Of a stretch of DNA of 64,000 bases, positions 1 to 64,000 are shown in pieces (position 1 is the first letter of the stretch; each line of letters begins with the position of its first letter). The notes below the pieces were generated by a model, which saw nothing but the letters and a program-made list of their open reading frames with translations, searched no databases and had not been told where the DNA came from. The DNA lies in the NCBI GenBank assembly GCA_030830685.1, contig JAURMM010000054.1:717-64716 (forward strand), in the 5' to 3' direction. The position numbers and the translations under genes were made by a program. The DNA is from Gammaproteobacteria bacterium (GTDB taxonomy: Bacteria; Pseudomonadota; Gammaproteobacteria; Ga0077536).

Positions 1-783
1 CTCATTCACGCCCACGAGATGGCCGTCATGAAGGGCCAAATGTCGGGTTTTTTCCGGCACCGCGTCGTAGACCGCTTTCCACGCTTCGCCGCCCTCCAGG
101 CTTTCCAGCAGGCGATGCTCCAGCGCGTAATGGAACATCGTGGCAGCACCGTGGCCAGCGGCATCGATGGCACGCGCGGAACCGGGGGCCTCACCCTCGT
201 CGAGGACGGTGCCCATGATCAGCGCGACACTCCAGTCAAAGCCCCCTACCGCCGCGAAAGGTGTGAAGACGCCCTGCCCATGACTCTTGGCCACCTCCAT
301 GCCCTTGGGGCCGCCCGCCGCGATCACGAACGGCACCTCAATCGGGCGCTTGGGCGCATAGCCCTCCCAATGCAGCATCTTGATGACGCCTCCATCCCAT
401 TCCACCTCCTCGCCGCGCAGCAGACCGCGCAAGGCTTCGATGTACTGGGTCACGTAACGCCAGGTCAGGGGACGCCGGCCCATGCTCACGCAGGCCGTGA
501 AGCCGGATCCGATGCCGACCACGACGCGATCCTGGCCGGCAAGCGAGACCAGAGTGCCGATGGCCGATGCAGTGGTCATCGGGTGGCGCAGATGCGGCAC
601 GAGCACGCCGGTGGCAAGACGAATCCGTGACGTGATCTCAGCGGCACGGCACAGCTGTACCCAGACATCCGGGTAAAGGGGAGGGGAGTCATAGAACCAG
701 GCGCAGTCGTAACCAAGTTCCTCTGCCACTCGGGCGTGCTGATGGGACTGTAGTGAGGTAGCGAATGCGCACGAGAGTTTCAT
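1..783 (-). CDS. LLM-class (luciferase-like) flavin/F420-dependent oxidoreductase; C-terminus lies beyond the window start
   Basis: Absent from the ORF track because it is open at the window edge. A reverse-strand ATG at 783..781 opens a frame that stays open to base 1. My translation is MKLSCAFATSLQSHQHARVAEELGYDCAWFYDSPPLYPDVW...VVVGIGSGFTACVSMGRRPLTW..., which looks like an LLM TIM-barrel N-terminus. The + strand ORF 19..630 is its shadow. Confidence 0.7.
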   Translation of the reverse strand, partial: MKLSCAFATSLQSHQHARVAEELGYDCAWFYDSPPLYPDVWVQLCRAAEITSRIRLATGVLVPHLRHPMTTASAIGTLVSLAGQDRVVVGIGSGFTACVSMGRRPLTWRYVTQYIEALRGLLRGEEVEWDGGVIKMLHWEGYAPKRPIEVPFVIAAGGPKGMEVAKSHGQGVFTPFAAVGGFDWSVALIMGTVLDEGEAPGSARAIDAAGHGAATMFHYALEHRLLESLEGGEAWKAVYDAVPEKTRHLALHDGHLVGVNE

Positions 784-964
784 GGCCATGTCCTGGTCTC
801 CCCTGGAATTTCTTTATTGGTATGAATTGGCCCCGGTACGGCGGCCGGCGAGGATATTCTCCTGCGGATATCGTTCAAATGAAACCGAGCTGCCGGTAGC
901 CAGACCGTGGATCAAACGGGACTCACGCGAACCCGAGCCGGACCGGGTTGCGGGACTCGAAATT

Positions 965-3526
965 TCAGGCCACCACCAGGAAATCCTCCGCACCCGGCAC
1001 GGCACTGCCAACCACGATCAGGGTGGCAAAGCGAACCGCAGCCCCACCCGCGTTGCCGTCCCCGTCATAGAGAAGCGCACCGGTTGTCGGGTCGTAAACA
1101 AGGTAGTCATCCGCATCGAGAGCGACAGTTCCCAGCACGAAGTTGCCAGGGGAGAGCGCGGCGCCGGTAAGCGTGCCCGTGAAGCGGGTGAAGATGTCGT
1201 CATCCAGCACGAGCTTGTCTGTTCCCGGCTGGAAGTCGGTGATCGTGTCGACGTTGGAGTTGGCGTTCAGAGCCGTGTCGAACACGAACCTGTCGGCACC
1301 GGCTCCACCTCGGATTGAGTCGCTGCCCTTGCCTCCGCTCAAGAAATCATTCCCACCCCGGCCGACCAAGACATCATTACCCCCACTCCCCTTCAATTGA
1401 TTGGGTTTGGAATCACCGATGAAGGTGTCTGCTCCCGCACCGCCGACGAGATTCTCGACATTGCGCAATCTGTCCTCGGCCACGCCTTGCACACTGACAG
1501 TAGCCAAGGTTTTACCAGAAAGTGTGACGCTCACGGCTTGCGTCGCCTTCTTTTCAGCGAAACTGGCGGTGTCAACGCCTGCACCCCCGTCCATGACATC
1601 CCGGCCAGCCTTACCTCTCAATACATCTCTCCCACCGTTTCCTCGCAAGATGTCCGGGCCGGCTCCTCCGTCAAGTACATCCCGGCCCACCCCCCCGACG
1701 AGCACGTCTCTGCCTCCATTCCCCAGCAGCTTGTCATTACCCCCGCTGCCTAGCAGCCTGTTGGGTCGCGCATCACCTGAGATGACGTCACTCCCGCCTC
1801 CACCGACGACGTTTTCGATGTTACGGATTTCGTCTTCCAGTATCCCGTCGACTTTGACCTGCACCCACACTGCGCCTTTCAGCTTGAGAGTGACTCCCTC
1901 AGTTGCGGTCTTCTCCCGGTACACGACTGTGTCAATGCCATTTCTGCCATCGATATTGTCCCTTCCGGCGCCGCCTTGCACGGTGTCATTGCCAGCTGTT
2001 CCTGTAAGAGTCTGATCACTAGGGTCACCAACCACCGAAACGCCAGCAATGCTGGGCAGTTTGCGGGCGAAGACCCCAAAATTGTCTCCATCCTGTGCGA
2101 ACGAGTCCCAGGTGATTACGAACTCGCCGTCCGGCAGCGCTGTGACGGCGCTGCGGAATTGAACACCGCTGGTGTAAGCGTTGACCCTGAATTCGGCACC
2201 GACGGGAGTCCCGTCGGCCGCATAGCGCTGACCAAAAATGCCGGTCAGGTTGCCGTCCTGCCCCAAGGAGGTCCATGTAACAACAAAACCCCCATCGCTC
2301 AGGCCCGCAATGGAACTACCCGATTGCGCGTTACGGAAGTTCTTGTTGACAAGGAATTCGCCCCCCAACTTTTGTCCCGACGAAGAGTAACGCTGGCCGA
2401 AGACACCTTGGCTGTCTCCATCCTGGTTGAGGGACGTCCAGGTTATTACGAAGCCACCATCCGCGAGTCCAGCAATTGCACTGCCGGCGATGCCAAATGG
2501 GCTTTCTTCTGGATCTTCGGGTCGCTCAGCCGCAAAAGTGTTCACCCTGAATTCAGTGCCGACCATCGAGCCATCAGCGGCGTAAAGCTGCGCAAAGATA
2601 CCGCCATGCGTGTTTTCGTGAAGAGAAGTCCACGTCACCACGAAGCCGCCATCGGCAAGCGCGGTGACTGCGCTCGCATCCTGTTCACGCGCAGTGCTGC
2701 TGTTAACTCTGAATTCGATACCTAGGCGAGCGCCATCGACCGAGAATCGCTGAGCGAAGACGTCTCTGAGGCTGTCGTTATCCGAATCAGAAGTCCAGGT
2801 AACGATGAAACTATCGTCTGCCAGCACCGCCACGGCGCTGTCATACTGACCACCGTCGATCGTTGCATTTACCTGAAATTCGTTCCCTGAAGCTACTCCC
2901 TCCGCGGTAAAGATTCGGCCATACACATCCCCCGCCGCGCCATTTTGGGCTGATGTCCAAACGGCAAGAAAGCCTCCGTTTGAAAAGCTGGAGAGTGATA
3001 CCTCTTCCTGATTTTCCTGGTTTTCGGTGTCAGTGGCATTGACCAAAAACTCCGATCCTGAGGGAAGGCCCCGGTCTGAGAAGCGTTGCGCGCGGATGTC
3101 GAGATCGTTCCCTGCTGAACTTGTCCAGGCTGCCACAAACCCGCCATCGGCCAGTGCCGCTACAGCACTTGAGTACTGCGAGTCGACCGTATCAGTATTT
3201 ACCTGCACATCTGTGGATGTGCGACTGACGGAGGTTTGCCAGCGGAGCTGCACGGTTGCATCTGAAAAGCGGAGCTGCTCCACGCTGCTGAAAACGACAT
3301 CAATGCCCTCTGGGCCGTTGAGGGTGACTGAGAGCCCTGCGATCTCCAAAAAATAGTCGCTATAACGCTCTGAGAATGTTGCGATATCAATACCTGAGCC
3401 GCCCTGCAGGCTGTCATTCCCAAGCCCCCCTGCGAGAGTGTCGTCTCCGCCGTTCCCGAGCAACACGTCATTCCCGCTGCTGCCCTCGAGCAGGTTGCCT
3501 GAATTGTCTCCAATCAATGTGGGCAT
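965..3526 (-). CDS. Secreted RTX-type calcium-binding protein, probable type I secretion substrate, with a central seven-repeat domain
   Basis: ORF 965..3532. An AGGGAG about 6 nt upstream favours the ATG at 3526. GGxGxD nonapeptide runs occur at the N-terminus (GNDVLLGNGGDDTLAGGLGNDSLQGGSGID) and in the C-terminal half (GGNDKLLGNGGRDVLVGGVGRDVLDGGAGPDILRGNGGRDVLRGKAGRDVMDGGAGVD; GGNDVLVGRGGNDFLSGGKGSDSIRGGAGADRFVF). The tail ...VDTITDFQPGTDKLVLDDDIF...LLYDGDGNAGGAAVRFATL resembles T1SS C-terminal target domains. Confidence 0.85.
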   Translation of the reverse strand: MPTLIGDNSGNLLEGSSGNDVLLGNGGDDTLAGGLGNDSLQGGSGIDIATFSERYSDYFLEIAGLSVTLNGPEGIDVVFSSVEQLRFSDATVQLRWQTSVSRTSTDVQVNTDTVDSQYSSAVAALADGGFVAAWTSSAGNDLDIRAQRFSDRGLPSGSEFLVNATDTENQENQEEVSLSSFSNGGFLAVWTSAQNGAAGDVYGRIFTAEGVASGNEFQVNATIDGGQYDSAVAVLADDSFIVTWTSDSDNDSLRDVFAQRFSVDGARLGIEFRVNSSTAREQDASAVTALADGGFVVTWTSLHENTHGGIFAQLYAADGSMVGTEFRVNTFAAERPEDPEESPFGIAGSAIAGLADGGFVITWTSLNQDGDSQGVFGQRYSSSGQKLGGEFLVNKNFRNAQSGSSIAGLSDGGFVVTWTSLGQDGNLTGIFGQRYAADGTPVGAEFRVNAYTSGVQFRSAVTALPDGEFVITWDSFAQDGDNFGVFARKLPSIAGVSVVGDPSDQTLTGTAGNDTVQGGAGRDNIDGRNGIDTVVYREKTATEGVTLKLKGAVWVQVKVDGILEDEIRNIENVVGGGGSDVISGDARPNRLLGSGGNDKLLGNGGRDVLVGGVGRDVLDGGAGPDILRGNGGRDVLRGKAGRDVMDGGAGVDTASFAEKKATQAVSVTLSGKTLATVSVQGVAEDRLRNVENLVGGAGADTFIGDSKPNQLKGSGGNDVLVGRGGNDFLSGGKGSDSIRGGAGADRFVFDTALNANSNVDTITDFQPGTDKLVLDDDIFTRFTGTLTGAALSPGNFVLGTVALDADDYLVYDPTTGALLYDGDGNAGGAAVRFATLIVVGSAVPGAEDFLVVA
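2060..3208 (-). repeat. Seven tandem protein-level repeats of about 45-65 aa inside the RTX gene
   Basis: Residues about 109-491 of the ORF. The recurring unit is EF[RLQ]VN-x(8-20)-SAV[TA]AL[AP]DGGFV[VI]TWTS-x(6-9)-G[IV]F[AG]QR[YF]-x(3)-G-x(3)-G. Examples: EFRVNSSTAREQDASAVTALADGGFVVTWTSLHENTHGGIFAQLYAADGSMVGT and EFLVNKNFRNAQSGSSIAGLSDGGFVVTWTSLGQDGNLTGIFGQRYAADGTPVGA. The DNA copies are diverged, so this is not a recent duplication. Confidence 0.8.
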
Positions 3527-3615
3527 ACGCACTCCCTTTTACCTGTTGCGCCCGACGGTATACATGGATGATACAGTCAGCAAGCCATGGAAAAGCTCCG
3601 CGAGTCCCCTGAACC

Positions 3616-4812
3616 GTGAACACGAGCACGCTTCAGGCCTCGTGGCGTTGGCGCATTCCCGCCCTGGGACTCGCCCAGATCATCGCCTGGGGCTCGATGT
3701 TCTACGCCATCGCAGTCATGGCGGGCGATATCGCAGAGGACCTCGGCTCCTCTGATGCCGCGGTTTTCGGCGCATATTCCCTGAGCTTGATCATCTCGGG
3801 GTTTGTAGCGCCACTGTCCGGCAGATTGATCGACGCCGGATGGTGTCGTGCCGTGCTCGGTGGCTCGTCCTTGCTCGGCGCCGCCGGATTTGCGCTGCTC
3901 GCGACCGCGCAGGGGCACGTAACGCTCTTTCTGGCTTGGGCGGTACTGGGCCTCGCGATGGGAGTGGGTCTCTATGACGCGGCTTTCGGTGTGCTCCATC
4001 GCACGGTGCCGGCTGCCGGCTATCGTCGCGCAGTCACCGCACTCACGCTCTTCGGTGGCTTTGCCAGCACGGTGTTCTGGCCGCTGACTCGACTGCTGAT
4101 GGAGCAGGGCGGATGGCGGTGTGCCGCCATGACTTTTGCAGTGCTCCACCTGCTGTGCGCATTACCGCTGTATCTGGCGGCAATCCCGCGCGTGGAGCGG
4201 CTACCGGTGCCTGCCCATACGGTGTCGGCCGGCCGTCCCTCGCTTTCTGCCTTGGCCCTACGGCGTTTCCGCTGGCTCGCTGCGGCACTTGCGCTTGCAT
4301 CCTTTGTGGTCGCAGTGCTTTCGGCCCATCTCATCACCTTGCTCACGCTCGGCGGACTGCCCAGTGCGCAGGCGATTCTGGTCGGCACGCTTTTTGGGCC
4401 GACTCAGGTTCTGGCGCGAATGGTGGAATATGGGGTGGCGAGACGGGTGAAGGCAGTGACTGTGGGAAGCTTCGCCTTTGGTGCGCTGGTCATGGCGCAG
4501 CTGGCTTTGGGCTTTGCTGGAGAATTGCTTCTGCTTCCGGTGCTTTTTGCCCTGATGTACGGCGCAAGCAACGGGATCATGACCATCATTCGCGGGACGG
4601 TCCCCGCGCAGCTTTTTGCCGAAGTCGCGGGCTTCGGCGCACTACTCGGCAGTCTCGCTTTGCCTTCATTCATTGCCAAGGCGAGTGCACCTTTTCTGTT
4701 TGCTCTGCTGCTGGATCAGGGGCTGTCGCGGTTCATGGGCTGTAGCCTGCTGTTCTGTCTAGCCGTTCTCGCCTGGGCCTGCTATGAACGGGCCAGAAGG
4801 ATCGACGGCTGA
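3616..4812 (+). CDS. MFS-type transporter
   Basis: 398-aa ORF with a GTG start. It is hydrophobic throughout, with roughly 12 predicted helices and a central loop (IPRVERLPVPAHTVSAGRPS) splitting two halves. Substrate unknown. Confidence 0.65.
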   Translation: MNTSTLQASWRWRIPALGLAQIIAWGSMFYAIAVMAGDIAEDLGSSDAAVFGAYSLSLIISGFVAPLSGRLIDAGWCRAVLGGSSLLGAAGFALLATAQGHVTLFLAWAVLGLAMGVGLYDAAFGVLHRTVPAAGYRRAVTALTLFGGFASTVFWPLTRLLMEQGGWRCAAMTFAVLHLLCALPLYLAAIPRVERLPVPAHTVSAGRPSLSALALRRFRWLAAALALASFVVAVLSAHLITLLTLGGLPSAQAILVGTLFGPTQVLARMVEYGVARRVKAVTVGSFAFGALVMAQLALGFAGELLLLPVLFALMYGASNGIMTIIRGTVPAQLFAEVAGFGALLGSLALPSFIAKASAPFLFALLLDQGLSRFMGCSLLFCLAVLAWACYERARRIDG

Positions 4813-4844
4813 TGGACAGCAATGGCCCGGCAACCGAAAGCGTT

Positions 4845-5438
4845 TCAGGCGGTCCCGGTGTGCCCGGTCAGCAGGAGATAGAGTCCTTCTGCAAGCTTTG
4901 AACGTGTCTCCGCCTCGGGCGCGAGCGAGGTGGTGTATTCACCCACCTGGTAAAAATAAAGAGTGCGTGCCCTGAGCGAGGCTTCCAGCGGTTCAAAGCC
5001 GGCCGCAGCGAAAAGCTCGGCAAGATACGCCACGCGCAATTCGTCGACCTCGGACACTGCGCGCGCGGCCTGCTTGTTGAATCGGGCAAATTCGCGCATG
5101 GCGACGTCGTGATTCGAGTCCTTCGTGTGCTGGGTGAAGGCAATCACCGCGCGAATGCGTGTCTCGGGATCGGGTATCGAGTGGTCAAGCCCACCAATGA
5201 ATCCAAGCTGCTTGTTGCGCCACCAGTCCACCATGGATCGCAAAAGATCATCGCGGTTGCGGAAGTGCCAGTAAAAGCTGCCCTTGGTAAGCTTGAGTTT
5301 GCGTGCCAGCACTTCGATCTTGATCTGCGAGATCCCGTGGGCGAAGAGCACGTCAAGCGCTTTCTTGAGCCAAGCATCCCGGTCCAGGGTCTTCCGGGCG
5401 GGTCGTACTTTGGGCGAGCGCGGAGTCTGCGTCGGCAT
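4845..5438 (-). CDS. TetR/AcrR family transcriptional regulator
   Basis: The HTH region is DAWLKKALDVLFAHGISQIKIEVLARKLKLTKGSFYWHFRNRDDLL. I place the start at the internal ATG at 5438 (MPTQTPRSPK...), because the longer ORF would overlap gph. Confidence 0.8.
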   Translation of the reverse strand: MPTQTPRSPKVRPARKTLDRDAWLKKALDVLFAHGISQIKIEVLARKLKLTKGSFYWHFRNRDDLLRSMVDWWRNKQLGFIGGLDHSIPDPETRIRAVIAFTQHTKDSNHDVAMREFARFNKQAARAVSEVDELRVAYLAELFAAAGFEPLEASLRARTLYFYQVGEYTTSLAPEAETRSKLAEGLYLLLTGHTGTA

Positions 5439-5464
5439 GAGGCCATTATAGGCTGTGCCTTCGG

Positions 5465-6142
5465 TCAGCGAACCTCGGGCAATAGTTTGGGCAGGAAATC
5501 CCGCATGTCGTCCACCCATGCATCCGGCGCATGCGCGCGGAGATCCACTCCCGCCGGATAACCGTAACTCACGCAAAAGATGCGCATGCCGGCCGCGCGT
5601 GCAGCCGCCAGATCCGTGAATGAATCACCCACCATCACACTTTCCTGCGGGGACACGCCGCAGGTCTCGGCTGCGTGGAGCAAGGGTGCGGGATCCGGCT
5701 TCTTCACCGGCAGGCTGTCTCCGCCCAGCACTATCTGGAAATGGCAGGCAAGCCCCATGTCGGCCAGCAAAGGGTGGGTGAATCGCTCCGGCTTGTTGGT
5801 GATGCAACCCATGGTGATGTCGGCTGCGGAAAGCACAGCGAGGGTTTCCTGCACGCCCGGGAAAAGTTTCGAACGCGCGCTCACACAGTCGGCGTATCGG
5901 CGCAGGAATTCGGAGTACGCCGTCTGATGGAGGGGAGACGGCGCATTCCCATCCCTTAGGCCGGTGAGACACCGGTGAATCAGGCGCTCGGCACCATTGC
6001 CGATGAAGTGCCGAATCTCTTCTTCACTTCTGACCTCTCGCCCGACCGCGCGGAGGGCCGCATTGGCAGCCTCGGCGATGTCCGGTGCGCTGTCCACCAG
6101 CGTGCCATCTAGATCAAAGAGCACCAAGCGAACGCGCGTCAT
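5465..6142 (-). CDS. gph: Phosphoglycolate phosphatase (HAD superfamily)
   Basis: N-terminal [20 protein letters not shown] and C-terminal [19 protein letters not shown] motifs. It overlaps rpe by 4 nt, matching the conserved rpe-gph pair. Confidence 0.85.
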
Positions 6143-6822
6143 ATCCGGCTCTCACGCGCCGCTGCAATGGCGCGGCGCATCTCGTGGATGGTCGCGGTGT
6201 AGTCCGGGCTGTTGAAGATAGCCGAGCCAGCGACGAAGGTATCGGCCCCGGCAGCGGCGATGGCACCGATATTGTCCACCTTCACGCCGCCATCAACTTC
6301 CAGCCGTATCGGACGTCCACTGTCATCAATCATCCGGCGCGCCTCACGCAGTTTTTCCAGGGTGGAAGGAATGAAGGACTGCCCACCGAACCCCGGATTC
6401 ACCGACATCAACAGGACCATGTCGAGCTTGTCCCACACATGGCCCAGCACCTCCAGTGGTGTCGCCGGATTGAACACGAGGCCAGATTTGCATCCGGCCT
6501 CGCGGATCAGGCCGAGACTGCGATCTACATGACGGCTGGCCTCCGGATGAAAGGTGATGAAGGACGCGCCGGCCTTGGCAAAATCGCCGATCAGCTGATC
6601 CACGGGCTCTACCATCAGATGCACGTCGATGGGCGTGGTGATGCCGTACTTGCGCAGCGCCTCGCACACCATGGGGCCGATCGTGAGGTTTGGGACGTAG
6701 TGATTGTCCATGACGTCGAAATGGATGAGATCCGCCCCAGCGCTGACAACCGCATCAATATCCGCGCCGAGACGCGCGAAATCTGCCGACAGGATGGAGG
6801 GAGCGATGAAATCTGACTGCAT
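6139..6822 (-). CDS. rpe: Ribulose-phosphate 3-epimerase
   Basis: [50 protein letters not shown]...[13 protein letters not shown] is the classic Rpe sequence. Confidence 0.95.
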
Positions 6823-6858
6823 GACCCTGACCTTGCGTGATGAGGCGCGAACTCTAGA

Positions 6859-7950
6859 TCAATCCTCGGGGTCGCGCAGCACAGAGCTGCGCTGGCGCAT
6901 GATCGCCCAGTTGATGTGTTCCTGCACCATGGCCGAGGCGGCAGGCAGTGCAGCTTCCAGCGCCTTGATGGCTACCTCCGAGCCCGGGGCATTGCCCAGC
7001 GCCACAGCGAGGTTACGACGCCACTGCTCGAAACTTGTCCGGCGCATGGCGCTCCCCTCGGTACGGAGCAGAAAAGTGGCTTCGTCCCAGGTCCAGAGTG
7101 CCAGCAGGTCCGGTGCATCCAAGCCGTGCCTGACGGCGAAATCCCCGATGTCCGTGTGCCGCGCATACCGGTTCCAGGGGCACGCCATCTGGCAGTCATC
7201 GCAGCCGTAGATCCGGTTACCCATGAGCGGACGCAAGGGTTCCGGAATCGGCTCGCGTGACTCTATGGTGAGGTAGGAGATACATCGCCTTGCATCCAGC
7301 ATGAAGGGCGCGATGATCGCGCCCGTCGGGCAGACATCCAGACACGCCGTGCAGCTTCCGCAGTAGTTCTGCGTATCGGCGGTGTCTGGTGGCAAGGGCA
7401 GATCGGTAAAGATCTCGCCGAGAAAAAACCACGAGCCCCGCTCACGGTGAATGAGGTTGGTGTGCTTGCCGATGAAGCCGAGGCCCGCGTTCCGGGCGAG
7501 GGCTTTCTCAAGCACCGGCGCACTGTCGCTGAACACGCGGTAGCCGAAGGGTCCGATCCGGGCCTCGAGCCGCGCCGCGAGTTGCCGCAATCGCCCGCGG
7601 ACCACCTTGTGATAGTCCCGGCCCAAGGCATAGCGCGAGATGTATCCAAGGTTCCCATCGACCAGGACTTCTTCCATCGCCCGCGCTTCGGGCGGCAGGT
7701 AATCAAGTGCAACGCAGATCACACTGAGCGTGCCCGGCACGAGCTCCGCCGGGCGGCTGCGCTTGCGTCCATGGCGCGCGAGCCAGCCCATATCGCCGTG
7801 ATAGCCCCGCGCGAGCCAGGCCTCGAGCAGGGCTTCGTCCTCGCTGAGGTCCGTTTGCGTGATTCCGAGTTGCGAAAACCCCAACTGCGCAGCCTCCGCG
7901 CGCAGGCTGGCAGCGATTCCACTCGTTTCGTCAGGGGCGAGTCCGGTCAT
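6859..7950 (-). CDS. queG: tRNA epoxyqueuosine(34) reductase
   Basis: Two ferredoxin-type clusters (CGSCTACLDVCPTGAI and YGCDDCQMACPWN), a C-terminal HEAT-like tail, and a length of 363 aa. Confidence 0.9.
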   Translation of the reverse strand: MTGLAPDETSGIAASLRAEAAQLGFSQLGITQTDLSEDEALLEAWLARGYHGDMGWLARHGRKRSRPAELVPGTLSVICVALDYLPPEARAMEEVLVDGNLGYISRYALGRDYHKVVRGRLRQLAARLEARIGPFGYRVFSDSAPVLEKALARNAGLGFIGKHTNLIHRERGSWFFLGEIFTDLPLPPDTADTQNYCGSCTACLDVCPTGAIIAPFMLDARRCISYLTIESREPIPEPLRPLMGNRIYGCDDCQMACPWNRYARHTDIGDFAVRHGLDAPDLLALWTWDEATFLLRTEGSAMRRTSFEQWRRNLAVALGNAPGSEVAIKALEAALPAASAMVQEHINWAIMRQRSSVLRDPED

Positions 7951-7977
7951 CCGGAGTCGGGATCCGTGTGCGATCCG

Positions 7978-9390
7978 CTAGAGTTGCTGGACCGCGTAGT
8001 CCGCGAGGCGTGATCGTTCTCCCCGTAGCAGTGTGATGTGCCCACCGTGCGGCCAATCCTTGAAACGGTCCACGGTGTAGGTGAGCCCGGAGGTGGTCTC
8101 GCTCAGATACGGGGTATCAATCTGCGCAATGTTGCCGCAGCACACGATTTTGGTACCCGAGCCTGCGCGGGTGATGAGGGTGCGCATCTGCTTGGCCGTC
8201 AGATTCTGCGCCTCGTCGATGATGAGATACCGGTTGAAGAAGGTACGCCCGCGCATGAAGTTCATGGAGCGCACCTTCACCCGGTTCTGAAGGAGATCTG
8301 CCGTGGCGGCCCGGCCCCAGTCACCGCCTTCCTGGGTCTCGGACAGCACCTCCAGGTTATCGAGCAAGGCTCCCATCCAGGGATTCATCTTTTCTTCCTC
8401 GGTCCCCGGCAGAAAACCGATGTCCTCCCCGAGGGGTACGGTCTCGCGGGTCACGATCACCTCCCGATAGAGTCTGGTGTCCAGAGACTGTGCGAGGCCA
8501 GCGGCCAGCGCAAGCAGGGTCTTGCCGGTCCCCGCGGCCCCGAGCAGGGTCACGAAGTCGATCTCGGGATCCATCAGCAGATTGAGGGCATAGCTCTGTT
8601 CCCGGTTGCGCGCGGTCATGCCCCAGACGGCGTTGCGGGGATGGCGATAGTCACGCGCCCGCTCAAGGATGACCTTGCCCTCCTCAATCCGGCGGGTGAC
8701 CAGCTCCAGATCATTTTCCCCGGGTCCATACAGGAATTCATTCGGGTAGAAATGTTCAAAGCGCGTGGCCGGCAAGGCGTAGAAGGTCCTGGATTCCTCC
8801 TGCCAGCACTTGAGCTCTGCACCCTGCGCATCCCAGAAACCGGTTGGTAACTCTCGCGTGCCGGTATAGAGCAGGTTGATGTCATCAAGGACCTGGTCGT
8901 TGAAATAGTCCTCTGCCGAGATCCCGATCACCCGGGACTTGATCCGCAGATTGATGTCTTTGGAGACAAGGGTCACATCCATGGTGGGATGTTGGCCCTT
9001 CAGGGCGAGTGTCGTGTTGAGAATGCTGTTGTCGGGCGTCTTGCCTGGCAGCGCCAGTGCCCCCGCGGCGGGCAGCGGGCTGGTCTGAAGGTAGAGCCTG
9101 CCTGACGGTGGCACCCCCGCCATGCCGGCAGCCGGTGCAGGCAACGCCAGTCCCGCTTCGATGGCGTGACGATCTGCGTCGTCAATCAATCCGTCGAGGA
9201 AGCGGCTCACCTGACGCGCGTTGCGGGCGACTTCAGACACGCCTTTCTTGGCCGCATCCAGCTCTTCCAGCACCATCATGGGCACGTAGATGTCGTGCTC
9301 CTTGAAGCGGAACAGGGCCGTCGGATCGTGCAGGAGGACGTTGGTGTCGAGGACGAAAAGGCGCTTTCCGAGGCGGGCGGCGCTGCTCAT
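7978..9390 (-). CDS. PIN-domain plus PhoH-like ATPase (PhoH2/YlaK type)
   Basis: N-terminal PIN (FVLDTNVLLHDP...VPMMVLEELD) and a C-terminal PhoH NTPase with Walker A GAAGTGKT and LIIDEAQN. Confidence 0.85.
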   Translation of the reverse strand: MSSAARLGKRLFVLDTNVLLHDPTALFRFKEHDIYVPMMVLEELDAAKKGVSEVARNARQVSRFLDGLIDDADRHAIEAGLALPAPAAGMAGVPPSGRLYLQTSPLPAAGALALPGKTPDNSILNTTLALKGQHPTMDVTLVSKDINLRIKSRVIGISAEDYFNDQVLDDINLLYTGTRELPTGFWDAQGAELKCWQEESRTFYALPATRFEHFYPNEFLYGPGENDLELVTRRIEEGKVILERARDYRHPRNAVWGMTARNREQSYALNLLMDPEIDFVTLLGAAGTGKTLLALAAGLAQSLDTRLYREVIVTRETVPLGEDIGFLPGTEEEKMNPWMGALLDNLEVLSETQEGGDWGRAATADLLQNRVKVRSMNFMRGRTFFNRYLIIDEAQNLTAKQMRTLITRAGSGTKIVCCGNIAQIDTPYLSETTSGLTYTVDRFKDWPHGGHITLLRGERSRLADYAVQQL

Positions 9391-9398
9391 GCGGGCGG

Positions 9399-9959
9399 CT
9401 ACTTCACCGGCTCCATGATGGCATCGAGGTTCAGGTGATCGCAGAAGTCCATGAACTCTCCACGCAATCCTGCGATGGAAAGATCAGTTGGCACGCTGAT
9501 GGTCATGTGCAGCGAGAACATCGGTGTGCCGGTGTGCGCGGCTGCATACGCGCCTGAGTACATGTCCTCCACCCCGATTTCCCGTTGCGTGAAGAACTGG
9601 GTGATCTCGTGCACGATGCCTGGCCTGTCCACGGCAACCACTTCGATCGCATACGGCATCATGCTGGTGTGGCGCTTGCGCGGCTCAGCGCGCTGAGAGA
9701 GCGTCTTCAACTGGAGCTGATTTTCCAGCCTGGGCAGCATGGATTCGATTTTCGCGATGGCGTCCCAGGTGCCCGTGAGGAGCACCATCAGGGTGAAGCG
9801 ATCGCCCAGAACCGTCATTCGGCTGTCAGCGACACTGCAGCCGCAATCGCGCACCGCTTTGGTGAAACTTTCAATCAGCCCCATTCGATTCGCACCCATG
9901 AGCGAAATCGCAATGGAATTGTGGCTGATTTCCGGCGGAGATTTCGAGGGAGTCTTCAT
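9399..9959 (-). CDS. gcvR: Glycine cleavage system transcriptional repressor (tandem ACT domains)
   Basis: ISLMGANRMGLIESFTKAVRDCGCSVADSRMTVLGDRFTLMVLLTGTWDAIAKIES aligns with E. coli GcvR as I recall it. It is divergent from dapA, as in E. coli. Start trimmed to the ATG at 9959. Confidence 0.8.
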   Translation of the reverse strand: MKTPSKSPPEISHNSIAISLMGANRMGLIESFTKAVRDCGCSVADSRMTVLGDRFTLMVLLTGTWDAIAKIESMLPRLENQLQLKTLSQRAEPRKRHTSMMPYAIEVVAVDRPGIVHEITQFFTQREIGVEDMYSGAYAAAHTGTPMFSLHMTISVPTDLSIAGLRGEFMDFCDHLNLDAIMEPVK

Positions 9960-10149
9960 GCAGCGCCGCAATTGTGCCTGCGATCCTGGTGCCATCGCAA
10001 GCAGAAGGCCGGCTCTCTGCGGCTGCATGGGGCACTGGTTCACCCTGCTTTATCGGCTCGGCGCGCACGAGAGCGGCGCCCGCACGCTGTATTGAGTTGG
10101 TCAGGGGGGTGAGGCTACCATGTGCGACTGTATTTTTCGGGGTCTGGGC

Positions 10150-11052
10150 ATGGCTCAATTCCGCGGCAGCATGGTGGCCATCGTCACGCCCATGAACGGC
10201 GGTGTGACGACCGATGCGGCGATCGACTGGGATCGCTATGCGGCCCTGCTCGAGTTCCATATCGCGGAGGGCACCGACGCCATCGTCGCCGTGGGGACAA
10301 CTGGGGAATCCGCGACGCTCGATGAGGCCGAGCACTGCGAAGTCATCCGCCGCACCGTGCAATGGGTGGCGGGCAGGGTGCCTGTCATTGCCGGGACCGG
10401 CGCCAACTCCACCACGGAAGCGATAGCACTTACCCAGGCAGCCAAGGAGGCCGGGGCGGATGCCTGTCTGCTGGTTACCCCGTATTACAACAAGCCCACC
10501 CAGGAGGGCTTGTACTTGCATTACAAGGCCGTGGCGGAGTCTGTTGCTATTCCGCAGATTCTCTATAACGTCCCCGGGCGCACTGCCTGCGATATGCAGG
10601 TGGAGACAGTCATTCGGCTCGCCGCAGTACCTAATGTCATCGGCATCAAGGAGGCTACAGGCGAGGTGCAGCGAGTGTCGCGCTTGCGCGACGGTTGCGG
10701 CAGGGACTTCCTGGTGGTGAGCGGTGATGACGCCACCGCGCGCGAATTCATGCTGGCCGGCGGCGATGGCGTGATTTCGGTCACGGCCAACGTTGCGCCC
10801 CGGCAGATGCACGAGATGTGCATGACCGCCCTGGCGGGCGATTCTGCACGCGCGGCAGCCCTGGATGATCGGCTCGCGCCCCTGCATCAGGATCTTTTCT
10901 GCGAGTCCAACCCCATCCCGACCAAGTGGGCATTGCACGCCATGGGGCGTGCGGAAGTCGGTATCAGGCTCCCTCTCACCTGGCTTACGCCAGAGGGACA
11001 ACACAGGGTCCGCGCGGCGATGACGCACGCCGGGATCCCCATCCAGATCTGA
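10150..11052 (+). CDS. dapA: 4-hydroxy-tetrahydrodipicolinate synthase
   Basis: FRGSMVAIVTPM...VAVGTTGESATL...VIAGTGANST...LLVTPYYNKPTQEGL...YNVPGRT. Start taken at MAQFRGS. Confidence 0.95.
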   Translation: MAQFRGSMVAIVTPMNGGVTTDAAIDWDRYAALLEFHIAEGTDAIVAVGTTGESATLDEAEHCEVIRRTVQWVAGRVPVIAGTGANSTTEAIALTQAAKEAGADACLLVTPYYNKPTQEGLYLHYKAVAESVAIPQILYNVPGRTACDMQVETVIRLAAVPNVIGIKEATGEVQRVSRLRDGCGRDFLVVSGDDATAREFMLAGGDGVISVTANVAPRQMHEMCMTALAGDSARAAALDDRLAPLHQDLFCESNPIPTKWALHAMGRAEVGIRLPLTWLTPEGQHRVRAAMTHAGIPIQI

Positions 11053-11102
11053 TCTCCCGACGGGGCGAGAGCCCGGTTGGCTGGTCGGCTTTTCGAGGTT
11101 AG

Positions 11103-12236
11103 ATGTCTATGGTTCAGGTGTTGATGTTGCTGTTGGTCGCGTTGGCCAGCTTGGCGGGGTGCAGCAAGGTGGTGCCCAAACTGGATGAGGTCCTGCCGGA
11201 TAATCGGGTTGAGTACCGCAAGAGCAAGACCATGCCGGATCTCGAGATCCCGCCTGAGCTCACCACCGATGCCATCCGTGATCGCATGGCGATCCCGGAG
11301 GGCGGTGAGACCGCAACCTATTCCACCTATCAGGAACGTGTCGCCGAGCGTAAACGGCAGCAGGAGCTGGAACGCACCGCAAGTGAAGCCGTGCGGGTGC
11401 TGGACAATGAGCACGTGCTGGCAGTTTCCGGGGCCATTCCCCAGGTCTGGCCGCAACTCGTGGATCTGATGCAGAACCAGCTCGGCTACCAGCTGGACCT
11501 GGATGACGAAGAGCTCGGCATCATCGAAACCGTGTGGGTCGAGAATGAAGAGGCCCTGCGCCGCGAGAAGTTCAAGATCTTCGTGGAACCGGGCGAGGAC
11601 GCGGGGACTTCCGTGCTCTACGTCTCCAATCGTGCAGAAGAGATCAGCCAGCAGGGCACTGGCATGGTTTGGACGCCAGCTACCCGCGACGTTGAGCGTG
11701 AGAAGCTGCTCGTCCAACGTGTCCAGGAGAAGCTCGGCGCCGCCGACAGTGCGGCAGAGACCCCTGTCGCGCAGGCCTACCCACTGGAAGCAAATTCGGG
11801 TGCCAGCGTGGAAGAGGAGACCGGGGACGAGTACACGCCGGACAGTGGCGAGGGTGGCACCGGACGCGCAGAACTCATCAGCGCCGGCGGCGGCAAGATT
11901 TATCTTTCTGTGCGCGAAGCTTACGCCACCGCTTGGGCGAGCACTGGCGCGGCGATCGGGAACGCGGGCTACGAGGTGGATCAGGCCGACAAGGACCGCG
12001 GTATCTACTACATTCGTGTGCCAGCCCGTGAGGGCGAGATTGCGAAACGCGGCATGCTGAGCAAGCTCAAGTTCTGGGGCAACGAGGAAGAGCACGAACT
12101 CCAGATCAACCTCACCGGTGTGGGTGAGAAAACCGAGGTGGTGGTGTTGGACAAGGAGGGGCGCTGGGAGACCGGCAATGTCTCCAAGCGCATTCTGGAA
12201 CGCCTGAGCCGCGAGCTGAACCGCGCCCGGAACTGA
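11103..12236 (+). CDS. bamC: Outer membrane protein assembly factor BamC (lipoprotein)
   Basis: Lipobox LASLAGC, position directly after dapA, and a length of 377 aa. Confidence 0.8.
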   Translation: MSMVQVLMLLLVALASLAGCSKVVPKLDEVLPDNRVEYRKSKTMPDLEIPPELTTDAIRDRMAIPEGGETATYSTYQERVAERKRQQELERTASEAVRVLDNEHVLAVSGAIPQVWPQLVDLMQNQLGYQLDLDDEELGIIETVWVENEEALRREKFKIFVEPGEDAGTSVLYVSNRAEEISQQGTGMVWTPATRDVEREKLLVQRVQEKLGAADSAAETPVAQAYPLEANSGASVEEETGDEYTPDSGEGGTGRAELISAGGGKIYLSVREAYATAWASTGAAIGNAGYEVDQADKDRGIYYIRVPAREGEIAKRGMLSKLKFWGNEEEHELQINLTGVGEKTEVVVLDKEGRWETGNVSKRILERLSRELNRARN

Positions 12237-12242
12237 CACAGA

Positions 12243-13061
12243 ATGTCCAGCGCCCCGGCGCCTGTCTCCGGCCATCTGCGGTGCGCCATGATCGGCAGTG
12301 GCAGTGCAGGCAATGCCACACTGGTGATGGCGGGTGACACCGCCGTCCTCATAGACTGCGGCTATTCCATCAAGGCGTTCGAGGAACGCGCGGCAGAGCT
12401 CGCTTTTGATCCGGCGTCCCTCGCGGCCATCCTGGTCACCCATGAGCATGATGACCATGCGGGTGGCGTGGATGCTTTGGCCCGTAAATACGAAATCCCG
12501 GTTCACGCGACACGCGGCACGCGCGTGGCGACCGAGGCCCGCATCGGCGCCTTGCCTCATTGGCAGGAGCTCTCGGCCCACGTCGGGTTCCGCCTCGGGC
12601 AACTGGAAATCACACCGATTGCAGTCCCGCATGATGCGCGGGAGCCGAGCCAGTTCATTTTCGAGGCCGGTGGCCTGCGGCTGGGTGTCCTGACAGACAT
12701 CGGAAGTCTCACGCCGCATGTCATCAGGCAGTACCAGACATGCCATGCCATGGTGCTCGAATTCAACCACGATCCGTCGCTGCTTGCGGCCTCGGCCTAT
12801 CCCTCGAAGCTGAAGCGGCGAATCGGGGGGGACTACGGGCATTTCAGCAACCTGCAATCACGGCAGTTGCTGCGCGCCTTGCGTGATTCGCCGCTCAATC
12901 GGGTGGTGGCAGCGCATCTCAGCGAACGCACCAATCATCCGGATCTGGTGGCCGAGTGCCTGGCCGGGGCCGCCACGGAAGCCGGTGGTTTCGACTGGTC
13001 CATCGCGGCCCAGAGCGACGTGTTGCCGTGGTTCGAAGTGGAGGCCCGTCTCAGCGCTTGA
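12243..13061 (+). CDS. MBL-fold metallo-hydrolase
   Basis: HEHDDHAGG metal motif with an N-terminal IGSGSAGNATLV. The start is uncertain (12243 or the ATG at 12288). The 3' end overlaps der convergently by 11 nt. Confidence 0.75.
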   Translation: MSSAPAPVSGHLRCAMIGSGSAGNATLVMAGDTAVLIDCGYSIKAFEERAAELAFDPASLAAILVTHEHDDHAGGVDALARKYEIPVHATRGTRVATEARIGALPHWQELSAHVGFRLGQLEITPIAVPHDAREPSQFIFEAGGLRLGVLTDIGSLTPHVIRQYQTCHAMVLEFNHDPSLLAASAYPSKLKRRIGGDYGHFSNLQSRQLLRALRDSPLNRVVAAHLSERTNHPDLVAECLAGAATEAGGFDWSIAAQSDVLPWFEVEARLSA

Positions 13062-14457
13062 TGTGCCGGATGAGCCGGCGGCGCTTTTCAACCTGCCGAC
13101 GCGTTAGCACGTTCTTGCGCCCCGAGAAAGGGTTGTCTCCCGTGCGAAATTCGATGCGCACCGGTGTACCCACCAGACGTAGGGCATTGCGGAAGAAGTT
13201 GGCCAGATAGCGTCGGTAGCTGTCTGGAACATCATCCGTCTGGTTGCCATGAATGATGATGGTCGGCGGATTCTTGCCCCCGAAATGGGCGTAACGCAGT
13301 TTGATGCGGCGTCCCCTCACCAGCGGCGGATTGTGGCGCTCGAGCGCATCCTCGAGCAGTTCGGTCAACAGCTTGGTAGGCACATCGATGTAGGCGGACC
13401 TGTAAGCCGCGTTGATGGCATCGAACAAATCTCCCACGCCCGTGCCATGCAGCGCCGAGATGTAATGCGTGGTTGCAAAGTCCACGAATTCCAGCCGCCG
13501 GTCGAGCTGCCGTCGCATTTCGTCACGCACTTCCGGTGAGAGTCCATCCCACTTGTTGACCGCGATGACCAGTGAGCGCCCGCATTCCACCACCGAACCG
13601 AGGACGGTCAGGTCCTGCTCGGTCACGCCGTCGCGCGCATCCAGCACCACTATGACGACATGCGCGAGGTCGATGGCCTGGAGGGATTTGATGGCACTGA
13701 ATTTTTCCACCACATCGGTCACCCGGGCGCGTCGGCGCAGGCCTGCGGTATCGATGAGCGTATAGGCGTGGCCGTGGCGCTCCAGCGGGATAGCCACGCT
13801 GTCATGGGTCGTGCCGGGCAGATCGGCCGTCAGCATGCGCTGCTCGCCCAGCATACGATTGGTGAGCGTCGATTTGCCCACGTTCGGGCGACCACATATC
13901 GCGACCCGCACGCTGGTATCGCCGTCTTCTTCGGCTTCCGGGACGAGCCAGTCGGCGGTGATCGTCTCTACCATGGAGACCACGCCGGTACCATGGGCAG
14001 CAGAAATAGCGAACACCGGATGCAGACCGAGCTCTGCAAACTCGGCGCCCACGTCGGTCGCGTTCATGCTCTCGGTCTTGTTGACCGCCAGATACAGGGG
14101 CTTGTTGCTCTTGCGCAGGTGCTGGGCAAGAGTCCGATCCGCTGGCGTGAGACCTTCGCGGCCATCGATGATCAGGATGCCGGCGGCGCACTCGTCCAGC
14201 GCGTGCAGCGCCTGCTGGCTCACCTGAGTCGCCAAGGGGTCATCAGAATCATCGATGCCGCCGGTATCCACGACCAGATAGGCTGCTTGACCTACCCGTC
14301 CCACACCGACCTTGATGTCGCGCGTTACTCCCGGAACATCGGCCACGAGTGCATCCCGAGTGCGCGTGAGACGGTTGAAGAGCGTCGATTTGCCTACGTT
14401 CGGTCGGCCGACCAGCGCCAAGGCAGGCTTGGCGTCGCGGGTGATATCAAGAGCCAT
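13051..14457 (-). CDS. der: Ribosome biogenesis GTPase Der (EngA)
   Basis: Two GTPase domains (GRPNVGKSTLFNRL and GRPNVGKSTLTNRM) and a KH-like C-terminus. Confidence 0.95.
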   Translation of the reverse strand: MALDITRDAKPALALVGRPNVGKSTLFNRLTRTRDALVADVPGVTRDIKVGVGRVGQAAYLVVDTGGIDDSDDPLATQVSQQALHALDECAAGILIIDGREGLTPADRTLAQHLRKSNKPLYLAVNKTESMNATDVGAEFAELGLHPVFAISAAHGTGVVSMVETITADWLVPEAEEDGDTSVRVAICGRPNVGKSTLTNRMLGEQRMLTADLPGTTHDSVAIPLERHGHAYTLIDTAGLRRRARVTDVVEKFSAIKSLQAIDLAHVVIVVLDARDGVTEQDLTVLGSVVECGRSLVIAVNKWDGLSPEVRDEMRRQLDRRLEFVDFATTHYISALHGTGVGDLFDAINAAYRSAYIDVPTKLLTELLEDALERHNPPLVRGRRIKLRYAHFGGKNPPTIIIHGNQTDDVPDSYRRYLANFFRNALRLVGTPVRIEFRTGDNPFSGRKNVLTRRQVEKRRRLIRHIKR

Positions 14458-14474
14458 GCGGTCTGATCCTGCCG

Positions 14475-15671
14475 CTATTCGATGCGGAAGGCAGCGATCT
14501 TCCCGGATGAGCTGTAACCGAGCAGGGCGCCTCCAATGTCTATCGGTGGCGTGAGGATGCGTTTCTTGTCGATGCGGGTGCGGGCCACGAGTTCGCCGGT
14601 GTCTGCATCCATCCAGTGCAGATAGCCTTCAAAGTCGCCGGTGACGATATGGCCCTGGAAGTAAAGCGGGCCGGTCAACTTGCGGTATTGCAGATCCTTG
14701 TTGCGCCAGACGGCACTGCCATCAAATCGACTGAGCGCCCACACCATACCGCGTTCATCGGTGATGTAGACCCGCTCATCGTCCACGGCGACGTTGTCAT
14801 AGGTGGACATGTCGCGCGTCCATTCCACACCACCACCCTCTGCGGACAGTGCGGCGACGCTGCCTTGGTAACTGCCAATATAGAGTAGGTCCTCCTTGAG
14901 GACAGCCTCGCCATCGATGTCGACCAGTCGTTCGAGGTCTGAGCGCCCCGACGGCTGGGCCAGTCGGGCGTCCCACAGCTGCTGACCGGTGTTCAGATCG
15001 AGCGCCACGATGCGTCCATTGTCGAAGCCGGCATAGACCACACCGCGGTGGATGGTGGGTGCGGCAGTGCCACGCAGGGTCAGGGTAGGGATGCTACGGT
15101 CGTAGACCCAGCGCTCAAGACCCGTCTCTGTATCCAGCGCATAGATGTTGCCGTCACCGGTGCGGATGATCACGACACCCTCGGCTGCTCGGGGGGGAGC
15201 CAGTACCTCACTGGAGACCTCGGCCACCCAGAGCTTCTTGCCGGTCTCGGCGTCGCGCGCAACGACCTCAGCCTCGGAGGTGCCCACGAACACCTTGCCC
15301 TCGCCGACGCCAGGACCACCAGAGATGAGGCGGCCGTCATCCTGTTCCGACCAGCGTTCATCGCCGCTGCTGGCATCAAGGGAAATCATGCGGCCGTCGC
15401 GATCAGCCGTGTAGACATGCTGGCCGTCCGAGGCGGGAACGAGCTTCAGGTAAAGCGATTCAGTGCCTTTCCCGGCGCGTTCGGACCACAGTTCGGTCAC
15501 GTTGAGAGTGGGCTGGAACTCCTTGTCCAACTCCGTCGGCTTGGTTGCATCATCCGCATCGCCGTCGTCGCTGAGCCAGCCGGTCGTGGTCTTCTTCACC
15601 TTGTTCATCGTGTCCGCGCATCCCCCCAGCAGCAGCAGGGTCGCGAGAACCGCCAGTCCGAAGCGGCGCAT
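14475..15671 (-). CDS. bamB: Outer membrane protein assembly factor BamB (PQQ-like beta-propeller lipoprotein)
   Basis: Lipobox LLLGGC after MRRFGLAVLATL. Repeated propeller blades follow. Conserved yfgM-bamB-der order. Start trimmed to 15671, just after the yfgM stop. Confidence 0.9.
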   Translation of the reverse strand: MRRFGLAVLATLLLLGGCADTMNKVKKTTTGWLSDDGDADDATKPTELDKEFQPTLNVTELWSERAGKGTESLYLKLVPASDGQHVYTADRDGRMISLDASSGDERWSEQDDGRLISGGPGVGEGKVFVGTSEAEVVARDAETGKKLWVAEVSSEVLAPPRAAEGVVIIRTGDGNIYALDTETGLERWVYDRSIPTLTLRGTAAPTIHRGVVYAGFDNGRIVALDLNTGQQLWDARLAQPSGRSDLERLVDIDGEAVLKEDLLYIGSYQGSVAALSAEGGGVEWTRDMSTYDNVAVDDERVYITDERGMVWALSRFDGSAVWRNKDLQYRKLTGPLYFQGHIVTGDFEGYLHWMDADTGELVARTRIDKKRILTPPIDIGGALLGYSSSGKIAAFRIE

Positions 15672-15672
15672 C

Positions 15673-16332
15673 TTACTTGGCCGTCGTCGCGGAGAGCTCG
15701 ATACCGAGGGCATCCAGCTTCATTTCCAGGTGCGTTGCATCGCCGCCTGAGGTCGCAATCTGACCGATGGCGGTCTGGTAGAGTTCCGCCGCCTTCTCGC
15801 TCTCACCCCGCGCGGCCAGGACATCTGCCCGCACCTCGGCAAAAGGGGCGTATTCGCCTTCGGTAGGAAAGTTTGCGATCGCCTTGTAGGCACCCTCCGC
15901 ATCCCCTTCTGCCAGCAGCAACTGGGCGAGACGTCCTCGCGCCACGATCCCCAACTCGGAATTCGCATCCCGGGCAATGATCCAGTCCAGATGCTTGCGG
16001 GCTTCATCCGATTTCTTCTCGTCCACGGCGAGGCGCGCAAGCAGCAGAGCCGTGAGCTTGGCGTAGCTGGAATCCGGGTAGGCGTCCAGGATGGCCGTGC
16101 CGTTGCGGGTGACATTTTCGCCCGGCCCCTGGGCGGCTGCCTCGAGAAATTTCTGGTAGTTGATGGATGCGTTCAGTGCCGCGGTTTCCTGGGTGCCATT
16201 CCAGTAGCGGTAGCCGAACAGGCCCGCCAGTCCGATGGCGAGTCCTGCGACCAGAGACTTGCCATAGGCATCCCACCAGCGGCGTAACTGCTCAAGTTGT
16301 TCGCGTTCAGAGCTGTTGTTTTCCACTACCAA
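15673..16332 (-). CDS. yfgM: YfgM-family membrane-anchored TPR-like protein
   Basis: N-terminal anchor (LVAGLAIGLAGLFGY) followed by a TPR-like helical domain. It sits between hisS and bamB. Confidence 0.75.
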   Translation of the reverse strand: MVVENNSSEREQLEQLRRWWDAYGKSLVAGLAIGLAGLFGYRYWNGTQETAALNASINYQKFLEAAAQGPGENVTRNGTAILDAYPDSSYAKLTALLLARLAVDEKKSDEARKHLDWIIARDANSELGIVARGRLAQLLLAEGDAEGAYKAIANFPTEGEYAPFAEVRADVLAARGESEKAAELYQTAIGQIATSGGDATHLEMKLDALGIELSATTAK

Positions 16333-16344
16333 TCTCCCAGGAGG

Positions 16345-17619
16345 TCAGGCTGAGCCCAGCAGGGCCAGCAGGTGTTCCGTCAATGCGTGTCGCGCCACGC
16401 GTCGTTGTTCGCCCTGGCCACGCAGGGGCTTGAGGGTCACCAGCCCGGCCGCGAGCTCCTCGCTGCCCAGGATCAGCGCCACCGCTGCACCGCTGCGGTC
16501 CGCGCGCTTGAGCTGGGACTTCAGGCTTTCCTGGCCGCAATGACAGAGCACCCGGGTGCCGGGGAGCGCATCCCGCACTGCCTCTGCCAGCGCGAGAGCG
16601 GCGGCCTTTTCCTCGATGCCCGTACCCATCACGTACAAATCTGCCTCCGAAGCCTCTTCCTCACCCGCGGGTGGCAACAACTCCATCAGGCGTTCTAGCC
16701 CCATCGCGAAGCCGATGGCGGGTGTGGCGCGACCGCCCATCTGGGCGACGAGACCATCGTAGCGCCCACCGGCGCACACTGTGCCCTGAGCGCCCAGATC
16801 ATCGGTGATCCACTCAAAGACGGTCTTCGAATAGTAGTCGAGCCCACGAACCAGATGGGGATTGACGGTATGCGCCACGCCAGCAGCATCGAGCACCGCG
16901 CGGACTGCGCCAAAATGGGAACGCGACTCTTCGTCCAGAAATTCAGCCAGCTGCGGGGCGTCTGCAATCAGCGCCTTGAGTGCCGGATTCTTCGAATCCA
17001 GGATGCGCAGTGGGTTGCGCGTCAGACGATGACGGCTGTCCTCGTCCAGGGCATCGTGGTGGTTATTGAAGTAGGCCACCAGCTGCTCGCGATGCAGCGC
17101 GCGCGATTCCGGGGTGCCAAGCGTGTTCAGTTCAAGGCGCAGGTTCTTGAGCCCTAGGACCTGCCAGAGGCGTGCGGTCATGAGGATGAGTTCGGCGTCT
17201 ATATCCGGACCGGCCATGCCGAGCGCCTCCACGCCGACCTGGTGGAACTGACGATAACGCCCCTTCTGGGGGCGCTCGTGGCGAAACATGGGCCCGAGAT
17301 AGAACAGGCGCTGTGCGCCGGCCTGCAACAATCCGTTCTCAAGCACGGCGCGCACACAGCTTGCCGTGCCTTCAGGGCGGAGAGTCAGGCTGTCCCCGTT
17401 GCGATCCTCGAAGGTATACATCTCTTTCTGCACGATGTCGGTGGTGTCACCAATCGAGCGCGCAAATACCTGGGTGGACTCGACAATCGGGAAGCGTATT
17501 TCGCGGTAGCCATACTGGCTGAGAACACCGGTGATGTCCGCTTCGATCTTGCGCCAGCGATCGGCAAGTGGTGGAACGGTATCGTTCATGCCGCGCACGG
17601 CACGCAGAAGCTGATTCAT
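16345..17619 (-). CDS. hisS: Histidine--tRNA ligase
   Basis: VRGMNDTVP...[11 protein letters not shown]...[22 protein letters not shown]...GGGRYDGL are class II HisRS motifs. Confidence 0.95.
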
Positions 17620-17628
17620 GAAGAACTC

Positions 17629-18759
17629 TTATTCGGATCTGCCGAGGCGGTAACGTGCGACGCCGCTGCGCGGACGCTCGCTGAGGTCCACCGGCGCGCC
17701 ATCGAAGCTGGCTGAAATTGCCGGCGGAAAGCCGACGACCATTTCGTAGGGTGGGCGACCCTTGAGCGCGATGCGCTGCCCGGGTTTGAGCGTGCCCATG
17801 AAGAGCCGCTTGCCTGCGGAATCAGAGACCTCCACCCATGACTCTCCTCTACCCTCGACCACGAGTTCCTGGCTGCCGGCAGCGGATCGCGGGCGCGGGG
17901 GGGGCGAAGCAGGCGTCGGCCTCGGCGCTGCCGGTTCTGCCAGAGCTACCGGAGCAGATTCTCTGGGCGCCGGCTTCTCCGGCGCGCGGAGGGGCGCTGA
18001 AGACAACGGTGCCGGACTCGCCAGCTCTGAATCTACCTGTTCGGAGGGCTTCCGTTCGGGCGGGGGCGAGGAGGGCTCTTCAACCGGACGGGAATCCGTC
18101 GGGGCCCGTCCGGATTCTATCTCTGCGTCCGCGATTTCCGCGCCCGGAAGCTCATCTGCCGGGGGCGCCGAGCCATCGGTCTGGTGCCGGAACGTCTTGA
18201 CTGGCCCCAAGGGTTCACGCGAATGGTCCACGATGGTGTAGGCATACGGCAGCGGTATGCCGGGATCCGGCTCGGGGGCAGTGGCTTCCTCTTCTAGCGC
18301 CGCGAGTTCCTCCGCGGATTTCTCGCCCGCCTGATAGTTGTGCCGCCACCAAGCGGCCACCAGCAGGATGAAAACCAGCGCGAGGACCGCGGTTACTGTG
18401 CGTATGACCAAGCTGGAACTTGTGATTTGCGCCGGGCTGCGCGTGGCGAAATCTGCCAGCTTCGGATCCTGCGCCTCTTCCTGTTGCGCATAGCGCGCAA
18501 TCAGCGGTGCCGGATCGATATCCAGAGCGCGCGCTGCGCTGCGCAAGTAACCCTTGATGAAAGCGCTCGCCGGCAGGCTCTGGTAATCCTCGGTCTCCAA
18601 AGCCTCGATGATGCGGGGTTCCAGTCGGGTGCGGTGAGCGACTTCGGCGATACCGAGTCCGGCTTGCTCTCGGGCTGCACGCAAGGCCGCGCCGGGCCCC
18701 ACGCTGTCAAGGCCTGATCTCATCCGGGACATCTCGCCGGGAGGTTGGTTTGATTCCAT
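17629..18759 (-). CDS. rodZ: Cytoskeleton protein RodZ (HTH, transmembrane segment, Pro-rich linker, DUF4115-like C-terminus)
   Basis: N-terminal XRE-type HTH (LRAAREQAGLGIAEVAHRTRLEPRIIEALE), a single transmembrane segment, a proline-rich region, and its position between pilW and hisS. Confidence 0.8.
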   Translation of the reverse strand: MESNQPPGEMSRMRSGLDSVGPGAALRAAREQAGLGIAEVAHRTRLEPRIIEALETEDYQSLPASAFIKGYLRSAARALDIDPAPLIARYAQQEEAQDPKLADFATRSPAQITSSSLVIRTVTAVLALVFILLVAAWWRHNYQAGEKSAEELAALEEEATAPEPDPGIPLPYAYTIVDHSREPLGPVKTFRHQTDGSAPPADELPGAEIADAEIESGRAPTDSRPVEEPSSPPPERKPSEQVDSELASPAPLSSAPLRAPEKPAPRESAPVALAEPAAPRPTPASPPPRPRSAAGSQELVVEGRGESWVEVSDSAGKRLFMGTLKPGQRIALKGRPPYEMVVGFPPAISASFDGAPVDLSERPRSGVARYRLGRSE

Positions 18760-18767
18760 TTCGCGCG

Positions 18768-19526
18768 TTACTCCAGCTCGCCACGCTGGTACTGGCCGTA
18801 CTCAGGGGAATCAGGGAAGCGATTCTTGAGCTGCAACGCATAGCTCGCCACCCCGTCCTGGTTTCCCAACGCCTGCTCAATGCGCATGCCGAGCCACAGC
18901 GTTCGCGGTGATTGCGGGCTGACTTCCGTGTAGCGCTGATAGTAGGCACGGGCCTGCAGCGGATTCTGCTGATCGAGGCTCAACTGGGCCATCGACAGCA
19001 ACGCGGGGGGCAGACGCGAGGAGCGTTGAAGGGCCGAGCGAAATAAATCCTCCGCCCGAACGGTGTCACCCGACTGCATTGCGCAGGTACCAGCATTGGC
19101 CATGGCATTCTCTGGCGTGGGGTTGAGCGGGTTGTCCATGGCTTCCTTGAACCGGGACTGGCCTTCCTCATAGCGTTTCTGCTGGCACAGAAACCGCCCG
19201 TAGTTGTTCAAGGCCGTGATATTGCGCGCATCCAGTGCGAGCGCCTTGCGGTAGTTCTCCTCCGCCTGCGGGTATTCGCCGATGTTGTTGTAGAGCAAGG
19301 CCAAGGCATTGTGCGCATTTACCGATTTCGGGTTCGATTCCAGCGCGCTCTCCAGCTTGCGCAGCGCAAGTTCGTTATCACCATCCTGCATGTAGGCGAT
19401 GGCCAGCTGCGTATTGATGTCGGCGAGCTTGATGCGGTCATTTTCCTTGCTCGAACCTTCCCGCGTCCCGCTGGACTGACAGGCTGCGAGCAGCAGGGCT
19501 GTCGCAATGAACAGCGCAGCGCGCAT
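18768..19526 (-). CDS. pilW: Type IV pilus biogenesis/stability TPR lipoprotein PilW (PilF)
   Basis: Lipobox LLLAAC after MRAALFIATA, TPR repeats, and its position after rlmN. Start trimmed to the ATG at 19526. Confidence 0.8.
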   Translation of the reverse strand: MRAALFIATALLLAACQSSGTREGSSKENDRIKLADINTQLAIAYMQDGDNELALRKLESALESNPKSVNAHNALALLYNNIGEYPQAEENYRKALALDARNITALNNYGRFLCQQKRYEEGQSRFKEAMDNPLNPTPENAMANAGTCAMQSGDTVRAEDLFRSALQRSSRLPPALLSMAQLSLDQQNPLQARAYYQRYTEVSPQSPRTLWLGMRIEQALGNQDGVASYALQLKNRFPDSPEYGQYQRGELE

Positions 19527-19536
19527 GACGGACACT

Positions 19537-20646
19537 TCAGGCACCGGCACGCAAGGCCGTGGCTTCCGCGTGCACTTTGCGATGACGTGCCGCGCGCGCC
19601 AGCACCTTGCCAACCAGCTGCCCACAGGCTGCGTCGATATCATCCCCGCGCGTCTTGCGGGTGGTGGTGACATAGCCCGCCTTCTGCAGGATCTGGCGGA
19701 ACTCCAGAATCCTGCTCTGCGGCGAGCAGCTGTAATCAGCGCCTTCAATCGGATTGAAGGGGATGAGGTTCAGCTTGGCGGGGATTCCCCGCAACAGCTT
19801 GGCTAGATCTCGGGCTTGGGCGGGACTGTCGTTCACGCCGTCGAGCATCACGTACTCGAAGGTGATCTGGTCATGCGGGCTGTCGGCTACATAGCGCTTG
19901 CAGGCTGCCAGTAATTCGGCCAGCGGGTAAGTGCGGTTGAGCGGGACGAGCACGTCACGCAAGGCGTCCTCGGGCGCGTGCAAGGACACGGCGAGGCTGA
20001 CCGGGCATTCCTCCCGGAGTCTGTCCATGCCGGGCACCATGCCTGCGGTACTCAAGGTGACGCGGCGCCGCCCGAGGTTGTAAGCGCTGTCGTCCAGCAT
20101 CAGGCGCATGGCAGGCACCACTCGCTCGAAGTTCATCAGTGGTTCGCCCATGCCCATCATTACCACATTGGTGATGTGGCGGTGAGTCTTCGGGTTCTGG
20201 CCCAGGTGACGCGCCGCAATCCAGACTTGGCCGATGATTTCGGCGGTGGAGAGGTTGCGGCTGAAGCCCTGCTTGGCCGTGGCGCAGAAACTGCAGTTGA
20301 CGGCGCAGCCGACCTGCGAAGAGACACAGAGGGTGCCGCGCTCAGCTTCAGGAATGTAGACGGTCTCGATGCAGTTGCCGTTGTCCACGCGCAGCAACCA
20401 CTTCAGCGTGCCATCGTCAGACTCCTGCACAGTCATGATCTCAGGCAGCCGGAATACGGTCTCCGCCGCCAGCCGCTCACGCAGCGCGCGACTGAGATTG
20501 GTCATGGCGTCAAGTTCGATGACACCCTGCTGGTGGACCCATTTGACAATCTGGGTCGCGCGGTAGGGGCGCTCCCCCACCGACGCGAAGTACTGCGTCA
20601 ATCCTTGCGGATCGAAATCGAGCAGATTGATTGGCGCGTCCGACAT
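19537..20646 (-). CDS. rlmN: 23S rRNA/tRNA adenine-C2 methyltransferase (radical SAM)
   Basis: [22 protein letters not shown] radical-SAM cluster, GMGEPL, and a C-terminal DIDAACGQL. Confidence 0.95.
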
Positions 20647-20651
20647 GGGGC

Positions 20652-21077
20652 TCAGCGTGGGCAGAGCTCGCTGCCGGCAAAGAAGAAGGCGATTTCCACC
20701 GCCGCGGTTTCTGGCGCATCTGAGCCGTGGACCGCGTTCTCGGAGATGTCCTTGCCGAATTCGGCGCGAATGGTGCCCGGTGCGGCCTTGGCCGGGTCGG
20801 TGGCGCCCATCACTTCGCGGTTTTTCGCGATGGCGTCCTCGCCCTCGAGCACCTGTACCAGCACGGGGCCGGAGGTCATGAAGTCCACGAGTTCCTGAAA
20901 AAATGGGCGTGCACGGTGCACGTCATAGAAATTGCCAGCCTGCTCTGGCGTCAGCTTGAGCATTCTGGCGGCAATGATCCTGAGCCCGGCGGCTTCGAGT
21001 TTGGCGAGAATGCCGCCAATGTGATTGTCGCGGACAGCGCTGGGCTTGACGATGGAAAGGGTGCGCTCGATAGCCAT
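20652..21077 (-). CDS. ndk: Nucleoside-diphosphate kinase
   Basis: [12 protein letters not shown]...[20 protein letters not shown], 141 aa. Confidence 0.95.
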
Positions 21078-21142
21078 GAATCAGAAGCTCCTGAGAGTTG
21101 CATAAGGCATTGAAAAGCACACCATTATATTGGGTGCTATGC

Positions 21143-21177
21143 ACAAAAGCCCAGCACCCGGCGGGCGCCCGCTGGGT
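21143..21177 (-). terminator. Rho-independent terminator-like hairpin downstream of sufT
   Basis: The minus strand reads CCCAGC-GGGCGCCCGCCGGGT-GCTGGG followed by CTTTTGTG. It starts 20 nt after the sufT stop codon. Confidence 0.55.
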
Positions 21178-21196
21178 CTCCGGGGCGAGGGCAGCC

Positions 21197-21757
21197 TTAG
21201 TAGAGGCCGGTCTGCAGGCGGGCGGCCTCGGACATCAGCTCCGAGGACCAGGGGGGATCGAAGGTGAGCTCGACCTTCACGTCGGTCACGTTGGGCACCT
21301 GGCGGACCTTGTCCGCAACATCATCGACCAGGATCGGGCCCATGCCACAGCCCGGCGCGGTGAGGGTCATGTCGATTTCGATGACATTCCCGCCCTCGGC
21401 CAAAGGCTTGATTTCACAACGATAAATAAGGCCCAACTCAACGATGTTGATGGGGATCTCTGGGTCATAGCAGGTCTGCAATTGCTCCCAGACCAGACTC
21501 TCATCCACCTTGCCGTCGCCTTCCATCACCTCCGCGGTTGGCAGATGCTCCGGCGTCATGCCGAGCGCATCGACCTCACTGGAGGGGATCCGGGCAAGAT
21601 TGCCATTCACATTCACGGTGACCGAGCCCCCCAAGGCCTGGGTGACGAAGACCGTCGTGCCTGCCTCCAGGGTGATCCGGGTGCCTTGGGGAATGAGCAC
21701 AGCCGCGCAATCGCGCGTGAGCTCGATGGGGCGGGTGAAATCTTGGGGCGAAGTCAT
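21197..21757 (-). CDS. sufT: Fe-S cluster assembly protein SufT (DUF59 C-terminal domain)
   Basis: 186 aa. The C-terminal half, CYDPEIPINIVELGLIY...MTLTAPGCGMG..., is a DUF59/MIP18 motif. It is the last gene of the suf operon. Confidence 0.8.
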   Translation of the reverse strand: MTSPQDFTRPIELTRDCAAVLIPQGTRITLEAGTTVFVTQALGGSVTVNVNGNLARIPSSEVDALGMTPEHLPTAEVMEGDGKVDESLVWEQLQTCYDPEIPINIVELGLIYRCEIKPLAEGGNVIEIDMTLTAPGCGMGPILVDDVADKVRQVPNVTDVKVELTFDPPWSSELMSEAARLQTGLY

Positions 21758-21798
21758 GGAGGGCTACCCTTCTTCCGTCTCGGCTTTGGAGGTGGTGG

Positions 21799-23052
21799 TC
21801 AGGCGAGCATGCGGCGCGCCTTGTCCAGCGCCGCAAAGAACACATCGACTTCCTGTCGGGTATTGTAGAAAGCGAACGATACCCGCGCGGTGCCCGGCAC
21901 GCCAAAGCGCTGCATCACGGGCATTGCACAGTGGTGCCCGGTCCGGATGGCAACCCCCTGACTGTCCAGCAATACGCCAATATCCTGGGGATGCAGGCCG
22001 TCGATGAGGAAGGACAACACGGCCTCCTTCTCGCGCGCGGTGCCGATGATGCGCAGACCCGGCGTTTCAGCGGCGCGGGCTGTGGCATAGGCCAGCAAAT
22101 CCTGTTCATGAGCTAGCGCGCCGGCCAGGTCGAGTGACAGGAAATAATCAATCGCGGCACCGAGCCCGACGCCGCCCGCGATGTGCGGCGTGCCGGCTTC
22201 GAACTTGTGCGGCAGATCCGCATATTCCGTGGTCTCGAAGGTCACCGTCTTGATCATGTCACCGCCGCCCTGATACGGCGGCATCTCCTCCAGCAGCGCA
22301 CGCTTTCCGTAAAGCACGCCTATCCCGGTGGGTCCGAACAGCTTGTGGCCGGAAAATGCGTAGAAGTCACAATCCAGCGCCTGCACGTCCACGCGTCCGT
22401 GCGCCACGGCTTGCGCGCCATCCAGCAGTACCTTGGCACCGACCTTGCGCGCCAGCGCGACGATTTCCTGCACAGGATTGATGCTACCCAGGGCGTTGGA
22501 GACATGACCGAAGGCGAGCAAGCGCGTGCGGGCGGAGACACGGGCAGCGATGGCCTCCGGTTCCAGTTCGCCTGCGTCATTGACTGGAACCACTTTCAGG
22601 ACGATCCCGATCTGCTCGCGCAATATCTGCCACGGGACGATGTTGGCATGGTGTTCAGCTTCCCCGATCAGCACTTCGTCACCGGCCACCAGGCGGTTGC
22701 GGGCATAGCTCTGGGCAACCAGATTGATGGCCTCAGTGGTTCCGCGGGTGAAGATGATCTCGCAGGACTCTGCTGCATTCAGAAAGCCGGCCACTTTCTC
22801 GCGCGCACCTTCAAAAGCCGCAGTCGCACGCTGACTCAACGTGTGCACGCCGCGATGAATGTTGGCATTATCGTGCGCGTAGAAATGCTCAATGGCATCC
22901 AGCACCGCACGCGGCTTGTGGGTCGTGGCTGCGTTGTCCAGATAGACCAGCGGCCGGCCGTTGATGCGGGTTTCGAGAATCGGGAAATCCGCTCTCACCC
23001 TATCCACGTCAAACGCGGGAGTTCCGGATCTGACTTCGGCCAGGCTGCTCAT
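21799..23052 (-). CDS. sufS: Cysteine desulfurase, SufS type
   Basis: YLDNAATT...SGHKLFGPTGIGVLYGK...RTGHHCAMP, with a 4-nt overlap with sufD. Confidence 0.95.
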   Translation of the reverse strand: MSSLAEVRSGTPAFDVDRVRADFPILETRINGRPLVYLDNAATTHKPRAVLDAIEHFYAHDNANIHRGVHTLSQRATAAFEGAREKVAGFLNAAESCEIIFTRGTTEAINLVAQSYARNRLVAGDEVLIGEAEHHANIVPWQILREQIGIVLKVVPVNDAGELEPEAIAARVSARTRLLAFGHVSNALGSINPVQEIVALARKVGAKVLLDGAQAVAHGRVDVQALDCDFYAFSGHKLFGPTGIGVLYGKRALLEEMPPYQGGGDMIKTVTFETTEYADLPHKFEAGTPHIAGGVGLGAAIDYFLSLDLAGALAHEQDLLAYATARAAETPGLRIIGTAREKEAVLSFLIDGLHPQDIGVLLDSQGVAIRTGHHCAMPVMQRFGVPGTARVSFAFYNTRQEVDVFFAALDKARRMLA

Positions 23053-24356
23053 GTGTAGTCTCCCGCAAGCAGTTTCGCCAGCGACGGATTTGCCTCCGCA
23101 AACCGCGCGGTCACCAATGCCTGCAAGGCTGGGTGAGGGATGCTCTCCACGAGACTCTGCACGAAACCGTAGATGAGCAAGGCTCTCGCTTCGACTGCCG
23201 GCACCCCTCTGGAGCGGAGATAGAAGAGGCTGTCGTCATCGAGCTGGCCGACCGTGGCACCGTGCGCGCAGCGCAGATCGTTGGCGTAGATTTCGAGTTC
23301 CGGCTTGGCGTCGATCTCGGCGTCGGAGGAAAGCAGCAGATTGTTGCTGGCCTGGGTGGCGACCACCTTTTCCACGCCCTCGCGCACAAGCACCCGGCCG
23401 TTGAACACACCGCGGCCGTTACCGTCCGCAATGCCCTTGTAGACCTCATCACTGGTGGTGTGGCTGGCCGCATGATCAACCCGGGTGTGATGGTCCACAT
23501 GCTGATTCGGGCCCGCGACGAACACGCCATTCAACTTGAGCTCACCTCCAGGTGCGGCGAGGGCACCGTCGATATCCACCCGCACCATGCGGCCGCTCAG
23601 AACCAGCGAGAAGTTCTCGGCCCTGCTGTCCCGGCCTACGTTGATCTGCACGGAGCCGATGTGCGAGCCCTCACTGCCTTCCCAGACCGCACGGTAGTGG
23701 AATACAGAGGCGCCGTCGCCCGTGTCCACGCGAGTATGGGCGTTGGTGAGGGTCGAGCCCGCGCCTTGAGTGAGGTGGAGTTCGACAAGCTCGATGCGGC
23801 TGTGGCGACCTGCCTGCAGGTGGAGGTGCGGCGATACCAGCGTCGGTGTGCCGGCGCCTATCGTGGCAAAGATCACGAGCAGCGGTTTTTCCACTTGCGT
23901 GCCGGGTGCGACTTCAACATGCAGGCCGTCCGGCGCTGCCGCGGCATTCAGCGCCGCGAATGTGCGCGCCTCGGGAGAGGCCTGTCGTGACAGATGCTCG
24001 GCAAGCCACTGCGGATCCTGGCGAGACATCTCCTCCAACAGTCGCACTGTGATACCCGCAGGCAATGCCGACAGGTCGGAGAGTGACGGCGCGAAGCGCC
24101 CATTGACGAATACCAGCCGCCACGCGTCCAGATCCTTGAGCGGCAGGGAGTTTTGATCCAGACGGCCGGCGCGTGCGGCCCTGAATTCCTGTCCTGAGAG
24201 ACTGCTCAAGTCGGTATAGCGCCAGTCTTCGTCCCGCGGGCTGGGTACACCCTGTGCGAGGGCACGCCGGAACGCCGCCTCGCGGACGGCCTGCACGGCG
24301 CCGGGTTCTTCTCCCCCGCCGAGATCGCGGGCCAGTGATTCCATCAGTCCCATCAC
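23049..24356 (-). CDS. sufD: Fe-S cluster assembly protein SufD
   Basis: 435 aa. The C-terminus, [34 protein letters not shown], is typical of SufD. It sits between sufC and sufS. Confidence 0.9.
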   Translation of the reverse strand: MMGLMESLARDLGGGEEPGAVQAVREAAFRRALAQGVPSPRDEDWRYTDLSSLSGQEFRAARAGRLDQNSLPLKDLDAWRLVFVNGRFAPSLSDLSALPAGITVRLLEEMSRQDPQWLAEHLSRQASPEARTFAALNAAAAPDGLHVEVAPGTQVEKPLLVIFATIGAGTPTLVSPHLHLQAGRHSRIELVELHLTQGAGSTLTNAHTRVDTGDGASVFHYRAVWEGSEGSHIGSVQINVGRDSRAENFSLVLSGRMVRVDIDGALAAPGGELKLNGVFVAGPNQHVDHHTRVDHAASHTTSDEVYKGIADGNGRGVFNGRVLVREGVEKVVATQASNNLLLSSDAEIDAKPELEIYANDLRCAHGATVGQLDDDSLFYLRSRGVPAVEARALLIYGFVQSLVESIPHPALQALVTARFAEANPSLAKLLAGDYT

Positions 24357-25102
24357 GCCGCGTCCTCCAGAAGCCAGTCATAACCCTTGGCCTCCAGCTC
24401 CAACGCAAGCTCCCGCGGACCGGATTTGACGATTCGACCGTCGGCAAGGACATGAACATGGTCGGGCACGATGTAGTCGAGCAGGCGCTGGTAATGGGTC
24501 ACAACCATGAAGGCGCGGTCGGGGCTGCGCAGACGATTCACGCCATCCGCCACGATCCTGAGCGCGTCGATGTCGAGCCCTGAGTCGGTTTCGTCGAGGA
24601 TCGCCAGCGAGGGCTCGAGGATGCTCATCTGGAACACCTCGTTGCGCTTCTTCTCACCCCCTGAGAACCCTTGGTTGACCGGCCGGTTGAGCAGGCTCTC
24701 CTTGAGCCCGATCTCGCGGGTTCTGGTTTTCACCAGATTCAGGAAATCCACGGCGCTGATTTCGGCTTCACCGCGGTATTTTCGAATGCCATTCACCGCA
24801 GCGCGCAGCATGTACACGTTGTTCACGCCAGGGATTTCCACCGGGTACTGGAACGCCAAGAACACGCCTTCGCCAGCCCGCTCCTCGGGCTCCAGTGCCA
24901 GGAGATCCTTGCCATTCCAGGTGATAGACCCTTCCGTCACGGTGTAACCGGGGCGGCCGGCAATGAGGTAGGAGAGCGTGCTCTTCCCGGAGCCGTTCGG
25001 GCCCATGATGGCGTGTACCTCGCCCTTGCCGATGGTGAGATTGAGACCGCGGAGGATGGGTTTGCCGTCGATCTCGGCATGCAGGTTTTCGATTCTGAGC
25101 AT
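24353..25102 (-). CDS. sufC: Fe-S cluster assembly ATPase SufC
   Basis: Walker A GPNGSGKST, signature FSGGEKKR, and ILDETDSGLD. Start taken at MLRIENL (25102); the track start at 25129 is the alternative. Confidence 0.95.
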   Translation of the reverse strand: MLRIENLHAEIDGKPILRGLNLTIGKGEVHAIMGPNGSGKSTLSYLIAGRPGYTVTEGSITWNGKDLLALEPEERAGEGVFLAFQYPVEIPGVNNVYMLRAAVNGIRKYRGEAEISAVDFLNLVKTRTREIGLKESLLNRPVNQGFSGGEKKRNEVFQMSILEPSLAILDETDSGLDIDALRIVADGVNRLRSPDRAFMVVTHYQRLLDYIVPDHVHVLADGRIVKSGPRELALELEAKGYDWLLEDAA

Positions 25103-25109
25103 GAGTCTT

Positions 25110-26558
<1,449 letters not shown>

Positions 26559-26582
26559 CAGAGACTCCGGGCGTTTCTTGTT

Positions 26583-26903
26583 TTAGAGGCTGAAGCTTTC
26601 GCCGCAGCCACAGGTGGCCTTGACGTTCGGATTTGCGAAACGAAAGCCTTCGTTCAGGCCCTCGCGGGCGAAGTCCACCTCCGTGCCGTCGAGATACTTC
26701 AGGCTTTCATCGTCCACCACGATCTGCACGCCTTGTGAGGTGAACACCTGGTCGTGCTCGTTGATTTCGCTGGCTGGTTGCACGATGTACATGTAGCCAG
26801 AGCAGCCGGTGGGCTTGACGCCCACACGCAGTCCATTGCCTTCATTCTTGGCCAGGAAACGCTCGACGTGACGGGCGGCGCGTTCGGTCAGGGTGATCGC
26901 CAT
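26583..26903 (-). CDS. sufA: A-type Fe-S cluster carrier (SufA/IscA/ErpA family)
   Basis: 106 aa, from MAITLTERAARHVERFL...GLRVGVKPTGCSGYMY to ...NPNVKATCGCGESFSL. The longer track ORF (to 27155) overlaps the Rrf2 gene and is rejected. Confidence 0.9.
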   Translation of the reverse strand: MAITLTERAARHVERFLAKNEGNGLRVGVKPTGCSGYMYIVQPASEINEHDQVFTSQGVQIVVDDESLKYLDGTEVDFAREGLNEGFRFANPNVKATCGCGESFSL

Positions 26904-26929
26904 GGTCTTTTCTCCAAATTCGGCCGCGA

Positions 26930-27409
26930 TCAGACCGCGGCAGCCTTGAGGCGGGACTCGTCTGCGGACTTGGGCCACTGCCGCAGGATTTGGGCCTGGC
27001 CTTGGGTGCGGTTCTCCTGAACCACCGTGTCCAGGCTCACATCGCTCAGGTACTGACGGATTTGCCGGCTGAGTTCCTCCCACAGGTTGTGGGTGAGGCA
27101 ACCGTGGTCCCCGCGGCAGTTGCGCAACCCGCCGCAACGCGTGGCATCCACGCATTCATCCACGGCGTCGATCACATCGGCAACGGAAATCTCGGTTCCG
27201 GGCCGGCCGAGTTGATAGCCCCCCCCCGGACCGCGCGTTCCGTCCACCAGACCCCGGCGACGCAGCGCAGCAAAAAGCTGTTCCAGGTAAGATTGGGAGA
27301 TGCCCTGGCGCGCTGCGATTTCGGCCAGAGATACCCGTCCACCGGTGCCGTGCAGGGCCAGGTCGACCATCGCAGTCACGGCATAGCGGCCTTTGGTAGT
27401 CAAACGCAT
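26930..27409 (-). CDS. iscR: Rrf2-family Fe-S-responsive transcriptional regulator (IscR-like)
   Basis: [21 protein letters not shown]...[29 protein letters not shown], plus a Cys cluster ([22 protein letters not shown]). It is the first gene of the suf operon. Confidence 0.85.
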
Positions 27410-27455
27410 AGTGGCTCCTTGGATATTCCTACGGAATTGCTAGGAATTGTGTGAG

Positions 27456-27481
27456 ATACCTAGTGTTTCAGTCAAGAATAT
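27456..27481 (-). promoter_or_regulatory. Possible IscR/Rrf2 operator in the AT-rich leader of the iscR-suf operon
   Basis: ATACCTAGTGTTTCAGTCAAGAATAT. The right half, CAGTCAAGAAT, fits 10 of 11 positions of the recalled type-1 half-site YAGTCRRSTAT. The left half fits poorly. It lies 47-72 nt upstream of the iscR ATG. Nearby direct repeats GGAATTG occur at 27433 and 27443. Confidence 0.3.
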
Positions 27482-27518
27482 TTTTGCACCTGCGGCATGA
27501 GCCTGTGCGCGGGGGGAT

Positions 27519-28286
27519 TCAGGGTGTCTGTGGTTCTTCGGCCACGCGGCGTCGCATCTCTTCGCAGGATGGAATATTAGGCAGATCCACGGAAATTCCC
27601 TGGCGGCAGAGCGCCTCGGCCATCACTTCGATCTGCTTCTCCAAACCGCGCGCGTGATCCAGCAAGGCATCTACCGCCTGGGTCATGGGGTCGTTGAGGC
27701 CCTTGACCTGCCCGTAGGCGTCAAAGCCGATCCGGCGGGCGGTTTCTTCCCGCTCAGCCTGCTGGCTGGGCTGATTACCGCCGGCGATGCGGCCGGGGAT
27801 CCCGACCACGGTGGCGCCCGCAGGCACATCCTTAACGACCACCGCATTGGACCCGACCCGAGCGTTCTCTCCCAGCGTGATGGGGCCGAGTACCTTGGCC
27901 CCCGCGCCAATCACTACGCCGTTGCCGAGGGTGGGGTGACGCTTGCCCTTGTTCCAAGTTGTGCCGCCCAGGGTCACGCCGTGGTAGAGCGTCACGTCGT
28001 CACCGATTTCAGCGGTTTCCCCAATCACCACACCCATGCCATGGTCGATGAAAAAGCGTCTGCCGATGGTGGCGCCAGGATGGATTTCGATTCCGGTGAG
28101 AAACCTGCCCAGATGCGACATCACGCGGGCCAGTAGCTTGAAACCGTGTTGCCAGAGCCAGTGGCTGGCGCGGTGGATGATCAGAATGTGAATGCCAGGA
28201 TAGGCCAGCAGCAACTCGAGCGTGTTGCGGGCAGCGGGGTCGCGTGCGTAGATGCTGCGGATGTCTTCTCTGAGGTGCTGGAACAT
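27519..28286 (-). CDS. cysE: Serine O-acetyltransferase
   Basis: Hexapeptide-repeat core [45 protein letters not shown]. The cysE-iscR adjacency is conserved. Confidence 0.9.
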
Positions 28287-28309
28287 GGGCAGGGCTCGCC
28301 AGTGTTAGG

Positions 28310-28585
28310 ATGGGGTTCGATCAGGCACGGCCCGGAAAGCGACGGAAGGACATCAAGTTGGATCAGAAAGATGACGCCCCCGGGGGGCGTCTGAGCATAC
28401 TACAAGTGGCCCAGAGCGTGCTCGCAGCCACCATCGGTGTGCAGAGCAACCGCAATCGTGAACGCGACTTTCATCGGGGCTCAGCCAAGGCTTTCATCAT
28501 TGCAGGCCTCATCGGCACGCTCCTGTTTATCCTCACCGTGTACACGGTGGTGAAGCTGGTGCTGCACGCCAGCGTGGGCGACTGA
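28310..28585 (+). CDS. Small membrane protein, DUF2970-like
   Basis: LSILQVAQSVLAATIGVQSNRNRERDF...AFIIAGLIGTLLFILTVYTVVKLVL is a pattern I associate with DUF2970. The start is uncertain. Confidence 0.55.
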   Translation: MGFDQARPGKRRKDIKLDQKDDAPGGRLSILQVAQSVLAATIGVQSNRNRERDFHRGSAKAFIIAGLIGTLLFILTVYTVVKLVLHASVGD

Positions 28586-28610
28586 AGCACCGCCCCGGTG
28601 ACGGCTGATA

Positions 28611-31400
28611 TCAGGCCGGGAGGCGCGCCAGCTGCTCGCTGAAGCGAGCAATCTGATCCCGGTTGTCTGCAGCGCGTCGCCGCTCTTTTTCCACGACCTC
28701 TGCCGGTGCCCGTTCCACGAATGAGGCGTTGCCGAGTTTGGCGTCGACCCGCGCCAGATCCTGCTCCAGGCGTGCAATCTCTTTCGCAAGCCGCTCGCGC
28801 TCCACCGCAGGATCAATCAGGTCGAGCAGTGGAACGAGAATGGTCATGTCTCCTGCCAGTGCTGTCGTCGCATCTGCACCACCGGCATCTGTACTTTCTT
28901 CCAGACTCTCCAACCGGGCCAGGTGCCGAATCGGGGCTTCCATGGCGCTGAGCCAGGCGCGCTCTTCTGCACTGCCGCCATGCACCCGGATGGGGATGCG
29001 TCTGGCCGGTTCCAGATTGTTTTCGGCGCGTATCCTGCGAACGCCGAGAATGAACTGACGGACCCAGGTGATGGCCTGGCCAGCGGGCGCGTCTTCCACT
29101 AATTCCCCGAGCTGCGGGTAGGGCCGATTCATGAGGGTCTCGGCCTGCCGCCCGAGCATCGGCGCCACCTGCATCCAGATCTCCTCGGTGATGAACGGCA
29201 TCAACGGATGCAGCATGCGTAGCGTGACTTCGAGCACATCCACGAGCACGTAGCGCGTGGCGTCTTTGGCGTCTTCCGTGATCCCCGGGTCATTCAGCGT
29301 CACCTTGGCGAGTTCGATGTACCAGTCGCAGTACTCGTCCCAGATGAATTCGTAGAGCGCCTGTGCGGAGAGATCGAAGCGATAGTTTTCGAAGCCGGCG
29401 GTGACCTCCACCAGCGCATCCCGCAGACGGTGCCGAATCCAGCGTTCAGGCAGTCCGAGAGTTGGCGTGAGCAGATCTGTAGGCAGCCGGCGTTCTCCCA
29501 CCACCATTTGCACGAAGCGGGCTGCATTCCAGATCTTGTTGCAGAAATTGCGGTACCCGTCGATGCGGCCGAGATCGAAGCGGATATCACGACCCTGGGT
29601 GGCCATGGCCGCAAACGTGAAGCGCAGCGCATCCGTGCCATAGCCAGGGATCCCTTCCGGAAACTGACGGCGCGTGGCAGCCTCGATCCTGGGTGCATCT
29701 TCCGGCCGCATCAGGCCCACGGTACGCTTGCCGACCAGCGGCTCGAGTTCGATGCCATCGATGAGGTCGATAGGGTCGAGGATATTGCCCTTGGACTTGG
29801 ACATCTTGTTGCCTTCCGCATCGCGGACGAGGCCATGGATGTAGACTTCGCGGAAGGGCACGTCGCCCATGAACTTCATGCCCATCATGATCATCCGGGC
29901 AACCCAGAAGAAGATGATGTCAAAGCCCGTGACCAGCACGCTGGTGGGATAGAACTGGCTGAGTTCCGGCGTGCTGTCTGGCCACCCAAGAGTGGAGAAT
30001 GGCCACAGCGCAGAGGAGAACCAGGTATCCAGCACATCAGGATCCTGCGTCAGCACCACCTCTGGTCCCAGACCCGCCTTGTTGCGGGCCTCCGCCTCGG
30101 TGCGTCCGACGAAGATCCGGCCTTGCGTGTCATACCATGCTGGAATGCGGTGTCCCCACCAGAGCTGTCTCGAGATGCACCAATCCTCGATGTTGCGCAT
30201 CCACTCGAAATAGGTGCGCGTCCAGTTTTCCGGCACGAAGCGGATCCGCCCGTCTTCCACGCAGGTGATGGCAGGCTCGGCCAGCGGCGCAATCCGCACG
30301 AACCACTGATCGGTGAGAAAAGGCTCGATGACTGCCTGGGAGCGATCGCCCCTCGGCACCATCAGCTTGTGAGCGTCGATTCTCTCCAGCAGGCCCAGCG
30401 CCTCGAGGTCATTCACGATTCTCTTGCGCGCTGCGAAGCGATCAAGGCCCTGATAGGCGGTTGGTGCCAGCTCGTTGAGGGTCGCGTGGGCCGTGAAGAT
30501 GTTGATCTTTGGCAAGTCGTGCCGTTCGCCTACGGCATAGTCGTTGAAATCATGCGCAGGCGTGATCTTCACGCAGCCGGAGCCGAATGCCCGATCAACA
30601 TAAGTGTCCGCGATCACCGGAATACTCCGGTCGCACAGGGGTAAGCGCACCGACTTGCCAATCAGGTGCTGATAACGCGGGTCTTCCGGATGCACGGCGA
30701 CCGCGGCGTCACCGAGCAAGGTCTCTGGGCGAGTGGTGGCAACCACTATATGGCCGCTGCCGTCTTCGAGCGGATAGCGTATGTGCCAGAGACTGCCTTG
30801 CTCCTCTGTCGAGACTACCTCCAGATCCGAGATGGCGGTGTTCAGCACCGGGTCCCAGTTGACCAGGCGTTTGCCGCGGTAGATGAGGCCTTCTTCGTGC
30901 AGGCGCACGAACACTTCGGTCACGGCGCGCGAGAGGCCTTCATCCATCGTGAAGCGCTCGCGACTCCAGTCCATGGAGGCACCCATGCGCCGCAACTGTT
31001 GCGAGATGGTCCCGCCGGACTCGGCCTTCCACTCCCACACAGCCGCCGTGAACTTTTCCCGACCGAGATCATGGCGCGACAAACCCTTCAAGCCGAGCTG
31101 TCGCTCCACCACCATCTGCGTGGCGATGCCGGCATGGTCGGTACCGCACTGCCAGAGTGCGCGCTTGCCCGACATGCGCTGGTAGCGAATGAGAGCGTCC
31201 ATCAGCGTGTCCTGGAACGCATGCCCCATGTGCAGGCTGCCGGTGACATTGGGCGGGGGCAGCATGATGCAGTAGGGATCACCCTCGCCCTTGGCGGTAA
31301 AAAAGCCTGCGGCCTCCCACGCGCGATAGCGTGATTGCTCGATCTTGCCGGGATCATAGGTCTTGGCGATGGGGGCGGGCGTCTGGTCTTGCGCGGTCAT
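28611..31400 (-). CDS. valS: Valine--tRNA ligase
   Basis: [13 protein letters not shown] and KMSKSKGN class I motifs, plus a C-terminal coiled coil. Start trimmed to the ATG at 31400 ([21 protein letters not shown]). Confidence 0.95.
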
Positions 31401-31584
31401 GGCAGGTTCTTCTGGTGAAATGAGTGATTTTTCGGGTGGGCGGGACGTCGTGCCGGCGAGCGTTCCCTTAAAACCCAGCGAGCCCGGGTCCAGCCCTTGC
31501 ACGCGATGGGTCAGCCGCGGGGGCACGCCGCGAGCCAGGAAGGGCCGGTTGTGCCGGGGTGAATCGTGGTTTTCGGCCAAGCGT

Positions 31585-32010
31585 TCAGGCCTGCCGGGTC
31601 GCGAGCGGATATCCCCGATCCTTGTAGAACCTCCAGCGTTCCCTGGCCAGCTGCCGCGTATGAGGATCATGGCCCGTGGTTTCCACCACGCGCTCAAACT
31701 GGCTGAAGAAGGTCGGCACTTCTACATGCAGATTGAACAGGATATCCATCAGGTCAGGCGGCTGAGGGGCACAGCCCAGCAGAATCTTCACCTGAGCGGT
31801 CGCGGGCGTTCCGGCGATTGCGTGAGGCACAAAGCTCGTGTCGTGGAAGGTCCATAACAGATCATCAAGGCTGGCGACCATCTCCTCGTCCAGGCAGTGG
31901 ACGTAAATACCGCGCCCAGCCTGCCACGCCTGCTCTACGAGCTCACACACGCGCACATCGTGCTGGCGGCGCGTTTCTTCCGGCCAGTGATGAAAATCGA
32001 TGCTGGTCAC
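31585..32010 (-). CDS. holC: DNA polymerase III subunit chi
   Basis: ...[41 protein letters not shown]...[15 protein letters not shown] aligns with E. coli HolC as recalled. The GTG start at 32010 overlaps the pepA TGA (GTGA). Confidence 0.8.
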
Positions 32011-33503
32011 GTCCGCGTCGCGGGGCTGCGCTTGAGCAGGAATTCCATGAGCAGCGGTACCGGCCGACCCGTGGAGCCCTTGGCCTTGCCGCCGGTCCAT
32101 GCGGTGCCCGCGATATCAAGGTGCGCCCAGTGGTATTCGCGAGTGAAACGAGCCAGAAAGCACGCCGCAGTGATGGTGCCCGCTTCCCGACCGCCCACGT
32201 TCGACATGTCGGCAAAGGGACTATCAAGCTGCTTTTGATAGTCGTCCCACAAGGGGAGACGCCACGCCCTGTCTCCCGAGGTCTGGCCTGCTTCGAGCAG
32301 CTCGTTCGCCAGCGGATCGTGGTTGCTGAGAAGACCGCTGGCATGACTACCCAGCGCGATCACGCACGCGCCGGTCAGGGTGGCGATGTCGATAACCACG
32401 GCGGGCTCGAAGCGCGCACACCAGGTGAGGGCATCACACAGGATCAGGCGACCCTCCGCGTCGGTATTGAGGATCTCGATGGTCTGTCCGGACAGGCTGG
32501 TCACCACATCACCCGGTTTCACCGCATTGCCGTCCGGCAGGTTTTCGGTCGCTGGCAGCACCCCCACGACATTGATTGGCAACTCCAGCGTGGCGACGGC
32601 CTTCATAACTCCCAGCACGCTGGCAGCCCCCGTCATGTCGAACTTCATCTCGTCCATGGCGGACGCCGGTTTGATGGAGATACCACCGGAATCGAAAGTG
32701 ACACCCTTGCCGACCAGCACAACCGGCTTGTCCTTGCGATCTCCTCCCCTGTACTCGACGGCAATCAGCTTCGGTGGCTGACGGCTGCCCTGGGCGACGG
32801 CGAGCAGTGCCCCCATACCGAGCTTGCGCATCTCGATTTCATTGACCACGGTGGCCTTGAGTGCGGGGAATTCCCTGGCGAGCGCCTGGGCGGTCTGTGC
32901 AAGGTGGGTCGGCGTGCAGTGATTGCCGGGCAGGTTGGCCAGATCCCGGGTGAGGTCCATGCCTTGGGCGATTCCGTAGCCCAGTCTGGCCCCGGCTTCC
33001 ACGGCTGCGTTCTGGCTGGCGTCGCACAGGAACAGCAGGCGAGAAAGCTGTGGTTTCCTGGAGGGTTTGGATTTGAGCTGGTCGAAGCGGTAGCGTGCGC
33101 TGTTGAATGCCACGGCCATCTGTCTGGCCTGCCACACGATGTCCCGATCGTGGACTGTGACCTCCAGCAAGGCACTGGCGGCGGTGCGCACGCCGGCTTC
33201 GCAGAGGGCCTTGGCCGCGGTCGCCAGCACCCGTTGGTATTCGCTGCCCGAGACACCGTCCTTGCGCCCGCAACCTACCAGCAGAACACGCTCCGCGCTG
33301 ATCCCGCCCACGTCGGGCAGCATTAGCGATTCACCGGGATTGCCGCTAATATCACCCCGCTTGATGACCCGACTGAGCGCACCTCTTGAAGCCTTGTCCA
33401 ACGCCTGCGCGCAGGGACTGAGGCGCTTGCCGGAGTGGATTGCCACCGCGATGCAGGCCGTTTTCAGGGTTCGAGCGCTACCGAGTTTGACCGAAATCTC
33501 CAT
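32007..33503 (-). CDS. pepA: Leucyl aminopeptidase (M17)
   Basis: VGKGVTFDSGGISIKP...NTDAEGRLILCDALT...ATLTGAC. Start trimmed to the ATG at 33503 (MEISVKLG). Confidence 0.95.
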   Translation of the reverse strand: MEISVKLGSARTLKTACIAVAIHSGKRLSPCAQALDKASRGALSRVIKRGDISGNPGESLMLPDVGGISAERVLLVGCGRKDGVSGSEYQRVLATAAKALCEAGVRTAASALLEVTVHDRDIVWQARQMAVAFNSARYRFDQLKSKPSRKPQLSRLLFLCDASQNAAVEAGARLGYGIAQGMDLTRDLANLPGNHCTPTHLAQTAQALAREFPALKATVVNEIEMRKLGMGALLAVAQGSRQPPKLIAVEYRGGDRKDKPVVLVGKGVTFDSGGISIKPASAMDEMKFDMTGAASVLGVMKAVATLELPINVVGVLPATENLPDGNAVKPGDVVTSLSGQTIEILNTDAEGRLILCDALTWCARFEPAVVIDIATLTGACVIALGSHASGLLSNHDPLANELLEAGQTSGDRAWRLPLWDDYQKQLDSPFADMSNVGGREAGTITAACFLARFTREYHWAHLDIAGTAWTGGKAKGSTGRPVPLLMEFLLKRSPATRT

Positions 33504-33620
33504 CTTGAGCTGTCCTCCAGAGGTGCATCGCGTGTCAGGGAGCCGACCGGGGCTGAGTCGGTGTTGGGCATCGAGTGAGTGTATGCGCAGGTTCCGCGAG
33601 GCGTAAAGCACACCCACTCC

Positions 33621-34685
33621 ATGAAGATTCTCGACCGCTACATCGGCTGGAACATCATCGCGGCGACGGCCACAGTGCTCTTGGTGCTGGTGTCCATCTT
33701 CACCTTCTTCGCCTTCATAGATCAGCTCGATGATCTTGGCCGGGGCACTTACGGTCTGGGCAAGATCGTGCTCTTCGTCCTGTTCAGCGTACCCACGCTC
33801 ACCTATGAACTTTTCCCCATGGCGGCGCTGATTGGCTCATTGATCGGTTTCGGCACGATGATGCGCAACGGCGAGTTGGCGGTCATACGCTGCGTGGGGG
33901 TGAGCAAGGGGAGGGTGGTCTATGCCGTGATCAAGGCGGGCATGGTGCTTCTGGTATCTGCAATGCTGGTGGGTGAGTTCATCGCCCCGCCTGCCGAGCG
34001 CTTTGCGCGGGACTACCGCAGCATGGCCATCAATGAGCGGGTCACTTTCAAATCGGAAAACGGCTTCTGGGCGCGGGATGGGGACAACTACATCAACATC
34101 CGGGAAATCCTGCCTGGCGACCAGCTCCGGGATGTCTTCATCTATGAATTCGATGGGGAGAACAAGCTCAGGTTGAGCACCCATGCGGAGTTCGCACGCT
34201 ACACCAACCAGGAGTGGATGCTGGAGAACATCTCCCAGACCCTGCTCGGTGACGACGGGCTGGAGCGGCGCACATTGCCACAAGCCGCCTGGGACTCCAT
34301 CCTCAAGCCCGACCTGCTGCAGATGGTGACCATCAACCCGGACAGTCTGTCCATCTGGAGTCTTGCCAAGTACAGCCATTTCCTGCGTACCAACGGGCAG
34401 AATGCCCAGCGCTACGAGCACGTGATGTGGCTCAAGATCACGTACCCCATCGCAACCGTGGTGATGGTAGTGCTGGCAGTGCCGATGGTGCTGCGAGCGA
34501 GTCGTAGCGTTACGGTGGGGCAGCGCGTACTGGTGGGAGCGCTGATTGGACTCGGCTTCCACCTGCTCAATCAGGCAGCGGGCCACCTCGGCGTGGTGTA
34601 TGAACTCCTGCCGGTGCTGAGCGCGACCGGGCCAGCCTTGATGATGGGAGTGCTGGCAGCCTGGTTGCTTGCGCGCACGCCCTGA
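33621..34685 (+). CDS. lptG: LPS export ABC transporter permease, LptG-like (YjgP/YjgQ family)
   Basis: MKILDRYIGWNII...FFAFIDQLDDLGRGTYG...FPMAALIGSLIGFGTMMRNGELAVIRCVGVS aligns much better with LptG (MVKLDRYIG...FIDEL...) than with LptF, as I recall both. Confidence 0.8.
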   Translation: MKILDRYIGWNIIAATATVLLVLVSIFTFFAFIDQLDDLGRGTYGLGKIVLFVLFSVPTLTYELFPMAALIGSLIGFGTMMRNGELAVIRCVGVSKGRVVYAVIKAGMVLLVSAMLVGEFIAPPAERFARDYRSMAINERVTFKSENGFWARDGDNYINIREILPGDQLRDVFIYEFDGENKLRLSTHAEFARYTNQEWMLENISQTLLGDDGLERRTLPQAAWDSILKPDLLQMVTINPDSLSIWSLAKYSHFLRTNGQNAQRYEHVMWLKITYPIATVVMVVLAVPMVLRASRSVTVGQRVLVGALIGLGFHLLNQAAGHLGVVYELLPVLSATGPALMMGVLAAWLLARTP

Positions 34686-34721
34686 GGGCATGCGGCCGCC
34701 ACAACTTTCCATGCAGCCTGC

Positions 34722-35180
34722 TCAGCGCTGCCGGGTACGGGGACGATAATCGCGGACCAGACGCGTGCCCGAGGCGAGATCGTGCCAAGCAGCCCGCTCC
34801 GGATTCCACATCGCCCGCCAGAACCCGAAGCCTGCTGGCAGCCAGGACAGCAGCGCCACGGCGAAGCGGATGGCCGTCTGGGCCCAGCTCGCTGCACCCC
34901 CGGTCCGCGCGTCGACCAGGCGAATCTTCCAGCTCTGCATGCCAAGGGTGCGCCCCCTGCGCCAGCTGTAGCCGAGGTAACCATAGGCGGCCAGGCAAAG
35001 CCAGGTGCTGAACCACGGGTTGTTCGGTGCAATCGCCTCGCCTCCACGCATCGCAACGACGGGCATGCCGGCGATGAACAGCACGCCGAAGAGCGCAAGC
35101 ACGTCGTAGAGGACGGCGCCCAGCCGTCGCCATAGGGAGACCCTGAGCATCGCGGCGGTGGTGACGGGCGGGAAGTTCAT
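34722..35180 (-). CDS. RDD-family membrane protein
   Basis: LWRRLGAVLYDVLALFGVLFIAG...GRTLGMQSWKIRLVD is the RDD family pattern. ATG start at 35180. Confidence 0.7.
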   Translation of the reverse strand: MNFPPVTTAAMLRVSLWRRLGAVLYDVLALFGVLFIAGMPVVAMRGGEAIAPNNPWFSTWLCLAAYGYLGYSWRRGRTLGMQSWKIRLVDARTGGAASWAQTAIRFAVALLSWLPAGFGFWRAMWNPERAAWHDLASGTRLVRDYRPRTRQR

Positions 35181-35389
35181 GAGACAGATCACTGCGCACC
35201 GGAGGGTGCACGGGAATCTGTCATAAACCCGCGAATTTCGGAAGCCGCGACACCGGTGCTTTTTGCTACCATCCGCAAGTCAGCCCGAGGCGGTGTCAGC
35301 GAGTGAATAACGGCGTCCGGCCGGTCACTCATTCATCGCCCCATTGAAATGCCAGTGCCACACAACATTGCCGCAGGAGGAAATCAGAG

Positions 35390-37027
35390 ATGGCGCAGAC
35401 TCATTCGAACCCCGCCCCGGGTCAGGAGCCGCTCCGGCTCGACGCCGCCGTGATTGGTACCGGCGTTGCCGGCTTGTATCAGCTTCACCAGCTTCGGCAG
35501 CAGGGATTCGCCGTCAAGGCTTTCGACACCGCATCCAATGTGGGCGGCACTTGGTACTGGAATCGCTATCCGGGTGCGAAGTTCGACTCCGAGTCCTACA
35601 TCTACCAGTACCTGTTCGATGAAAAGCTTTACAAGGAATGGAGCTGGAGCGAGCGTTTCCCGGGCCAGCCTGAGATTGAGCGCTGGATGAACTACATCGC
35701 GGACAGGCTCGACCTGCGCAAGGACATCCAGTTCAACACCACGATCGCCTCTGCGCATTATCAGGAGAGCACTGGACGCTGGATCGTCACCACCACCGAT
35801 GGCCAGGTCATCGATACCCAGTTCCTCATCAGTTGCTGCGGCATGCTCTCTGCGCCGCTCGAGCGGGTATTTCCCGGGCAGGAAACCTTCAAGGGCCGCA
35901 TCTTCCACACCTCGCGCTGGCCGAAGGAGCAGATCGATTTCACCGGCAAGCGCGTCGGCGTGGTCGGCACCGGTGCCACCGGCATCCAGGTCATTCAGAC
36001 CATCGCCTCCAAGGTGGAGCATCTCAAGGTGTTCGTGCGCACACCCCAGTACATCACGCCGATGGCCAACCCCCACTACGGTGAGGCCGAACAGGCAGCC
36101 TACAAGGCGCGCTTCGAGGAGCTCCGCAAGACACTGCCCAACACCTTCTCGGGCTTCGAGTACGACTTCGAGAATGGGCCGTGGGCCGAGCTCTCACCTG
36201 AGCGCCGCCTCGAGATTCTGGAGGCCAACTGGAAGTTCGGTTCGCTGAAGCTCTGGCTCGCCACCTGCCCCGAACTCTTCACTGATCCCGAGGTGAGCGA
36301 GGAGATCTCGGAGTTTGTGCGCAAGAAGATGCGCGACCGTCTCAAGGACCCCAGGCTGTGCGAGCTCCTGATCCCGACCGACTATGGCTACGGTACGCAC
36401 CGCGTGCCGCTGGAGAGCGGCTACCTCGAGGTCTATCACCGCCCGAACGTCGAGGCTGTCAGCGTTAAGAACAATCCGATTGTGGCGGTGGTGCCAGAAG
36501 GCCTGAAGCTTGCTGACGGCACGGTGCACGAGGTGGATATCCTCATCCTCGCGACCGGTTTCGACGCGGGATCTGGCGCACTGAGCCGCATCGACGTGCG
36601 TGGCCGGGGCGGCAGATCGCTCGCCGAGGAGTGGCGACGTGACATCCGCACGGCCTTGGGCCTGATGGTGCACGGCTATCCGAATCTGTTCACCACGGCA
36701 GCGCCGTTGGCACCGTCCGCTGCCCTGTGCAACATGACCACCTGCCTGCAGCAGCAGACAGAGTGGATCACGACCTGCCTCGTCAACATGCGCAGCAAGG
36801 GCGCTACCCTCATGGAGGCGAGCCAGGAAGTCCAAGATGACTGGGTGGCCCATCATGATGAAATCGCGAACGCCACGCTCGTGACCAAGACGGACTCCTG
36901 GTACATGGGTTCCAATGTGGACGGCAAGCCCCGTCGTCTGCTGTCGTATATTGGAGGTGTGGGGCAGTACAAGCAGAAGTGCGATGCACTGACCAGCCAG
37001 GGCTATCCCGGCTTCAGCATCCAGTAG
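35390..37027 (+). CDS. Baeyer-Villiger (type I flavin-containing, NADPH-dependent) monooxygenase
   Basis: FAD Rossmann VIGTGVAGL, GGTWYWNRYPGAKFDSESYIY, the BVMO fingerprint FKGRIFHTSRWP, and a second Rossmann VVGTGATG. Confidence 0.9.
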   Translation: MAQTHSNPAPGQEPLRLDAAVIGTGVAGLYQLHQLRQQGFAVKAFDTASNVGGTWYWNRYPGAKFDSESYIYQYLFDEKLYKEWSWSERFPGQPEIERWMNYIADRLDLRKDIQFNTTIASAHYQESTGRWIVTTTDGQVIDTQFLISCCGMLSAPLERVFPGQETFKGRIFHTSRWPKEQIDFTGKRVGVVGTGATGIQVIQTIASKVEHLKVFVRTPQYITPMANPHYGEAEQAAYKARFEELRKTLPNTFSGFEYDFENGPWAELSPERRLEILEANWKFGSLKLWLATCPELFTDPEVSEEISEFVRKKMRDRLKDPRLCELLIPTDYGYGTHRVPLESGYLEVYHRPNVEAVSVKNNPIVAVVPEGLKLADGTVHEVDILILATGFDAGSGALSRIDVRGRGGRSLAEEWRRDIRTALGLMVHGYPNLFTTAAPLAPSAALCNMTTCLQQQTEWITTCLVNMRSKGATLMEASQEVQDDWVAHHDEIANATLVTKTDSWYMGSNVDGKPRRLLSYIGGVGQYKQKCDALTSQGYPGFSIQ

Positions 37028-37037
37028 GCGCGCTGCG

Positions 37038-37064
37038 CCGGGAGGAGCACGGTGCTTCTCCCGG
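37038..37064 (+). other. GC-rich hairpin between the BVMO gene and the DUF455 gene
   Basis: CCGGGAG-GAGCACGGTGCTT-CTCCCGG, with extra inner pairing. No T-tract follows, so it is not a canonical terminator. It could act as an attenuator or mRNA-stability element. Confidence 0.4.
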
Positions 37065-37082
37065 CAAGGCTTGCTGTCGAGG

Positions 37083-37901
37083 ATGACCCAGAGCGCCCGT
37101 CAGGAGCTCCGCGCAGGAGCGCTCGCAGCGCTCGTCGAAAGCGACCCTCGCCAGAAATGCATGCTCGTCAGCACGCTGTGGGGGGCGCATCGAGCAGGCG
37201 TCCTGGATCTGGCTGTGGGTACCAGTCTCTCTCCGCCTGACATTGCGGGCCGGCCATCACGACCCGCGCTCGTTCACCCGGCCCGAGTGCCCAAACGTCG
37301 TCTGGGTTCTCCTGTGGGGCGGGCAGCCCTGATTCACGCCATCGCCCATATCGAATTCAACGCCATCAACCTCGCGTTGGATGCCATTGCACGTTTCCCG
37401 GATATGCCGGTTGCTTATTACGAGGACTGGTTGAGCGTGGCGACGGAAGAGGCCCACCACTTCGAGCTTTTGCAGGAGAGGCTGCAGGCCTCGAGGCATG
37501 ACTATGGGGATTTCCTGGCGCACGAAGGCCTCTGGGAAGCCGCCAGCAAGACTCGCCACGATGTTCTGGCACGCATGGCTTTGGTGCCACGGATGCTCGA
37601 GGCGCGCGGTCTGGATGTCACCCCCGGTCTGCAACAGCGCCTGCGATCGGCGGGCGATGAGGCTTCAGCATCCGTACTCGACATCATCCTTCGGGATGAG
37701 GTTGGTCACGTGGCTATCGGTAATCGTTGGTTCGATCATCTGTGCCTCCAGCGAGCGCTCGACCCGACCGAGACATTTCTCACGCTATGCCGGGAGCACG
37801 GCATCAAGACCCCTCAGCCGCCCTTCAACACCGCTGCACGTGTCGCCGCCGGCTTCTCACCAGAGGAGCTCGAGGTCTTCTCGAAACTCGCTGCGGTCTG
37901 A
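37083..37901 (+). CDS. DUF455-family ferritin-like (putative di-iron) protein
   Basis: ALIHAIAHIEFNAINLALDA...EEAHHFELL...RDEVGHVAIGNRW. The E/H-rich helices fit a ferritin-like di-metal site. Start is the ATG at 37083 or the TTG at 37071. Confidence 0.65.
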   Translation: MTQSARQELRAGALAALVESDPRQKCMLVSTLWGAHRAGVLDLAVGTSLSPPDIAGRPSRPALVHPARVPKRRLGSPVGRAALIHAIAHIEFNAINLALDAIARFPDMPVAYYEDWLSVATEEAHHFELLQERLQASRHDYGDFLAHEGLWEAASKTRHDVLARMALVPRMLEARGLDVTPGLQQRLRSAGDEASASVLDIILRDEVGHVAIGNRWFDHLCLQRALDPTETFLTLCREHGIKTPQPPFNTAARVAAGFSPEELEVFSKLAAV

Positions 37902-37922
37902 TTGCCGCAGGGCTAAGCGCGG

Positions 37923-38750
37923 TCAGGGCTCCTGCTTCAGCCGAAGCTTGCGCATATCGCGAATTCCCTTCAGATGAAAGGCGCTCAGCAAACCAGCAGA
38001 AAGACGGTGCAGACGCCAGAACAGGCGCGCATACGCCGGGAAGACAATCAGGGCTTCATTGCGCGAGATGCCCCGCAGGATCCGCGCCGCGGCCCTGTCG
38101 CTGTCCAGCGGCGGGAACGGAATATTGCGCATCGCACGTTCGCGATCGACGTTGATGAACGGTGTTGCGGCAAATATCCCGGTCTGCACGAAGCCCGGGC
38201 AAACCGCGCTCACTTTCACGCCGAGATCCGCGCCTTCGGCGCGCAGGGACAGTGACAGGCCCACCACGGCATGTTTGCTCGTGGCATAGGGGACATTGGT
38301 GGGGAAAGGGATCAGCCCGGCCAGCGAAGCGATGTTGATGATGTGGCCCTGACCTTGGCGTGCCATCTGTTTGTAACCGGCGTCCACACCATTCACCACG
38401 CCCGTCAGGTTGACATCGAGTACCGCGCGCCAATGCTCCAGTGCGATGTCGCGTGCCTCTCCGGCAATGGAAATTCCGGCGTTGTTGAACAGCAGGTCGA
38501 GCTTGCCATGCTGTAACACCACTTCGCGTATCAGCGCCGCGACCGCGTTGGCATCTGTCACGTCGAGCGCGTGCGCAGAGCCACTGCCTCCTTCGCGCAA
38601 GATGCCCTCCAGAACCTGCCGCGCGGTGTTCTCCTTGATGTCGGCACACACAACGAAAGCCTGACGCTGTGCCAGTGCGCGCGCGAGTGCAGCACCGATG
38701 CCGGAACCTGCGCCCGTGATCAGCGCAATCGCGCCGGTGAAAGTGTTCAT
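37923..38750 (-). CDS. SDR-family oxidoreductase
   Basis: TGAGSGIGAALARALA cofactor motif, NNAG, and the catalytic YATSKHAV. Confidence 0.85.
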   Translation of the reverse strand: MNTFTGAIALITGAGSGIGAALARALAQRQAFVVCADIKENTARQVLEGILREGGSGSAHALDVTDANAVAALIREVVLQHGKLDLLFNNAGISIAGEARDIALEHWRAVLDVNLTGVVNGVDAGYKQMARQGQGHIINIASLAGLIPFPTNVPYATSKHAVVGLSLSLRAEGADLGVKVSAVCPGFVQTGIFAATPFINVDRERAMRNIPFPPLDSDRAAARILRGISRNEALIVFPAYARLFWRLHRLSAGLLSAFHLKGIRDMRKLRLKQEP

Positions 38751-39235
38751 GTTGCGCTCCCGTTATCCGGTTTTCTGATGGCAATCCGTCGGCCTGCATG
38801 TGGGGGTGGTGGCAGCCTTGACTGCTCAGCATGCAAGGCTTTGAGTCGGTCGAAGATCTCGGGTGGGAAGGGGGCACCCCGACGGGTTTCGAGGCTCACA
38901 TGCAGGGTCATCTGCTCCTGGGTGGCAAGCAGCTGGTCGCCGCGGAACATCTCCTGGTAGAGGTGGGCAAGCTTCTGGTTGAAGTCGAGTACACGGGTCT
39001 CGATACGCAGGCGGTCGCCGAGACGCGCCTCATTCTGATAGGTCAGGTGGGCTTCGAGCACCATCCACGAATTCCGGGTGCGCTCCGTGTATTCGAGGCC
39101 CATGCCGAAGCGTTTCACGAAAGCCTCTCCCCCCTCGTCAAAGGCGAGCGAGTAGTAGGCCACATTCATGTGGTTGTTGTAGTCCAACCAGGCCGGCGGT
39201 ACGGTGATTTCAAAGGCTTCTGCGGCAGAAGACAT
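38747..39235 (-). CDS. Hotdog-fold (4HBT-type) acyl-CoA thioesterase
   Basis: VPPAWLDYNNHMNVAYYSLAFDEG...WMVLEAHLTYQNEARLGD. It overlaps the SDR gene by 4 nt. Start is the ATG at 39235, with 39268 as the alternative. Confidence 0.7.
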   Translation of the reverse strand: MSSAAEAFEITVPPAWLDYNNHMNVAYYSLAFDEGGEAFVKRFGMGLEYTERTRNSWMVLEAHLTYQNEARLGDRLRIETRVLDFNQKLAHLYQEMFRGDQLLATQEQMTLHVSLETRRGAPFPPEIFDRLKALHAEQSRLPPPPHAGRRIAIRKPDNGSAT

Positions 39236-39454
39236 GGGAAAGTTCTCACTGGAAAGCAGCCTCATCATAGCGCAGGCAAGGGAATCTACGGCCCGCGAAA
39301 ATCCAGCTGATGCTGCCTCGCAACATAGAGAGCGCCGAAATAATCCCGCGCCGAAGCCGGTTCAGATCGACAAATTCGCGCGCTACACTCGGCTGATACG
39401 GGTGCTGTAACTCAAACGCCCGATCATCAAAAAACATTCGCAGAGGTGCGCGTC

Positions 39455-40564
39455 ATGGAAGTAGGCATTCTTCAGGTCATGCAAAGTTTCGGCTACGAGA
39501 ACATCACGGATGCCGAGGTTTACGATGAGGAAACGAGATTGGCCATCCTCGCCGACGAACTGGGCTATGACCATGTCTGGACCGTGGAGCATCACTTCGA
39601 GGACTACTCCTTCTGTCCGGACAACTTCGTCTATCTCGCCAATCTTGCCGCCAAGACCAGGAACATCCGCCTGGCGACCGGCGCCTGTATCCTGCCCTGG
39701 AATCTGCAGCCGCTGCGGGTAGCCGAAAAAGCGGCGCTGCTGGATCTGTTGTCCGGAGGCCGCGCGATCTTTGGCTTCGGCCGTGGTCTGGCCCGCAAGG
39801 AATTCAACCAGTTCGGAATCTCGATGGAGGAATCACGCGACCGCTTTGATGAGTCTGCACCGCTGATTCTGGAGGCGCTGGAAACCGGCTGGTTCCCGGA
39901 ACACGAAGGCAAGCACATCCGCCAGCCCAAGGCACCTCTGCGTCCCGCCCCGACCCGTAGCTGGAAGGATCGCCTGGTGCAGGTGGCAATGAGCCCCGAA
40001 TCCGGGCAGGAAGCTGCCAAGCTGGGAGCCCAGATGATGGCTTTCAACTACAAGGCGCCGGACGTGCAGAAGGCAGAATTCGACGCCTATGCCGAGACCT
40101 TCCGCGGGACTCATGGACGCGAGCCCAAGGCACCGCTGCTCACCGACATGGTGGTGTGCGACACAGATGCGGCGCGGGCGCGTGAGAACGCGGAGAAGTA
40201 CGTGGCCGGCTACTGCCTTTCGGTGCTGCACCACTACGAGATGATGGGCGAGCACTATAAAGATCTGAAAGGCTACAAGGCATACGGTGATGCCGTGGAC
40301 ATGATGCGCGCTGCGGGCAAGGAAGGGATCGCCAAGGCCTACGTGGAACAGCAGGTGTGGGGCACCCCGGACCAGATTCTGCGCAAGCTGGAAGACCGCT
40401 GGCACTTCTTCGGCCCCTTCGGTGAACTGTGCGCCTTCCGCTATGCGGGCATTCCTTTCGAGGTCGCGGAGCGGAGCTCCCGGTTGTTTGCCAAGGAAGT
40501 CATGCCGGTCCTGCGCAGCTGGACCAAGGAGCAGCCGCCCGCCCGCACTTCGGCCGCCGCCTGA
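39455..40564 (+). CDS. LLM-class flavin-dependent monooxygenase (LuxA/B-like)
   Basis: LADELGYDHVWTVEHHFEDYSFCPDN...LATGACILPW...LLSGGRAIFGFGRGLARKEF matches the bacterial-luciferase family pattern. An ATG at 39455 is preceded by AGAGG; the track start at 39446 is a GTG. Confidence 0.8.
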   Translation: MEVGILQVMQSFGYENITDAEVYDEETRLAILADELGYDHVWTVEHHFEDYSFCPDNFVYLANLAAKTRNIRLATGACILPWNLQPLRVAEKAALLDLLSGGRAIFGFGRGLARKEFNQFGISMEESRDRFDESAPLILEALETGWFPEHEGKHIRQPKAPLRPAPTRSWKDRLVQVAMSPESGQEAAKLGAQMMAFNYKAPDVQKAEFDAYAETFRGTHGREPKAPLLTDMVVCDTDAARARENAEKYVAGYCLSVLHHYEMMGEHYKDLKGYKAYGDAVDMMRAAGKEGIAKAYVEQQVWGTPDQILRKLEDRWHFFGPFGELCAFRYAGIPFEVAERSSRLFAKEVMPVLRSWTKEQPPARTSAAA

Positions 40565-40584
40565 GCCTTCGCGCCCACTTGGCT

Positions 40585-40620
40585 GCGGGATCATTCCTCC
40601 CGCGGCCGGGTATTTCTTTT
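40585..40620 (+). terminator. Possible rho-independent terminator after the LLM gene
   Basis: GCGGGA-TCATTCC-TCCCGC, then a T-rich stretch TATTTCTTTT 7 nt downstream. Confidence 0.4.
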
Positions 40621-40698
40621 CTCGCCCCTTTGAAACGAAACCCCGTGCCCCCATGTCATAGGGGCGTGGTTTCACCGTTGCCGTGAGGAAAGTCCCCA

Positions 40699-41586
40699 AT
40701 GAAAAGAATTGGATTGTTTCTGCTGACCAATATCGCGGTGCTGGCCGTGATCTCCATCAGCTTCAAGCTGCTGGGGCTCGATCAGAGCAGCATGCAGAGT
40801 GGTGGCGGGCTGGATTTGTCCGCGCTGCTGCTGATGTCCGCGATCATCGGTTTCGCGGGTTCACTGGTCTCGTTGGCCATGTCCAAATGGACCGCCATCC
40901 GCATGATGGGCGCCCATGTCATCGAAACACCGGCCAACCAGACGGAGCGATGGTTGGTTGAAACCGTTCGACGCCAGGCTGAGAAAGCGGGCATCGGTAT
41001 GCCGGATGTCGCCATCTTCGAAGCGCGAGAACCCAATGCCTTCGCCACCGGCGCCCGGCGGGACAGCGCGTTGGTGGCTGTGAGTACCGGCCTGTTGCGC
41101 AACATGACCCAGGACGAAGTGGAAGCCGTGCTCGCGCACGAAGTGAGCCATGTGGCGAATGGCGACATGGTCACGCTGACCCTGATCCAGGGGGTGGTCA
41201 ATACCTTTGTCGTGTTCTTCTCGCGCATCGTCGGCCACTTCATCGACCGTGCCGTGTTCCGCAACGAGGAAGGCCACGGGCCGGGCTTCTTCATCACAAG
41301 TTTCGTGGCGCAGATACTCTTTGGCATCCTGGCCAGCGCCATCGTGATGTGGTTCTCGCGCCAGCGCGAATTCCGCGCGGATGCCGGCGGCGCGGCACTG
41401 GCAGGCCGGGAGAAGATGATTGCCGCCCTGGAACGCCTGCGTGCGGTGCACGAGCCGCACGACCTGCCGGATCAGCTGGCAGCCTTCGGTATCAGCGGCG
41501 GACGCGTGGGGGGGCTAAAGGCCTTGTTTCTCTCCCATCCGCCGCTGGAAGCGAGAATCGAGGCGCTGCGACAAGGGAGAGAGTGA
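40699..41586 (+). CDS. htpX: Membrane zinc metalloprotease HtpX
   Basis: [15 protein letters not shown]...[11 protein letters not shown] (HExxH)...[15 protein letters not shown]. Confidence 0.95.
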
Positions 41587-41658
41587 GGAGCAACAGGGAC
41601 ACCTGCGCCGGAATTTCCCTCCACGCCATGACTGGAGTGGAGGGAGTGCGTTGTCAGT

Positions 41659-42078
41659 TCAGGCGACGCGTTGGGCGCGCTGGGCGGGGGCCCAGGTTCC
41701 GCGGCGGTGGTTATCTGCAGAAACTTCGCGGGGATTGAAGCGCTCACGCAGCAGGTCCACGCACTTCTGAGGCACGGCCTCCCCACACATGAACACATCG
41801 ATGGCGGCGTAGCCAACTTCCGGCCAGGTGTGGATGGTGATATGGCTCTCGGCCAGCACCGTCACACCACTCACGCCCATGCCATCACCAAAATGATGAT
41901 AGTGCGAGTGCAGGATGGTGGCGCCGGCAGCACGTGCGCCGTCTTCCATCGCTTCGCAGATGTACGCAGGCTCCATCAGGCGCTCGGCACCCCAAAACTC
42001 GACCAGCATGTGATCACCGGCGTAGCGCTCACCCGTGGTGCGATCGGTCTTGAAATGGTCCAGGGAAACGTCGTTCAT
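41659..42078 (-). CDS. speH: S-adenosylmethionine decarboxylase proenzyme, class 1 (SpeH type, pyruvoyl)
   Basis: GDHMLVEFWG...GVSGVTVLAESHITIHTWPEVGYAAIDVFMCGE includes the canonical E|S self-cleavage site. The ATG at 42078 overlaps the speE TGA (ATGA). Confidence 0.9.
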   Translation of the reverse strand: MNDVSLDHFKTDRTTGERYAGDHMLVEFWGAERLMEPAYICEAMEDGARAAGATILHSHYHHFGDGMGVSGVTVLAESHITIHTWPEVGYAAIDVFMCGEAVPQKCVDLLRERFNPREVSADNHRRGTWAPAQRAQRVA

Positions 42079-42947
42079 GCCAGCCCTCCCGTTATCTCCT
42101 GCTGCCATCGGGGTAGAACGAAGCTCGCGCAGTGGAGCTCCGGAGTGTAGTGCACGGTCGGGAAGTTCGCCGCTGCGAAGCGCGCCTGCAAGGACGGAAG
42201 GTCCGGTTGCAGTGCTGCCAGTGAATCGCTGGCGAGCCCCAGCATCATGTTGCCACCATAGTAGGTCGGCACTGCGATGCCATAGCAGCGGGCCTTCAGC
42301 CCAAGGTCCCGCAGCAACTGCATGCTCTGGCGGGATTCATGCGGCTGCAGGATGATCACGCCATCCTGCAGGGCCAGCACGCCACCGGGATTGAGGGCAC
42401 TGCGGCAGAGGTCGTAGAAGGTTCGCGAGAAGAGCACTTCGCCCGCGCCGACCGGATCGGTGGAATCCACCATGATTACGTCGTATTTGTGCTTTTCGCG
42501 CTTGATGAACTCGAAAGCGTCCTCGATCACGAGATCGACCCGCGGATCTTTGTAGATCCCGCCCGCCTGATTCAGCGTGGGCATGTGGGTGATGCAGTAA
42601 TCGACCACGGTGCGATCGATTTCCACCATGTCCACATGATCAACGGGGTGCTTCAGCACTTCACGCAGGATGCCGCCGTCTCCACCGCCCACGATCATGG
42701 CGCGTTTGGGCGCCGCGCACGCAAATAGCGGCACGTGAGTCAGCATCTCGTGGTATACGAACTCGTCTTTCTCGGTGGTCTGCACGATGCCATCGAGCAC
42801 CAGCACCTTGCCCCAGCGCTTGGTCGCAAAGATCTGCACCTTCTGATAGGGGGTGGCGCCCTCGAACAGGAGCTCATCCGCAGTGAAGCCTTGGAACACC
42901 TCGTCCCCGTAAAGGGTTTCCTGAAACCTGATTCCCACGGGCATCAC
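42075..42947 (-). CDS. speE: Polyamine aminopropyltransferase (spermidine synthase family)
   Basis: YQKVQIF...LVLDGIVQTTEKDEFVYHEMLTH...MIVGGGDGGILREVLKH...DVIMVDSTDPVG. Confidence 0.9.
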   Translation of the reverse strand: MMPVGIRFQETLYGDEVFQGFTADELLFEGATPYQKVQIFATKRWGKVLVLDGIVQTTEKDEFVYHEMLTHVPLFACAAPKRAMIVGGGDGGILREVLKHPVDHVDMVEIDRTVVDYCITHMPTLNQAGGIYKDPRVDLVIEDAFEFIKREKHKYDVIMVDSTDPVGAGEVLFSRTFYDLCRSALNPGGVLALQDGVIILQPHESRQSMQLLRDLGLKARCYGIAVPTYYGGNMMLGLASDSLAALQPDLPSLQARFAAANFPTVHYTPELHCASFVLPRWQQEITGGLA

Positions 42948-43342
42948 ACCGCCCGGGCGAGGGCCGGGGAGAAGCGACCCCGTTCGAGCACATGCATCTC
43001 CACCGAGGTGGGGGCAAAGTACTTACGGCACACCTGCACGGCTACCTCATTGTCGAAGCGCTTGCAGGAGAAGATATCGATGTAGACCTGCCCCAGGTTT
43101 TCTGCGAAATGCGCGCAGATGTTGGAGGTCTCTATCAACTGAAGCAGGGTGAAACCCGCCGCATCGAAGGAATGCGTGGCGAAATGCTCGAGCTGCGGCT
43201 CGCCGTATGCCTTCATCTTGATGGCGTCGACCAGGTCCCGCACCCATTCGCGCAGGTGATCAGCGTTGGTCAACCGGTCGCGGGGACAACCGGCAAGATC
43301 CAGGACCAGGTGTTGGCCCCAAATCGGAGCGTCTTGATTCAT
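42944..43342 (-). CDS. Divergent AdoMetDC-fold (SpeH/SpeD-like) pyruvoyl-enzyme paralog; substrate unknown
   Basis: GQHLVLDLAGC...GFTLLQLIETSNICAHFAENLGQVYIDIFSCKRFD aligns with the speH core, but it has T-S in place of E-S and AHFAE in place of HTWPE. Its stop shares a base with the speE start. Confidence 0.7.
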   Translation of the reverse strand: MNQDAPIWGQHLVLDLAGCPRDRLTNADHLREWVRDLVDAIKMKAYGEPQLEHFATHSFDAAGFTLLQLIETSNICAHFAENLGQVYIDIFSCKRFDNEVAVQVCRKYFAPTSVEMHVLERGRFSPALARAV

Positions 43343-43517
43343 TAATAGAAACCCTCGTAGTTGAAAGATGAGTGTGGACCCACCACGAGTACGACGCCTC
43401 CCGGCGCCATCAGGGTTTCTGACCCGACCGGAGCCTCAGGAATGCGTCTCCCTCGACAAACGCGATGTTCTCCTAGTGGAACAACTCACAAAGCCTCCGG
43501 CCTATTGCGGAGCGCGC

Positions 43518-43545
43518 AATTTACACCGATCGCCTCTGATTGCAA
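43518..43545 (-). promoter_or_regulatory. Candidate sigma70-like promoter for the spe operon
   Basis: The minus strand reads TTGCAA-16 nt-TAAATT, about 175 nt upstream of the first ATG. An inverted repeat ATTGCG-N5-CGCAAT (43504..43520) overlaps the -10/+1 region. Confidence 0.25.
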
Positions 43546-43619
43546 GAAATTTCTGGACCCCGTCACAATTCGCGCAAGTGCCGGCCAGCAAAGACAAAAG
43601 TGGCCACAAAAAGCACGAT

Positions 43620-44264
43620 TCAGGGCGCTGTGAGGCAGCGCCTGAGGGCATTTGCGAGCGGTGCCTGGAGGGCGCCGACGGCATAGTGCGACAGGTTTGG
43701 CAATATCTCCCAACTGAGCGGTTCGCCCCTCGCTGCCAGCGTCTGCAAGGTTTCTACCAGCGGTGCGCAGGGGAACAGCTCGTCAGCTGACGAGTGGAGC
43801 ACATGCACAGGCATCCGCAGTTCCGGGAGGATCGCTGGCGCCTTGCCCGCCATGGGAATCACGGCATCGAAACATTCAGGCGCTTGTGCCATCAGATGCC
43901 AGCACCCGATGGCGCCCAGACTGTAACCGAGCAACGCACAGCGGCCATCACCCTTGGCCCGTAACGCTCGCGCAAGGGCGAGCACGACCGCCGTGCTGGC
44001 CGGTGTCGTCCAATCGCCATCCAGCACCACGGGTGCCACGACGAGCCCGGCCACTCCGTTGGCGGCGGGCACCACCAACTGTTCAAGTAGAGGTCGCCCG
44101 TAGAAGCCTTGCGGGGCGCCGCCATAGTGCAGGGCGAGCAGTGCGGGTTGTCGTTCCGCGCCGATAGCAGGCACATACACGCTGAGCCGTACATCGCAGT
44201 CCGCGATCTGCAGCTCCAGATCGTGATAGCCGTGGGTGCTCGGGAAGTCCGGGATGATGTTCAT
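43620..44264 (-). CDS. Alpha/beta hydrolase (esterase / dienelactone-hydrolase-like)
   Basis: LLALHYGG..., nucleophile elbow LLGYSLGAIGCW, and C-terminal VHVLHSSADELF. Start trimmed to the ATG at 44264, just downstream of the regA stop. Confidence 0.7.
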   Translation of the reverse strand: MNIIPDFPSTHGYHDLELQIADCDVRLSVYVPAIGAERQPALLALHYGGAPQGFYGRPLLEQLVVPAANGVAGLVVAPVVLDGDWTTPASTAVVLALARALRAKGDGRCALLGYSLGAIGCWHLMAQAPECFDAVIPMAGKAPAILPELRMPVHVLHSSADELFPCAPLVETLQTLAARGEPLSWEILPNLSHYAVGALQAPLANALRRCLTAP

Positions 44265-44269
44265 GGGTA

Positions 44270-44800
44270 TCAGCGTAACCCGGCCGGACGCTTTTTGAGC
44301 TTGCGCTGGAGTGTCCTGCGATGAAGGCCGAGGCGCGCTGCGGCGGCGGACACATTCCCTTCGGCTTCCAGCAGGGCCTGCTGGATGGTCTCCCATTCGA
44401 TACGTTCCAGCGAGGCTGGCTGAGGTGCCGGCTCCAGCGGAATCGTGCCCGGTTCATGTTCAAAAGCCGCAAGCAACGCCGGGAGATCGGTCGGCTTGGT
44501 CAGATAGTGGTGGGCACCCAGCTTGATCGCCTCGACTGCGGTGGCGATGCTGGCGTAGCCGGTGAGCACCACAATCCTCACCCCGGGGGCCAGCCCACAT
44601 AAGGTGGGAATCAGGTCGAGGCCGTTTTCTGTCGCCAGCCTGAGGTCCAGCACCACGCGGGAGATATCTCCTTCACGCATCCGGGCCACGGCGCTGTATG
44701 CATTGTCGGCGGTAGTGGCCCGGTGACCGCGCCGCCTGAGCGCGCCGGCCAGCACTTCCGAGAACACCAGATCGTCATCCACTATCAGCATGCCGCTCAT
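44270..44800 (-). CDS. regA: Two-component response regulator, RegA/ActR/PrrA/RoxR family (receiver plus Fis-type HTH)
   Basis: LIVDDD...VVLDLRL...VLTGYASIATAVEAIKLGAHHYLTKP, with a C-terminal NVSAAAARLGLHRRTLQRKLKK. ATGA overlap with the kinase gene. Confidence 0.85.
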   Translation of the reverse strand: MSGMLIVDDDLVFSEVLAGALRRRGHRATTADNAYSAVARMREGDISRVVLDLRLATENGLDLIPTLCGLAPGVRIVVLTGYASIATAVEAIKLGAHHYLTKPTDLPALLAAFEHEPGTIPLEPAPQPASLERIEWETIQQALLEAEGNVSAAAARLGLHRRTLQRKLKKRPAGLR

Positions 44801-46041
44801 CCGTTGCCCGCCTTGATGTGGCCCAGAGGGACCTCGACCAGCACACGCGTGCCGCCGGTTTCGCGTGGGTGAAATTCCACTACACCACCCTCACGTTGGA
44901 GTGTGGTGACGGCAAGATAGAGACCGAGACCCAAGCCCGATTCCTTGGCCGAAGGCACGGGCGCGTGGCCCAGACGCTGGCTGAGTTCACCCGCGATCCC
45001 GGGGCCTTCGTCGCGAATCTCAAGCGAAAGTCTCTCTGCATCCCAGCGCACTGTGAGTTCGACAACTGCTGGTGAGGCTTGGGCCGCGTTGTTCAGGATG
45101 TTCAGCAGTGCCTGGCGGAGGGTCTTGTCAGGCACGATCGCGAAATCCGGTCCTTGCGGTGCGTCACCCTGACGCAGGCGCACACCGGGATTCAGTGCCT
45201 CGAAGTCATCCCTCAACTGCTCGATGAACTGGCGCGGGGTGCAGCGGAAGCCCTCCTGTGCAGGCGCTTGCCCGGCATCGATCGCAAGCTGGCTGAGGGT
45301 GGTCTTGCAACGCTGCAGCTGTCCTTGCAGGACGCTGACCGCCGCGTGCAGGGCCGGCTGATCTACGAGATCTGCAGCCAGGTCCTGGGCGACGATCGCC
45401 ATGGTTGCGAGCGGCGTACCCAGCTCGTGGGCGGTGCCAGCGGCGAGGGTGCCAAGAGCAATGACTCGCTCACTGCGCAAGGCCTGCTCACGCGCCTCTG
45501 CCAGCGCCGCATCGCGTTCCCTCAGGGCGCCCGCGATGCGGGCGACGAAAGCCGCCACACACGCCGCGCTCAGCAGAAATCCGTACCACATGCCCCAGAC
45601 ATGAAGATCGAAACCTTGCACAGCCGCTTGGTGATGCTCGACGGGTTCCCGCACGAACATGAGCATGGTGTAGGCCGTTGCCGCGGTACCCGCGACTATC
45701 GCGGTGTGCGGTGAGGGAAGCGCGGCCGCTGCAAAGATGATTGGCAGAAGGAACAGTGAAATGAAAGGGTTGAGCGATCCTCCGGTGAAGAAGATCAGGC
45801 ACGAGAGCGCCACCACATCCGCCAACAGTTGGGCAAGAAATTCCCGCGCAGAGATCTGATGGAGCGTGCCGAGACGGTACCCGCTGTGAAGGGTCAGCGC
45901 ACCGAGCATCAACAGCGTGATGCCAACCGGCAACCAGGGTACTTTCAACCCGAAGGCGCGATCGATCACAAGCAAGGCCGCGAGCTGGCCCACCATCACC
46001 ACGCCGCGCAGCAGTAGCAGATACTTGAAGATGATCGGCAT
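44797..46041 (-). CDS. regB: Redox-sensing histidine kinase, RegB/ActS/PrrB/RoxS family
   Basis: Multi-transmembrane N-terminus containing GGSLNPF, which matches the GGxxNPF quinone-site heptad recalled for RegB. H-box GTLAAGTAHELGTPL. ATPase N/G boxes (LLNILNNAAQAS, DEGPGI, GLGLGL). Confidence 0.85.
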   Translation of the reverse strand: MPIIFKYLLLLRGVVMVGQLAALLVIDRAFGLKVPWLPVGITLLMLGALTLHSGYRLGTLHQISAREFLAQLLADVVALSCLIFFTGGSLNPFISLFLLPIIFAAAALPSPHTAIVAGTAATAYTMLMFVREPVEHHQAAVQGFDLHVWGMWYGFLLSAACVAAFVARIAGALRERDAALAEAREQALRSERVIALGTLAAGTAHELGTPLATMAIVAQDLAADLVDQPALHAAVSVLQGQLQRCKTTLSQLAIDAGQAPAQEGFRCTPRQFIEQLRDDFEALNPGVRLRQGDAPQGPDFAIVPDKTLRQALLNILNNAAQASPAVVELTVRWDAERLSLEIRDEGPGIAGELSQRLGHAPVPSAKESGLGLGLYLAVTTLQREGGVVEFHPRETGGTRVLVEVPLGHIKAGNG

Positions 46042-46120
46042 GACTGTTTCTTGTTGTCGGACGGATGTGCGGAGTTCTCAGTGACGCAAGGGTCTGCGCC
46101 ACCGAGGACCAGACCAACGT

Positions 46121-46588
46121 TCAGCCGCCCTCGAGTGCGGCTAGAACTGCCGCAGGGTGTGTTTCCGCCTTGGCGACTTTTTTCCAGTGCTTGCGCACCT
46201 TGCCATCGGCGCTTATCCAGACGGTGGAACGGATGACACCCATGGTCTTCTTCCCGTACATCATCTTTTCGCCATAGGCCTCGTACTTTTCCATCACCTT
46301 GCGATCCGGATCAGAGAGCAGGATGAAAGGAAGCTTGTATTTGGCAATGAACGCCGAGTGCGACTCGCTGCTGTCGGCCGAAATACCGATCACCACCACC
46401 TTGCGTTTCTGCAGCACGGACCAGTTGTCACGGAATCCACACGCTTCCTTGGTGCATCCCGGTGTGTCGTCCTTGGGATAGAAGTACACGATGATGTCCT
46501 GACCCTTGAATTCGGACAGCGCACGCGCCTTTCCGTCCTGATCCTTGAGAGTGAAGGCCGGCGCGGCCTTGCCTTCTTCGATAGCCAT
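46121..46588 (-). CDS. bcp: Thiol peroxidase Bcp (peroxiredoxin Q type)
   Basis: 155 aa; MAIEEGKAAPAFTLKDQDGK...VYFYPKDDTPGCTKEACGFRD. The rest of the 405-aa track ORF is a spurious upstream extension. Confidence 0.9.
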   Translation of the reverse strand: MAIEEGKAAPAFTLKDQDGKARALSEFKGQDIIVYFYPKDDTPGCTKEACGFRDNWSVLQKRKVVVIGISADSSESHSAFIAKYKLPFILLSDPDRKVMEKYEAYGEKMMYGKKTMGVIRSTVWISADGKVRKHWKKVAKAETHPAAVLAALEGG

Positions 46589-46762
46589 GAAAGCCTCCTG
46601 AGAGCAGATGCTGGATTGAGGAACATCGAGCCTGAGCAGCCCGCTGCTGGCCACGAGCATAGCATCCGCAAATGTTGCCTTGCAGCCGCACCAGGCAGAC
46701 CTCCACAGGCTCGCAATTTGGGTTAACCTCGCCTCAGTCCCGACCCCTACAGAATTGTCATC

Positions 46763-47404
46763 GTGAAAGTCGTCATCCTGCCCGTCACCCCTTTTCAGCA
46801 AAACTGCTCGCTCATCTGGTGCGAAAAGACCCGTAAGGCAGCCCTTGTCGATCCAGGCGGGGAAATTGAGCGCCTGCTTGCGGTGGTGACCCGTGAGGGG
46901 CTCGAACTGGAAAAGATTCTGGTCACCCATGCCCACATCGATCATGCAGGGGCGGTCGCCGAGCTCGCTTCGCGCCTCGGGCTGCCCATCGAGGGACCGC
47001 AGCGAGAAGACAAATTCTGGATAGATTTGCTGCCCCAGCAAGGCGCGACCTATGGCTTTCCCCCGGCGGGTACGTTTGAGCCCACCCGCTGGCTGGAGCA
47101 AGGAGACGAGGTCAACGTTGGAGACGAGACCCTGCTGGTGTGTCACTGTCCGGGCCATACGCCGGGACATGTGGTGTTCTTCCATGCCGGAGCCCGAATA
47201 GCCTTTGTAGGGGATGTGCTTTTCCAAGGCTCCATAGGCCGGACGGATTTCCCGCGTGGAGACCACGCGGCGCTCATTCGGGCCATCCGGGAGCGGCTCT
47301 GGCCATTGGGCGATGACGTGACATTCGTCCCCGGCCACGGACCCACGTCTACTTTCGGCGCCGAGCGGCGCACTAATCCCTTCGTGGCAGACGGGGTCGC
47401 TTGA
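46763..47404 (+). CDS. MBL-fold hydrolase, YcbL/GloC-like glyoxalase II
   Basis: LVTHAHIDHAGA...CPGHTPGHVVFF...GRTDFPRGD...PGHGP. GTG start. Confidence 0.8.
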   Translation: MKVVILPVTPFQQNCSLIWCEKTRKAALVDPGGEIERLLAVVTREGLELEKILVTHAHIDHAGAVAELASRLGLPIEGPQREDKFWIDLLPQQGATYGFPPAGTFEPTRWLEQGDEVNVGDETLLVCHCPGHTPGHVVFFHAGARIAFVGDVLFQGSIGRTDFPRGDHAALIRAIRERLWPLGDDVTFVPGHGPTSTFGAERRTNPFVADGVA

Positions 47405-47423
47405 AGGTAACTGGCTCGCCGAC

Positions 47424-50400
47424 TCAGCCCATCACAATCAGCAGATCCTTGGCATCGACCTGCTGACCGAGGGAGACGGTCACCTGCTTGATCTCCCCCG
47501 GTTGCTCTGCCCGAATCGAGGTCTGCATCTTCATGGCCTCGAGAATCATCAGCACTTCACCGCGCTCCACGGTTTCGCCGGCTTTGATGCAGATTTGGGT
47601 GATGACGCCCGGCATGGGAGCGCCAAGCTGCAGCGGATTGTCCTTCTCGACCTTGGGATGAGGGGGGCGTGGCTGTACGCGCGTACGATCTGCCACCTTG
47701 ATGGGTCGCGGTTGGCCGTTGATCTCGAAGAACACCGTACGGTGGTCGTCATCGTGGGGATCGCTGGTGCCCAGGTAGCGAACGATGAGAGCCTTGCCCT
47801 CGGTAAGCACGATGTTCACTTCCTGGCCCGCTTCCATTCCGTAGAAGAACACCGGGGTGGGCAGTGGCGTCAGTTCGCCGAACTGACGCTGGGAGGCCGC
47901 AAATTCTGTGAAGACCTTCGGGTACATCAGCCACGAGGCAAACTCGGGATCGCTGATGGTTCGTTGGGCCTGTCGCTCGGCTTCCTCGCGCGCTGCCACC
48001 ATGTCCACTGGTGGCATGCTGGCCCCCGGTCTGCCTTCAAGTGGGGGTGTGCCATTGAGAATCTTGTGTTGCAATGCGGGCGGGAAGCCGCCGTAGGGTT
48101 GACCGAGGTCTCCATGGAAGAAAGACACCACGGATTCAGGGAAGGTGACTTCCACTGCCGGATCTTCCGCTTCCTGCCGGGTCAGTCCGCTGGTGACCAT
48201 CATCAGCGCCATGTCTCCCACCACCTTGGAACTGGGAGTGACTTTCACGATGTCACCGAACATGTCGTTGACCTCGGCGTAGGCGCGCGCCACTTCCGGC
48301 CAGCGTGCGGCTGAGATGCCAAGGGACAAGGCCTGCTCACGCAGATTCGTGAACTGGCCGCCAGGCATGCCGTGCACATAGACCTCGGAGGCACCAGAAC
48401 GGATGTCGCTCTCGAATGCAGCGTAGCTGCCACGTACCTGCTCCCAGTAACTGGACAAGGTACGAACATGGTCCGGGTTGAGATCGGTTGCACGCGGACC
48501 ATGGCGTAATGCCTCGACGATGGAGCCCAGGTTGGGCTGCGATGTGAGCCCGCTCAGCGCATCCATGGCAGCGTCAACCGCATCCACACCCGCCTCCACG
48601 GCTGCCAGCACACTGGCAGCAGAAATACCGCTGGTATCGTGGGTATGGAAGTGGATAGGCAAACTGATCTCGTTCTTCAGCGCCCGGACCAGGCTGTGCG
48701 CAGCTGCCGGGCGGCACAGGCCGGCCATGTCCTTGATGCCGATGATGTGGGCGCCCGCCTTTTCGAGCTGCTTGGCCAGTGAGACGTAGTACTTCAGATC
48801 GTATTTCGTGCAGTCCGGGTCAGTCAGGTTTCCGGTGTAGCAGATGGCAGCCTCAGCGAGCTTGCCCGTGCTGCGCACTGCATCGATGGCCACCCGCATG
48901 TTCTCCACCCAGTTCAGGGAGTCGAAGATTCGGAACACGTCTACCCCTTCACGCGCCGCTTGCTGCACGAAATACTCAACCACGTTGTCAGGGTAGTTCG
49001 TGTATCCCACGGCGTTGGACGCTCGCAGCAGCATCTGCAGCAGCAAGTTTGGCATCCGCTTGCGCAGCCCACGCAGACGTTCCCAGGGACATTCGTGCAG
49101 AAAGCGCATCGCCACATCGAAGGTCGCTCCGCCCCAGCATTCCACAGAGAAGAGACCAGGCAGGAGATGGGAATAGGCGTCAGCAATCTGCAGCATATCA
49201 AAGCTGCGCATGCGCGTAGCCAACAGGGACTGATGAGCGTCGCGGAAAGTGGTATCCGTCACCAGTGCCCGTTTCCGCTCAAGCATCCACTGCACGAAGC
49301 GCTCAGGCCCGAGCTCTTCAAGCAGCTGGCGTGTGCCCGGCGGGGGCGTGATTGCCGGTACTTCAGGCGGTTCCGGGATAACCAGACGCGTGGGGCGTGG
49401 CCGACCCTTGACCGCCTCGTTACCGTTCACGATCACATCACCCACGAAACGCAGCAGTGGCGTGGCGAAATCCTGACGGTGCTCCAGGTCGAACAATTCA
49501 GGGGTGGTGTCGATGAATGTGGTGACATACCGTGCGGAAGTAAAATCCGGATGGCGCAGCAGTTGTTCCAGGAACGGCAGATTTGTGACCACCCCGCGGA
49601 TGCGGAATTCGCGCAAGGCGCGCAGCATGCGCGCCGTAGTCTCATCGACTGAGGTGCCCCAAGCAGTGACCTTGACCAGCATGGAATCGTAATAGCGCGT
49701 GATCTGTGCGCCGGAATAGGCGGTCCCGGCATCCAAGCGAATACCGAATCCAGCGGGGCTCCGATAGGCCGTGATCGTGCCGTAGTCCGGGATGAAGTTG
49801 TTTTCCGGATCTTCCGTGGTGATCCGGCACTGCATCGCATAGCCGTTGCGATGCAACTCATCCTGTTGCGGCACCCCGCTTTCAGGACTGCCGATCGCGG
49901 CACCCTCGGCAATGCGGATCTGGGCCTTGACGATGTCGATCCCTGTTATTTCCTCGGTAACAGTGTGTTCCACCTGTATCCGGGGGTTCACTTCGATGAA
50001 ATACACCGCGCCGGTATCGGCGTCTTGCAGAAACTCCACCGTGCCCGCGTTATGGTAACCGGCCGCGCGACACAGTCGGACTGCCGAATCGCAGACCGCT
50101 GCACGCTGGGCCTCGTCCAGAAACATGGAGGGTGCGCGTTCGACGACTTTCTGGTTGCGTCGCTGCACTGTGCAGTCGCGATCGAAAAGATGTACCAGGT
50201 TGCCGTGCGTGTCGCCGATGATCTGGACCTCCACATGGCGTGCGCGACGAATCAGTTTCTCAAGATAAACTTCACCATTGCCGAAAGCCTGTTCCGCCTC
50301 TCGCCGTCCTACGGCTACCAGATCCAGTAGATCCTCTTCCCGTTCGATCACACGCATGCCGCGACCGCCGCCGCCCCATGAGGCCTTCAGCATGACGGGA

Positions 50401-50867
50401 TATCCGATACCCGAGGCCAGGGCACGGACGGCTGCAGCATCCTCGGGCAGAGGGCCGGTGGCCGGCATCACGGGCACCCCGGAAGATCCGGCCAGCTCGC
50501 GCGCAGCTACCTTGTTGCCGAGTGACCGCATCACTTCTGGGCGCGGGCCGATGAAGATGAGTCCCGCCGCCGCGCAGGCCTCTGCAAACTCGGGTCGTTC
50601 TGAAAGGAATCCGTAACCGGGATGAACGGCGTCTGCCCCGGCTTCCAATGCGATACGAATGATGTCGTCCTGATCGAGGTAGGCCTGTACTGGCGTCTTC
50701 CCTTTGCCCACCAGAAAAGCGCGATCAACCTTGAAGCGATGCAGAGCGAAGCGATCCTCCTGCGAGTAGATCGCGACCGTTTCGATTTCTAGTTCTGCGG
50801 CGGCGCGCATCACGCGGATGGCGATTTCACCGCGATTGGCGACCAGTAGACGTTTTATCTTACGCAT
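47424..50867 (-). CDS. pyc: Pyruvate carboxylase (single-chain: biotin carboxylase, carboxyltransferase and BCCP domains)
   Basis: N-terminal biotin carboxylase (IKRLLVANRGEIAIRVMRAA), central carboxyltransferase TIM barrel (...FRIFDSLN...HFHTHDTSG), and a C-terminal biotinyl motif LEAMKMQ. Start trimmed to the ATG at 50867. Confidence 0.95.
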   Translation of the reverse strand: MRKIKRLLVANRGEIAIRVMRAAAELEIETVAIYSQEDRFALHRFKVDRAFLVGKGKTPVQAYLDQDDIIRIALEAGADAVHPGYGFLSERPEFAEACAAAGLIFIGPRPEVMRSLGNKVAARELAGSSGVPVMPATGPLPEDAAAVRALASGIGYPVMLKASWGGGGRGMRVIEREEDLLDLVAVGRREAEQAFGNGEVYLEKLIRRARHVEVQIIGDTHGNLVHLFDRDCTVQRRNQKVVERAPSMFLDEAQRAAVCDSAVRLCRAAGYHNAGTVEFLQDADTGAVYFIEVNPRIQVEHTVTEEITGIDIVKAQIRIAEGAAIGSPESGVPQQDELHRNGYAMQCRITTEDPENNFIPDYGTITAYRSPAGFGIRLDAGTAYSGAQITRYYDSMLVKVTAWGTSVDETTARMLRALREFRIRGVVTNLPFLEQLLRHPDFTSARYVTTFIDTTPELFDLEHRQDFATPLLRFVGDVIVNGNEAVKGRPRPTRLVIPEPPEVPAITPPPGTRQLLEELGPERFVQWMLERKRALVTDTTFRDAHQSLLATRMRSFDMLQIADAYSHLLPGLFSVECWGGATFDVAMRFLHECPWERLRGLRKRMPNLLLQMLLRASNAVGYTNYPDNVVEYFVQQAAREGVDVFRIFDSLNWVENMRVAIDAVRSTGKLAEAAICYTGNLTDPDCTKYDLKYYVSLAKQLEKAGAHIIGIKDMAGLCRPAAAHSLVRALKNEISLPIHFHTHDTSGISAASVLAAVEAGVDAVDAAMDALSGLTSQPNLGSIVEALRHGPRATDLNPDHVRTLSSYWEQVRGSYAAFESDIRSGASEVYVHGMPGGQFTNLREQALSLGISAARWPEVARAYAEVNDMFGDIVKVTPSSKVVGDMALMMVTSGLTRQEAEDPAVEVTFPESVVSFFHGDLGQPYGGFPPALQHKILNGTPPLEGRPGASMPPVDMVAAREEAERQAQRTISDPEFASWLMYPKVFTEFAASQRQFGELTPLPTPVFFYGMEAGQEVNIVLTEGKALIVRYLGTSDPHDDDHRTVFFEINGQPRPIKVADRTRVQPRPPHPKVEKDNPLQLGAPMPGVITQICIKAGETVERGEVLMILEAMKMQTSIRAEQPGEIKQVTVSLGQQVDAKDLLIVMG

Positions 50868-51066
50868 GGGCTTGTGTCGTCCGCAGTGCGACGCAGGGCG
50901 TAGCACGCGTGGTTGTGTTTTCAGACAGGTACGCAATGAATACGGGCGGACTCTACACGAGGGTTGTCGGGCACGGAAGCCAGCGCCCTGCGACGTTTAT
51001 ATCTGCCTCAAGCGAGAGCGTCAGGCGTGAAAGCGCACCGCATCAGTGCCGTGCGTTCGTGAGCAT

Positions 51067-51831
51067 TCAGATCATCCGCCTGCCGAGCACGAGTCCACGG
51101 TGGCGCATGCGCTCCAGGATTTCGAGGCCGCCACTCAGGACCATATCCGGGGCGGAATGTCCCAATGCTTGCGCCAGCTCGGTGAGCACTTGTCGCACAG
51201 GCATCTCCGGGCCGTCACGCAAGCGCTCGAACAACGTGCGGGTCACCGCATTGAGTTCCAGCACGTGCAACTGATGTACTGCATCCCGGAACACCACCAG
51301 ATGGGTCTCCCGCACAGACTCCGCGGAAGCCAAAGCCTCCGGAGGCGCGGCATGGACCGCATAGCGATAGCTGGCCAGCCGATGCACCGGGTTGATGAAG
51401 ACCGGGTGTTCCAGCAGGTCGCCTTTGCGGTCGAAGCCATGCACTGGGACTGTCTGTTCGTCGCAGGCAACCGCATTTTCCAACCACTCGAAGTGGGCAA
51501 GCTCAGGGACCTGCGGGGGCAGTGAGGCAGGTGCATGGCGGCCCGTCAGGAAAGACAGGAATTCTCCCGGAAGGCGCGGGAACGCGGCGGTCTGTGCCGG
51601 GTGATCGCGGAGGTAGCAATCAACCAGATCATCCCACACGTCAGCGGTCAAGGCCGCCCTGACGCGTGGAAAATTGTCCGCCATGAACCGTTCGACGTTA
51701 TGGCGCACAGCGTACCGGTACACCTCCAGCCGTTCGCCAGAGAGGCCTTCCGGGGGGGCCTCATGCCGGGGATCGCGAAGATAGCGGACGAAGCTGCGTT
51801 GCGCCGTGATGAAAGACGGTGAGTTCTTCAT
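51067..51831 (-). CDS. DUF2063-family RiPP maturation partner (HvfC/BufC/MbnC-like role)
   Basis: FITAQRSFVRYLRDPRH...LEVYRYAVRHNVERFMADNFPRVRAAL...WDDLVDCYLRDHP fits the DUF2063 N-terminal pattern. It starts 7 nt after the DUF692 gene's stop. ATG at 51831. Confidence 0.75.
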   Translation of the reverse strand: MKNSPSFITAQRSFVRYLRDPRHEAPPEGLSGERLEVYRYAVRHNVERFMADNFPRVRAALTADVWDDLVDCYLRDHPAQTAAFPRLPGEFLSFLTGRHAPASLPPQVPELAHFEWLENAVACDEQTVPVHGFDRKGDLLEHPVFINPVHRLASYRYAVHAAPPEALASAESVRETHLVVFRDAVHQLHVLELNAVTRTLFERLRDGPEMPVRQVLTELAQALGHSAPDMVLSGGLEILERMRHRGLVLGRRMI

Positions 51832-51838
51832 GACGGCC

Positions 51839-52669
51839 TCAGCGGCGTCCTGGTGCCTGCTGCTGGAGATGAGCGATGTGCGCAACTTCCGTCATGACCG
51901 CGGGTAGCGACGGGATGTTTTCGTCACGCTCCAGCAGGGTGGGAAAAGTCCCATGGATGGAATAAGCATCGCGCAGCAGCTCCCAGACCGGATCGATCAC
52001 CGGCGCACCATGGGAATCGATGATGAGTCCGCTCTCCGTGCGGAGGTGGCCCGCAATATGCGCATAGGCGATGCGGTGCGATGGAATGCCGCGCAGGAAG
52101 TCTCGTGGGTCATAGCCATGATTGCAGGCGTTGACCCAGACGTTGTTCACGTCCAGCAGCAGATCGCAATCTGCTACCTCCAGCACAAGCCGGATGAAAT
52201 CCAGTTCGCTCATCTCCTGCATCACTACGCAGTAGTAGGAGGGATTCTCGACCGCGATCCGCCGACGCAGAACATCTTGAACCTGTCTGATTCTGGCCGC
52301 GAGATGGTGTGCAGACTCCTCGGTGAAAGGCACGGGGAGCAGCTCGTACAAAAGCCCGGAGTCCCCGCAGAAGCTGAGATGGTCTCCATATATGCGGATG
52401 TCATACCGGTCGAGGAAGGCGCCGATTTCCCGTATGTGGCCGAGGTCGAGGGGATCGGGTCCTCCCAGATTCAGCAGCAGGCCATGACCGGCCAGGGGAA
52501 TGCGGGAGGCAATGTTCGCGAGAGTCTCGCCCAGCCGCCCTCCGGCGCCCAGCCAGTTTTCCGGGGCAACCTCCATGAAGGAAACTGGAGCGGGGATGTC
52601 CTTGAGCAGGGCCCCCAAGTGGGGGCGCCTGAGACCGAGGCCCGCACCGTGAAGCTGTCGGGGACTCAC
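51839..52669 (-). CDS. DUF692 / multinuclear non-heme iron oxidase (MNIO) family peptide-modifying enzyme
   Basis: GAGLGLRRPH...FMEVAPENW...GHGLLLNLGG...YGDHLSF...IAVENPSYY...DVNNVWVNACNHGYDP...YAHIAGH is the TIM-barrel DUF692 signature. GTG start. Confidence 0.85.
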   Translation of the reverse strand: MSPRQLHGAGLGLRRPHLGALLKDIPAPVSFMEVAPENWLGAGGRLGETLANIASRIPLAGHGLLLNLGGPDPLDLGHIREIGAFLDRYDIRIYGDHLSFCGDSGLLYELLPVPFTEESAHHLAARIRQVQDVLRRRIAVENPSYYCVVMQEMSELDFIRLVLEVADCDLLLDVNNVWVNACNHGYDPRDFLRGIPSHRIAYAHIAGHLRTESGLIIDSHGAPVIDPVWELLRDAYSIHGTFPTLLERDENIPSLPAVMTEVAHIAHLQQQAPGRR

Positions 52670-52726
52670 GCTGCAGAGGTCGTCGCGCAGGCAGTCACTG
52701 ACCGCGCGAGAGAATGTGCTTTGGGC

Positions 52727-53038
52727 TTACTTCTTCTGAACGTGCGGCATGGAGCAGCTGGCGCTGCCAAAGGTCCCGCACACAGCCGGATCCTTGGTGC
52801 CGGTGGCGAGTTTTCCACTCGCATATTTTGCCTGCTGATCGCCGCCATAGTTGAAGCCTGTCTCATCGTCGATGGCGACCTTGTTGCCTTGCATGTCGAC
52901 CGCGTCCCCGGCCACCGTCACTGGTGCGCCGAACTCGACCATCTGGAACGGATTGTCGGCGTTGGCCGTTGCGGAGAGTGCCAATGCCATGGACGAGCCG
53001 ATCGCGAGCGCGACAGGCTTCAGGGTGTTCTTCTTCAT
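52727..53038 (-). CDS. Secreted 103-aa candidate RiPP precursor with a C-terminal CG-x6-CS motif
   Basis: Strong SD GAGGAGGAAGG upstream of the ATG at 53038. Sec signal MKKNTLKPVALAIGSSMALALSATANA, then DNPFQMVEFG... The only two Cys lie near the C-terminus: ...DPAVCGTFGSASCSMPHVQKK. It lies immediately upstream of the MNIO and DUF2063 genes on the same strand. Confidence 0.75.
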   Translation of the reverse strand: MKKNTLKPVALAIGSSMALALSATANADNPFQMVEFGAPVTVAGDAVDMQGNKVAIDDETGFNYGGDQQAKYASGKLATGTKDPAVCGTFGSASCSMPHVQKK

Positions 53039-53299
53039 CTGACCTTCCTCCTCGTTGCAAGAATTGCGTTCTGGTCGACCTCTGCGCAAAAACGCCAAAA
53101 CGGCCGATAATTCCGGACGCGGTCGCGAACCGCCCGGTGGTAGTGCCGGGCTCTCGGCGATGGTATGTCGCCCCCCATAGGCTGTAAACCAGCCTCGTGT
53201 CGGGGCGTTTAAGATCTCCGCCGGGGGCTCCTCGTGGCTGCGTCAGGTCGGTATGGTCAGGGATAGCGGTGGGCGAGGAATCTGTAACAGGGAGAACCG

Positions 53300-54352
53300 G
53301 TGAAACGAGCCCGGGTGTTCGTGGGGAGTTGCTTGACGCTCTGGTTTTGCTACGCCGGGGAAGCCGGCGCGGCAGATCTTGCGCGTGCGGCGCTCGCGCG
53401 CGGTGACGAGTCCGCCGCGTTCGACCAATTCCTGCGCCGTGCCGAAAATGGTGACCCAATCGCCCAGAACAACGTGGGTGTGCTGTTCCTCAAGGGGCGG
53501 GGCACTGGGCGCGACTTCGGAGAGGCTCGACGATGGTTCCAGGCTGCGGCCGATAAAGGTCTGCCCGGGGCCATGCATAACCTCGGTGTCCTGTATCTGC
53601 GCGGCCACGGCACGCAGTCCGATCCGGCGCAGGCAGCGGAGTGGTTCACCAAAGCCGCCGAACTAGGCGACGCTGACGCGCAGTTCTATCTCGCCCGCCT
53701 GCTCTATGAAGGCGAGGGCATGGCGCAGGACCTGTCGGGTGCCCGTCACTGGTTCACACGCGCCGCCGATCAAGGCCTGCCCGCTGCTGGTTTCAATGTC
53801 GCGCTCATGCTGTTGCGGGGCCAAGGAGGCGCACCGGACGAAGCCCAGGCGCTGGCGTATCTTCAGCCGCTCGCGGCAGAGAATGAGACGGCGCGCTTGC
53901 TCATCGCCCAGATTCATCTCATACATGCAGCCGACCCTGCTCGCGCCGCACTGGCGCTAGCCGACTTGCGCCCACTGGCCGAGGCCGGCAATCCGGAAGC
54001 GCAATATCACCTCGGCATGATGCTGATTCTAGGGCAGGGTCTCGCCCGGGACTACGAGGAAGGACGGTTCTGGCTGCAGCAGGCCAGCCGCGCGGGCTTC
54101 GTGCCGGCGCAGGTCAATCTGGCAGGACTCTACGAGCGTGGCCTCGGTGTTGCGCCGGATCCGGTCGAAGCCGTTGCCTGGTACGAGATAGCCGTGTCCA
54201 ATGGAGATGCGGCCGCCGCCATCGTGCTGGCCAGACTGCGCGAAGACTTGTCCCCCCCTGAGCGCGCCCGCGCAGAGGCCCTGACGGTCGAATTGCGCGC
54301 GCGGCACCCGGATATCGTGCGCAGCACGGATGTGCCAGCCGCCACCCCCTGA
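53300..54352 (+). CDS. Secreted Sel1-like repeat (SLR/TPR-like) protein
   Basis: GTG start preceded by GGGAGA. Signal peptide MKRARVFVGSCLTLWFCYAGEAGA. About 8 SLR units follow (AQNNVGVLFLKGRGTGRDFGEARRWFQAAADKG; AMHNLGVLYLRGHGTQSDPAQAAEWFTKAAELG; ...). Confidence 0.8.
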   Translation: MKRARVFVGSCLTLWFCYAGEAGAADLARAALARGDESAAFDQFLRRAENGDPIAQNNVGVLFLKGRGTGRDFGEARRWFQAAADKGLPGAMHNLGVLYLRGHGTQSDPAQAAEWFTKAAELGDADAQFYLARLLYEGEGMAQDLSGARHWFTRAADQGLPAAGFNVALMLLRGQGGAPDEAQALAYLQPLAAENETARLLIAQIHLIHAADPARAALALADLRPLAEAGNPEAQYHLGMMLILGQGLARDYEEGRFWLQQASRAGFVPAQVNLAGLYERGLGVAPDPVEAVAWYEIAVSNGDAAAAIVLARLREDLSPPERARAEALTVELRARHPDIVRSTDVPAATP

Positions 54353-54377
54353 ATCTTTTCCCTCACCGGAGCCTGGC

Positions 54378-55043
54378 ATGTTGCCCACTCTCATCCTTGA
54401 CATGGACGGGACACTGCTCGACCTGAATTTCGATGACCAAGTGTGGAATCACGCCCTGCCGCGAGCGCTTGCGGCGTTGGAAGGCGAATCCGAGGCCAAG
54501 GTGCGGGCGAAGGTGGCAGCGACGCTTGCCGCGGCGAAGGGTTCTCTGGCCTGGTATTGCCTGGACCATTGGGAACGGGTGTTCGGCGTCTCTGTGCATG
54601 CGCTTGAGCTCGAACTGGCCGAATTGATTGCCTTGCGGCCGGGCACGCTCCAGTTTCTCGAGTTTTTTCGCGCCGAAGGATATCCCGCCCTCATTGCCAC
54701 GAATGCGCATCCGGGCAGCCTGGCGCGCAAGATGCTCCACACGGGTATCGAGGGTTATTTCTCACACCTGGTAAGCGCGCATACCTTGGGCATCCCCAAG
54801 GAAGATCCTGCGTTCTGGCAGCGCTTGCGCGGCGTAGTGCCATTTCTGCCGGAACATGCCGTGTTCGTGGATGACAATGCGGCAGTGCTCGATTCCGCGC
54901 GGCAGTGGGGCATACGCCATCTTTTCGGGGTGCGAAGCCCAAGCAGCACTGGCGGGACGAAGACTTTCGACGATTACCAGAGCGTGGACAGTCTGGCGGA
55001 GCTCATTCCGTGGCTGCGTGGTCTGCAGGCTCCCGGCGAGTAG
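54378..55043 (+). CDS. HAD-family hydrolase (YrfG-like nucleotidase type)
   Basis: LILDMDGTLLDL...ATNAH...FVDDNAAVLDSA HAD motifs. Start trimmed to the ATG at 54378. Confidence 0.75.
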   Translation: MLPTLILDMDGTLLDLNFDDQVWNHALPRALAALEGESEAKVRAKVAATLAAAKGSLAWYCLDHWERVFGVSVHALELELAELIALRPGTLQFLEFFRAEGYPALIATNAHPGSLARKMLHTGIEGYFSHLVSAHTLGIPKEDPAFWQRLRGVVPFLPEHAVFVDDNAAVLDSARQWGIRHLFGVRSPSSTGGTKTFDDYQSVDSLAELIPWLRGLQAPGE

Positions 55044-55060
55044 CTCGAATCCATTGGGGT

Positions 55061-55753
55061 TCAGTCACCGCGTGCGAGAAGAAAATCGTGGATGCTGCGC
55101 CCCGCCTCTAGGGCGCGACGCTCGAAGCGGGTGAGGCAGCGCCCTCGCGGGCGAGGCGCGCGCCGACCTGGTCCCGCTAGATTGCGCCAGCCCGGCGCGC
55201 TCGCAAGGCACTCCAGGATGCTTTCAGCGTAATCATCGATGTCGGTGGCGATGCGAACCCGGCCACTGCTGGCGAGTACCCGACGCGCTGCCGCAAAAAA
55301 GGGGGCCTGGAGGAGCCGACGCTTGTGATGTCGGGTCTTGGGCCACGGGTCAGGGAAGAATATGCACACTTCCTGCAGACAACTCTCCGGCAACTGAGCC
55401 AGAACTTCATGAATATCGGCGGTGCTCACCCGAACGTTCTGCAGCCCTGCCGCGGCAATCTGCAACAGCAACTGCCCGATGCCGGGCCGATGGACCTCCA
55501 CTGCCAGGTAATTGTTGGCAGGATGCGTGCGGGCATTGACGTAAAGGTTCTCGCCGTTGCCGGTGCCGATCTCGAGGCACAGTGGATTTCCATTGCCGAA
55601 CCAGTCAGCGGGAGTCGTGCCTGGCTGCACAGGCATGGCAAAAACCGGCAGCAGCTCTTCCAACGCACGCGCCTGGGCTGTAGTGATGCGCCCTTCGCGG
55701 CGCACGAAACTACGGATGCCGCGCCTGGGCGGGTTGCCTGACTCGCTCACCAA
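55061..55753 (-). CDS. trmB: tRNA (guanine46-N7)-methyltransferase
   Basis: IRSFVRREGRITTAQ...LEIGTGNGE...FFPDPWPKTRHHKRR. Conserved thiG-trmB adjacency. Confidence 0.9.
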   Translation of the reverse strand: MVSESGNPPRRGIRSFVRREGRITTAQARALEELLPVFAMPVQPGTTPADWFGNGNPLCLEIGTGNGENLYVNARTHPANNYLAVEVHRPGIGQLLLQIAAAGLQNVRVSTADIHEVLAQLPESCLQEVCIFFPDPWPKTRHHKRRLLQAPFFAAARRVLASSGRVRIATDIDDYAESILECLASAPGWRNLAGPGRRAPRPRGRCLTRFERRALEAGRSIHDFLLARGD

Positions 55754-55762
55754 GGCCCTTGG

Positions 55763-56578
55763 TCAGCTGAAGAAAGTGCCATCCAGCGGCGACGACGCCG
55801 AGGCATGGGTGCGCCTCGGCATGCGCCCGGCACGATAGGCCAGGCGACCTGCCATCACTGCGTGACGCATGGCCTCGGCCATCACGATGGGCTGGCGCGC
55901 CTCCGCAATGGCGGTATTCATGAGCACGGCATCGCAACCCAGCTCCATGGCAATACTGGCATCGGATGCTGTGCCGACGCCGGCATCCACGATCACCGGC
56001 ACGGAGACGGTTTCGACGATTTCACGCAAGGTGTAGCGATTCTGCACCCCGAGCCCCGAGCCGATGGGGGCCGCAAGCGGCATGATGGCGACGCAACCGA
56101 TTTCCTCCAGGCGTTTTGCCATGATCGGGTCGTCGGTGGTGTAGACCATGACTTCAAAGCCCTCGCGACACAGAATTTCGGCGGCTTTGAGCGTTTCGGT
56201 GATGTTGGGGTAGAGCGTTTTCTGGTCGCCCAACACTTCGAGCTTCACCAGGCGATGATCATCCAGCATCTCGCGTGCAAGGCGGCAGGTTCTGACGGCG
56301 CTGTCCATATCGTAGCAACCTGCGGTGTTGGGCAGCAGCGTGTAGCGCTCGGGGGGCAGATAATCGAGTAAATTGGGACTGGCGCTGTCCTGGCCCAGGT
56401 TGGTGCGACGAATCGCAACTGTCACGATCTGGGCGCCGCTGGCCTCGATGGCCTGGCGCGTCTCCTCGAAATCCTTGTACTTGCCGGTCCCTACCAGAAG
56501 CCGTGAAGCATAAGCCTTGCCGGCGATGATCAAGGGCTCCTCATTGCCAGTGGTCACGTCAGAATGCGTCGCGCTCAT
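55763..56578 (-). CDS. thiG: Thiazole synthase
   Basis: [14 protein letters not shown]...VTVAIRR...LLPNTAGC...[13 protein letters not shown]...[13 protein letters not shown]. Confidence 0.95.
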
Positions 56579-56620
56579 GTCGGGGATTCCGTTTGCTCTG
56601 CTAGGGATGGGGCGGCACCC

Positions 56621-56821
56621 TCAGCCGCCGCCAATGGCCCTGACGATTTCCACTGAATCGCCAGACTCCAGATGATACTCGCTGAAGCTGCTGCGAGGCA
56701 CGATGGCGCCGTTCACTTCCACGGCAAAACGTCCCTGCAGTCCAAGCGATGCCACGAGGAGGGCAACTGTGGTGTCCGGCTCCAGCGCACGGGCCTCGCC
56801 ATTGAGGCAGATGTGCATCAT
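56621..56821 (-). CDS. thiS: Sulfur carrier protein ThiS
   Basis: 66 aa; MMHICLNGEARALEP...VEIVRAIGGG, with the diagnostic C-terminal GG. It lies upstream of thiG. Confidence 0.85.
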   Translation of the reverse strand: MMHICLNGEARALEPDTTVALLVASLGLQGRFAVEVNGAIVPRSSFSEYHLESGDSVEIVRAIGGG

Positions 56822-57058
56822 TGCGCGCTCGCGCTGCTGCGACCGAGGAGACGAGGGGCGGGGCAGGGTGTGGAGGTTCGCACGCGGGCACTCACTGGGA
56901 TCAGGCCTTGGGACGGTGACTATAAGCCAGAGCCAGAGTGGCGGCGAGCTTGCCTGGGTCACGATCCGTGGCCTGTGCCACAAGGCTGCGTTGAAACCGC
57001 GATCCGGTCAGGTGATTGCTTGGACGCTTCGCTGCAAACCACTACAATCCGGGCACAC

Positions 57059-57132
57059 GCGGGTGTAGTTCAATGGCAGAACATCAGCTTCCCAAGCTGA
57101 GAGCGTGGGTTCGATTCCCATCACCCGCTCCA
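57059..57132 (+). tRNA. tRNA-Gly (anticodon CCC)
   Basis: GCGGGTG-TA-GTTC-AATGGCA-GAAC-A-TCAGC-TTCCCAA-GCTGA-GAGC-GTGGG-TTCGATT-CCCAT-CACCCGC-T-CCA. The cloverleaf folds by hand and the CCA is encoded. Confidence 0.95.
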
Positions 57133-57175
57133 GACAAAACTGCCATGAGGAACCCGCGGGAGCCGGTGCACTTGC

Positions 57176-57832
57176 ATGCTGCCAATCGAATCAATCGAGG
57201 CTCTCCGGGACTCCGGGCTGGAAGCGGTCGTTGCACCGCTCTACGGTGGTGCGCTTCCGTATCACAATTTCGCGCACGCACTGTCCACGCTCCGGTCGGC
57301 TGATCGCATCATCGTCCGTTGTGCGGAGGAAGGTATCGAGGTCCGTACCCTTGTGGTGTACTACGCATTGTTGTTTCACGACGCGGGATACCATCAGGCC
57401 CACGATCTCCTGGGTTTTGCTTCCAAGGAAGCTTACTCGGCCCACCTGGCCCGCCTCACGCTGAGTGCACGCGGCATTGGCACCGGGATCATCGATGCAG
57501 TGGAGCACTCTATCCTGGCAACCCATCGTGAGGCTCGCTGTCTCAGCGTAGAGGATGCCGTGGTGAGGATGGCTGACCTGGCCGGAATTGGCGCCGATTA
57601 CGCGGTGTTTCTCGCCAATACTGTTGCACTCTGGGATGAGGTGGCGTTGCTGTACGGGAGGCGCGCCGGGTGGTCGGAATGGTGCAGCCGTACACGGGAG
57701 GTGCTGGCTCCCTATCTCGCCGAGCGGATATCGCTTACGCGCGAATTTCGACAGGGTGAGAGCAACGGTTTCTTCGCAAGGGCTGAGGAGAACCTGCGAC
57801 GTCTGGGTGCCGAGCCTGCACCCGCGCGCTGA
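57176..57832 (+). CDS. Hypothetical protein with an HD-domain-like motif
   Basis: 218 aa; ...LPYHNFAHALS...YYALLFHDAGYH... is compatible with an H...HD metal site. I recognise no closer family. Confidence 0.5.
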   Translation: MLPIESIEALRDSGLEAVVAPLYGGALPYHNFAHALSTLRSADRIIVRCAEEGIEVRTLVVYYALLFHDAGYHQAHDLLGFASKEAYSAHLARLTLSARGIGTGIIDAVEHSILATHREARCLSVEDAVVRMADLAGIGADYAVFLANTVALWDEVALLYGRRAGWSEWCSRTREVLAPYLAERISLTREFRQGESNGFFARAEENLRRLGAEPAPAR

Positions 57833-58447
57833 TCAGCCGCCGCCTACCTTCAGCACGATGGCCTTGAAACCCAACTGATCGAGCCTGCTGCGCGTCTGTT
57901 GAGCTTGCGTCAGGTCGCCATAGGGCCCTACGTGCACCCTGAACCAGTTCTGCCCGTTGATGCCCACTTGATGAATATTGGCCTGAACGCCCTGGAGGGC
58001 GAGCATGGCCTTGGACTGCTCGGCATCCTCCCGTGACTGGAAGGAAGCCACCTGCAGCACATAGCTGCCTGCACTCTGCGAAGGCTCTGAGGGCTTCTGT
58101 TCGGTCGGGGGCGCAGCGGATTCCTCCGCCACGGGCACTTCACTGTCGGGAATCTTGACTTCGATTTCCGGCAGGATGGTATAGAAATCAAACGTCGGAC
58201 GGGTCACCGGGGTTTCTGGCGGTGGCGGCGGTTCCTGTGCTGCAGGCTGCTCGGTTGGAACCGGTGCGGTCGGCAGTTCAACCGAGGGTAGCGTCGATGC
58301 AGGTATCTGCGCGGGCTGCTGGAACCAGAACCATGTGAGTGCTGCGCAGGCCAGACCGATGCCCAGACCGGTCAGGAATGACATCCAGCTCCCCGGCGTT
58401 CGCGCTGGCTGCTCCTTGCGTGGCTCCTTCTTGTAGTCCTTCGCCAT
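57833..58447 (-). CDS. SPOR-domain cell-division protein (FtsN/DedD-like)
   Basis: Basic N-terminus followed by a transmembrane segment (WMSFLTGLGIGLACAALTWFWF), a Pro-rich linker, and a C-terminal SPOR domain (YVLQVASFQSREDAEQSKAMLALQG...WFRVHVGPY). The ATG overlaps the argS TGA. Confidence 0.8.
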   Translation of the reverse strand: MAKDYKKEPRKEQPARTPGSWMSFLTGLGIGLACAALTWFWFQQPAQIPASTLPSVELPTAPVPTEQPAAQEPPPPPETPVTRPTFDFYTILPEIEVKIPDSEVPVAEESAAPPTEQKPSEPSQSAGSYVLQVASFQSREDAEQSKAMLALQGVQANIHQVGINGQNWFRVHVGPYGDLTQAQQTRSRLDQLGFKAIVLKVGGG

Positions 58448-60240
58448 CACATTTCCTCGGGAGCCGAGACTCCCAGCAAGGCCAGCCCGTGAGCGAGGAC
58501 CAACCGGATGGCTGTACACAGGGCGACGCGTGCCTGGCGCAACGGGGCCTCATCGACATTGATTTTGTGTGCGTTGTAGTACGCATGGTATTCGGTCGCG
58601 AGCTCCCGCAGGAAATTCGCGATGGCGTGAGGTTCGCGCTGCTCCGCGGCCGAGGCAACCGTGTCCGCATAGCGGGTCAGAAGCCCGGCCAGCTGATGCT
58701 CACGTTTTTCCACGAGCAACCCCAGGTGGGGCAGGCCATCGAGTGCCTCGCTCTGACCTCGGGACTGGGCAATCTGCCGGAATACGCTGCAGATTCTTGC
58801 ATGAGCATATTGCAGGTAATACACGGGATTGTCCTGGCTCTGCGCCCTGGCCAGGTCCAGATCAAAATCAAGATGCTGGTCCGAACGCCTGCTCGTGTAG
58901 AAGTAGCGGGCGGCATCCACACCCACTTCCTCCATCAGTTCCTTCAAGGTGACGAACTGCCCGGAACGGGTTGACATGTGCACTTTTTCGCCCCCGCGAA
59001 ACAAGCTCGCGAACTGCACCAGCAGTACCTCGAGGCGGGCGGGGTCGAGACCCAGTGCACTCAGGCTGGCTTTGACGCGCGGGATGTAGCCGTGATGATC
59101 CGCGCCCCAGATGTTGATGATGTGGGTGAATCCTCGCTGGTACTTGTCGGCGTGATAGGCGACATCGGAGGCGAAATAGGTCGGCGCGCCATTCTCACGC
59201 ACCAGCACTCGGTCCTTTTCATCGCCAAAGGCGGTTGAGCGAAACCATTCAGCACCGTCCTCGGTGTACACCTGACCACTCGCACGCAGGCTGGCAAGTG
59301 CTTCGTCCAGACGTCCCCGCTCGACCAGACTGTGCTCCGAATACCATTCGTCAAATTCCACGCCGAACATTTTCAGATCGGCTCGGATGCCCGCCAGGAT
59401 GGACTGGCACGCGAAGCCATGCAGTGATCGGTAGTCGGCCTCACCGAGGGCCGTGCGGCATTGGGCGATGCGGGCATCAAGTGCACCTTCATCGTCACCT
59501 TCGAGAGTGGGCGCAAGCGCTGGCAGGGTGGCGCGCTGGAAGCGATCCCCGAAGCGTCCGGCAAGCTCTGCGGCGATATCGACGATGTAATCGCCGCGGT
59601 AGCCGTTGCCCGGGAATTCCAGTTCGATGCCGGCCTGTGCGAGATAACGCAGCCACACGCTGAGCGCGAGGATGTCCATCTGGCGCCCGGCATCGTTCAC
59701 GTAGTACTCGGTGCAGACCTCGAAGCCTGCCGCACGGAGCAGATTGGAGAGGGCTGCACCGTAGGCGGCCCCGCGTCCGTGCCCCACATGGAGCGGGCCC
59801 GTCGGGTTGGCCGACACGAATTCCACCTGCACGCGACGTCCCGCCCCGCGATTGGACCTGCCGCAGGTTTCCGGCGCGCGCAGGAGTGTATCCACTATGC
59901 CGAGGATGGCGGTCTGTCGCAGATGAAAATTGATGAAGCCAGGTGGAACCACTTCCAGATTCTCGATACCGGCATCCTCGCCGATTGCCGCCACGATGGC
60001 CTCTGCCACTGCCACCGGGGACATACGACAGTGTTTGGCCAGCAGCAGGCTGATATTGCTGGAAAAATCCCCGTGCGCCGGGTTGCGCGGGGGGTCAATC
60101 GCGATCGGAGGCACTGCCTCGGGCAATGCGAGCGAACCCGCAGCTGCCAGGCGTGAGAGGGCATTTTCGACCAGGGATCTGAGATGTTCCTTCACGCTGG
60201 ATTCACTCGCGACGGCTTGGGAGGGAGGCTTCCGCGCCAC
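58447..60240 (-). CDS. argS: Arginine--tRNA ligase
   Basis: VEFVSANPTGPLHVGHGRGA (HIGH region), ...HMSTRSG..., and a C-terminal DALR anticodon-binding region. Confidence 0.95.
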   Translation of the reverse strand: MARKPPSQAVASESSVKEHLRSLVENALSRLAAAGSLALPEAVPPIAIDPPRNPAHGDFSSNISLLLAKHCRMSPVAVAEAIVAAIGEDAGIENLEVVPPGFINFHLRQTAILGIVDTLLRAPETCGRSNRGAGRRVQVEFVSANPTGPLHVGHGRGAAYGAALSNLLRAAGFEVCTEYYVNDAGRQMDILALSVWLRYLAQAGIELEFPGNGYRGDYIVDIAAELAGRFGDRFQRATLPALAPTLEGDDEGALDARIAQCRTALGEADYRSLHGFACQSILAGIRADLKMFGVEFDEWYSEHSLVERGRLDEALASLRASGQVYTEDGAEWFRSTAFGDEKDRVLVRENGAPTYFASDVAYHADKYQRGFTHIINIWGADHHGYIPRVKASLSALGLDPARLEVLLVQFASLFRGGEKVHMSTRSGQFVTLKELMEEVGVDAARYFYTSRRSDQHLDFDLDLARAQSQDNPVYYLQYAHARICSVFRQIAQSRGQSEALDGLPHLGLLVEKREHQLAGLLTRYADTVASAAEQREPHAIANFLRELATEYHAYYNAHKINVDEAPLRQARVALCTAIRLVLAHGLALLGVSAPEEM

Positions 60241-60342
60241 CGGGCGACTTGAGGGACGCTGGACCGACGGGGCGGAAGGGCGGCAACACTACCAGCGTTT
60301 GCGCCACTCTTGAATCCCGGGCCCCTGGACACCAGCCCCGCT

Positions 60343-62562
60343 TCAGCCCGTTTCCTGGGCATCGACATCAAGATGCCAGCGCACGCGCCGAGCCATCGGC
60401 AGTGTTCGAATCTTCATGAGTGCAGCCTCCAGCGCCGCCGCGAGGACGCCCCGGTCGGCGCAGGACAGCAACAAGTTTGCGCGGTAGCGGCCAACTTTCC
60501 GCTCCATCAGGGCGGGTACCGGCCCACCAATGAACACGGCCTGAGGCAGTGTCTGCCGCAGCCAGTCCGCCAATTCGCGCAGAAAGGCCTGCGGTGTTTC
60601 CCGTGCGGGGGCTTCGGCTCTCAGCATGGCGAGGGCAGTATGCGGAGGCATCTCTGCTTCGGCCCGCTCGGCCAGCGCGCGAGCCGCGAATCCGCGATAG
60701 TCGGCGGTGCGCAGGAATCCGAACACGGGATGTTCCGGATGATGACTCTGAATGAGGACTTCCCCCGCCTGCTCGCCCCGTCCAGCCCGGCCAGCGACCT
60801 GTAGCACGGTTTGCATGAAGCGTTCCTCGGCGCGGAAATCCCGCGCCAGAAGCCCGCTGTCTCCATCCACGATGCCAACGAGCGTCACGTGCGCGAAGTC
60901 GTGCCCCTTGGCAATCATTTGCGTGCCTATCAAAAGATCAACCTCGCGCTGCCGGATGCGTGCGAACGCCCGCTCGAGATCGCCCTTGTGTCGCATGGCG
61001 TCGCGATCGATGCGCAGTATCCTGAGGCCCGGGAAGATTCCCTCCAAGGCCCCTTCCAGTTGTTCTGTTCCTATGCCGACGCCTGCATAAGTCTCCAGTC
61101 TTCCGCAGGGGTGCCCGGGCAGCACAGCATCCGTGCGCCTTTCGAAACCACAGTGATGACAGCGCAACCGTCCCTGTTCCTGGTGCAGCACCAAGCGTGA
61201 ATCACAGCGGGGGCAGCCAGCGATCCAGCCGCAGGCGTGACACAGCACTACCGGCGCGAAGCCGCGTCGATTGAGGAACAGCAGGCTTTGCTCGCCTCTT
61301 TCGGCCCGCTCGAGGATAGCGCGACGGAGAGGATCGCTGATACCCGAGGACAATCGCATACCCCGGATGTCCAGCACGCGGATGCTGGGCAGGCTCGCAC
61401 CACCCGCGCGCTCGTCCAGCGGCAGATAGGCATATTTGCCACGTTCGCAGTTGGCGAGCGACTCCAGTGACGGGGTTGCAGACCCCAGTACTACCGGGAT
61501 GTTCAGCCGGCGGGCGCGCATCACCGCAACATCACGCGCCGAGTAGCGAAAACCTTCCTGCTGCTTGAAAGAGGCGTCGTGCTCCTCATCCACCACGATC
61601 AGGGCCAACTCGGGAAGTGGCATCCATACTGCGGAGCGTGTTCCGAGCAGGATACGTACTTCGCCTCGTCGGCAGCGCTGCCATTCGAGCGCGCGTGCAC
61701 GGTCGGAAAGTTCGGAATGGACTAGGCCGACCATCGCGCCAAAGCGTTCGGAAAAACGCCGGACTATCTGCTCCGTCAGGCCGATTTCCGGCACAAGCAA
61801 CAGGATCTGGCCACCTCGCAAAATCACTTCGCGTGCGAGATGCAGATAGATCTCGGTCTTGCCGCTACCAGTGACGCCGTGCAGAAGATGGACTCCGAAA
61901 GTGTCGAGGCCATCGCCGATCTTCGTGCAAGCTTCGGATTGCCCCGGGTTCAGCGGGAGGAAGCGCTCGGCATCGACAACTACGGGCTTTAGTGTCGAAT
62001 CCTCACCGATCGGCATCAGCCAGCCGCGACGCTCCGCGTCGCGCAGGACGCGTATTTTCGCGTTCAGGTCAGCCAAGCCCGAACGGGTGACTGCGCCCTT
62101 ATGCGCCGATTCCAGCAGTTCGCGCTGCCGGGGGCCAAGCCGTTCACCGCCTTGCAGGGCAGCTGAACCGGCCGGCGTCAGTTGCCATGCAGGCTCGCGA
62201 GTCTGTCGTGGAGGTTCTCCACGTCTCAGTTCTGTGGGAAGCAGCGCGTCGAAGACCTCCCCGGGTGGGCAGTGGTAGTACTGGATTGCCCATAGGGCGA
62301 GAGCCATCAGTGACGCGTCGATGACCGGCTCAGCATCCAGCACTGCACGCACAGGTTTGAGATCCTGGTGCACAGCGTCGTCGCCGGTTGCGCAGTCCCG
62401 CACTACTACACCGATACGTTCACTGCGCCCCAGGGGCACTCTCACGCGAGAGCCTGGTGCGATCGGTGTGGCGGCACCTGACTCTGGAGGCAGGTAGTCG
62501 AAAAATGAACGCAGCGGGCTGAGCACCGCTACGCGCACGGTGCGCAGACCCGGCTGGATCAA
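60343..62562 (-). CDS. priA: Primosomal replication restart helicase PriA
   Basis: LHGVTGSGKTEIY, VVDEEHD, a Zn-binding Cys cluster (CHACGWIAGCPRCDSRLVLH...LRCHHCG), and GTQMIAKGHDF. The track start is a TTG at 62562; a GTG at 62538 is the alternative. Confidence 0.9.
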   Translation of the reverse strand: MIQPGLRTVRVAVLSPLRSFFDYLPPESGAATPIAPGSRVRVPLGRSERIGVVVRDCATGDDAVHQDLKPVRAVLDAEPVIDASLMALALWAIQYYHCPPGEVFDALLPTELRRGEPPRQTREPAWQLTPAGSAALQGGERLGPRQRELLESAHKGAVTRSGLADLNAKIRVLRDAERRGWLMPIGEDSTLKPVVVDAERFLPLNPGQSEACTKIGDGLDTFGVHLLHGVTGSGKTEIYLHLAREVILRGGQILLLVPEIGLTEQIVRRFSERFGAMVGLVHSELSDRARALEWQRCRRGEVRILLGTRSAVWMPLPELALIVVDEEHDASFKQQEGFRYSARDVAVMRARRLNIPVVLGSATPSLESLANCERGKYAYLPLDERAGGASLPSIRVLDIRGMRLSSGISDPLRRAILERAERGEQSLLFLNRRGFAPVVLCHACGWIAGCPRCDSRLVLHQEQGRLRCHHCGFERRTDAVLPGHPCGRLETYAGVGIGTEQLEGALEGIFPGLRILRIDRDAMRHKGDLERAFARIRQREVDLLIGTQMIAKGHDFAHVTLVGIVDGDSGLLARDFRAEERFMQTVLQVAGRAGRGEQAGEVLIQSHHPEHPVFGFLRTADYRGFAARALAERAEAEMPPHTALAMLRAEAPARETPQAFLRELADWLRQTLPQAVFIGGPVPALMERKVGRYRANLLLSCADRGVLAAALEAALMKIRTLPMARRVRWHLDVDAQETG

Positions 62563-63245
62563 AGGTCCGGTTCCGGGAGGCCGATGGGCGGTAGCACGGG
62601 CAGGCCCTCCAGCCAGTACCTTCCCGGGGCCTCCGCCAGCCGCTGCGCCAGGGCGTTTTCGTCCAGCGACAGCGCTGGTGCCCCAGTGAGGCTGGATTGC
62701 GGTGCTTGCCGAAGGCGGGCGATGGGTAGCACGCTCAATTCGAAATCCACCCCATCCCGATGAAAGTCAAAGATTGGCCAGCCGGCCTCGCCGCCTCTAC
62801 GAGCAGTCGGCGTGCGCAGATCGAAGGGCACCTTATGTTGCAGCAGGTACCGCGTGACATGCTCGAGCTCGTCATCGAAGAGGTGAAGGCCCACTGGAGT
62901 ATTTGCGAAAGTGGTGCCGAACAGCACCGGGCCGTGTAGTCGTGGTTTGAAGTCGCGCAGGAATTTCATCGCCCGCAGCGCCGCGGTGCGCAATTCCCGA
63001 TTGCGTGCTGGCAGTTCGTTCCGGTCAAACAGACTCTGGTAGTCGATCACCGCCTGCAGCAGCGAGATGCCCTCGAGGGCGGCGTCGCCACCGTGCAATC
63101 CCAGGGCCGCCGCCGATTTCTCCCGTGCCTCGCGGAAGCCTCGCGCCTCACCCCTAACCAGCATTCGAGCGGCGAGTTGCGCGAGTTCCTGGTGGCGCTG
63201 CCTGGCTTCGCGCTGGCCCCGGGCCTCACTCCTTCGTCGTCTCAA
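62559..63245 (-). CDS. Hypothetical protein wedged between mrcA and priA
   Basis: An open frame fills the whole mrcA-priA gap. The N-terminus is Arg-rich (RRRRSEARGQREARQRHQE). I recognise no motif. The track start is a TTG at 63245; the first ATG is at 63164. Confidence 0.5.
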   Translation of the reverse strand: MRRRRSEARGQREARQRHQELAQLAARMLVRGEARGFREAREKSAAALGLHGGDAALEGISLLQAVIDYQSLFDRNELPARNRELRTAALRAMKFLRDFKPRLHGPVLFGTTFANTPVGLHLFDDELEHVTRYLLQHKVPFDLRTPTARRGGEAGWPIFDFHRDGVDFELSVLPIARLRQAPQSSLTGAPALSLDENALAQRLAEAPGRYWLEGLPVLPPIGLPEPDL

Positions 63246-64000
63246 AACAGCTGCTCCACGGCGCGGGGGGGCGGAGGTTGCGACCGTTCCAGCGGGGCAC
63301 GTTGCCCAGGCGCATTGCGGGGCACATCCTCGGCACGGAAGGTTTCGTAACGCGCTTCTTCCGAGGAACCCGTGCGCACCGTCACAAGACCAGCCGGCAG
63401 CGGCAGTTCGGCGGACGGGGTGCCGGCGAGCACGCTGCGCATGAAATCAATCCACATGGGAAGCGCCGTGTGTGCGCCTGTTTCCAGAGGTCCCAAGGTC
63501 TTCGAATCGTCATAGCCGACCCAGGCGGTACTCACCACCCGGGCGTTGAAACCCGAGAACCAGGCATCCTTCAGATCGTTTGTAGTGCCGGTTTTGCCGG
63601 CCAGATCGCTGCGGCCGAGAGAAAGCGCACGCCGGGCGGTCCCGCGGGTGATGACGTCTTTCATCATCGCGTACATCAGCCACGCGTTCTGGGCATCGAG
63701 CACGCGGGGTGCCCGCGGCGCGGCGGCGGCACTTTCTGCCTCGATGAGGGCAGCGAGGTCCGCAGGTTCCTCATCCCCGATTTCTGCATCACAGCTTGCA
63801 CAGGCGATGGCTGGCGTGGCCGTGAGGAGCACCTTGCCCGTCGGATCCTCCACGCGCTGCAGAACATGGGGATCGATCAGAAAACCACCATTGGCGAACA
63901 CGGCGTAGCCACGGGCAAGCTGCAGGGGTGTGAGCTCGCCGGTGCCCAGGGATAGCGAGAGATTGTGTGGCAGACGCTCAGGGTCGAAGCCGAAGCGCGC
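63242..64000 (-). CDS. mrcA: Penicillin-binding protein 1A, C-terminal part (N-terminus beyond the window end)
   Basis: The frame is open from 64000: ARFGFDPERLPHNLSLSLGTGELTPLQLARGYAVFANGGF...LAGKTGTTNDLKDAWFSGF...TAWVGYDD, which are transpeptidase KTG(T) region motifs. Confidence 0.85.
   Translation of the reverse strand, partial: ARFGFDPERLPHNLSLSLGTGELTPLQLARGYAVFANGGFLIDPHVLQRVEDPTGKVLLTATPAIACASCDAEIGDEEPADLAALIEAESAAAAPRAPRVLDAQNAWLMYAMMKDVITRGTARRALSLGRSDLAGKTGTTNDLKDAWFSGFNARVVSTAWVGYDDSKTLGPLETGAHTALPMWIDFMRSVLAGTPSAELPLPAGLVTVRTGSSEEARYETFRAEDVPRNAPGQRAPLERSQPPPPRAVEQLF

Follow-up and report, generated by a model that had tools for sequence, protein, structure and literature searches.

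What could an MNIO enzyme modify when the precursor encoded beside it carries none of the cysteine repeats that are usual for its kind? The question is raised by three minus-strand genes, all in the same direction, within the 64,000 nucleotides of gammaproteobacterial DNA analysed here (the window): a 103-aa Sec-type precursor (gene A), a 276-aa MNIO (gene B) and a 254-aa DUF2063 partner (gene C). The locus is a real three-gene operon, probably for an MNIO-modified, exported and copper-binding peptide. Judged from its sequence, the precursor keeps the leader of its family and swaps the usual cysteine repeats for a different, very conserved two-cysteine tail. That the locus is a biosynthetic operon of the HvfABC/captophorin type with a new kind of precursor is considered rather likely.

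The operon and its chromosomal setting

Gene B starts exactly 57 nt past the stop of gene A, and gene C 7 nt past the stop of gene B, its GAGG Shine-Dalgarno sequence overlapping that stop. The coordinates and spacings given in the first-pass annotation were reproduced to the base (Table 1). The 276-aa protein, called there a DUF692/MNIO enzyme, matches Pfam PF05114 (MbnB_TglH_ChrH, the former DUF692) at full length (1-262/263, E 1e-95, 320.5 bits against a gathering threshold of 25) and passes the NCBIfam HvfB model NF003818 narrowly (366.7 against a cut-off of 360 bits). It stays below the cut-offs of the BufB model NF050167 (259.6 against 310 bits) and the MbnB equivalog (27.5 against 325 bits). 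Every iron ligand is present (H62, H97, E141, D173, N176, H204, D218, H220 and E247, aligned with the motifs of 3BWW), D249 is in place as the catalytic base, and the selectivity position is taken by E250; the ligands and Asp249 are invariant in 56/56 orthologues. The DUF2063 call on the third gene is likewise borne out by Pfam (DUF2063, PF09836, 4.6e-21; NGO1945_C, PF22106, 2.3e-19) and by the HvfC model NF050145 (202.7 against a cut-off of 142 bits), and its product is homologous to PDB 3DEE.

Table 1. Operon, precursor and expression features, with positions in the window
Feature	Position	Strand	Basis or remark
Gene A, 103-aa precursor	52727..53038	-	ATG 53038, TAA 52727
Leader segment DNPFQMVEFGAPVTVAGDAV, residues 28-47	52898..52957	-	homology to EGKCG-precursor leaders; proposed HvfC/HvfB recognition element
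C-terminal module, residues 48-103	52730..52897	-	invariant/near-invariant columns
Candidate modification site Cys87	52780..52778	-	conserved column
Candidate modification site Cys95	52756..52754	-	conserved column
His99 of module	52744..52742	-	conserved column
Gene B, HvfB-family MNIO, 276 aa	51839..52669	-	GTG 52669, TGA 51839, no Shine-Dalgarno
Gene C, HvfC-family type 1 partner, 254 aa	51067..51831	-	ATG 51831; DUF2063 + NGO1945_C
Putative sigma-70-type promoter, TTTACA-17 nt-TACCAT	53160..53188	-	consensus scan; function inferred
Conserved 5'UTR block AATTATCGGCCGTTTTG	53096..53112	-	near-invariant, 9 aligned loci
Strong Shine-Dalgarno GAGGAGGAAGG of gene A	53043..53053	-	read directly; kept in 21/21 aligned loci
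A-B spacer stem-loop, 8+3 bp, without U-tract	52683..52709	-	folding of TCGCGC-N15-GCGCGA

The operon lies between a pyruvate carboxylase (Pyc) gene and Sel1-repeat and HAD genes, the housekeeping-type neighbours that had been described. In L001 and L002, two loci of 97% identity, the reported lack of a DoxX, transporter, TonB receptor or protease gene beside it holds over ~8 kb. Counting against the proposed reading are the absence of a copper-related gene, DoxX, an ECF sigma factor and a MerR-type regulator from the surroundings of the operon and the ordinary look of its promoter. No second copy of A, B or C, nor any EGKCG gene, is found elsewhere in the window. The operon had been called minimal, and it does consist of three genes only; this is not unusual, fonABC (PMC13097082) and mmrABC (PMC12538549) being built alike. 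The strict A-B-C order recurs in ~50 independent loci, which places the gene set far beyond chance. The related loci (n=77) all come from uncultured Gammaproteobacteria and hold the operon in a single conserved chromosomal slot. The family appears to be confined to these organisms and to belong to their core genome, which suggests that it serves housekeeping metal handling and not an accessory function.

A retained leader and a two-cysteine module

The precursor comprises a Sec signal peptide (residues 1-27), an NPF leader (28-47) and a two-Cys module (48-103). It begins with MKKNTLKPVALAIGSSMALALSATANA, a positive n-region and hydrophobic core ending in an A-x-A cleavage motif, directly followed by DNPF. 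Homologues of about the same length (~103 aa) number 170, and neither Pfam nor NCBIfam holds a curated family that matches. The first-pass annotation recognised no known MNIO substrate class in this protein. For the core (48-103), which is new, this stands; it does not for residues 1-46, where hhalign establishes homology with canonical EGKCG (HvfA) precursors (98.8%, E 1.4e-16). Consistent with this, the family profile retrieves canonical EGKCG precursors via their N-termini. The enzyme is inside the MNIO models, its ligands are complete and the precursor is outside the curated models; nothing was seen of what would have overturned the annotation.

Leader and enzymes vary together. Across the related loci the NPF leader scored against an adjacent B/C pair gives counts of 50/8/0/15 (Fisher 3e-10), and the leader is retained only in genomes that also have B and C, next to it or at another place. 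The loci without B/C, L053, L056 and L057, are exactly those with the leader deleted, and they retain the two-Cys module. At least two separate B/C losses with leader deletion can be told apart, one in L056/L057 as compared with their sister L051 and one in L053; in L042, a relative of L053, the leader is kept beside a decayed B. By sequence comparison the precursor is under strong purifying selection, its median identity being 73%, against 72% for Pyc, 63% for B and 39% for C.

The module has the consensus DMQGNKV.I.DETGF.YGGD...Y..GK.ATG.KDPAVCGTF....CSM.H. and holds the only cysteines of the precursor, Cys87 and Cys95, spaced C-x7-C. The stretch Cys95-Ser-Met97-Pro-His99 groups three classical copper ligands. 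The module is also found behind EGKCG repeats, in the fusion precursors of L060, L065, L067, L069 and L080, and in lipoprotein or orphan forms. Orphan paralogues carry Met-rich tails, a hint of copper, and the neighbourhoods of the orphan genes (nqr operon, CBS protein) give no functional clue. Among the matches of the family profile, giant proteins (P0146, P0150 and others) were dismissed as unrelated beta-propeller-like repeats. AlphaFold2 gave no confident fold for the precursor, whether the alignment held 112 close or 37 diverse sequences (pLDDT ~48-50), so that the geometry of the site cannot be argued. The motifs and the accessions MSR14457.1 and MBM4228201.1 were not found in the literature and supplements, the latter covered in part, so that this absence is not proof. 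Identity with the 'adjamnio-3' cluster is unlikely, as RefSeq (WP_) entries are numerous in that cluster and the present family has been seen only in metagenome-assembled genomes.

Enzyme selectivity and the likely modification

All characterised systems of an MNIO with a type 1 partner install 5-thiooxazoles and bind copper (PMC13097082). The first-pass annotation had left the chemistry between oxazolone/thioamide and thiooxazole groups; products of HvfB-type enzymes are currently assigned to the latter, as 5-thiooxazoles (PMC13097082). By analogy, conversion of cysteine to 5-thiooxazole, giving one periplasmic copper site, is the likeliest chemistry here. The precursor would be translated efficiently from its strong Shine-Dalgarno sequence, and B and C would be produced in smaller, coupled amounts and pair as a heterodimer. 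HvfC together with HvfB would bind the NPF leader, and the diiron HvfB would use O2 to convert Cys87, in the Cys-Gly site KDPAVCG, to a 5-thiooxazole (about -4 Da); Cys95 (CSM.H) would probably become a second one (about -4 Da). Sec export would follow modification, with signal peptidase I predicted to cut after ANA27. The 76-residue periplasmic product may then hold a single ordered copper site with the N,S donors of two thiooxazoles and with Met97 and His99 nearby, a site resembling that of bufferins on a peptide whose leader is HvfA-type and whose enzyme is HvfB-type.

What is known of FonB bears on this in several ways. Its Phe250 position determines what residues may surround the modified cysteine, and the Phe is conserved in Lys-Cys MNIOs (PMC13097082). 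The equivalent position is Phe in the five MNIOs with EGKCG-bearing precursors, as in 3BWW; the 51 MNIOs with module-only precursors have Glu (44) or Leu/Ile/Val (7) there, and the window enzyme lacks the Phe, having Glu250 instead. Phe goes with the EGKCG repeats; beyond this, no co-variation between position 250 and residues of the module was detected. FonB prefers a small residue after the cysteine and accepts only Gly or Ala, and FonBC is intolerant of Pro near the site (PMC13097082). Gly88 after Cys87 fits the first rule; Pro84, invariant and three residues before Cys87, counts against the proposed modification. As the enzyme of the fusion loci retains Phe250, the module cysteines may go unmodified there.

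Lineages that have no B/C, and lipoproteins with no MNIO next to them, still hold an intact module, whose function thus does not depend strictly on modification; in the MNIO-less forms the cysteine pair could be a disulfide. It is possible, though this is put forward only tentatively, that the 56-residue module is an independent periplasmic unit with three natural states: unmodified (as a lipoprotein or signal-peptide-only form, MNIO-less), appended to EGKCG repeats, or sole substrate of the MNIO. If so, installation of thiooxazoles would tune a pre-existing metal- or partner-binding mini-protein and would not be a classical natural-product pathway, and a lineage could turn the modification off when it drops B/C together with the leader.

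Two further readings depart from the double modification. An unlikely one has Cys87 alone modified, in the universally conserved site KDP.VCG; Cys95 would remain a free thiol, serve as a thiolate ligand or be purely structural, so that one thiooxazole would act with Cys, Met and His side chains. Cys87-Gly88 is indeed the only cysteine position kept in every class, including P0135 and P0156, which have no second cysteine, and Cys95 is followed by Ser, not by the Gly or Ala that FonB takes. Cys95 is, however, invariant in the 121 aligned precursors (120 homologues and that of the window), known copper sites of such chemistry are built from paired heterocycles (methanobactin, bufferin; PMC11626156, PMC13097082), and the FonB rules may not transfer to this clade, whose enzyme differs at the selectivity position.

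Most doubtful is a module that works unmodified as an autonomous periplasmic mini-protein, for example disulfide-stabilised and binding a metal or partner, with B and C acting elsewhere, the modification dispensable, or A mainly a carrier with the leader of an EGKCG ancestor. This would account for the persistence of both cysteines after B/C loss, for lipoprotein forms beside nqr genes with no MNIO nearby, for full-length conservation equal to that of Pyc, which is atypical for RiPP cores, and for fusion precursors in which the module persists alongside an MNIO with the EGKCG-type Phe250; but A offers no cysteine beyond Cys87 and Cys95, the catalytic residues of B and C are all intact in the 51 module-only loci, the selectivity residue switched exactly when the EGKCG repeats vanished, the leader survives only with B/C nearby or at another place in the genome, and no fold is predicted. 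Modification of the module by B and C, probably at both cysteines, is preferred.

Relation to known systems and expression signals

Among the closest parallels are fontiphorin fonABC of Fontimonas thermophila and the captophorins (PMC13097082), with which the locus shares a minimal set of precursor, HvfB-like MNIO and DUF2063 type 1 partner, the N-terminal Arg-Arg motif and catalytic Asp249 of the MNIO, the Sec-type signal peptide and the NPF-type leader. In contrast, FonA has seven EGKCG-type sites, whereas the window precursor has none, its two cysteines lying in a non-repetitive 56-aa module, and Phe250 of FonB is Glu in the window enzyme. Haemophilus influenzae hvfABC(X) (PMC11252979; 10.64898/2026.07.17.739211) is likewise similar in the HvfB and HvfC model matches and in the Sec-exported precursor, and its HvfB is 72% identical to 3BWW, a homologue of gene B; the present operon lacks the AEGKCGEGKCG repeats and the DoxX (HvfX) gene. 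The precursor has the HvfA-type traits of a Sec signal and conserved leader, and its gene immediately precedes those of the MNIO and type 1 partner. The HvfA/Buf_EGKCG models NF050137 and NF050188 give no match to it even at E <= 10, and it contains no KCG; the EGKCG-plus-module fusion relatives do match NF050137. Bulbicupramide mmrABC of Microbulbifer (PMC12538549) is also a three-gene operon with unrelated flanks in a lineage-wide core genome, but MmrA joins a variable EGKCG cassette core to a conserved leader, while the present precursor is conserved throughout and EGKCG-free.

Bufferin 1 (BufA1, DUF2282; bufABC(D), PMC11626156, PMC12452194) resembles the precursor in being longer, non-repetitive, conserved and Sec-exported, with a cysteine pair and one ordered copper site expected; the present locus differs in having no DoxX or ECF sigma/anti-sigma genes and an HvfA-type leader, and DUF2282 (PF10048-type) is not matched at E <= 1. 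Bufferin 2 (BUF_6/12Cys) and the CxxxxC family (PMC12452194), compared by motif only, do not fit two cysteines spaced C-x7-C. Unlike methanobactin MbnABC, the partner is DUF2063 and not MbnC, and the precursor has a signal peptide, which MbnA has not; no MbnA model matches it. EGKCG precursors with an appended, unrelated C-terminal domain (EF-hand) are a precedent for the fusions, although the module is no EF-hand, has no Pfam match and has replaced the EGKCG part entirely in the lineage of the window.

A cluster of an MNIO with a type 1 partner is present in roughly one Pseudomonadota reference genome in two (PMC13097082), and for the precursors only three or four classes have been defined, 776 neighbouring precursors being unclassified (PMC12452194). 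The present family would be a defined new class with natural controls: fusion intermediates, lineages in which loss of the enzymes goes with deletion of the leader, and the change from Phe to Glu at the selectivity position of the enzyme. Two cysteines and one predicted site could make it a simple system for studying the choice of cysteine by the enzyme and the role of the leader, and it raises the question of whether a RiPP core can also work unmodified.

As to expression, the GC-rich inverted repeat that the first-pass annotation had placed in the A-B spacer is present as described, and the hairpin is real. Its suggested part in setting the precursor-to-enzyme transcript ratio is weakly supported: it has no U-tract, its stability in the window is at chance level (z = -0.12 in an 81-nt context, z = -1.4 in the 57-nt spacer), and the excess of structure over 53 distinct spacers, which are not independent sequences, is modest (mean z -0.50, Wilcoxon p 0.004). 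Rfam gives no match for the 5'UTR or the spacer. A CGTTTTG/CAAAACG stem proposed by hand in the 5'UTR/spacer RNA was rejected, being broken in L001 and L006, and no convincing 5'UTR structure emerged from RNAalifold (consensus -5.1 kcal/mol, covariation almost nil). Upstream, the promoter hexamers (TAGACA/TTTACA ... TAMCAT) stay aligned in >20 related loci despite divergence of the surrounding intergenic DNA, and the conserved promoter looks like an ordinary sigma-70 one.

Operon, enzymes and genomic setting

The first-pass annotation had described three co-directional genes, and all three lie exactly where it placed them: a precursor (A), an HvfB-type MNIO (B) and an HvfC-type partner (C). 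Its assignment of the 276-aa product to the MNIO family is borne out as well. B is a full-length match to PF05114 (E 1e-95) and clears the cut-off of the NCBIfam equivalog model for HvfB (366.7 vs 360 bits); the BufB model is not passed (259.6 vs 310), and B fails each of the NCBIfam ApyH, MbnB and ChrH models. In alignment with 3BWW, an H. somni MNIO structure, all metal motifs are shared. The residues concerned (H62, H97, E141, D173/N176, H204, D218/H220, E247), iron ligands included, and the catalytic base D249 are invariant across 56 orthologues. C, homologous to 3DEE, is the expected DUF2063 protein, with DUF2063 and NGO1945_C domains and a score above the HvfC cut-off (202.7 vs 142). B and C are ordinary members of their families, nameable automatically. 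C has a GAGG Shine-Dalgarno sequence overlapping the B stop, an arrangement suggestive of coupled B/C translation.

Features of the operon and other features of the window
Feature	Position	Strand	Remarks
A, precursor	53038..52727	minus	103 aa
B, MNIO	52669..51839	minus	GTG start, 276 aa; start 57 nt past A stop
C, partner	51831..51067	minus	254 aa; start 7 nt past B stop
Shine-Dalgarno of A, GAGGAGGAAGG	53053..53043	minus	strong
Putative sigma-70-like promoter, TTTACA-17-TACCAT	53188..53160	minus	position kept across diverged loci
17-nt block, AATTATCGGCCGTTTTG	53112..53096	minus	presumed 5'UTR of A
A-B spacer inverted repeat	52709..52683		extends to 8+3 bp stem-loop
385-aa ORF	51953..53110	plus	antisense over B and A
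tRNA-Gly(CCC)	57059..57132	plus	sole RNA gene found in window

Strong family matches of the minus-strand genes make the antisense ORF most likely a spurious product of GC-rich DNA.

The operon is flanked by Pyc, an MBL-fold hydrolase and an AhpC/TSA peroxiredoxin on one side and by Sel1, HAD, TrmB and ThiG on the other. Its description as three genes among housekeeping neighbours stands, but such minimality is not unusual: fonABC, the fontiphorin system, and mmrABC, the bulbicupramide cluster, are precedents for the three-gene layout and for the lineage-wide conservation seen here. A scan at one genome per species gave 77 loci, all in uncultured gammaproteobacterial metagenome-assembled genomes, with strict A-B-C synteny in about 50. 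Nearly all A-B-C loci share one slot, ThiG-TrmB-HAD-Sel1 / A-B-C / Pyc-MBL, whose order holds even at 42-46% identity for Sel1 and 34-39% for HvfC. The operon is vertically inherited core genome and not an island. Median identities to the window proteins over 42 loci are 73% for A, 63% for B and 39% for C, as against 72% for Pyc and 76% for ThiG. A is thus constrained as tightly as central metabolic enzymes, unusually for a RiPP precursor. Several of the genomes (L010, L016, L036, L014, L040 and L052) bear the labels Klebsiella pneumoniae, Hydrogenophaga intermedia or Dehalococcoidia; since the syntenic gammaproteobacterial locus is present in them all the same, these labels are probably wrong.

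The precursor and its two-cysteine module

New here are the precursor core of A, its evolutionary link to EGKCG (canonical HvfA-type) precursors through fusion forms, a correlated change at the selectivity site of B, and evidence that the core module outlasts the enzymes. Among the 776 signal-peptide precursors that a landscape study leaves unclassified, 93 have two Cys, and the A family is not defined there (PMC12452194); no mention of the family's motifs was found in the literature searched.

The N-terminus of A, MKKNTLKPVALAIGSSMALALSATANA|DNPF, combines a positive n-region with a hydrophobic core and an A-x-A site, features that by the -3,-1 rule point to a Sec/SPase I signal peptide and agree with the earlier reading of a Sec-exported type of precursor. 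No family in Pfam or NCBIfam matches A. A search of 5.8 billion proteins gave 170 homologues; the 120 of these listed are at least 69% identical, about 102-104 aa long (a few gene calls are longer), and annotated as nothing past 'hypothetical'. Invariant motifs are NPFQM.EF, DMQGNK.I.DETGF.YGGD and Y..GK..TG.KDP.VCGTF....CS..H. The family is small: 1.84 billion representatives, searched exhaustively by profile, yielded only 45 clusters. The profile search also pulled in canonical EGKCG precursors via their N-termini. In profile-profile comparison, residues 1-46 (signal peptide and NPF leader) align with EGKCG precursors at 98.8% probability (E 1.4e-16), and nothing aligns past residue 46. A therefore consists of an HvfA-type leader followed by a different module, 56 residues long and carrying C87 and C95. 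The first-pass view that the precursor does not look like the other MNIO substrate classes is thus right for the module and wrong for residues 1-46. AlphaFold2 gave no confident fold for A with either of two alignments.

Divergent relatives and the selectivity residue of B

Divergent relatives of A can be grouped into four classes. In fusions, signal peptide and NPF leader come first, canonical EGKCG repeats next and the module last, with B/C adjoining wherever the contig extends far enough; NF050137, the EGKCG repeat domain, scores above cut-off in both EGKCG-rich fusions tested. NPF-bearing orphans have no adjacent B/C, their genomes have an A-B-C locus elsewhere, and they could serve as in-trans substrates. 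Some end in Met-rich tails (L047:6001-6378, L052:102-797 and P0129, e.g. ...GAMKEEMTGKMMDKAMEGMEKMKDKL), which resemble Cu(I)-binding Met motifs. Leader-less forms pass directly from signal peptide to module and have no B/C. Lipoprotein-like forms, module only, adjoin nqr genes; they occur in L062, L068, L072, L073, L075 and L077 (about 5850-6165 in most), with lipoboxes such as LASC and VASC and no MNIO at any of the six loci. At L062, L073 and L075, the three inspected, an nqr-type operon and a CBS-domain gene are found upstream of the lipoprotein-like gene.

NPF leader and B/C go together (presence of NPF versus adjacent B/C, counts 50/8/0/15; Fisher 3e-10, phylogeny ignored). Two natural experiments stand out here. 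L056 and L057 sit in the slot of their sister locus L051 but have no B/C, and they miss exactly the ENPFQMIEFG...DAV segment while keeping the module with both Cys. L053 likewise retains the module without B/C or leader. Its relative L042, with an intact leader-bearing precursor beside a decayed B (6431-6669, fragments such as 'MLNLGGPDPLD'), looks like an intermediate toward the L053 state. At these loci the core module has persisted beyond the enzymes.

In FonB, the fontiphorin MNIO, Phe250 adjoins catalytic Asp249, is conserved among EGKCG-type MNIOs and sets which residues around the modified Cys are tolerated (PMC13097082). The equivalent residue is Phe in 3BWW and in 5 MNIOs with EGKCG-bearing precursors; among 51 with module-only precursors it is Glu in 44 and Leu/Ile/Val in 7, and the window B has E250. 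The Arg-Arg motif (R14, R15) is retained in all MNIOs compared. The switch at position 250, with catalytic residues intact, argues that B is active and adapted to a new Cys context.

Proposed chemistry and regulation

By analogy with characterised relatives (PMC13097082, PMC11252979, PMC12538549, PMC11626156), thiooxazole chemistry and a link to copper may be inferred for A. HvfC/HvfB would bind the leader; O2-dependent conversion would turn Cys87, at a Cys-Gly site, and probably also Cys95 into 5-thiooxazoles. Sec export and cleavage after A27 would then yield a product with one copper site, at which Met97 and His99 would assist. Against this mechanism count the absence of copper genes or regulators near the operon, the persistence of the module without B/C, and an invariant Pro84 near the Cys87 site, given that FonBC rejects Pro near the modified site (PMC13097082).

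The inverted repeat reported in the A-B spacer is real, and a role for the hairpin in differential expression, proposed as tuning the precursor-to-enzyme ratio, is plausible. The window's own spacer has a z-score of -1.4, and the mean over 53 distinct spacers is -0.50 (Wilcoxon p 0.004, sequences non-independent). Stems recur at similar positions with unrelated sequences, and there is no U-tract. At least as likely a cause of stoichiometry is the strong Shine-Dalgarno sequence of A, kept in 21 aligned loci, versus none before the GTG start of B. The 17-nt block upstream of A is near-invariant among loci with diverged surroundings; it lacks a convincing RNA structure, matches nothing in Rfam, and could be an operator or RNA-binding site. 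An element absent from the window and its nearest relatives, GTAGCGATAGCGTTACGC...CTTTGCGTTACCCCGC, is conserved in many loci among L008-L041, some 150-250 nt ahead of A. A GC stem and T-run resembling a terminator follow this element, which could represent a small RNA or a gene's 3' end.

Follow-up and report, generated by a model that had tools for sequence, protein, structure and literature searches.

A repeat-free, two-cysteine relative of EGKCG precursor peptides as a candidate HvfB/HvfC substrate in uncultured Gammaproteobacteria

Introduction

In Methylosinus trichosporium OB3b, the core of the methanobactin precursor MbnA is LCGSCYPCSCM; MbnA carries no signal peptide, and cleavage of its leader yields a small secreted chalkophore. 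The EGKCG, or 'Lys-Cys', group of precursors comprises HvfA/oxazolin (H. influenzae), FonA/fontiphorin (Fontimonas thermophila), NgoA/gonophorin, and MmrA/bulbicupramide (Microbulbifer). HvfA of H. influenzae also contains an unmodified, disulfide-bonded Cys pair, Cys38-Cys43. The fontiphorin study reported that FonBC prefers a small residue at the +1 position of the modified Cys, and that Phe250 of FonB contacts the substrate around this Cys, the corresponding residue being Asp in Cys-Lys enzymes. An NVCGG motif is also modified by FonBC.

Products of the HvfB/BufB clade have been reassigned as 5-thiooxazoles, not oxazolone/thioamides, and the captophorin class is defined by MNIO- and PME1-dependent 5-thiooxazole metallophores (PMC13097082). 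Characterised products of this clade bind copper (PMC11626156, PMC13097082), including bufferin 1, which is exported, 68 aa long, and contains two thiooxazoles (PMC11626156). Sec signal peptides are documented for the precursors of both bufferin (PMC11626156) and HvfA. In their survey, Antoine et al. 2025 further describe minor groups with signal peptides, namely CxxxxC, adjamnio-3, and 'hundreds of small ORFs with 1-18 Cys' (PMC12452194).

Results

The window, i.e., the whole 64,000-nucleotide stretch of DNA that was analysed, belongs to a gammaproteobacterium of the Ga0077536 lineage. Within it, a small ORF (hereafter the precursor) lies directly upstream of genes encoding an HvfB-family MNIO and an HvfC-family partner. 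The relevant features are as follows.

52727..53038 (-): precursor gene, encoding a 103-aa pre-protein, from a start ATG at 53038 to a stop TAA at 52729..52727
53053..53043 (-): Shine-Dalgarno sequence GAGGAGGAAGG, read from the sequence, with 4 nt between its end and the ATG
52958..53038 (-): Sec-type signal peptide, residues 1-27, comprising MKKNTLK, a hydrophobic stretch, and A-N-A before the predicted cleavage
52904..52957 (-): leader-like segment, residues 28-45, DNPFQMVEFGAPVTVAGD, beginning DNPFQMVEFG
52805..52903 (-): Cys-free middle segment, residues 46-78, AVDMQGNKVAIDDETGFNYGGDQQAKYASGKLA, conserved in the alignment
52730..52804 (-): C-terminal core, residues 79-103, TGTKDPAVCGTFGSASCSMPHVQKK
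51839..52669 (-): HvfB-family MNIO (DUF692), 276 aa from a GTG start, downstream of the precursor on the same strand
51067..51885 (-): HvfC-family partner, with a DUF2063 N-domain and an NGO1945_C/RRE-like C-domain

Read from the window sequence, the precursor ORF translates as MKKNTLKPVALAIGSSMALALSATANADNPFQMVEFGAPVTVAGDAVDMQGNKVAIDDETGFNYGGDQQAKYASGKLATGTKDPAVCGTFGSASCSMPHVQKK and ends in the tail KDPAVCGTFGSASCSMPHVQKK, with both Cys residues falling within the final 17 positions. Cys87 (codon TGC at 52780..52778) is followed by Gly (V-C-G) and Cys95 (codon TGC at 52756..52754) by Ser (S-C-S), giving a C-x7-C spacing with no further Cys, while a Lys- and Gly-rich sequence precedes the core. 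The ORF, its Cys codons, and the 55 Cys-free residues between ADNPF and Cys87 were as described in the initial annotation. That annotation also placed signal peptide cleavage after ATANA, followed by ADNPF; the site, predicted by the A-x-A rule alone, agrees (A-N-A27), but the mature N terminus would be DNPF. The signal-peptide segment was kept in aligned homologues. Other gene callers predicted an identical 103-aa ORF on other contigs, and an upstream TTG at 53098, which would give 123 aa, was discarded as the start since the homologues open with MKK, and that position has an RBS of its own. A promoter and terminator scan returned a single weak sigma-70-like site (53188..53160 (-)), at chance level, and a candidate attenuator hairpin between the precursor and MNIO genes did not exceed shuffled sequence in stability (z = 0.37) and was discarded.

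The window MNIO scored 366.7 bits on NF003818 (cutoff 360) and matched PF05114 at E 1e-95. On the BufB model it reached 259.6 bits, under the cutoff of 310, and on the MbnB model TIGR04159 27.5 bits versus a cutoff of 325. Aligned with FonB and NgoB, it keeps the catalytic Asp, the Arg-Arg motif, and the invariant His/Asp/Glu residues. The GTG start retains the conserved GAGLGLRR motif, which would be lost from the 259-aa call on other contigs. The HvfC partner scored 202.3 bits on NF050145 (cutoff 142) and matched PF09836 and PF22106; its longest ORF runs from a TTG at 51885, identical contigs annotate 254 aa, and the true start is likely the ATG at 51831 (254 aa). No MbnC family was found among the matches of these two neighbouring proteins. 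The methanobactin-like chemistry initially proposed for the locus needs revising: the enzyme belongs to the HvfB/BufB clade and not to MbnB, and the products of that clade are now assigned as 5-thiooxazoles (PMC13097082).

Across 46 informative orthologous loci, which come from uncultured Gammaproteobacteria, the genes for precursor, MNIO, and HvfC were collinear in this order, as they were in four hybrid loci (see below). The 46 loci occupy one syntenic site, thiG-trmB ... pycA, and the precursor-MNIO order on the same strand held even where flanking genes had diverged to ~41-55% identity. Neither a protease, an exporter, nor a TonB-dependent receptor was encoded in the gene-called loci, which likewise had no DoxX, sigma/anti-sigma, or copper-resistance gene.

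Searches recovered 170 precursor homologues. Among the 120 homologue clusters listed, 119 had exactly two Cys. All named homologues are annotated 'hypothetical', one was recovered as a transcript, and the family is known so far from uncultured Gammaproteobacteria only. In a 36-sequence alignment, invariant positions were P30, F31, Q32, M33, and E35 in the leader, and K82, D83, P84, V86, C87, G88, C95, S96, and H99 in the core. Codon comparison across 946 pairs gave pN 0.16 versus pS 0.65, with pS saturated, and the lowest pN/pS marked the C-terminal core as the most constrained precursor segment. Judged by its codons, the precursor is under purifying selection, and by its kept Cys pair and invariant positions it is not a chance ORF; its conservation exceeds that of both the MNIO and HvfC.

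No curated Pfam or NCBIfam model matched the window precursor, including NF050137 (KCGExKCG_twice, cutoff 19.5 bits) and NF050188 (HvfA equivalog), neither of which gave a match at E <= 1. HvfA, FonA, and hybrid precursors do match NF050137/NF050188, with the controls HvfA, FonA, P0164, and P0169 and the hybrids L056 and L069 passing NF050137, which upholds the earlier claim that this precursor differs from curated MNIO substrates. Matches to HupE_UreJ_2 (Pfam) and FapC (NCBIfam) were far under cutoff and mostly on the signal peptide. Profile positions 22-59 were also matched by long FN3/EPTP-type repeat proteins (P0139, P0141, P0142, and others); because their single repeats score <=11 bits, these were treated as fortuitous repeat-summed matches and not as homologues. 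A profile search of PDB sequences with the precursor family returned nothing below E 0.5. AlphaFold gave no usable fold for the precursor, with a mean pLDDT of 46 from 36 sequences (A1) and 50 from a more diverse set of 41 (A2), so that the geometry of a metal site cannot be argued from it. Family sequence strings did not occur in the searched part of the text of two papers' supplements, nor did four NCBI accessions of family members in that of PMC12452194, the alignments in these supplements being images.

When leaders only were compared by hhalign, that of the window family matched the leaders of EGKCG precursors with 97.9% probability (E 3.5e-13), and a precursor profile search recovered EGKCG precursors through residues 1-50 or so. 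In addition, five hybrid precursors (L056, L060, L061, L069, and P0127) combine the NPF leader and KCG repeats with the C-terminal module of the window precursor; MNIO and HvfC genes adjoin those of L060, L061, and L069. By these comparisons, the NPF leader is homologous to that of EGKCG-repeat (oxazolin/fontiphorin) precursors, and residues 28-45 are proposed as the recognition element for the HvfC RRE. The initial annotation described an NPF motif in EGKCG precursors, and this stands for many of them, which share NPFxMxE(L/F)xxG..VA; H. influenzae HvfA and NgoA, however, have no NPF leader, and FonA matches in part, having only FQxxDLxxGYMVA. The window precursor has both the Sec signal peptide and the conserved leader shared by the EGKCG family. 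In terms of sequence, it is a previously undescribed repeat-free relative of copper-binding EGKCG peptides with two Cys in a highly conserved tail.

These data bear on whether the ORF could be an unrelated small periplasmic protein that lies beside hvfBC by chance, the real substrate being encoded elsewhere. Such a coincidence would agree with the missing match to curated precursor models and with the relatives found without an MNIO, but in 46 loci the ORF directly precedes a co-oriented MNIO gene, its leader is homologous to those of bona fide EGKCG precursors, hybrids exist, and no other Cys-rich small ORF that might serve as an alternative substrate was found in the window. We consider a chance neighbour very unlikely.

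The middle segment is part of a conserved ~55-aa module (DMxGNxV...YGGD...GKxxTGxKDPxVCGTFxxxxCS) that also occurs without the leader. In total, 14 relatives of the module had no MNIO inside the examined flank, and one orphan was recorded for the close family. The leader was also missing from seven of the 14 MNIO-less loci, including the syntenic L052 and L053, which occupy the same site as the 46 loci with the enzyme genes absent. Relatives with no MNIO nearby, among them the leaderless ones and some with a lipoprotein signal in place of the leader, were L052, L053, L064-L066, L068, L070, P0131, P0135, and P0138, while L049 has an MNIO and no leader. Leader presence/absence was 49/1 with an MNIO and 7/7 without (Fisher p = 4e-5, uncorrected for phylogeny). 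Both Cys were retained in all 14 MNIO-less relatives but L059, a three-Cys ORF call that is probably over-extended upstream; the distant relatives P0129 and P0150 have the first Cys only. The paralogues L043, L048, and P0122 have Met-rich tails, and a cupredoxin gene lies 111 bp downstream of the orphan L051; together with the copper binding of clade products, these are hints of a copper role. Conservation of the two Cys and ADNPF alongside DUF692 and DUF2063, a check named in the initial annotation, was a feature of the close family (46 informative loci, one orphan). In the wider module family, relatives without MNIO neighbours did occur, which by the standard set at the outset speaks in part against the proposal.

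Because the module turns up in relatives that have no MNIO, and in some that have no leader, it may also function unmodified. Accordingly, the C-terminal module could be an autonomous periplasmic peptide whose Cys form a disulfide or metal thiolates, the window-clade MNIO modifying one Cys (most likely that of V-C-G) or acting otherwise on the chain. The seven leaderless relatives, some bearing a lipoprotein signal, the enzyme-free syntenic loci, the retention of just the first Cys in some distant relatives, and the HvfA disulfide as a precedent are all compatible with this explanation. Nevertheless, window-clade precursors have just two Cys and have kept the enzyme pair in 46 informative loci, every characterised HvfB/BufB-clade member acts on Cys, and hvfBC may sit elsewhere in orphan genomes.

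The substrate-contact residue also differs systematically from that of Lys-Cys enzymes. The window MNIO has Glu at the position equivalent to FonB Phe250 (LLERDENIP), and this position was E, L, V, or I in 47/47 MNIOs next to precursors without a Lys-Cys dyad versus F in 4/4 MNIOs next to Lys-Cys hybrids, as in FonB and NgoB; the F-to-E pattern follows the clade split and could reflect phylogeny, not adaptation. Overall, we regard the reading of an autonomous, unmodified or singly modified module as rather unlikely.

Discussion

On balance, we favour the reading that the 103-aa ORF encodes a dedicated substrate of the adjacent HvfB/HvfC, a repeat-free two-Cys offshoot of EGKCG 'Lys-Cys' captophorin precursors in which Cys87 and Cys95 would become 5-thiooxazoles and form one periplasmic Cu site. 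Like captophorin loci, the window has an HvfB/BufB-clade MNIO beside the precursor and a PME-type 1 partner. The Cys-rich DUF2282, Lys-Cys, or Cys-Lys precursor of that class is not present, since the window precursor has no such dyad and two Cys.

The EGKCG systems are among the closest known. They share with the window locus a Sec signal peptide, the precursor-MNIO-DUF2063 order, and HvfB and HvfC proteins that pass the family cutoffs; the gene-called loci encode no protease, and the hybrids bridge both precursor types. Unlike EGKCG precursors, which have 5 to 58 Cys, the window precursor has no EGKCG/KCG repeats and two Cys, neither of which follows Lys, the low-complexity repeats being replaced by the conserved, non-repetitive module. 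The MNIOs beside such precursors have Glu or an aliphatic residue in place of Phe at the FonB-250 position, and a DoxX gene is absent from the gene-called loci.

In common with bufferin 1 of Caulobacter vibrioides (BufA1, DUF2282, with BufB1/BufC1), the locus has a long Sec-exported precursor and an MNIO plus DUF2063 pair. In bufferin 1, two Cys become 5-thiooxazoles, the product binds copper in the periplasm, and the leader is not removed (PMC11626156), as expected for the window precursor. A two-heterocycle, copper-binding small protein is less unprecedented than was initially implied because bufferin 1 is known (PMC11626156). Unlike BufA1, in which two of four Cys are modified while the others form a disulfide, and for which a fold is predicted, the window precursor has two Cys, no confident fold, and no DUF2282 match at E <= 1, and its MNIO missed the BufB cutoff; DUF2282 with four Cys, which defines bufferin 1, was not found.

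Similarity to methanobactin (MbnA, MbnB/MbnC) lies in the MNIO-superfamily enzyme, the small residue after each Cys (C-G, C-S), and a proposed single Cu site formed by two heterocycles. In contrast, the partner is DUF2063/PME-type 1 and not MbnC, the precursor has a signal peptide, and the expected heterocycle is 5-thiooxazole, not oxazolone/thioamide; the combination of MbnB, MbnC, and a signal-less MbnA was not found. The locus also resembles the minor groups of the survey in having a small signal-peptide ORF ahead of an MNIO with a PME-type 1 partner and, as for adjamnio-3, in being predicted unstructured; its C-x7-C motif differs from CxxxxC, though the family may overlap with other small ORFs recorded there (PMC12452194).

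For the favoured reading, translation of the precursor gene has indirect support from a strong RBS, purifying selection, and one transcript homologue. Leader homology, together with leader loss in half of the enzyme-less loci, suggests that HvfC would bind the DNPFQMVEFG leader in the cytoplasm. HvfB, using O2 and a multi-iron site, would then convert Cys87 and Cys95 to 5-thiooxazoles (-4 Da each), a step to which family membership and the co-varying substrate-contact residue point; the Cys-Gly and Cys-Ser dyads agree with the small +1 residue requirement of FonBC. By analogy with bufferin 1, both Cys are probably modified in this way, and not to the oxazolone/thioamides of methanobactin, forming one periplasmic metal site. 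Sequence features and precedent are consistent with export by Sec and cleavage by signal peptidase I after A-N-A27. The resulting ~76-aa periplasmic product would be largely unstructured and bind one Cu via its two heterocycles, with Met97 and His99 of the core as possible additional ligands, acting as a copper buffer or carrier. The mature chain would remain whole.

The initial annotation left open whether the product is a protein-sized carrier or a released C-terminal peptide. In the latter case, the N-terminal and middle parts would serve recognition alone, and a ~20-residue C-terminal peptide with two modified Cys would be cleaved off as a diffusible, methanobactin-like chalkophore. The position of both Cys near the C terminus, the resemblance of the C-G and C-S dyads to the core LCGSCYPCSCM, and the Lys- and Gly-rich stretch ahead of the core fit such a peptide. 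However, a Sec signal peptide implies that the whole chain is delivered to the periplasm, the MNIO fell far short of the MbnB cutoff, the matches of the two neighbouring proteins included no MbnC family, and bufferins and oxazolin are full-length after signal-peptide removal. Conservation of the middle segment in leaderless, MNIO-less relatives also indicates that it is more than a recognition handle. A long secreted product is favoured because conservation spans the entire mature chain and no protease, exporter, or TonB-dependent receptor is encoded in the gene-called loci, the remaining loci having the same thiG-trmB ... pycA synteny; a released short peptide is very unlikely.

It is also possible, though we put this forward tentatively, that the ~55-aa module was at first an independent periplasmic peptide, binding a metal or a partner, which became the tail of EGKCG-repeat precursors when the Hvf machinery captured it; the window lineage would later have lost the repeats, and its enzyme would have shifted specificity (Phe to Glu) to the module's own Cys pair. 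If true, this would be a natural, stepwise case of a RiPP enzyme retargeted to a new core, in which heterocycles took over metal binding from a thiol or disulfide site. The protein concerned, which is inherited vertically and housekeeping-like, might then serve as a dedicated copper carrier and not as a stress buffer.

Few RiPP-like systems in Pseudomonadota are as widespread as clusters of MNIO and DUF2063 genes, whose substrates surveys currently assign to a few Cys-rich kinds. Under the favoured reading, the same enzyme pair would also serve a repeat-free two-Cys precursor that is better conserved than its enzymes. The evolutionary series running from repeats only, through repeats plus module and module only, to module without enzymes, along which an active-site residue co-varies, makes it possible to test directly how MNIOs encode their substrate specificity. 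As a minimal substrate that offers two sites and presumably one metal site, the precursor would make 5-thiooxazole formation easier to study by mechanistic and spectroscopic means. Together, these data point to an unstudied, vertically inherited component of copper handling in uncultured Gammaproteobacteria that abound in freshwater, groundwater, and marine settings.

The precursor family and its conservation

The precursor belongs to a real, conserved gene family.

53038..52727, minus strand: precursor ORF, 103 residues, MKKNTLKPVALAIGSSMALALSATANA DNPFQMVEFGAPVTVAGD AVDMQGNKVAIDDETGFNYGGDQQAKYASGKLA TGTKDPAVCGTFGSASCSMPHVQKK

The window reads GAGGAGGAAGG upstream of the ATG; a longer, TTG-initiated version was unsupported, homologues beginning at MKK. 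The N-terminus has Sec signal peptide features, namely a basic n-region, a hydrophobic core and A-N-A ahead of the predicted cut, hence by this rule-based call the mature chain would begin at DNPF. As the initial annotation had it, the ORF holds two Cys codons and no others, at 52780..52778 and 52756..52754, in V-C-G and S-C-S contexts with C-x7-C spacing. No Pfam or NCBIfam family matched the precursor, two weak hits being far under cutoff and mainly over the signal peptide.

Searching 5.8 billion clustered proteins brought up 170 relatives, 120 of which were listed; these shared 69 to 97% identity, were about 103 aa long and, where named, were all annotated 'hypothetical'. Exactly two Cys occurred in 119 of the 120 listed, the sole exception being a gene call over-extended at its N-terminus. 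Invariant positions in a 36-sequence alignment included P30, F31, Q32, M33 and E35 in the N-terminal part, D48, M49, G51, T60, G61, F62, G65, G66, D67, Y72, G75 and K76 in the middle, and G80, K82, D83, P84, V86, C87, G88, C95, S96 and H99 in the C-terminal part. Codon comparison across 44 orthologues gave a pN of 0.16 against a (saturated) pS of 0.65, with the C-terminal core the most constrained segment, and the same ORF was called by other gene callers on other contigs. AlphaFold2 returned no confident fold with either of two alignments (pLDDT 46 and 50), which makes a stable domain a less likely source of this conservation than linear motifs that partners recognise or folding upon metal binding. 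A family member (P0098) also turned up among the Trinity transcripts assembled for a dinoflagellate (EukProt EP00747, Dinoflagellata sp. TGD); its source is most likely a bacterium associated with the dinoflagellate, and it hints weakly at transcription of the gene in nature.

The enzyme genes and their chromosomal site

Downstream of the precursor, on the same strand, lie the gene for the HvfB-type iron enzyme (MNIO) and then that for its partner.

51839..52669, minus strand: MNIO gene (PF05114, E 1e-95; NCBIfam HvfB equivalog, 366.7 bits against a cutoff of 360)
51067..51885, minus strand: DUF2063/NGO1945_C gene (HvfC equivalog, 202 bits against 142)

By these profile matches the enzyme and partner are HvfB and HvfC family members, and the methanobactin likeness proposed initially does not extend to the enzyme level. 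The MNIO call on contigs identical to the window begins at an internal TTG (259 aa), which would delete the conserved GAGLGLRR motif, whose two Arg residues were studied in FonB; a start at GTG 52669 (minus strand) is more plausible. No other Cys-rich small ORF was found in the window.

A locus scan across GTDB, with one genome for each species, gave 70 loci (L-numbers), all from metagenome-assembled genomes and nearly all labelled Gammaproteobacteria or Pseudomonadota. Implausible labels (Klebsiella pneumoniae for L006, L012, L032 and L051, Hydrogenophaga intermedia for L036, Dehalococcoidia for L048) and the very short contigs of some environmental genomes carrying the family suggest mislabelling or binning contamination in public records. 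Among window-type orthologues (at least 60% identity), precursor, MNIO and DUF2063 genes were collinear and tightly spaced in 46 informative loci, the one orphan being the paralogue L043; a coincidental adjacency of precursor and enzymes is very unlikely. Mean identity was higher for the precursor (73%) than for the MNIO (64%) or the partner (41%), and the precursor was the most identical of the three in 43 of 44 loci.

53300..54352 and 54330..55043, plus strand, divergent from the precursor: secreted Sel1-repeat protein and HAD hydrolase genes
57059..57129, plus strand: tRNA
55763..56578, minus strand: thiG (thiS upstream), with trmB on the same side of the cluster
47424..50936, minus strand: pyruvate carboxylase gene, on the other side

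The site order, thiG-trmB, then the oppositely oriented HAD and Sel1 genes, the cluster and pyruvate carboxylase, was kept in about 40 loci. As their TrmB and Sel1 proteins are only 41 to 61% identical to those of the window, retention of the same site argues that inheritance of the cluster is vertical and old. No functional link of the Sel1-repeat/HAD pair to the cluster was evident; syntenic in about 40 loci, the pair is absent from L047, where the cluster is present, and from L052 and L053, where the cluster enzymes are absent. Contigs identical to the window continue, past the flanking genes, with a gene for a 405-aa Redoxin/AhpC-TSA protein and with a two-component system.

Kinship with EGKCG-repeat precursors

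An exhaustive profile search over 1.84 billion representatives yielded only 51 proteins (P-numbers) at E ≤ 1e-3, including canonical EGKCG-repeat precursors (P0151, P0155, P0158, P0159, P0164 and P0169) matched via the signal peptide and an NPF(S/A)MxE(L/F)xSGYMVA segment. With signal peptides stripped, a leader-only profile comparison gave 97.9% probability (E 3.5e-13, 20 columns). The strongest evidence for kinship comes from natural hybrids (L056, L060, L061, L069 and P0127), in which a signal peptide, NPF leader and several (E)GKCG repeats precede a window-type tail, VDMQGNVVxLGxFxYGGDNxxxYxxGKLATGxKDPAVCGTFSxAKCSVxHLK; L055, whose two repeats are degenerate, is intermediate. MNIO and DUF2063 genes follow L055, L060, L061 and L069, and L056 stops at a contig edge. 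The NCBIfam HvfA-family repeat model was passed by hybrids L056 and L069 and did not match the window precursor at all. The NPF element, initially put forward as common to EGKCG precursors, proved so for many of them by profile match, but it is missing from HvfA of H. influenzae and NgoA of the gonococcus, and FonA has only FQxxDLxxGYMVA.

Very long FN3/EPTP-repeat proteins (P0139, P0141, P0142, P0146, P0149 and others) carry many copies of a ~40-residue repeat, AADNxWxSVTYGNGLFVAV..GxGNRVM, loosely like the leader and middle segment, ADNPFQMVEFGxGVTVAG.AVDMQGNKV. They were rejected as homologues, the likeness being probably fortuitous because no single repeat scores above 11 bits.

The C-terminal module without the enzymes

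In 14 informative loci, relatives of the ~55-aa C-terminal module had no MNIO or DUF2063 gene within the fetched flank. Half keep the NPF leader (L043, L048, L051, L057, L058, L059 and L063) and half have lost it (L052, L053, L064, L065, L066, L068 and L070). In leaderless relatives the signal peptide runs directly into (E)A/GRDMxGNxV, and it is of lipoprotein type in L065 (with a lipobox) and P0135. Two of them, which are especially telling, are syntenic with the window (thiG-trmB-gene-pycA) and, lacking MNIO, HvfC and leader, retain both Cys.

L052, 3687-3944: leaderless module relative
L053, 6001-6201: leaderless module relative

The leader was present and absent in 49 and 1 loci with an MNIO against 7 and 7 without (Fisher p = 4e-5, phylogeny ignored), an association that fits a role for the leader as HvfC recognition element; the opposite counter-example is L049, with MNIO and no leader. 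Leaderless orphans show that the module is useful without a neighbouring enzyme; it may work there in unmodified form, or undergo leader-independent modification in trans. HvfB is able to modify leaderless HvfA fragments. Distant relatives P0129 and P0150 have the first Cys only. For the precursor itself, the main rival to the copper-site reading proposed below is that the Cys pair acts unmodified or that V-C-G alone is modified, which is rather unlikely.

Enzyme-substrate co-variation

According to the fontiphorin study, Phe250 of FonB adjoins the catalytic Asp249 and touches substrate residues on either side of the modified Cys; its counterpart in Cys-Lys-type enzymes is Asp, and F250D alters substrate tolerance. 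MNIOs of the fetched loci, once aligned to FonB and NgoB, proved to have kept the catalytic Asp, the Arg-Arg motif and every invariant His/Asp/Glu position. The FonB-250 equivalent was Phe in FonB, NgoB and 4 of 4 enzymes beside Lys-Cys-containing hybrids, versus Glu in 40, Leu in 4, Val in 2 and Ile in 1 of the 47 beside two-Cys precursors without a Lys-Cys dyad; the window MNIO reads LLERDENIP here. This is the pattern expected of an enzyme that adapts to a new core, though the split tracks clades and is therefore no independent statistical proof. FonBC has a measured requirement for a small residue at +1, with which the C-G and C-S dyads of the precursor agree, and also modifies an NVCGG motif.

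Proposed function and place among known systems

We propose that HvfC would bind the NPF leader, HvfB would oxidise Cys87 and Cys95 to 5-thiooxazoles, Sec would export the modified chain and the ~76-aa product would bind one copper ion in the periplasm, a reading that we hold, as a whole, to be the most likely one and reasonably probable. Several clues to function are suggestive only. Bufferins, oxazolin, fontiphorin, gonophorin and bulbicupramide are copper-binding peptides from this enzyme clade, their modified Cys now assigned as 5-thiooxazoles (PMC13097082). Orphan paralogues that keep the NPF leader and two-Cys core carry a Met-rich extension of the tail, e.g. ...AMGAMKEEMTGKMMDKAMEGMEKMKDKL, which is a suggestive likeness to periplasmic Cu(I)-binding motifs.

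L043, 6001-6378: Met-rich orphan paralogue, a second copy in the genome that holds MNIO-linked L003
L048, 411-698: Met-rich orphan paralogue
P0122: Met-rich orphan paralogue

Orphan L051 (1670-1969) precedes, by 111 bp, a gene for a plastocyanin/azurin-family cupredoxin (2080-2529; PF00127, E 1e-14), and in the window family His99 is invariant and Met is commonest at position 97.

Release of a short chalkophore from the C-terminus is unlikely: the gene-called loci contain no protease or exporter genes (nor DoxX or sigma/anti-sigma genes), and conservation of the middle segment does not depend on the presence of the enzymes. The proposed product would be functionally close to bufferin 1, a 68-aa exported protein with two thiooxazoles (PMC11626156). 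The window precursor lacks the repeat that defines the HvfA family and fits neither the DUF2282 nor the Lys-Cys and Cys-Lys categories. Published MNIO surveys describe many unclassified small signal-peptide ORFs beside MNIOs (PMC12452194), so a further precursor type is in itself no surprise; the family was not found in the searchable text of the MNIO papers covered or of their supplements, whose alignments are images. What is new is the two-Cys architecture, the hybrid series to EGKCG precursors, the co-varying active-site residue and the enzyme-less relatives, together with the restriction of the family to uncultured Gammaproteobacteria.
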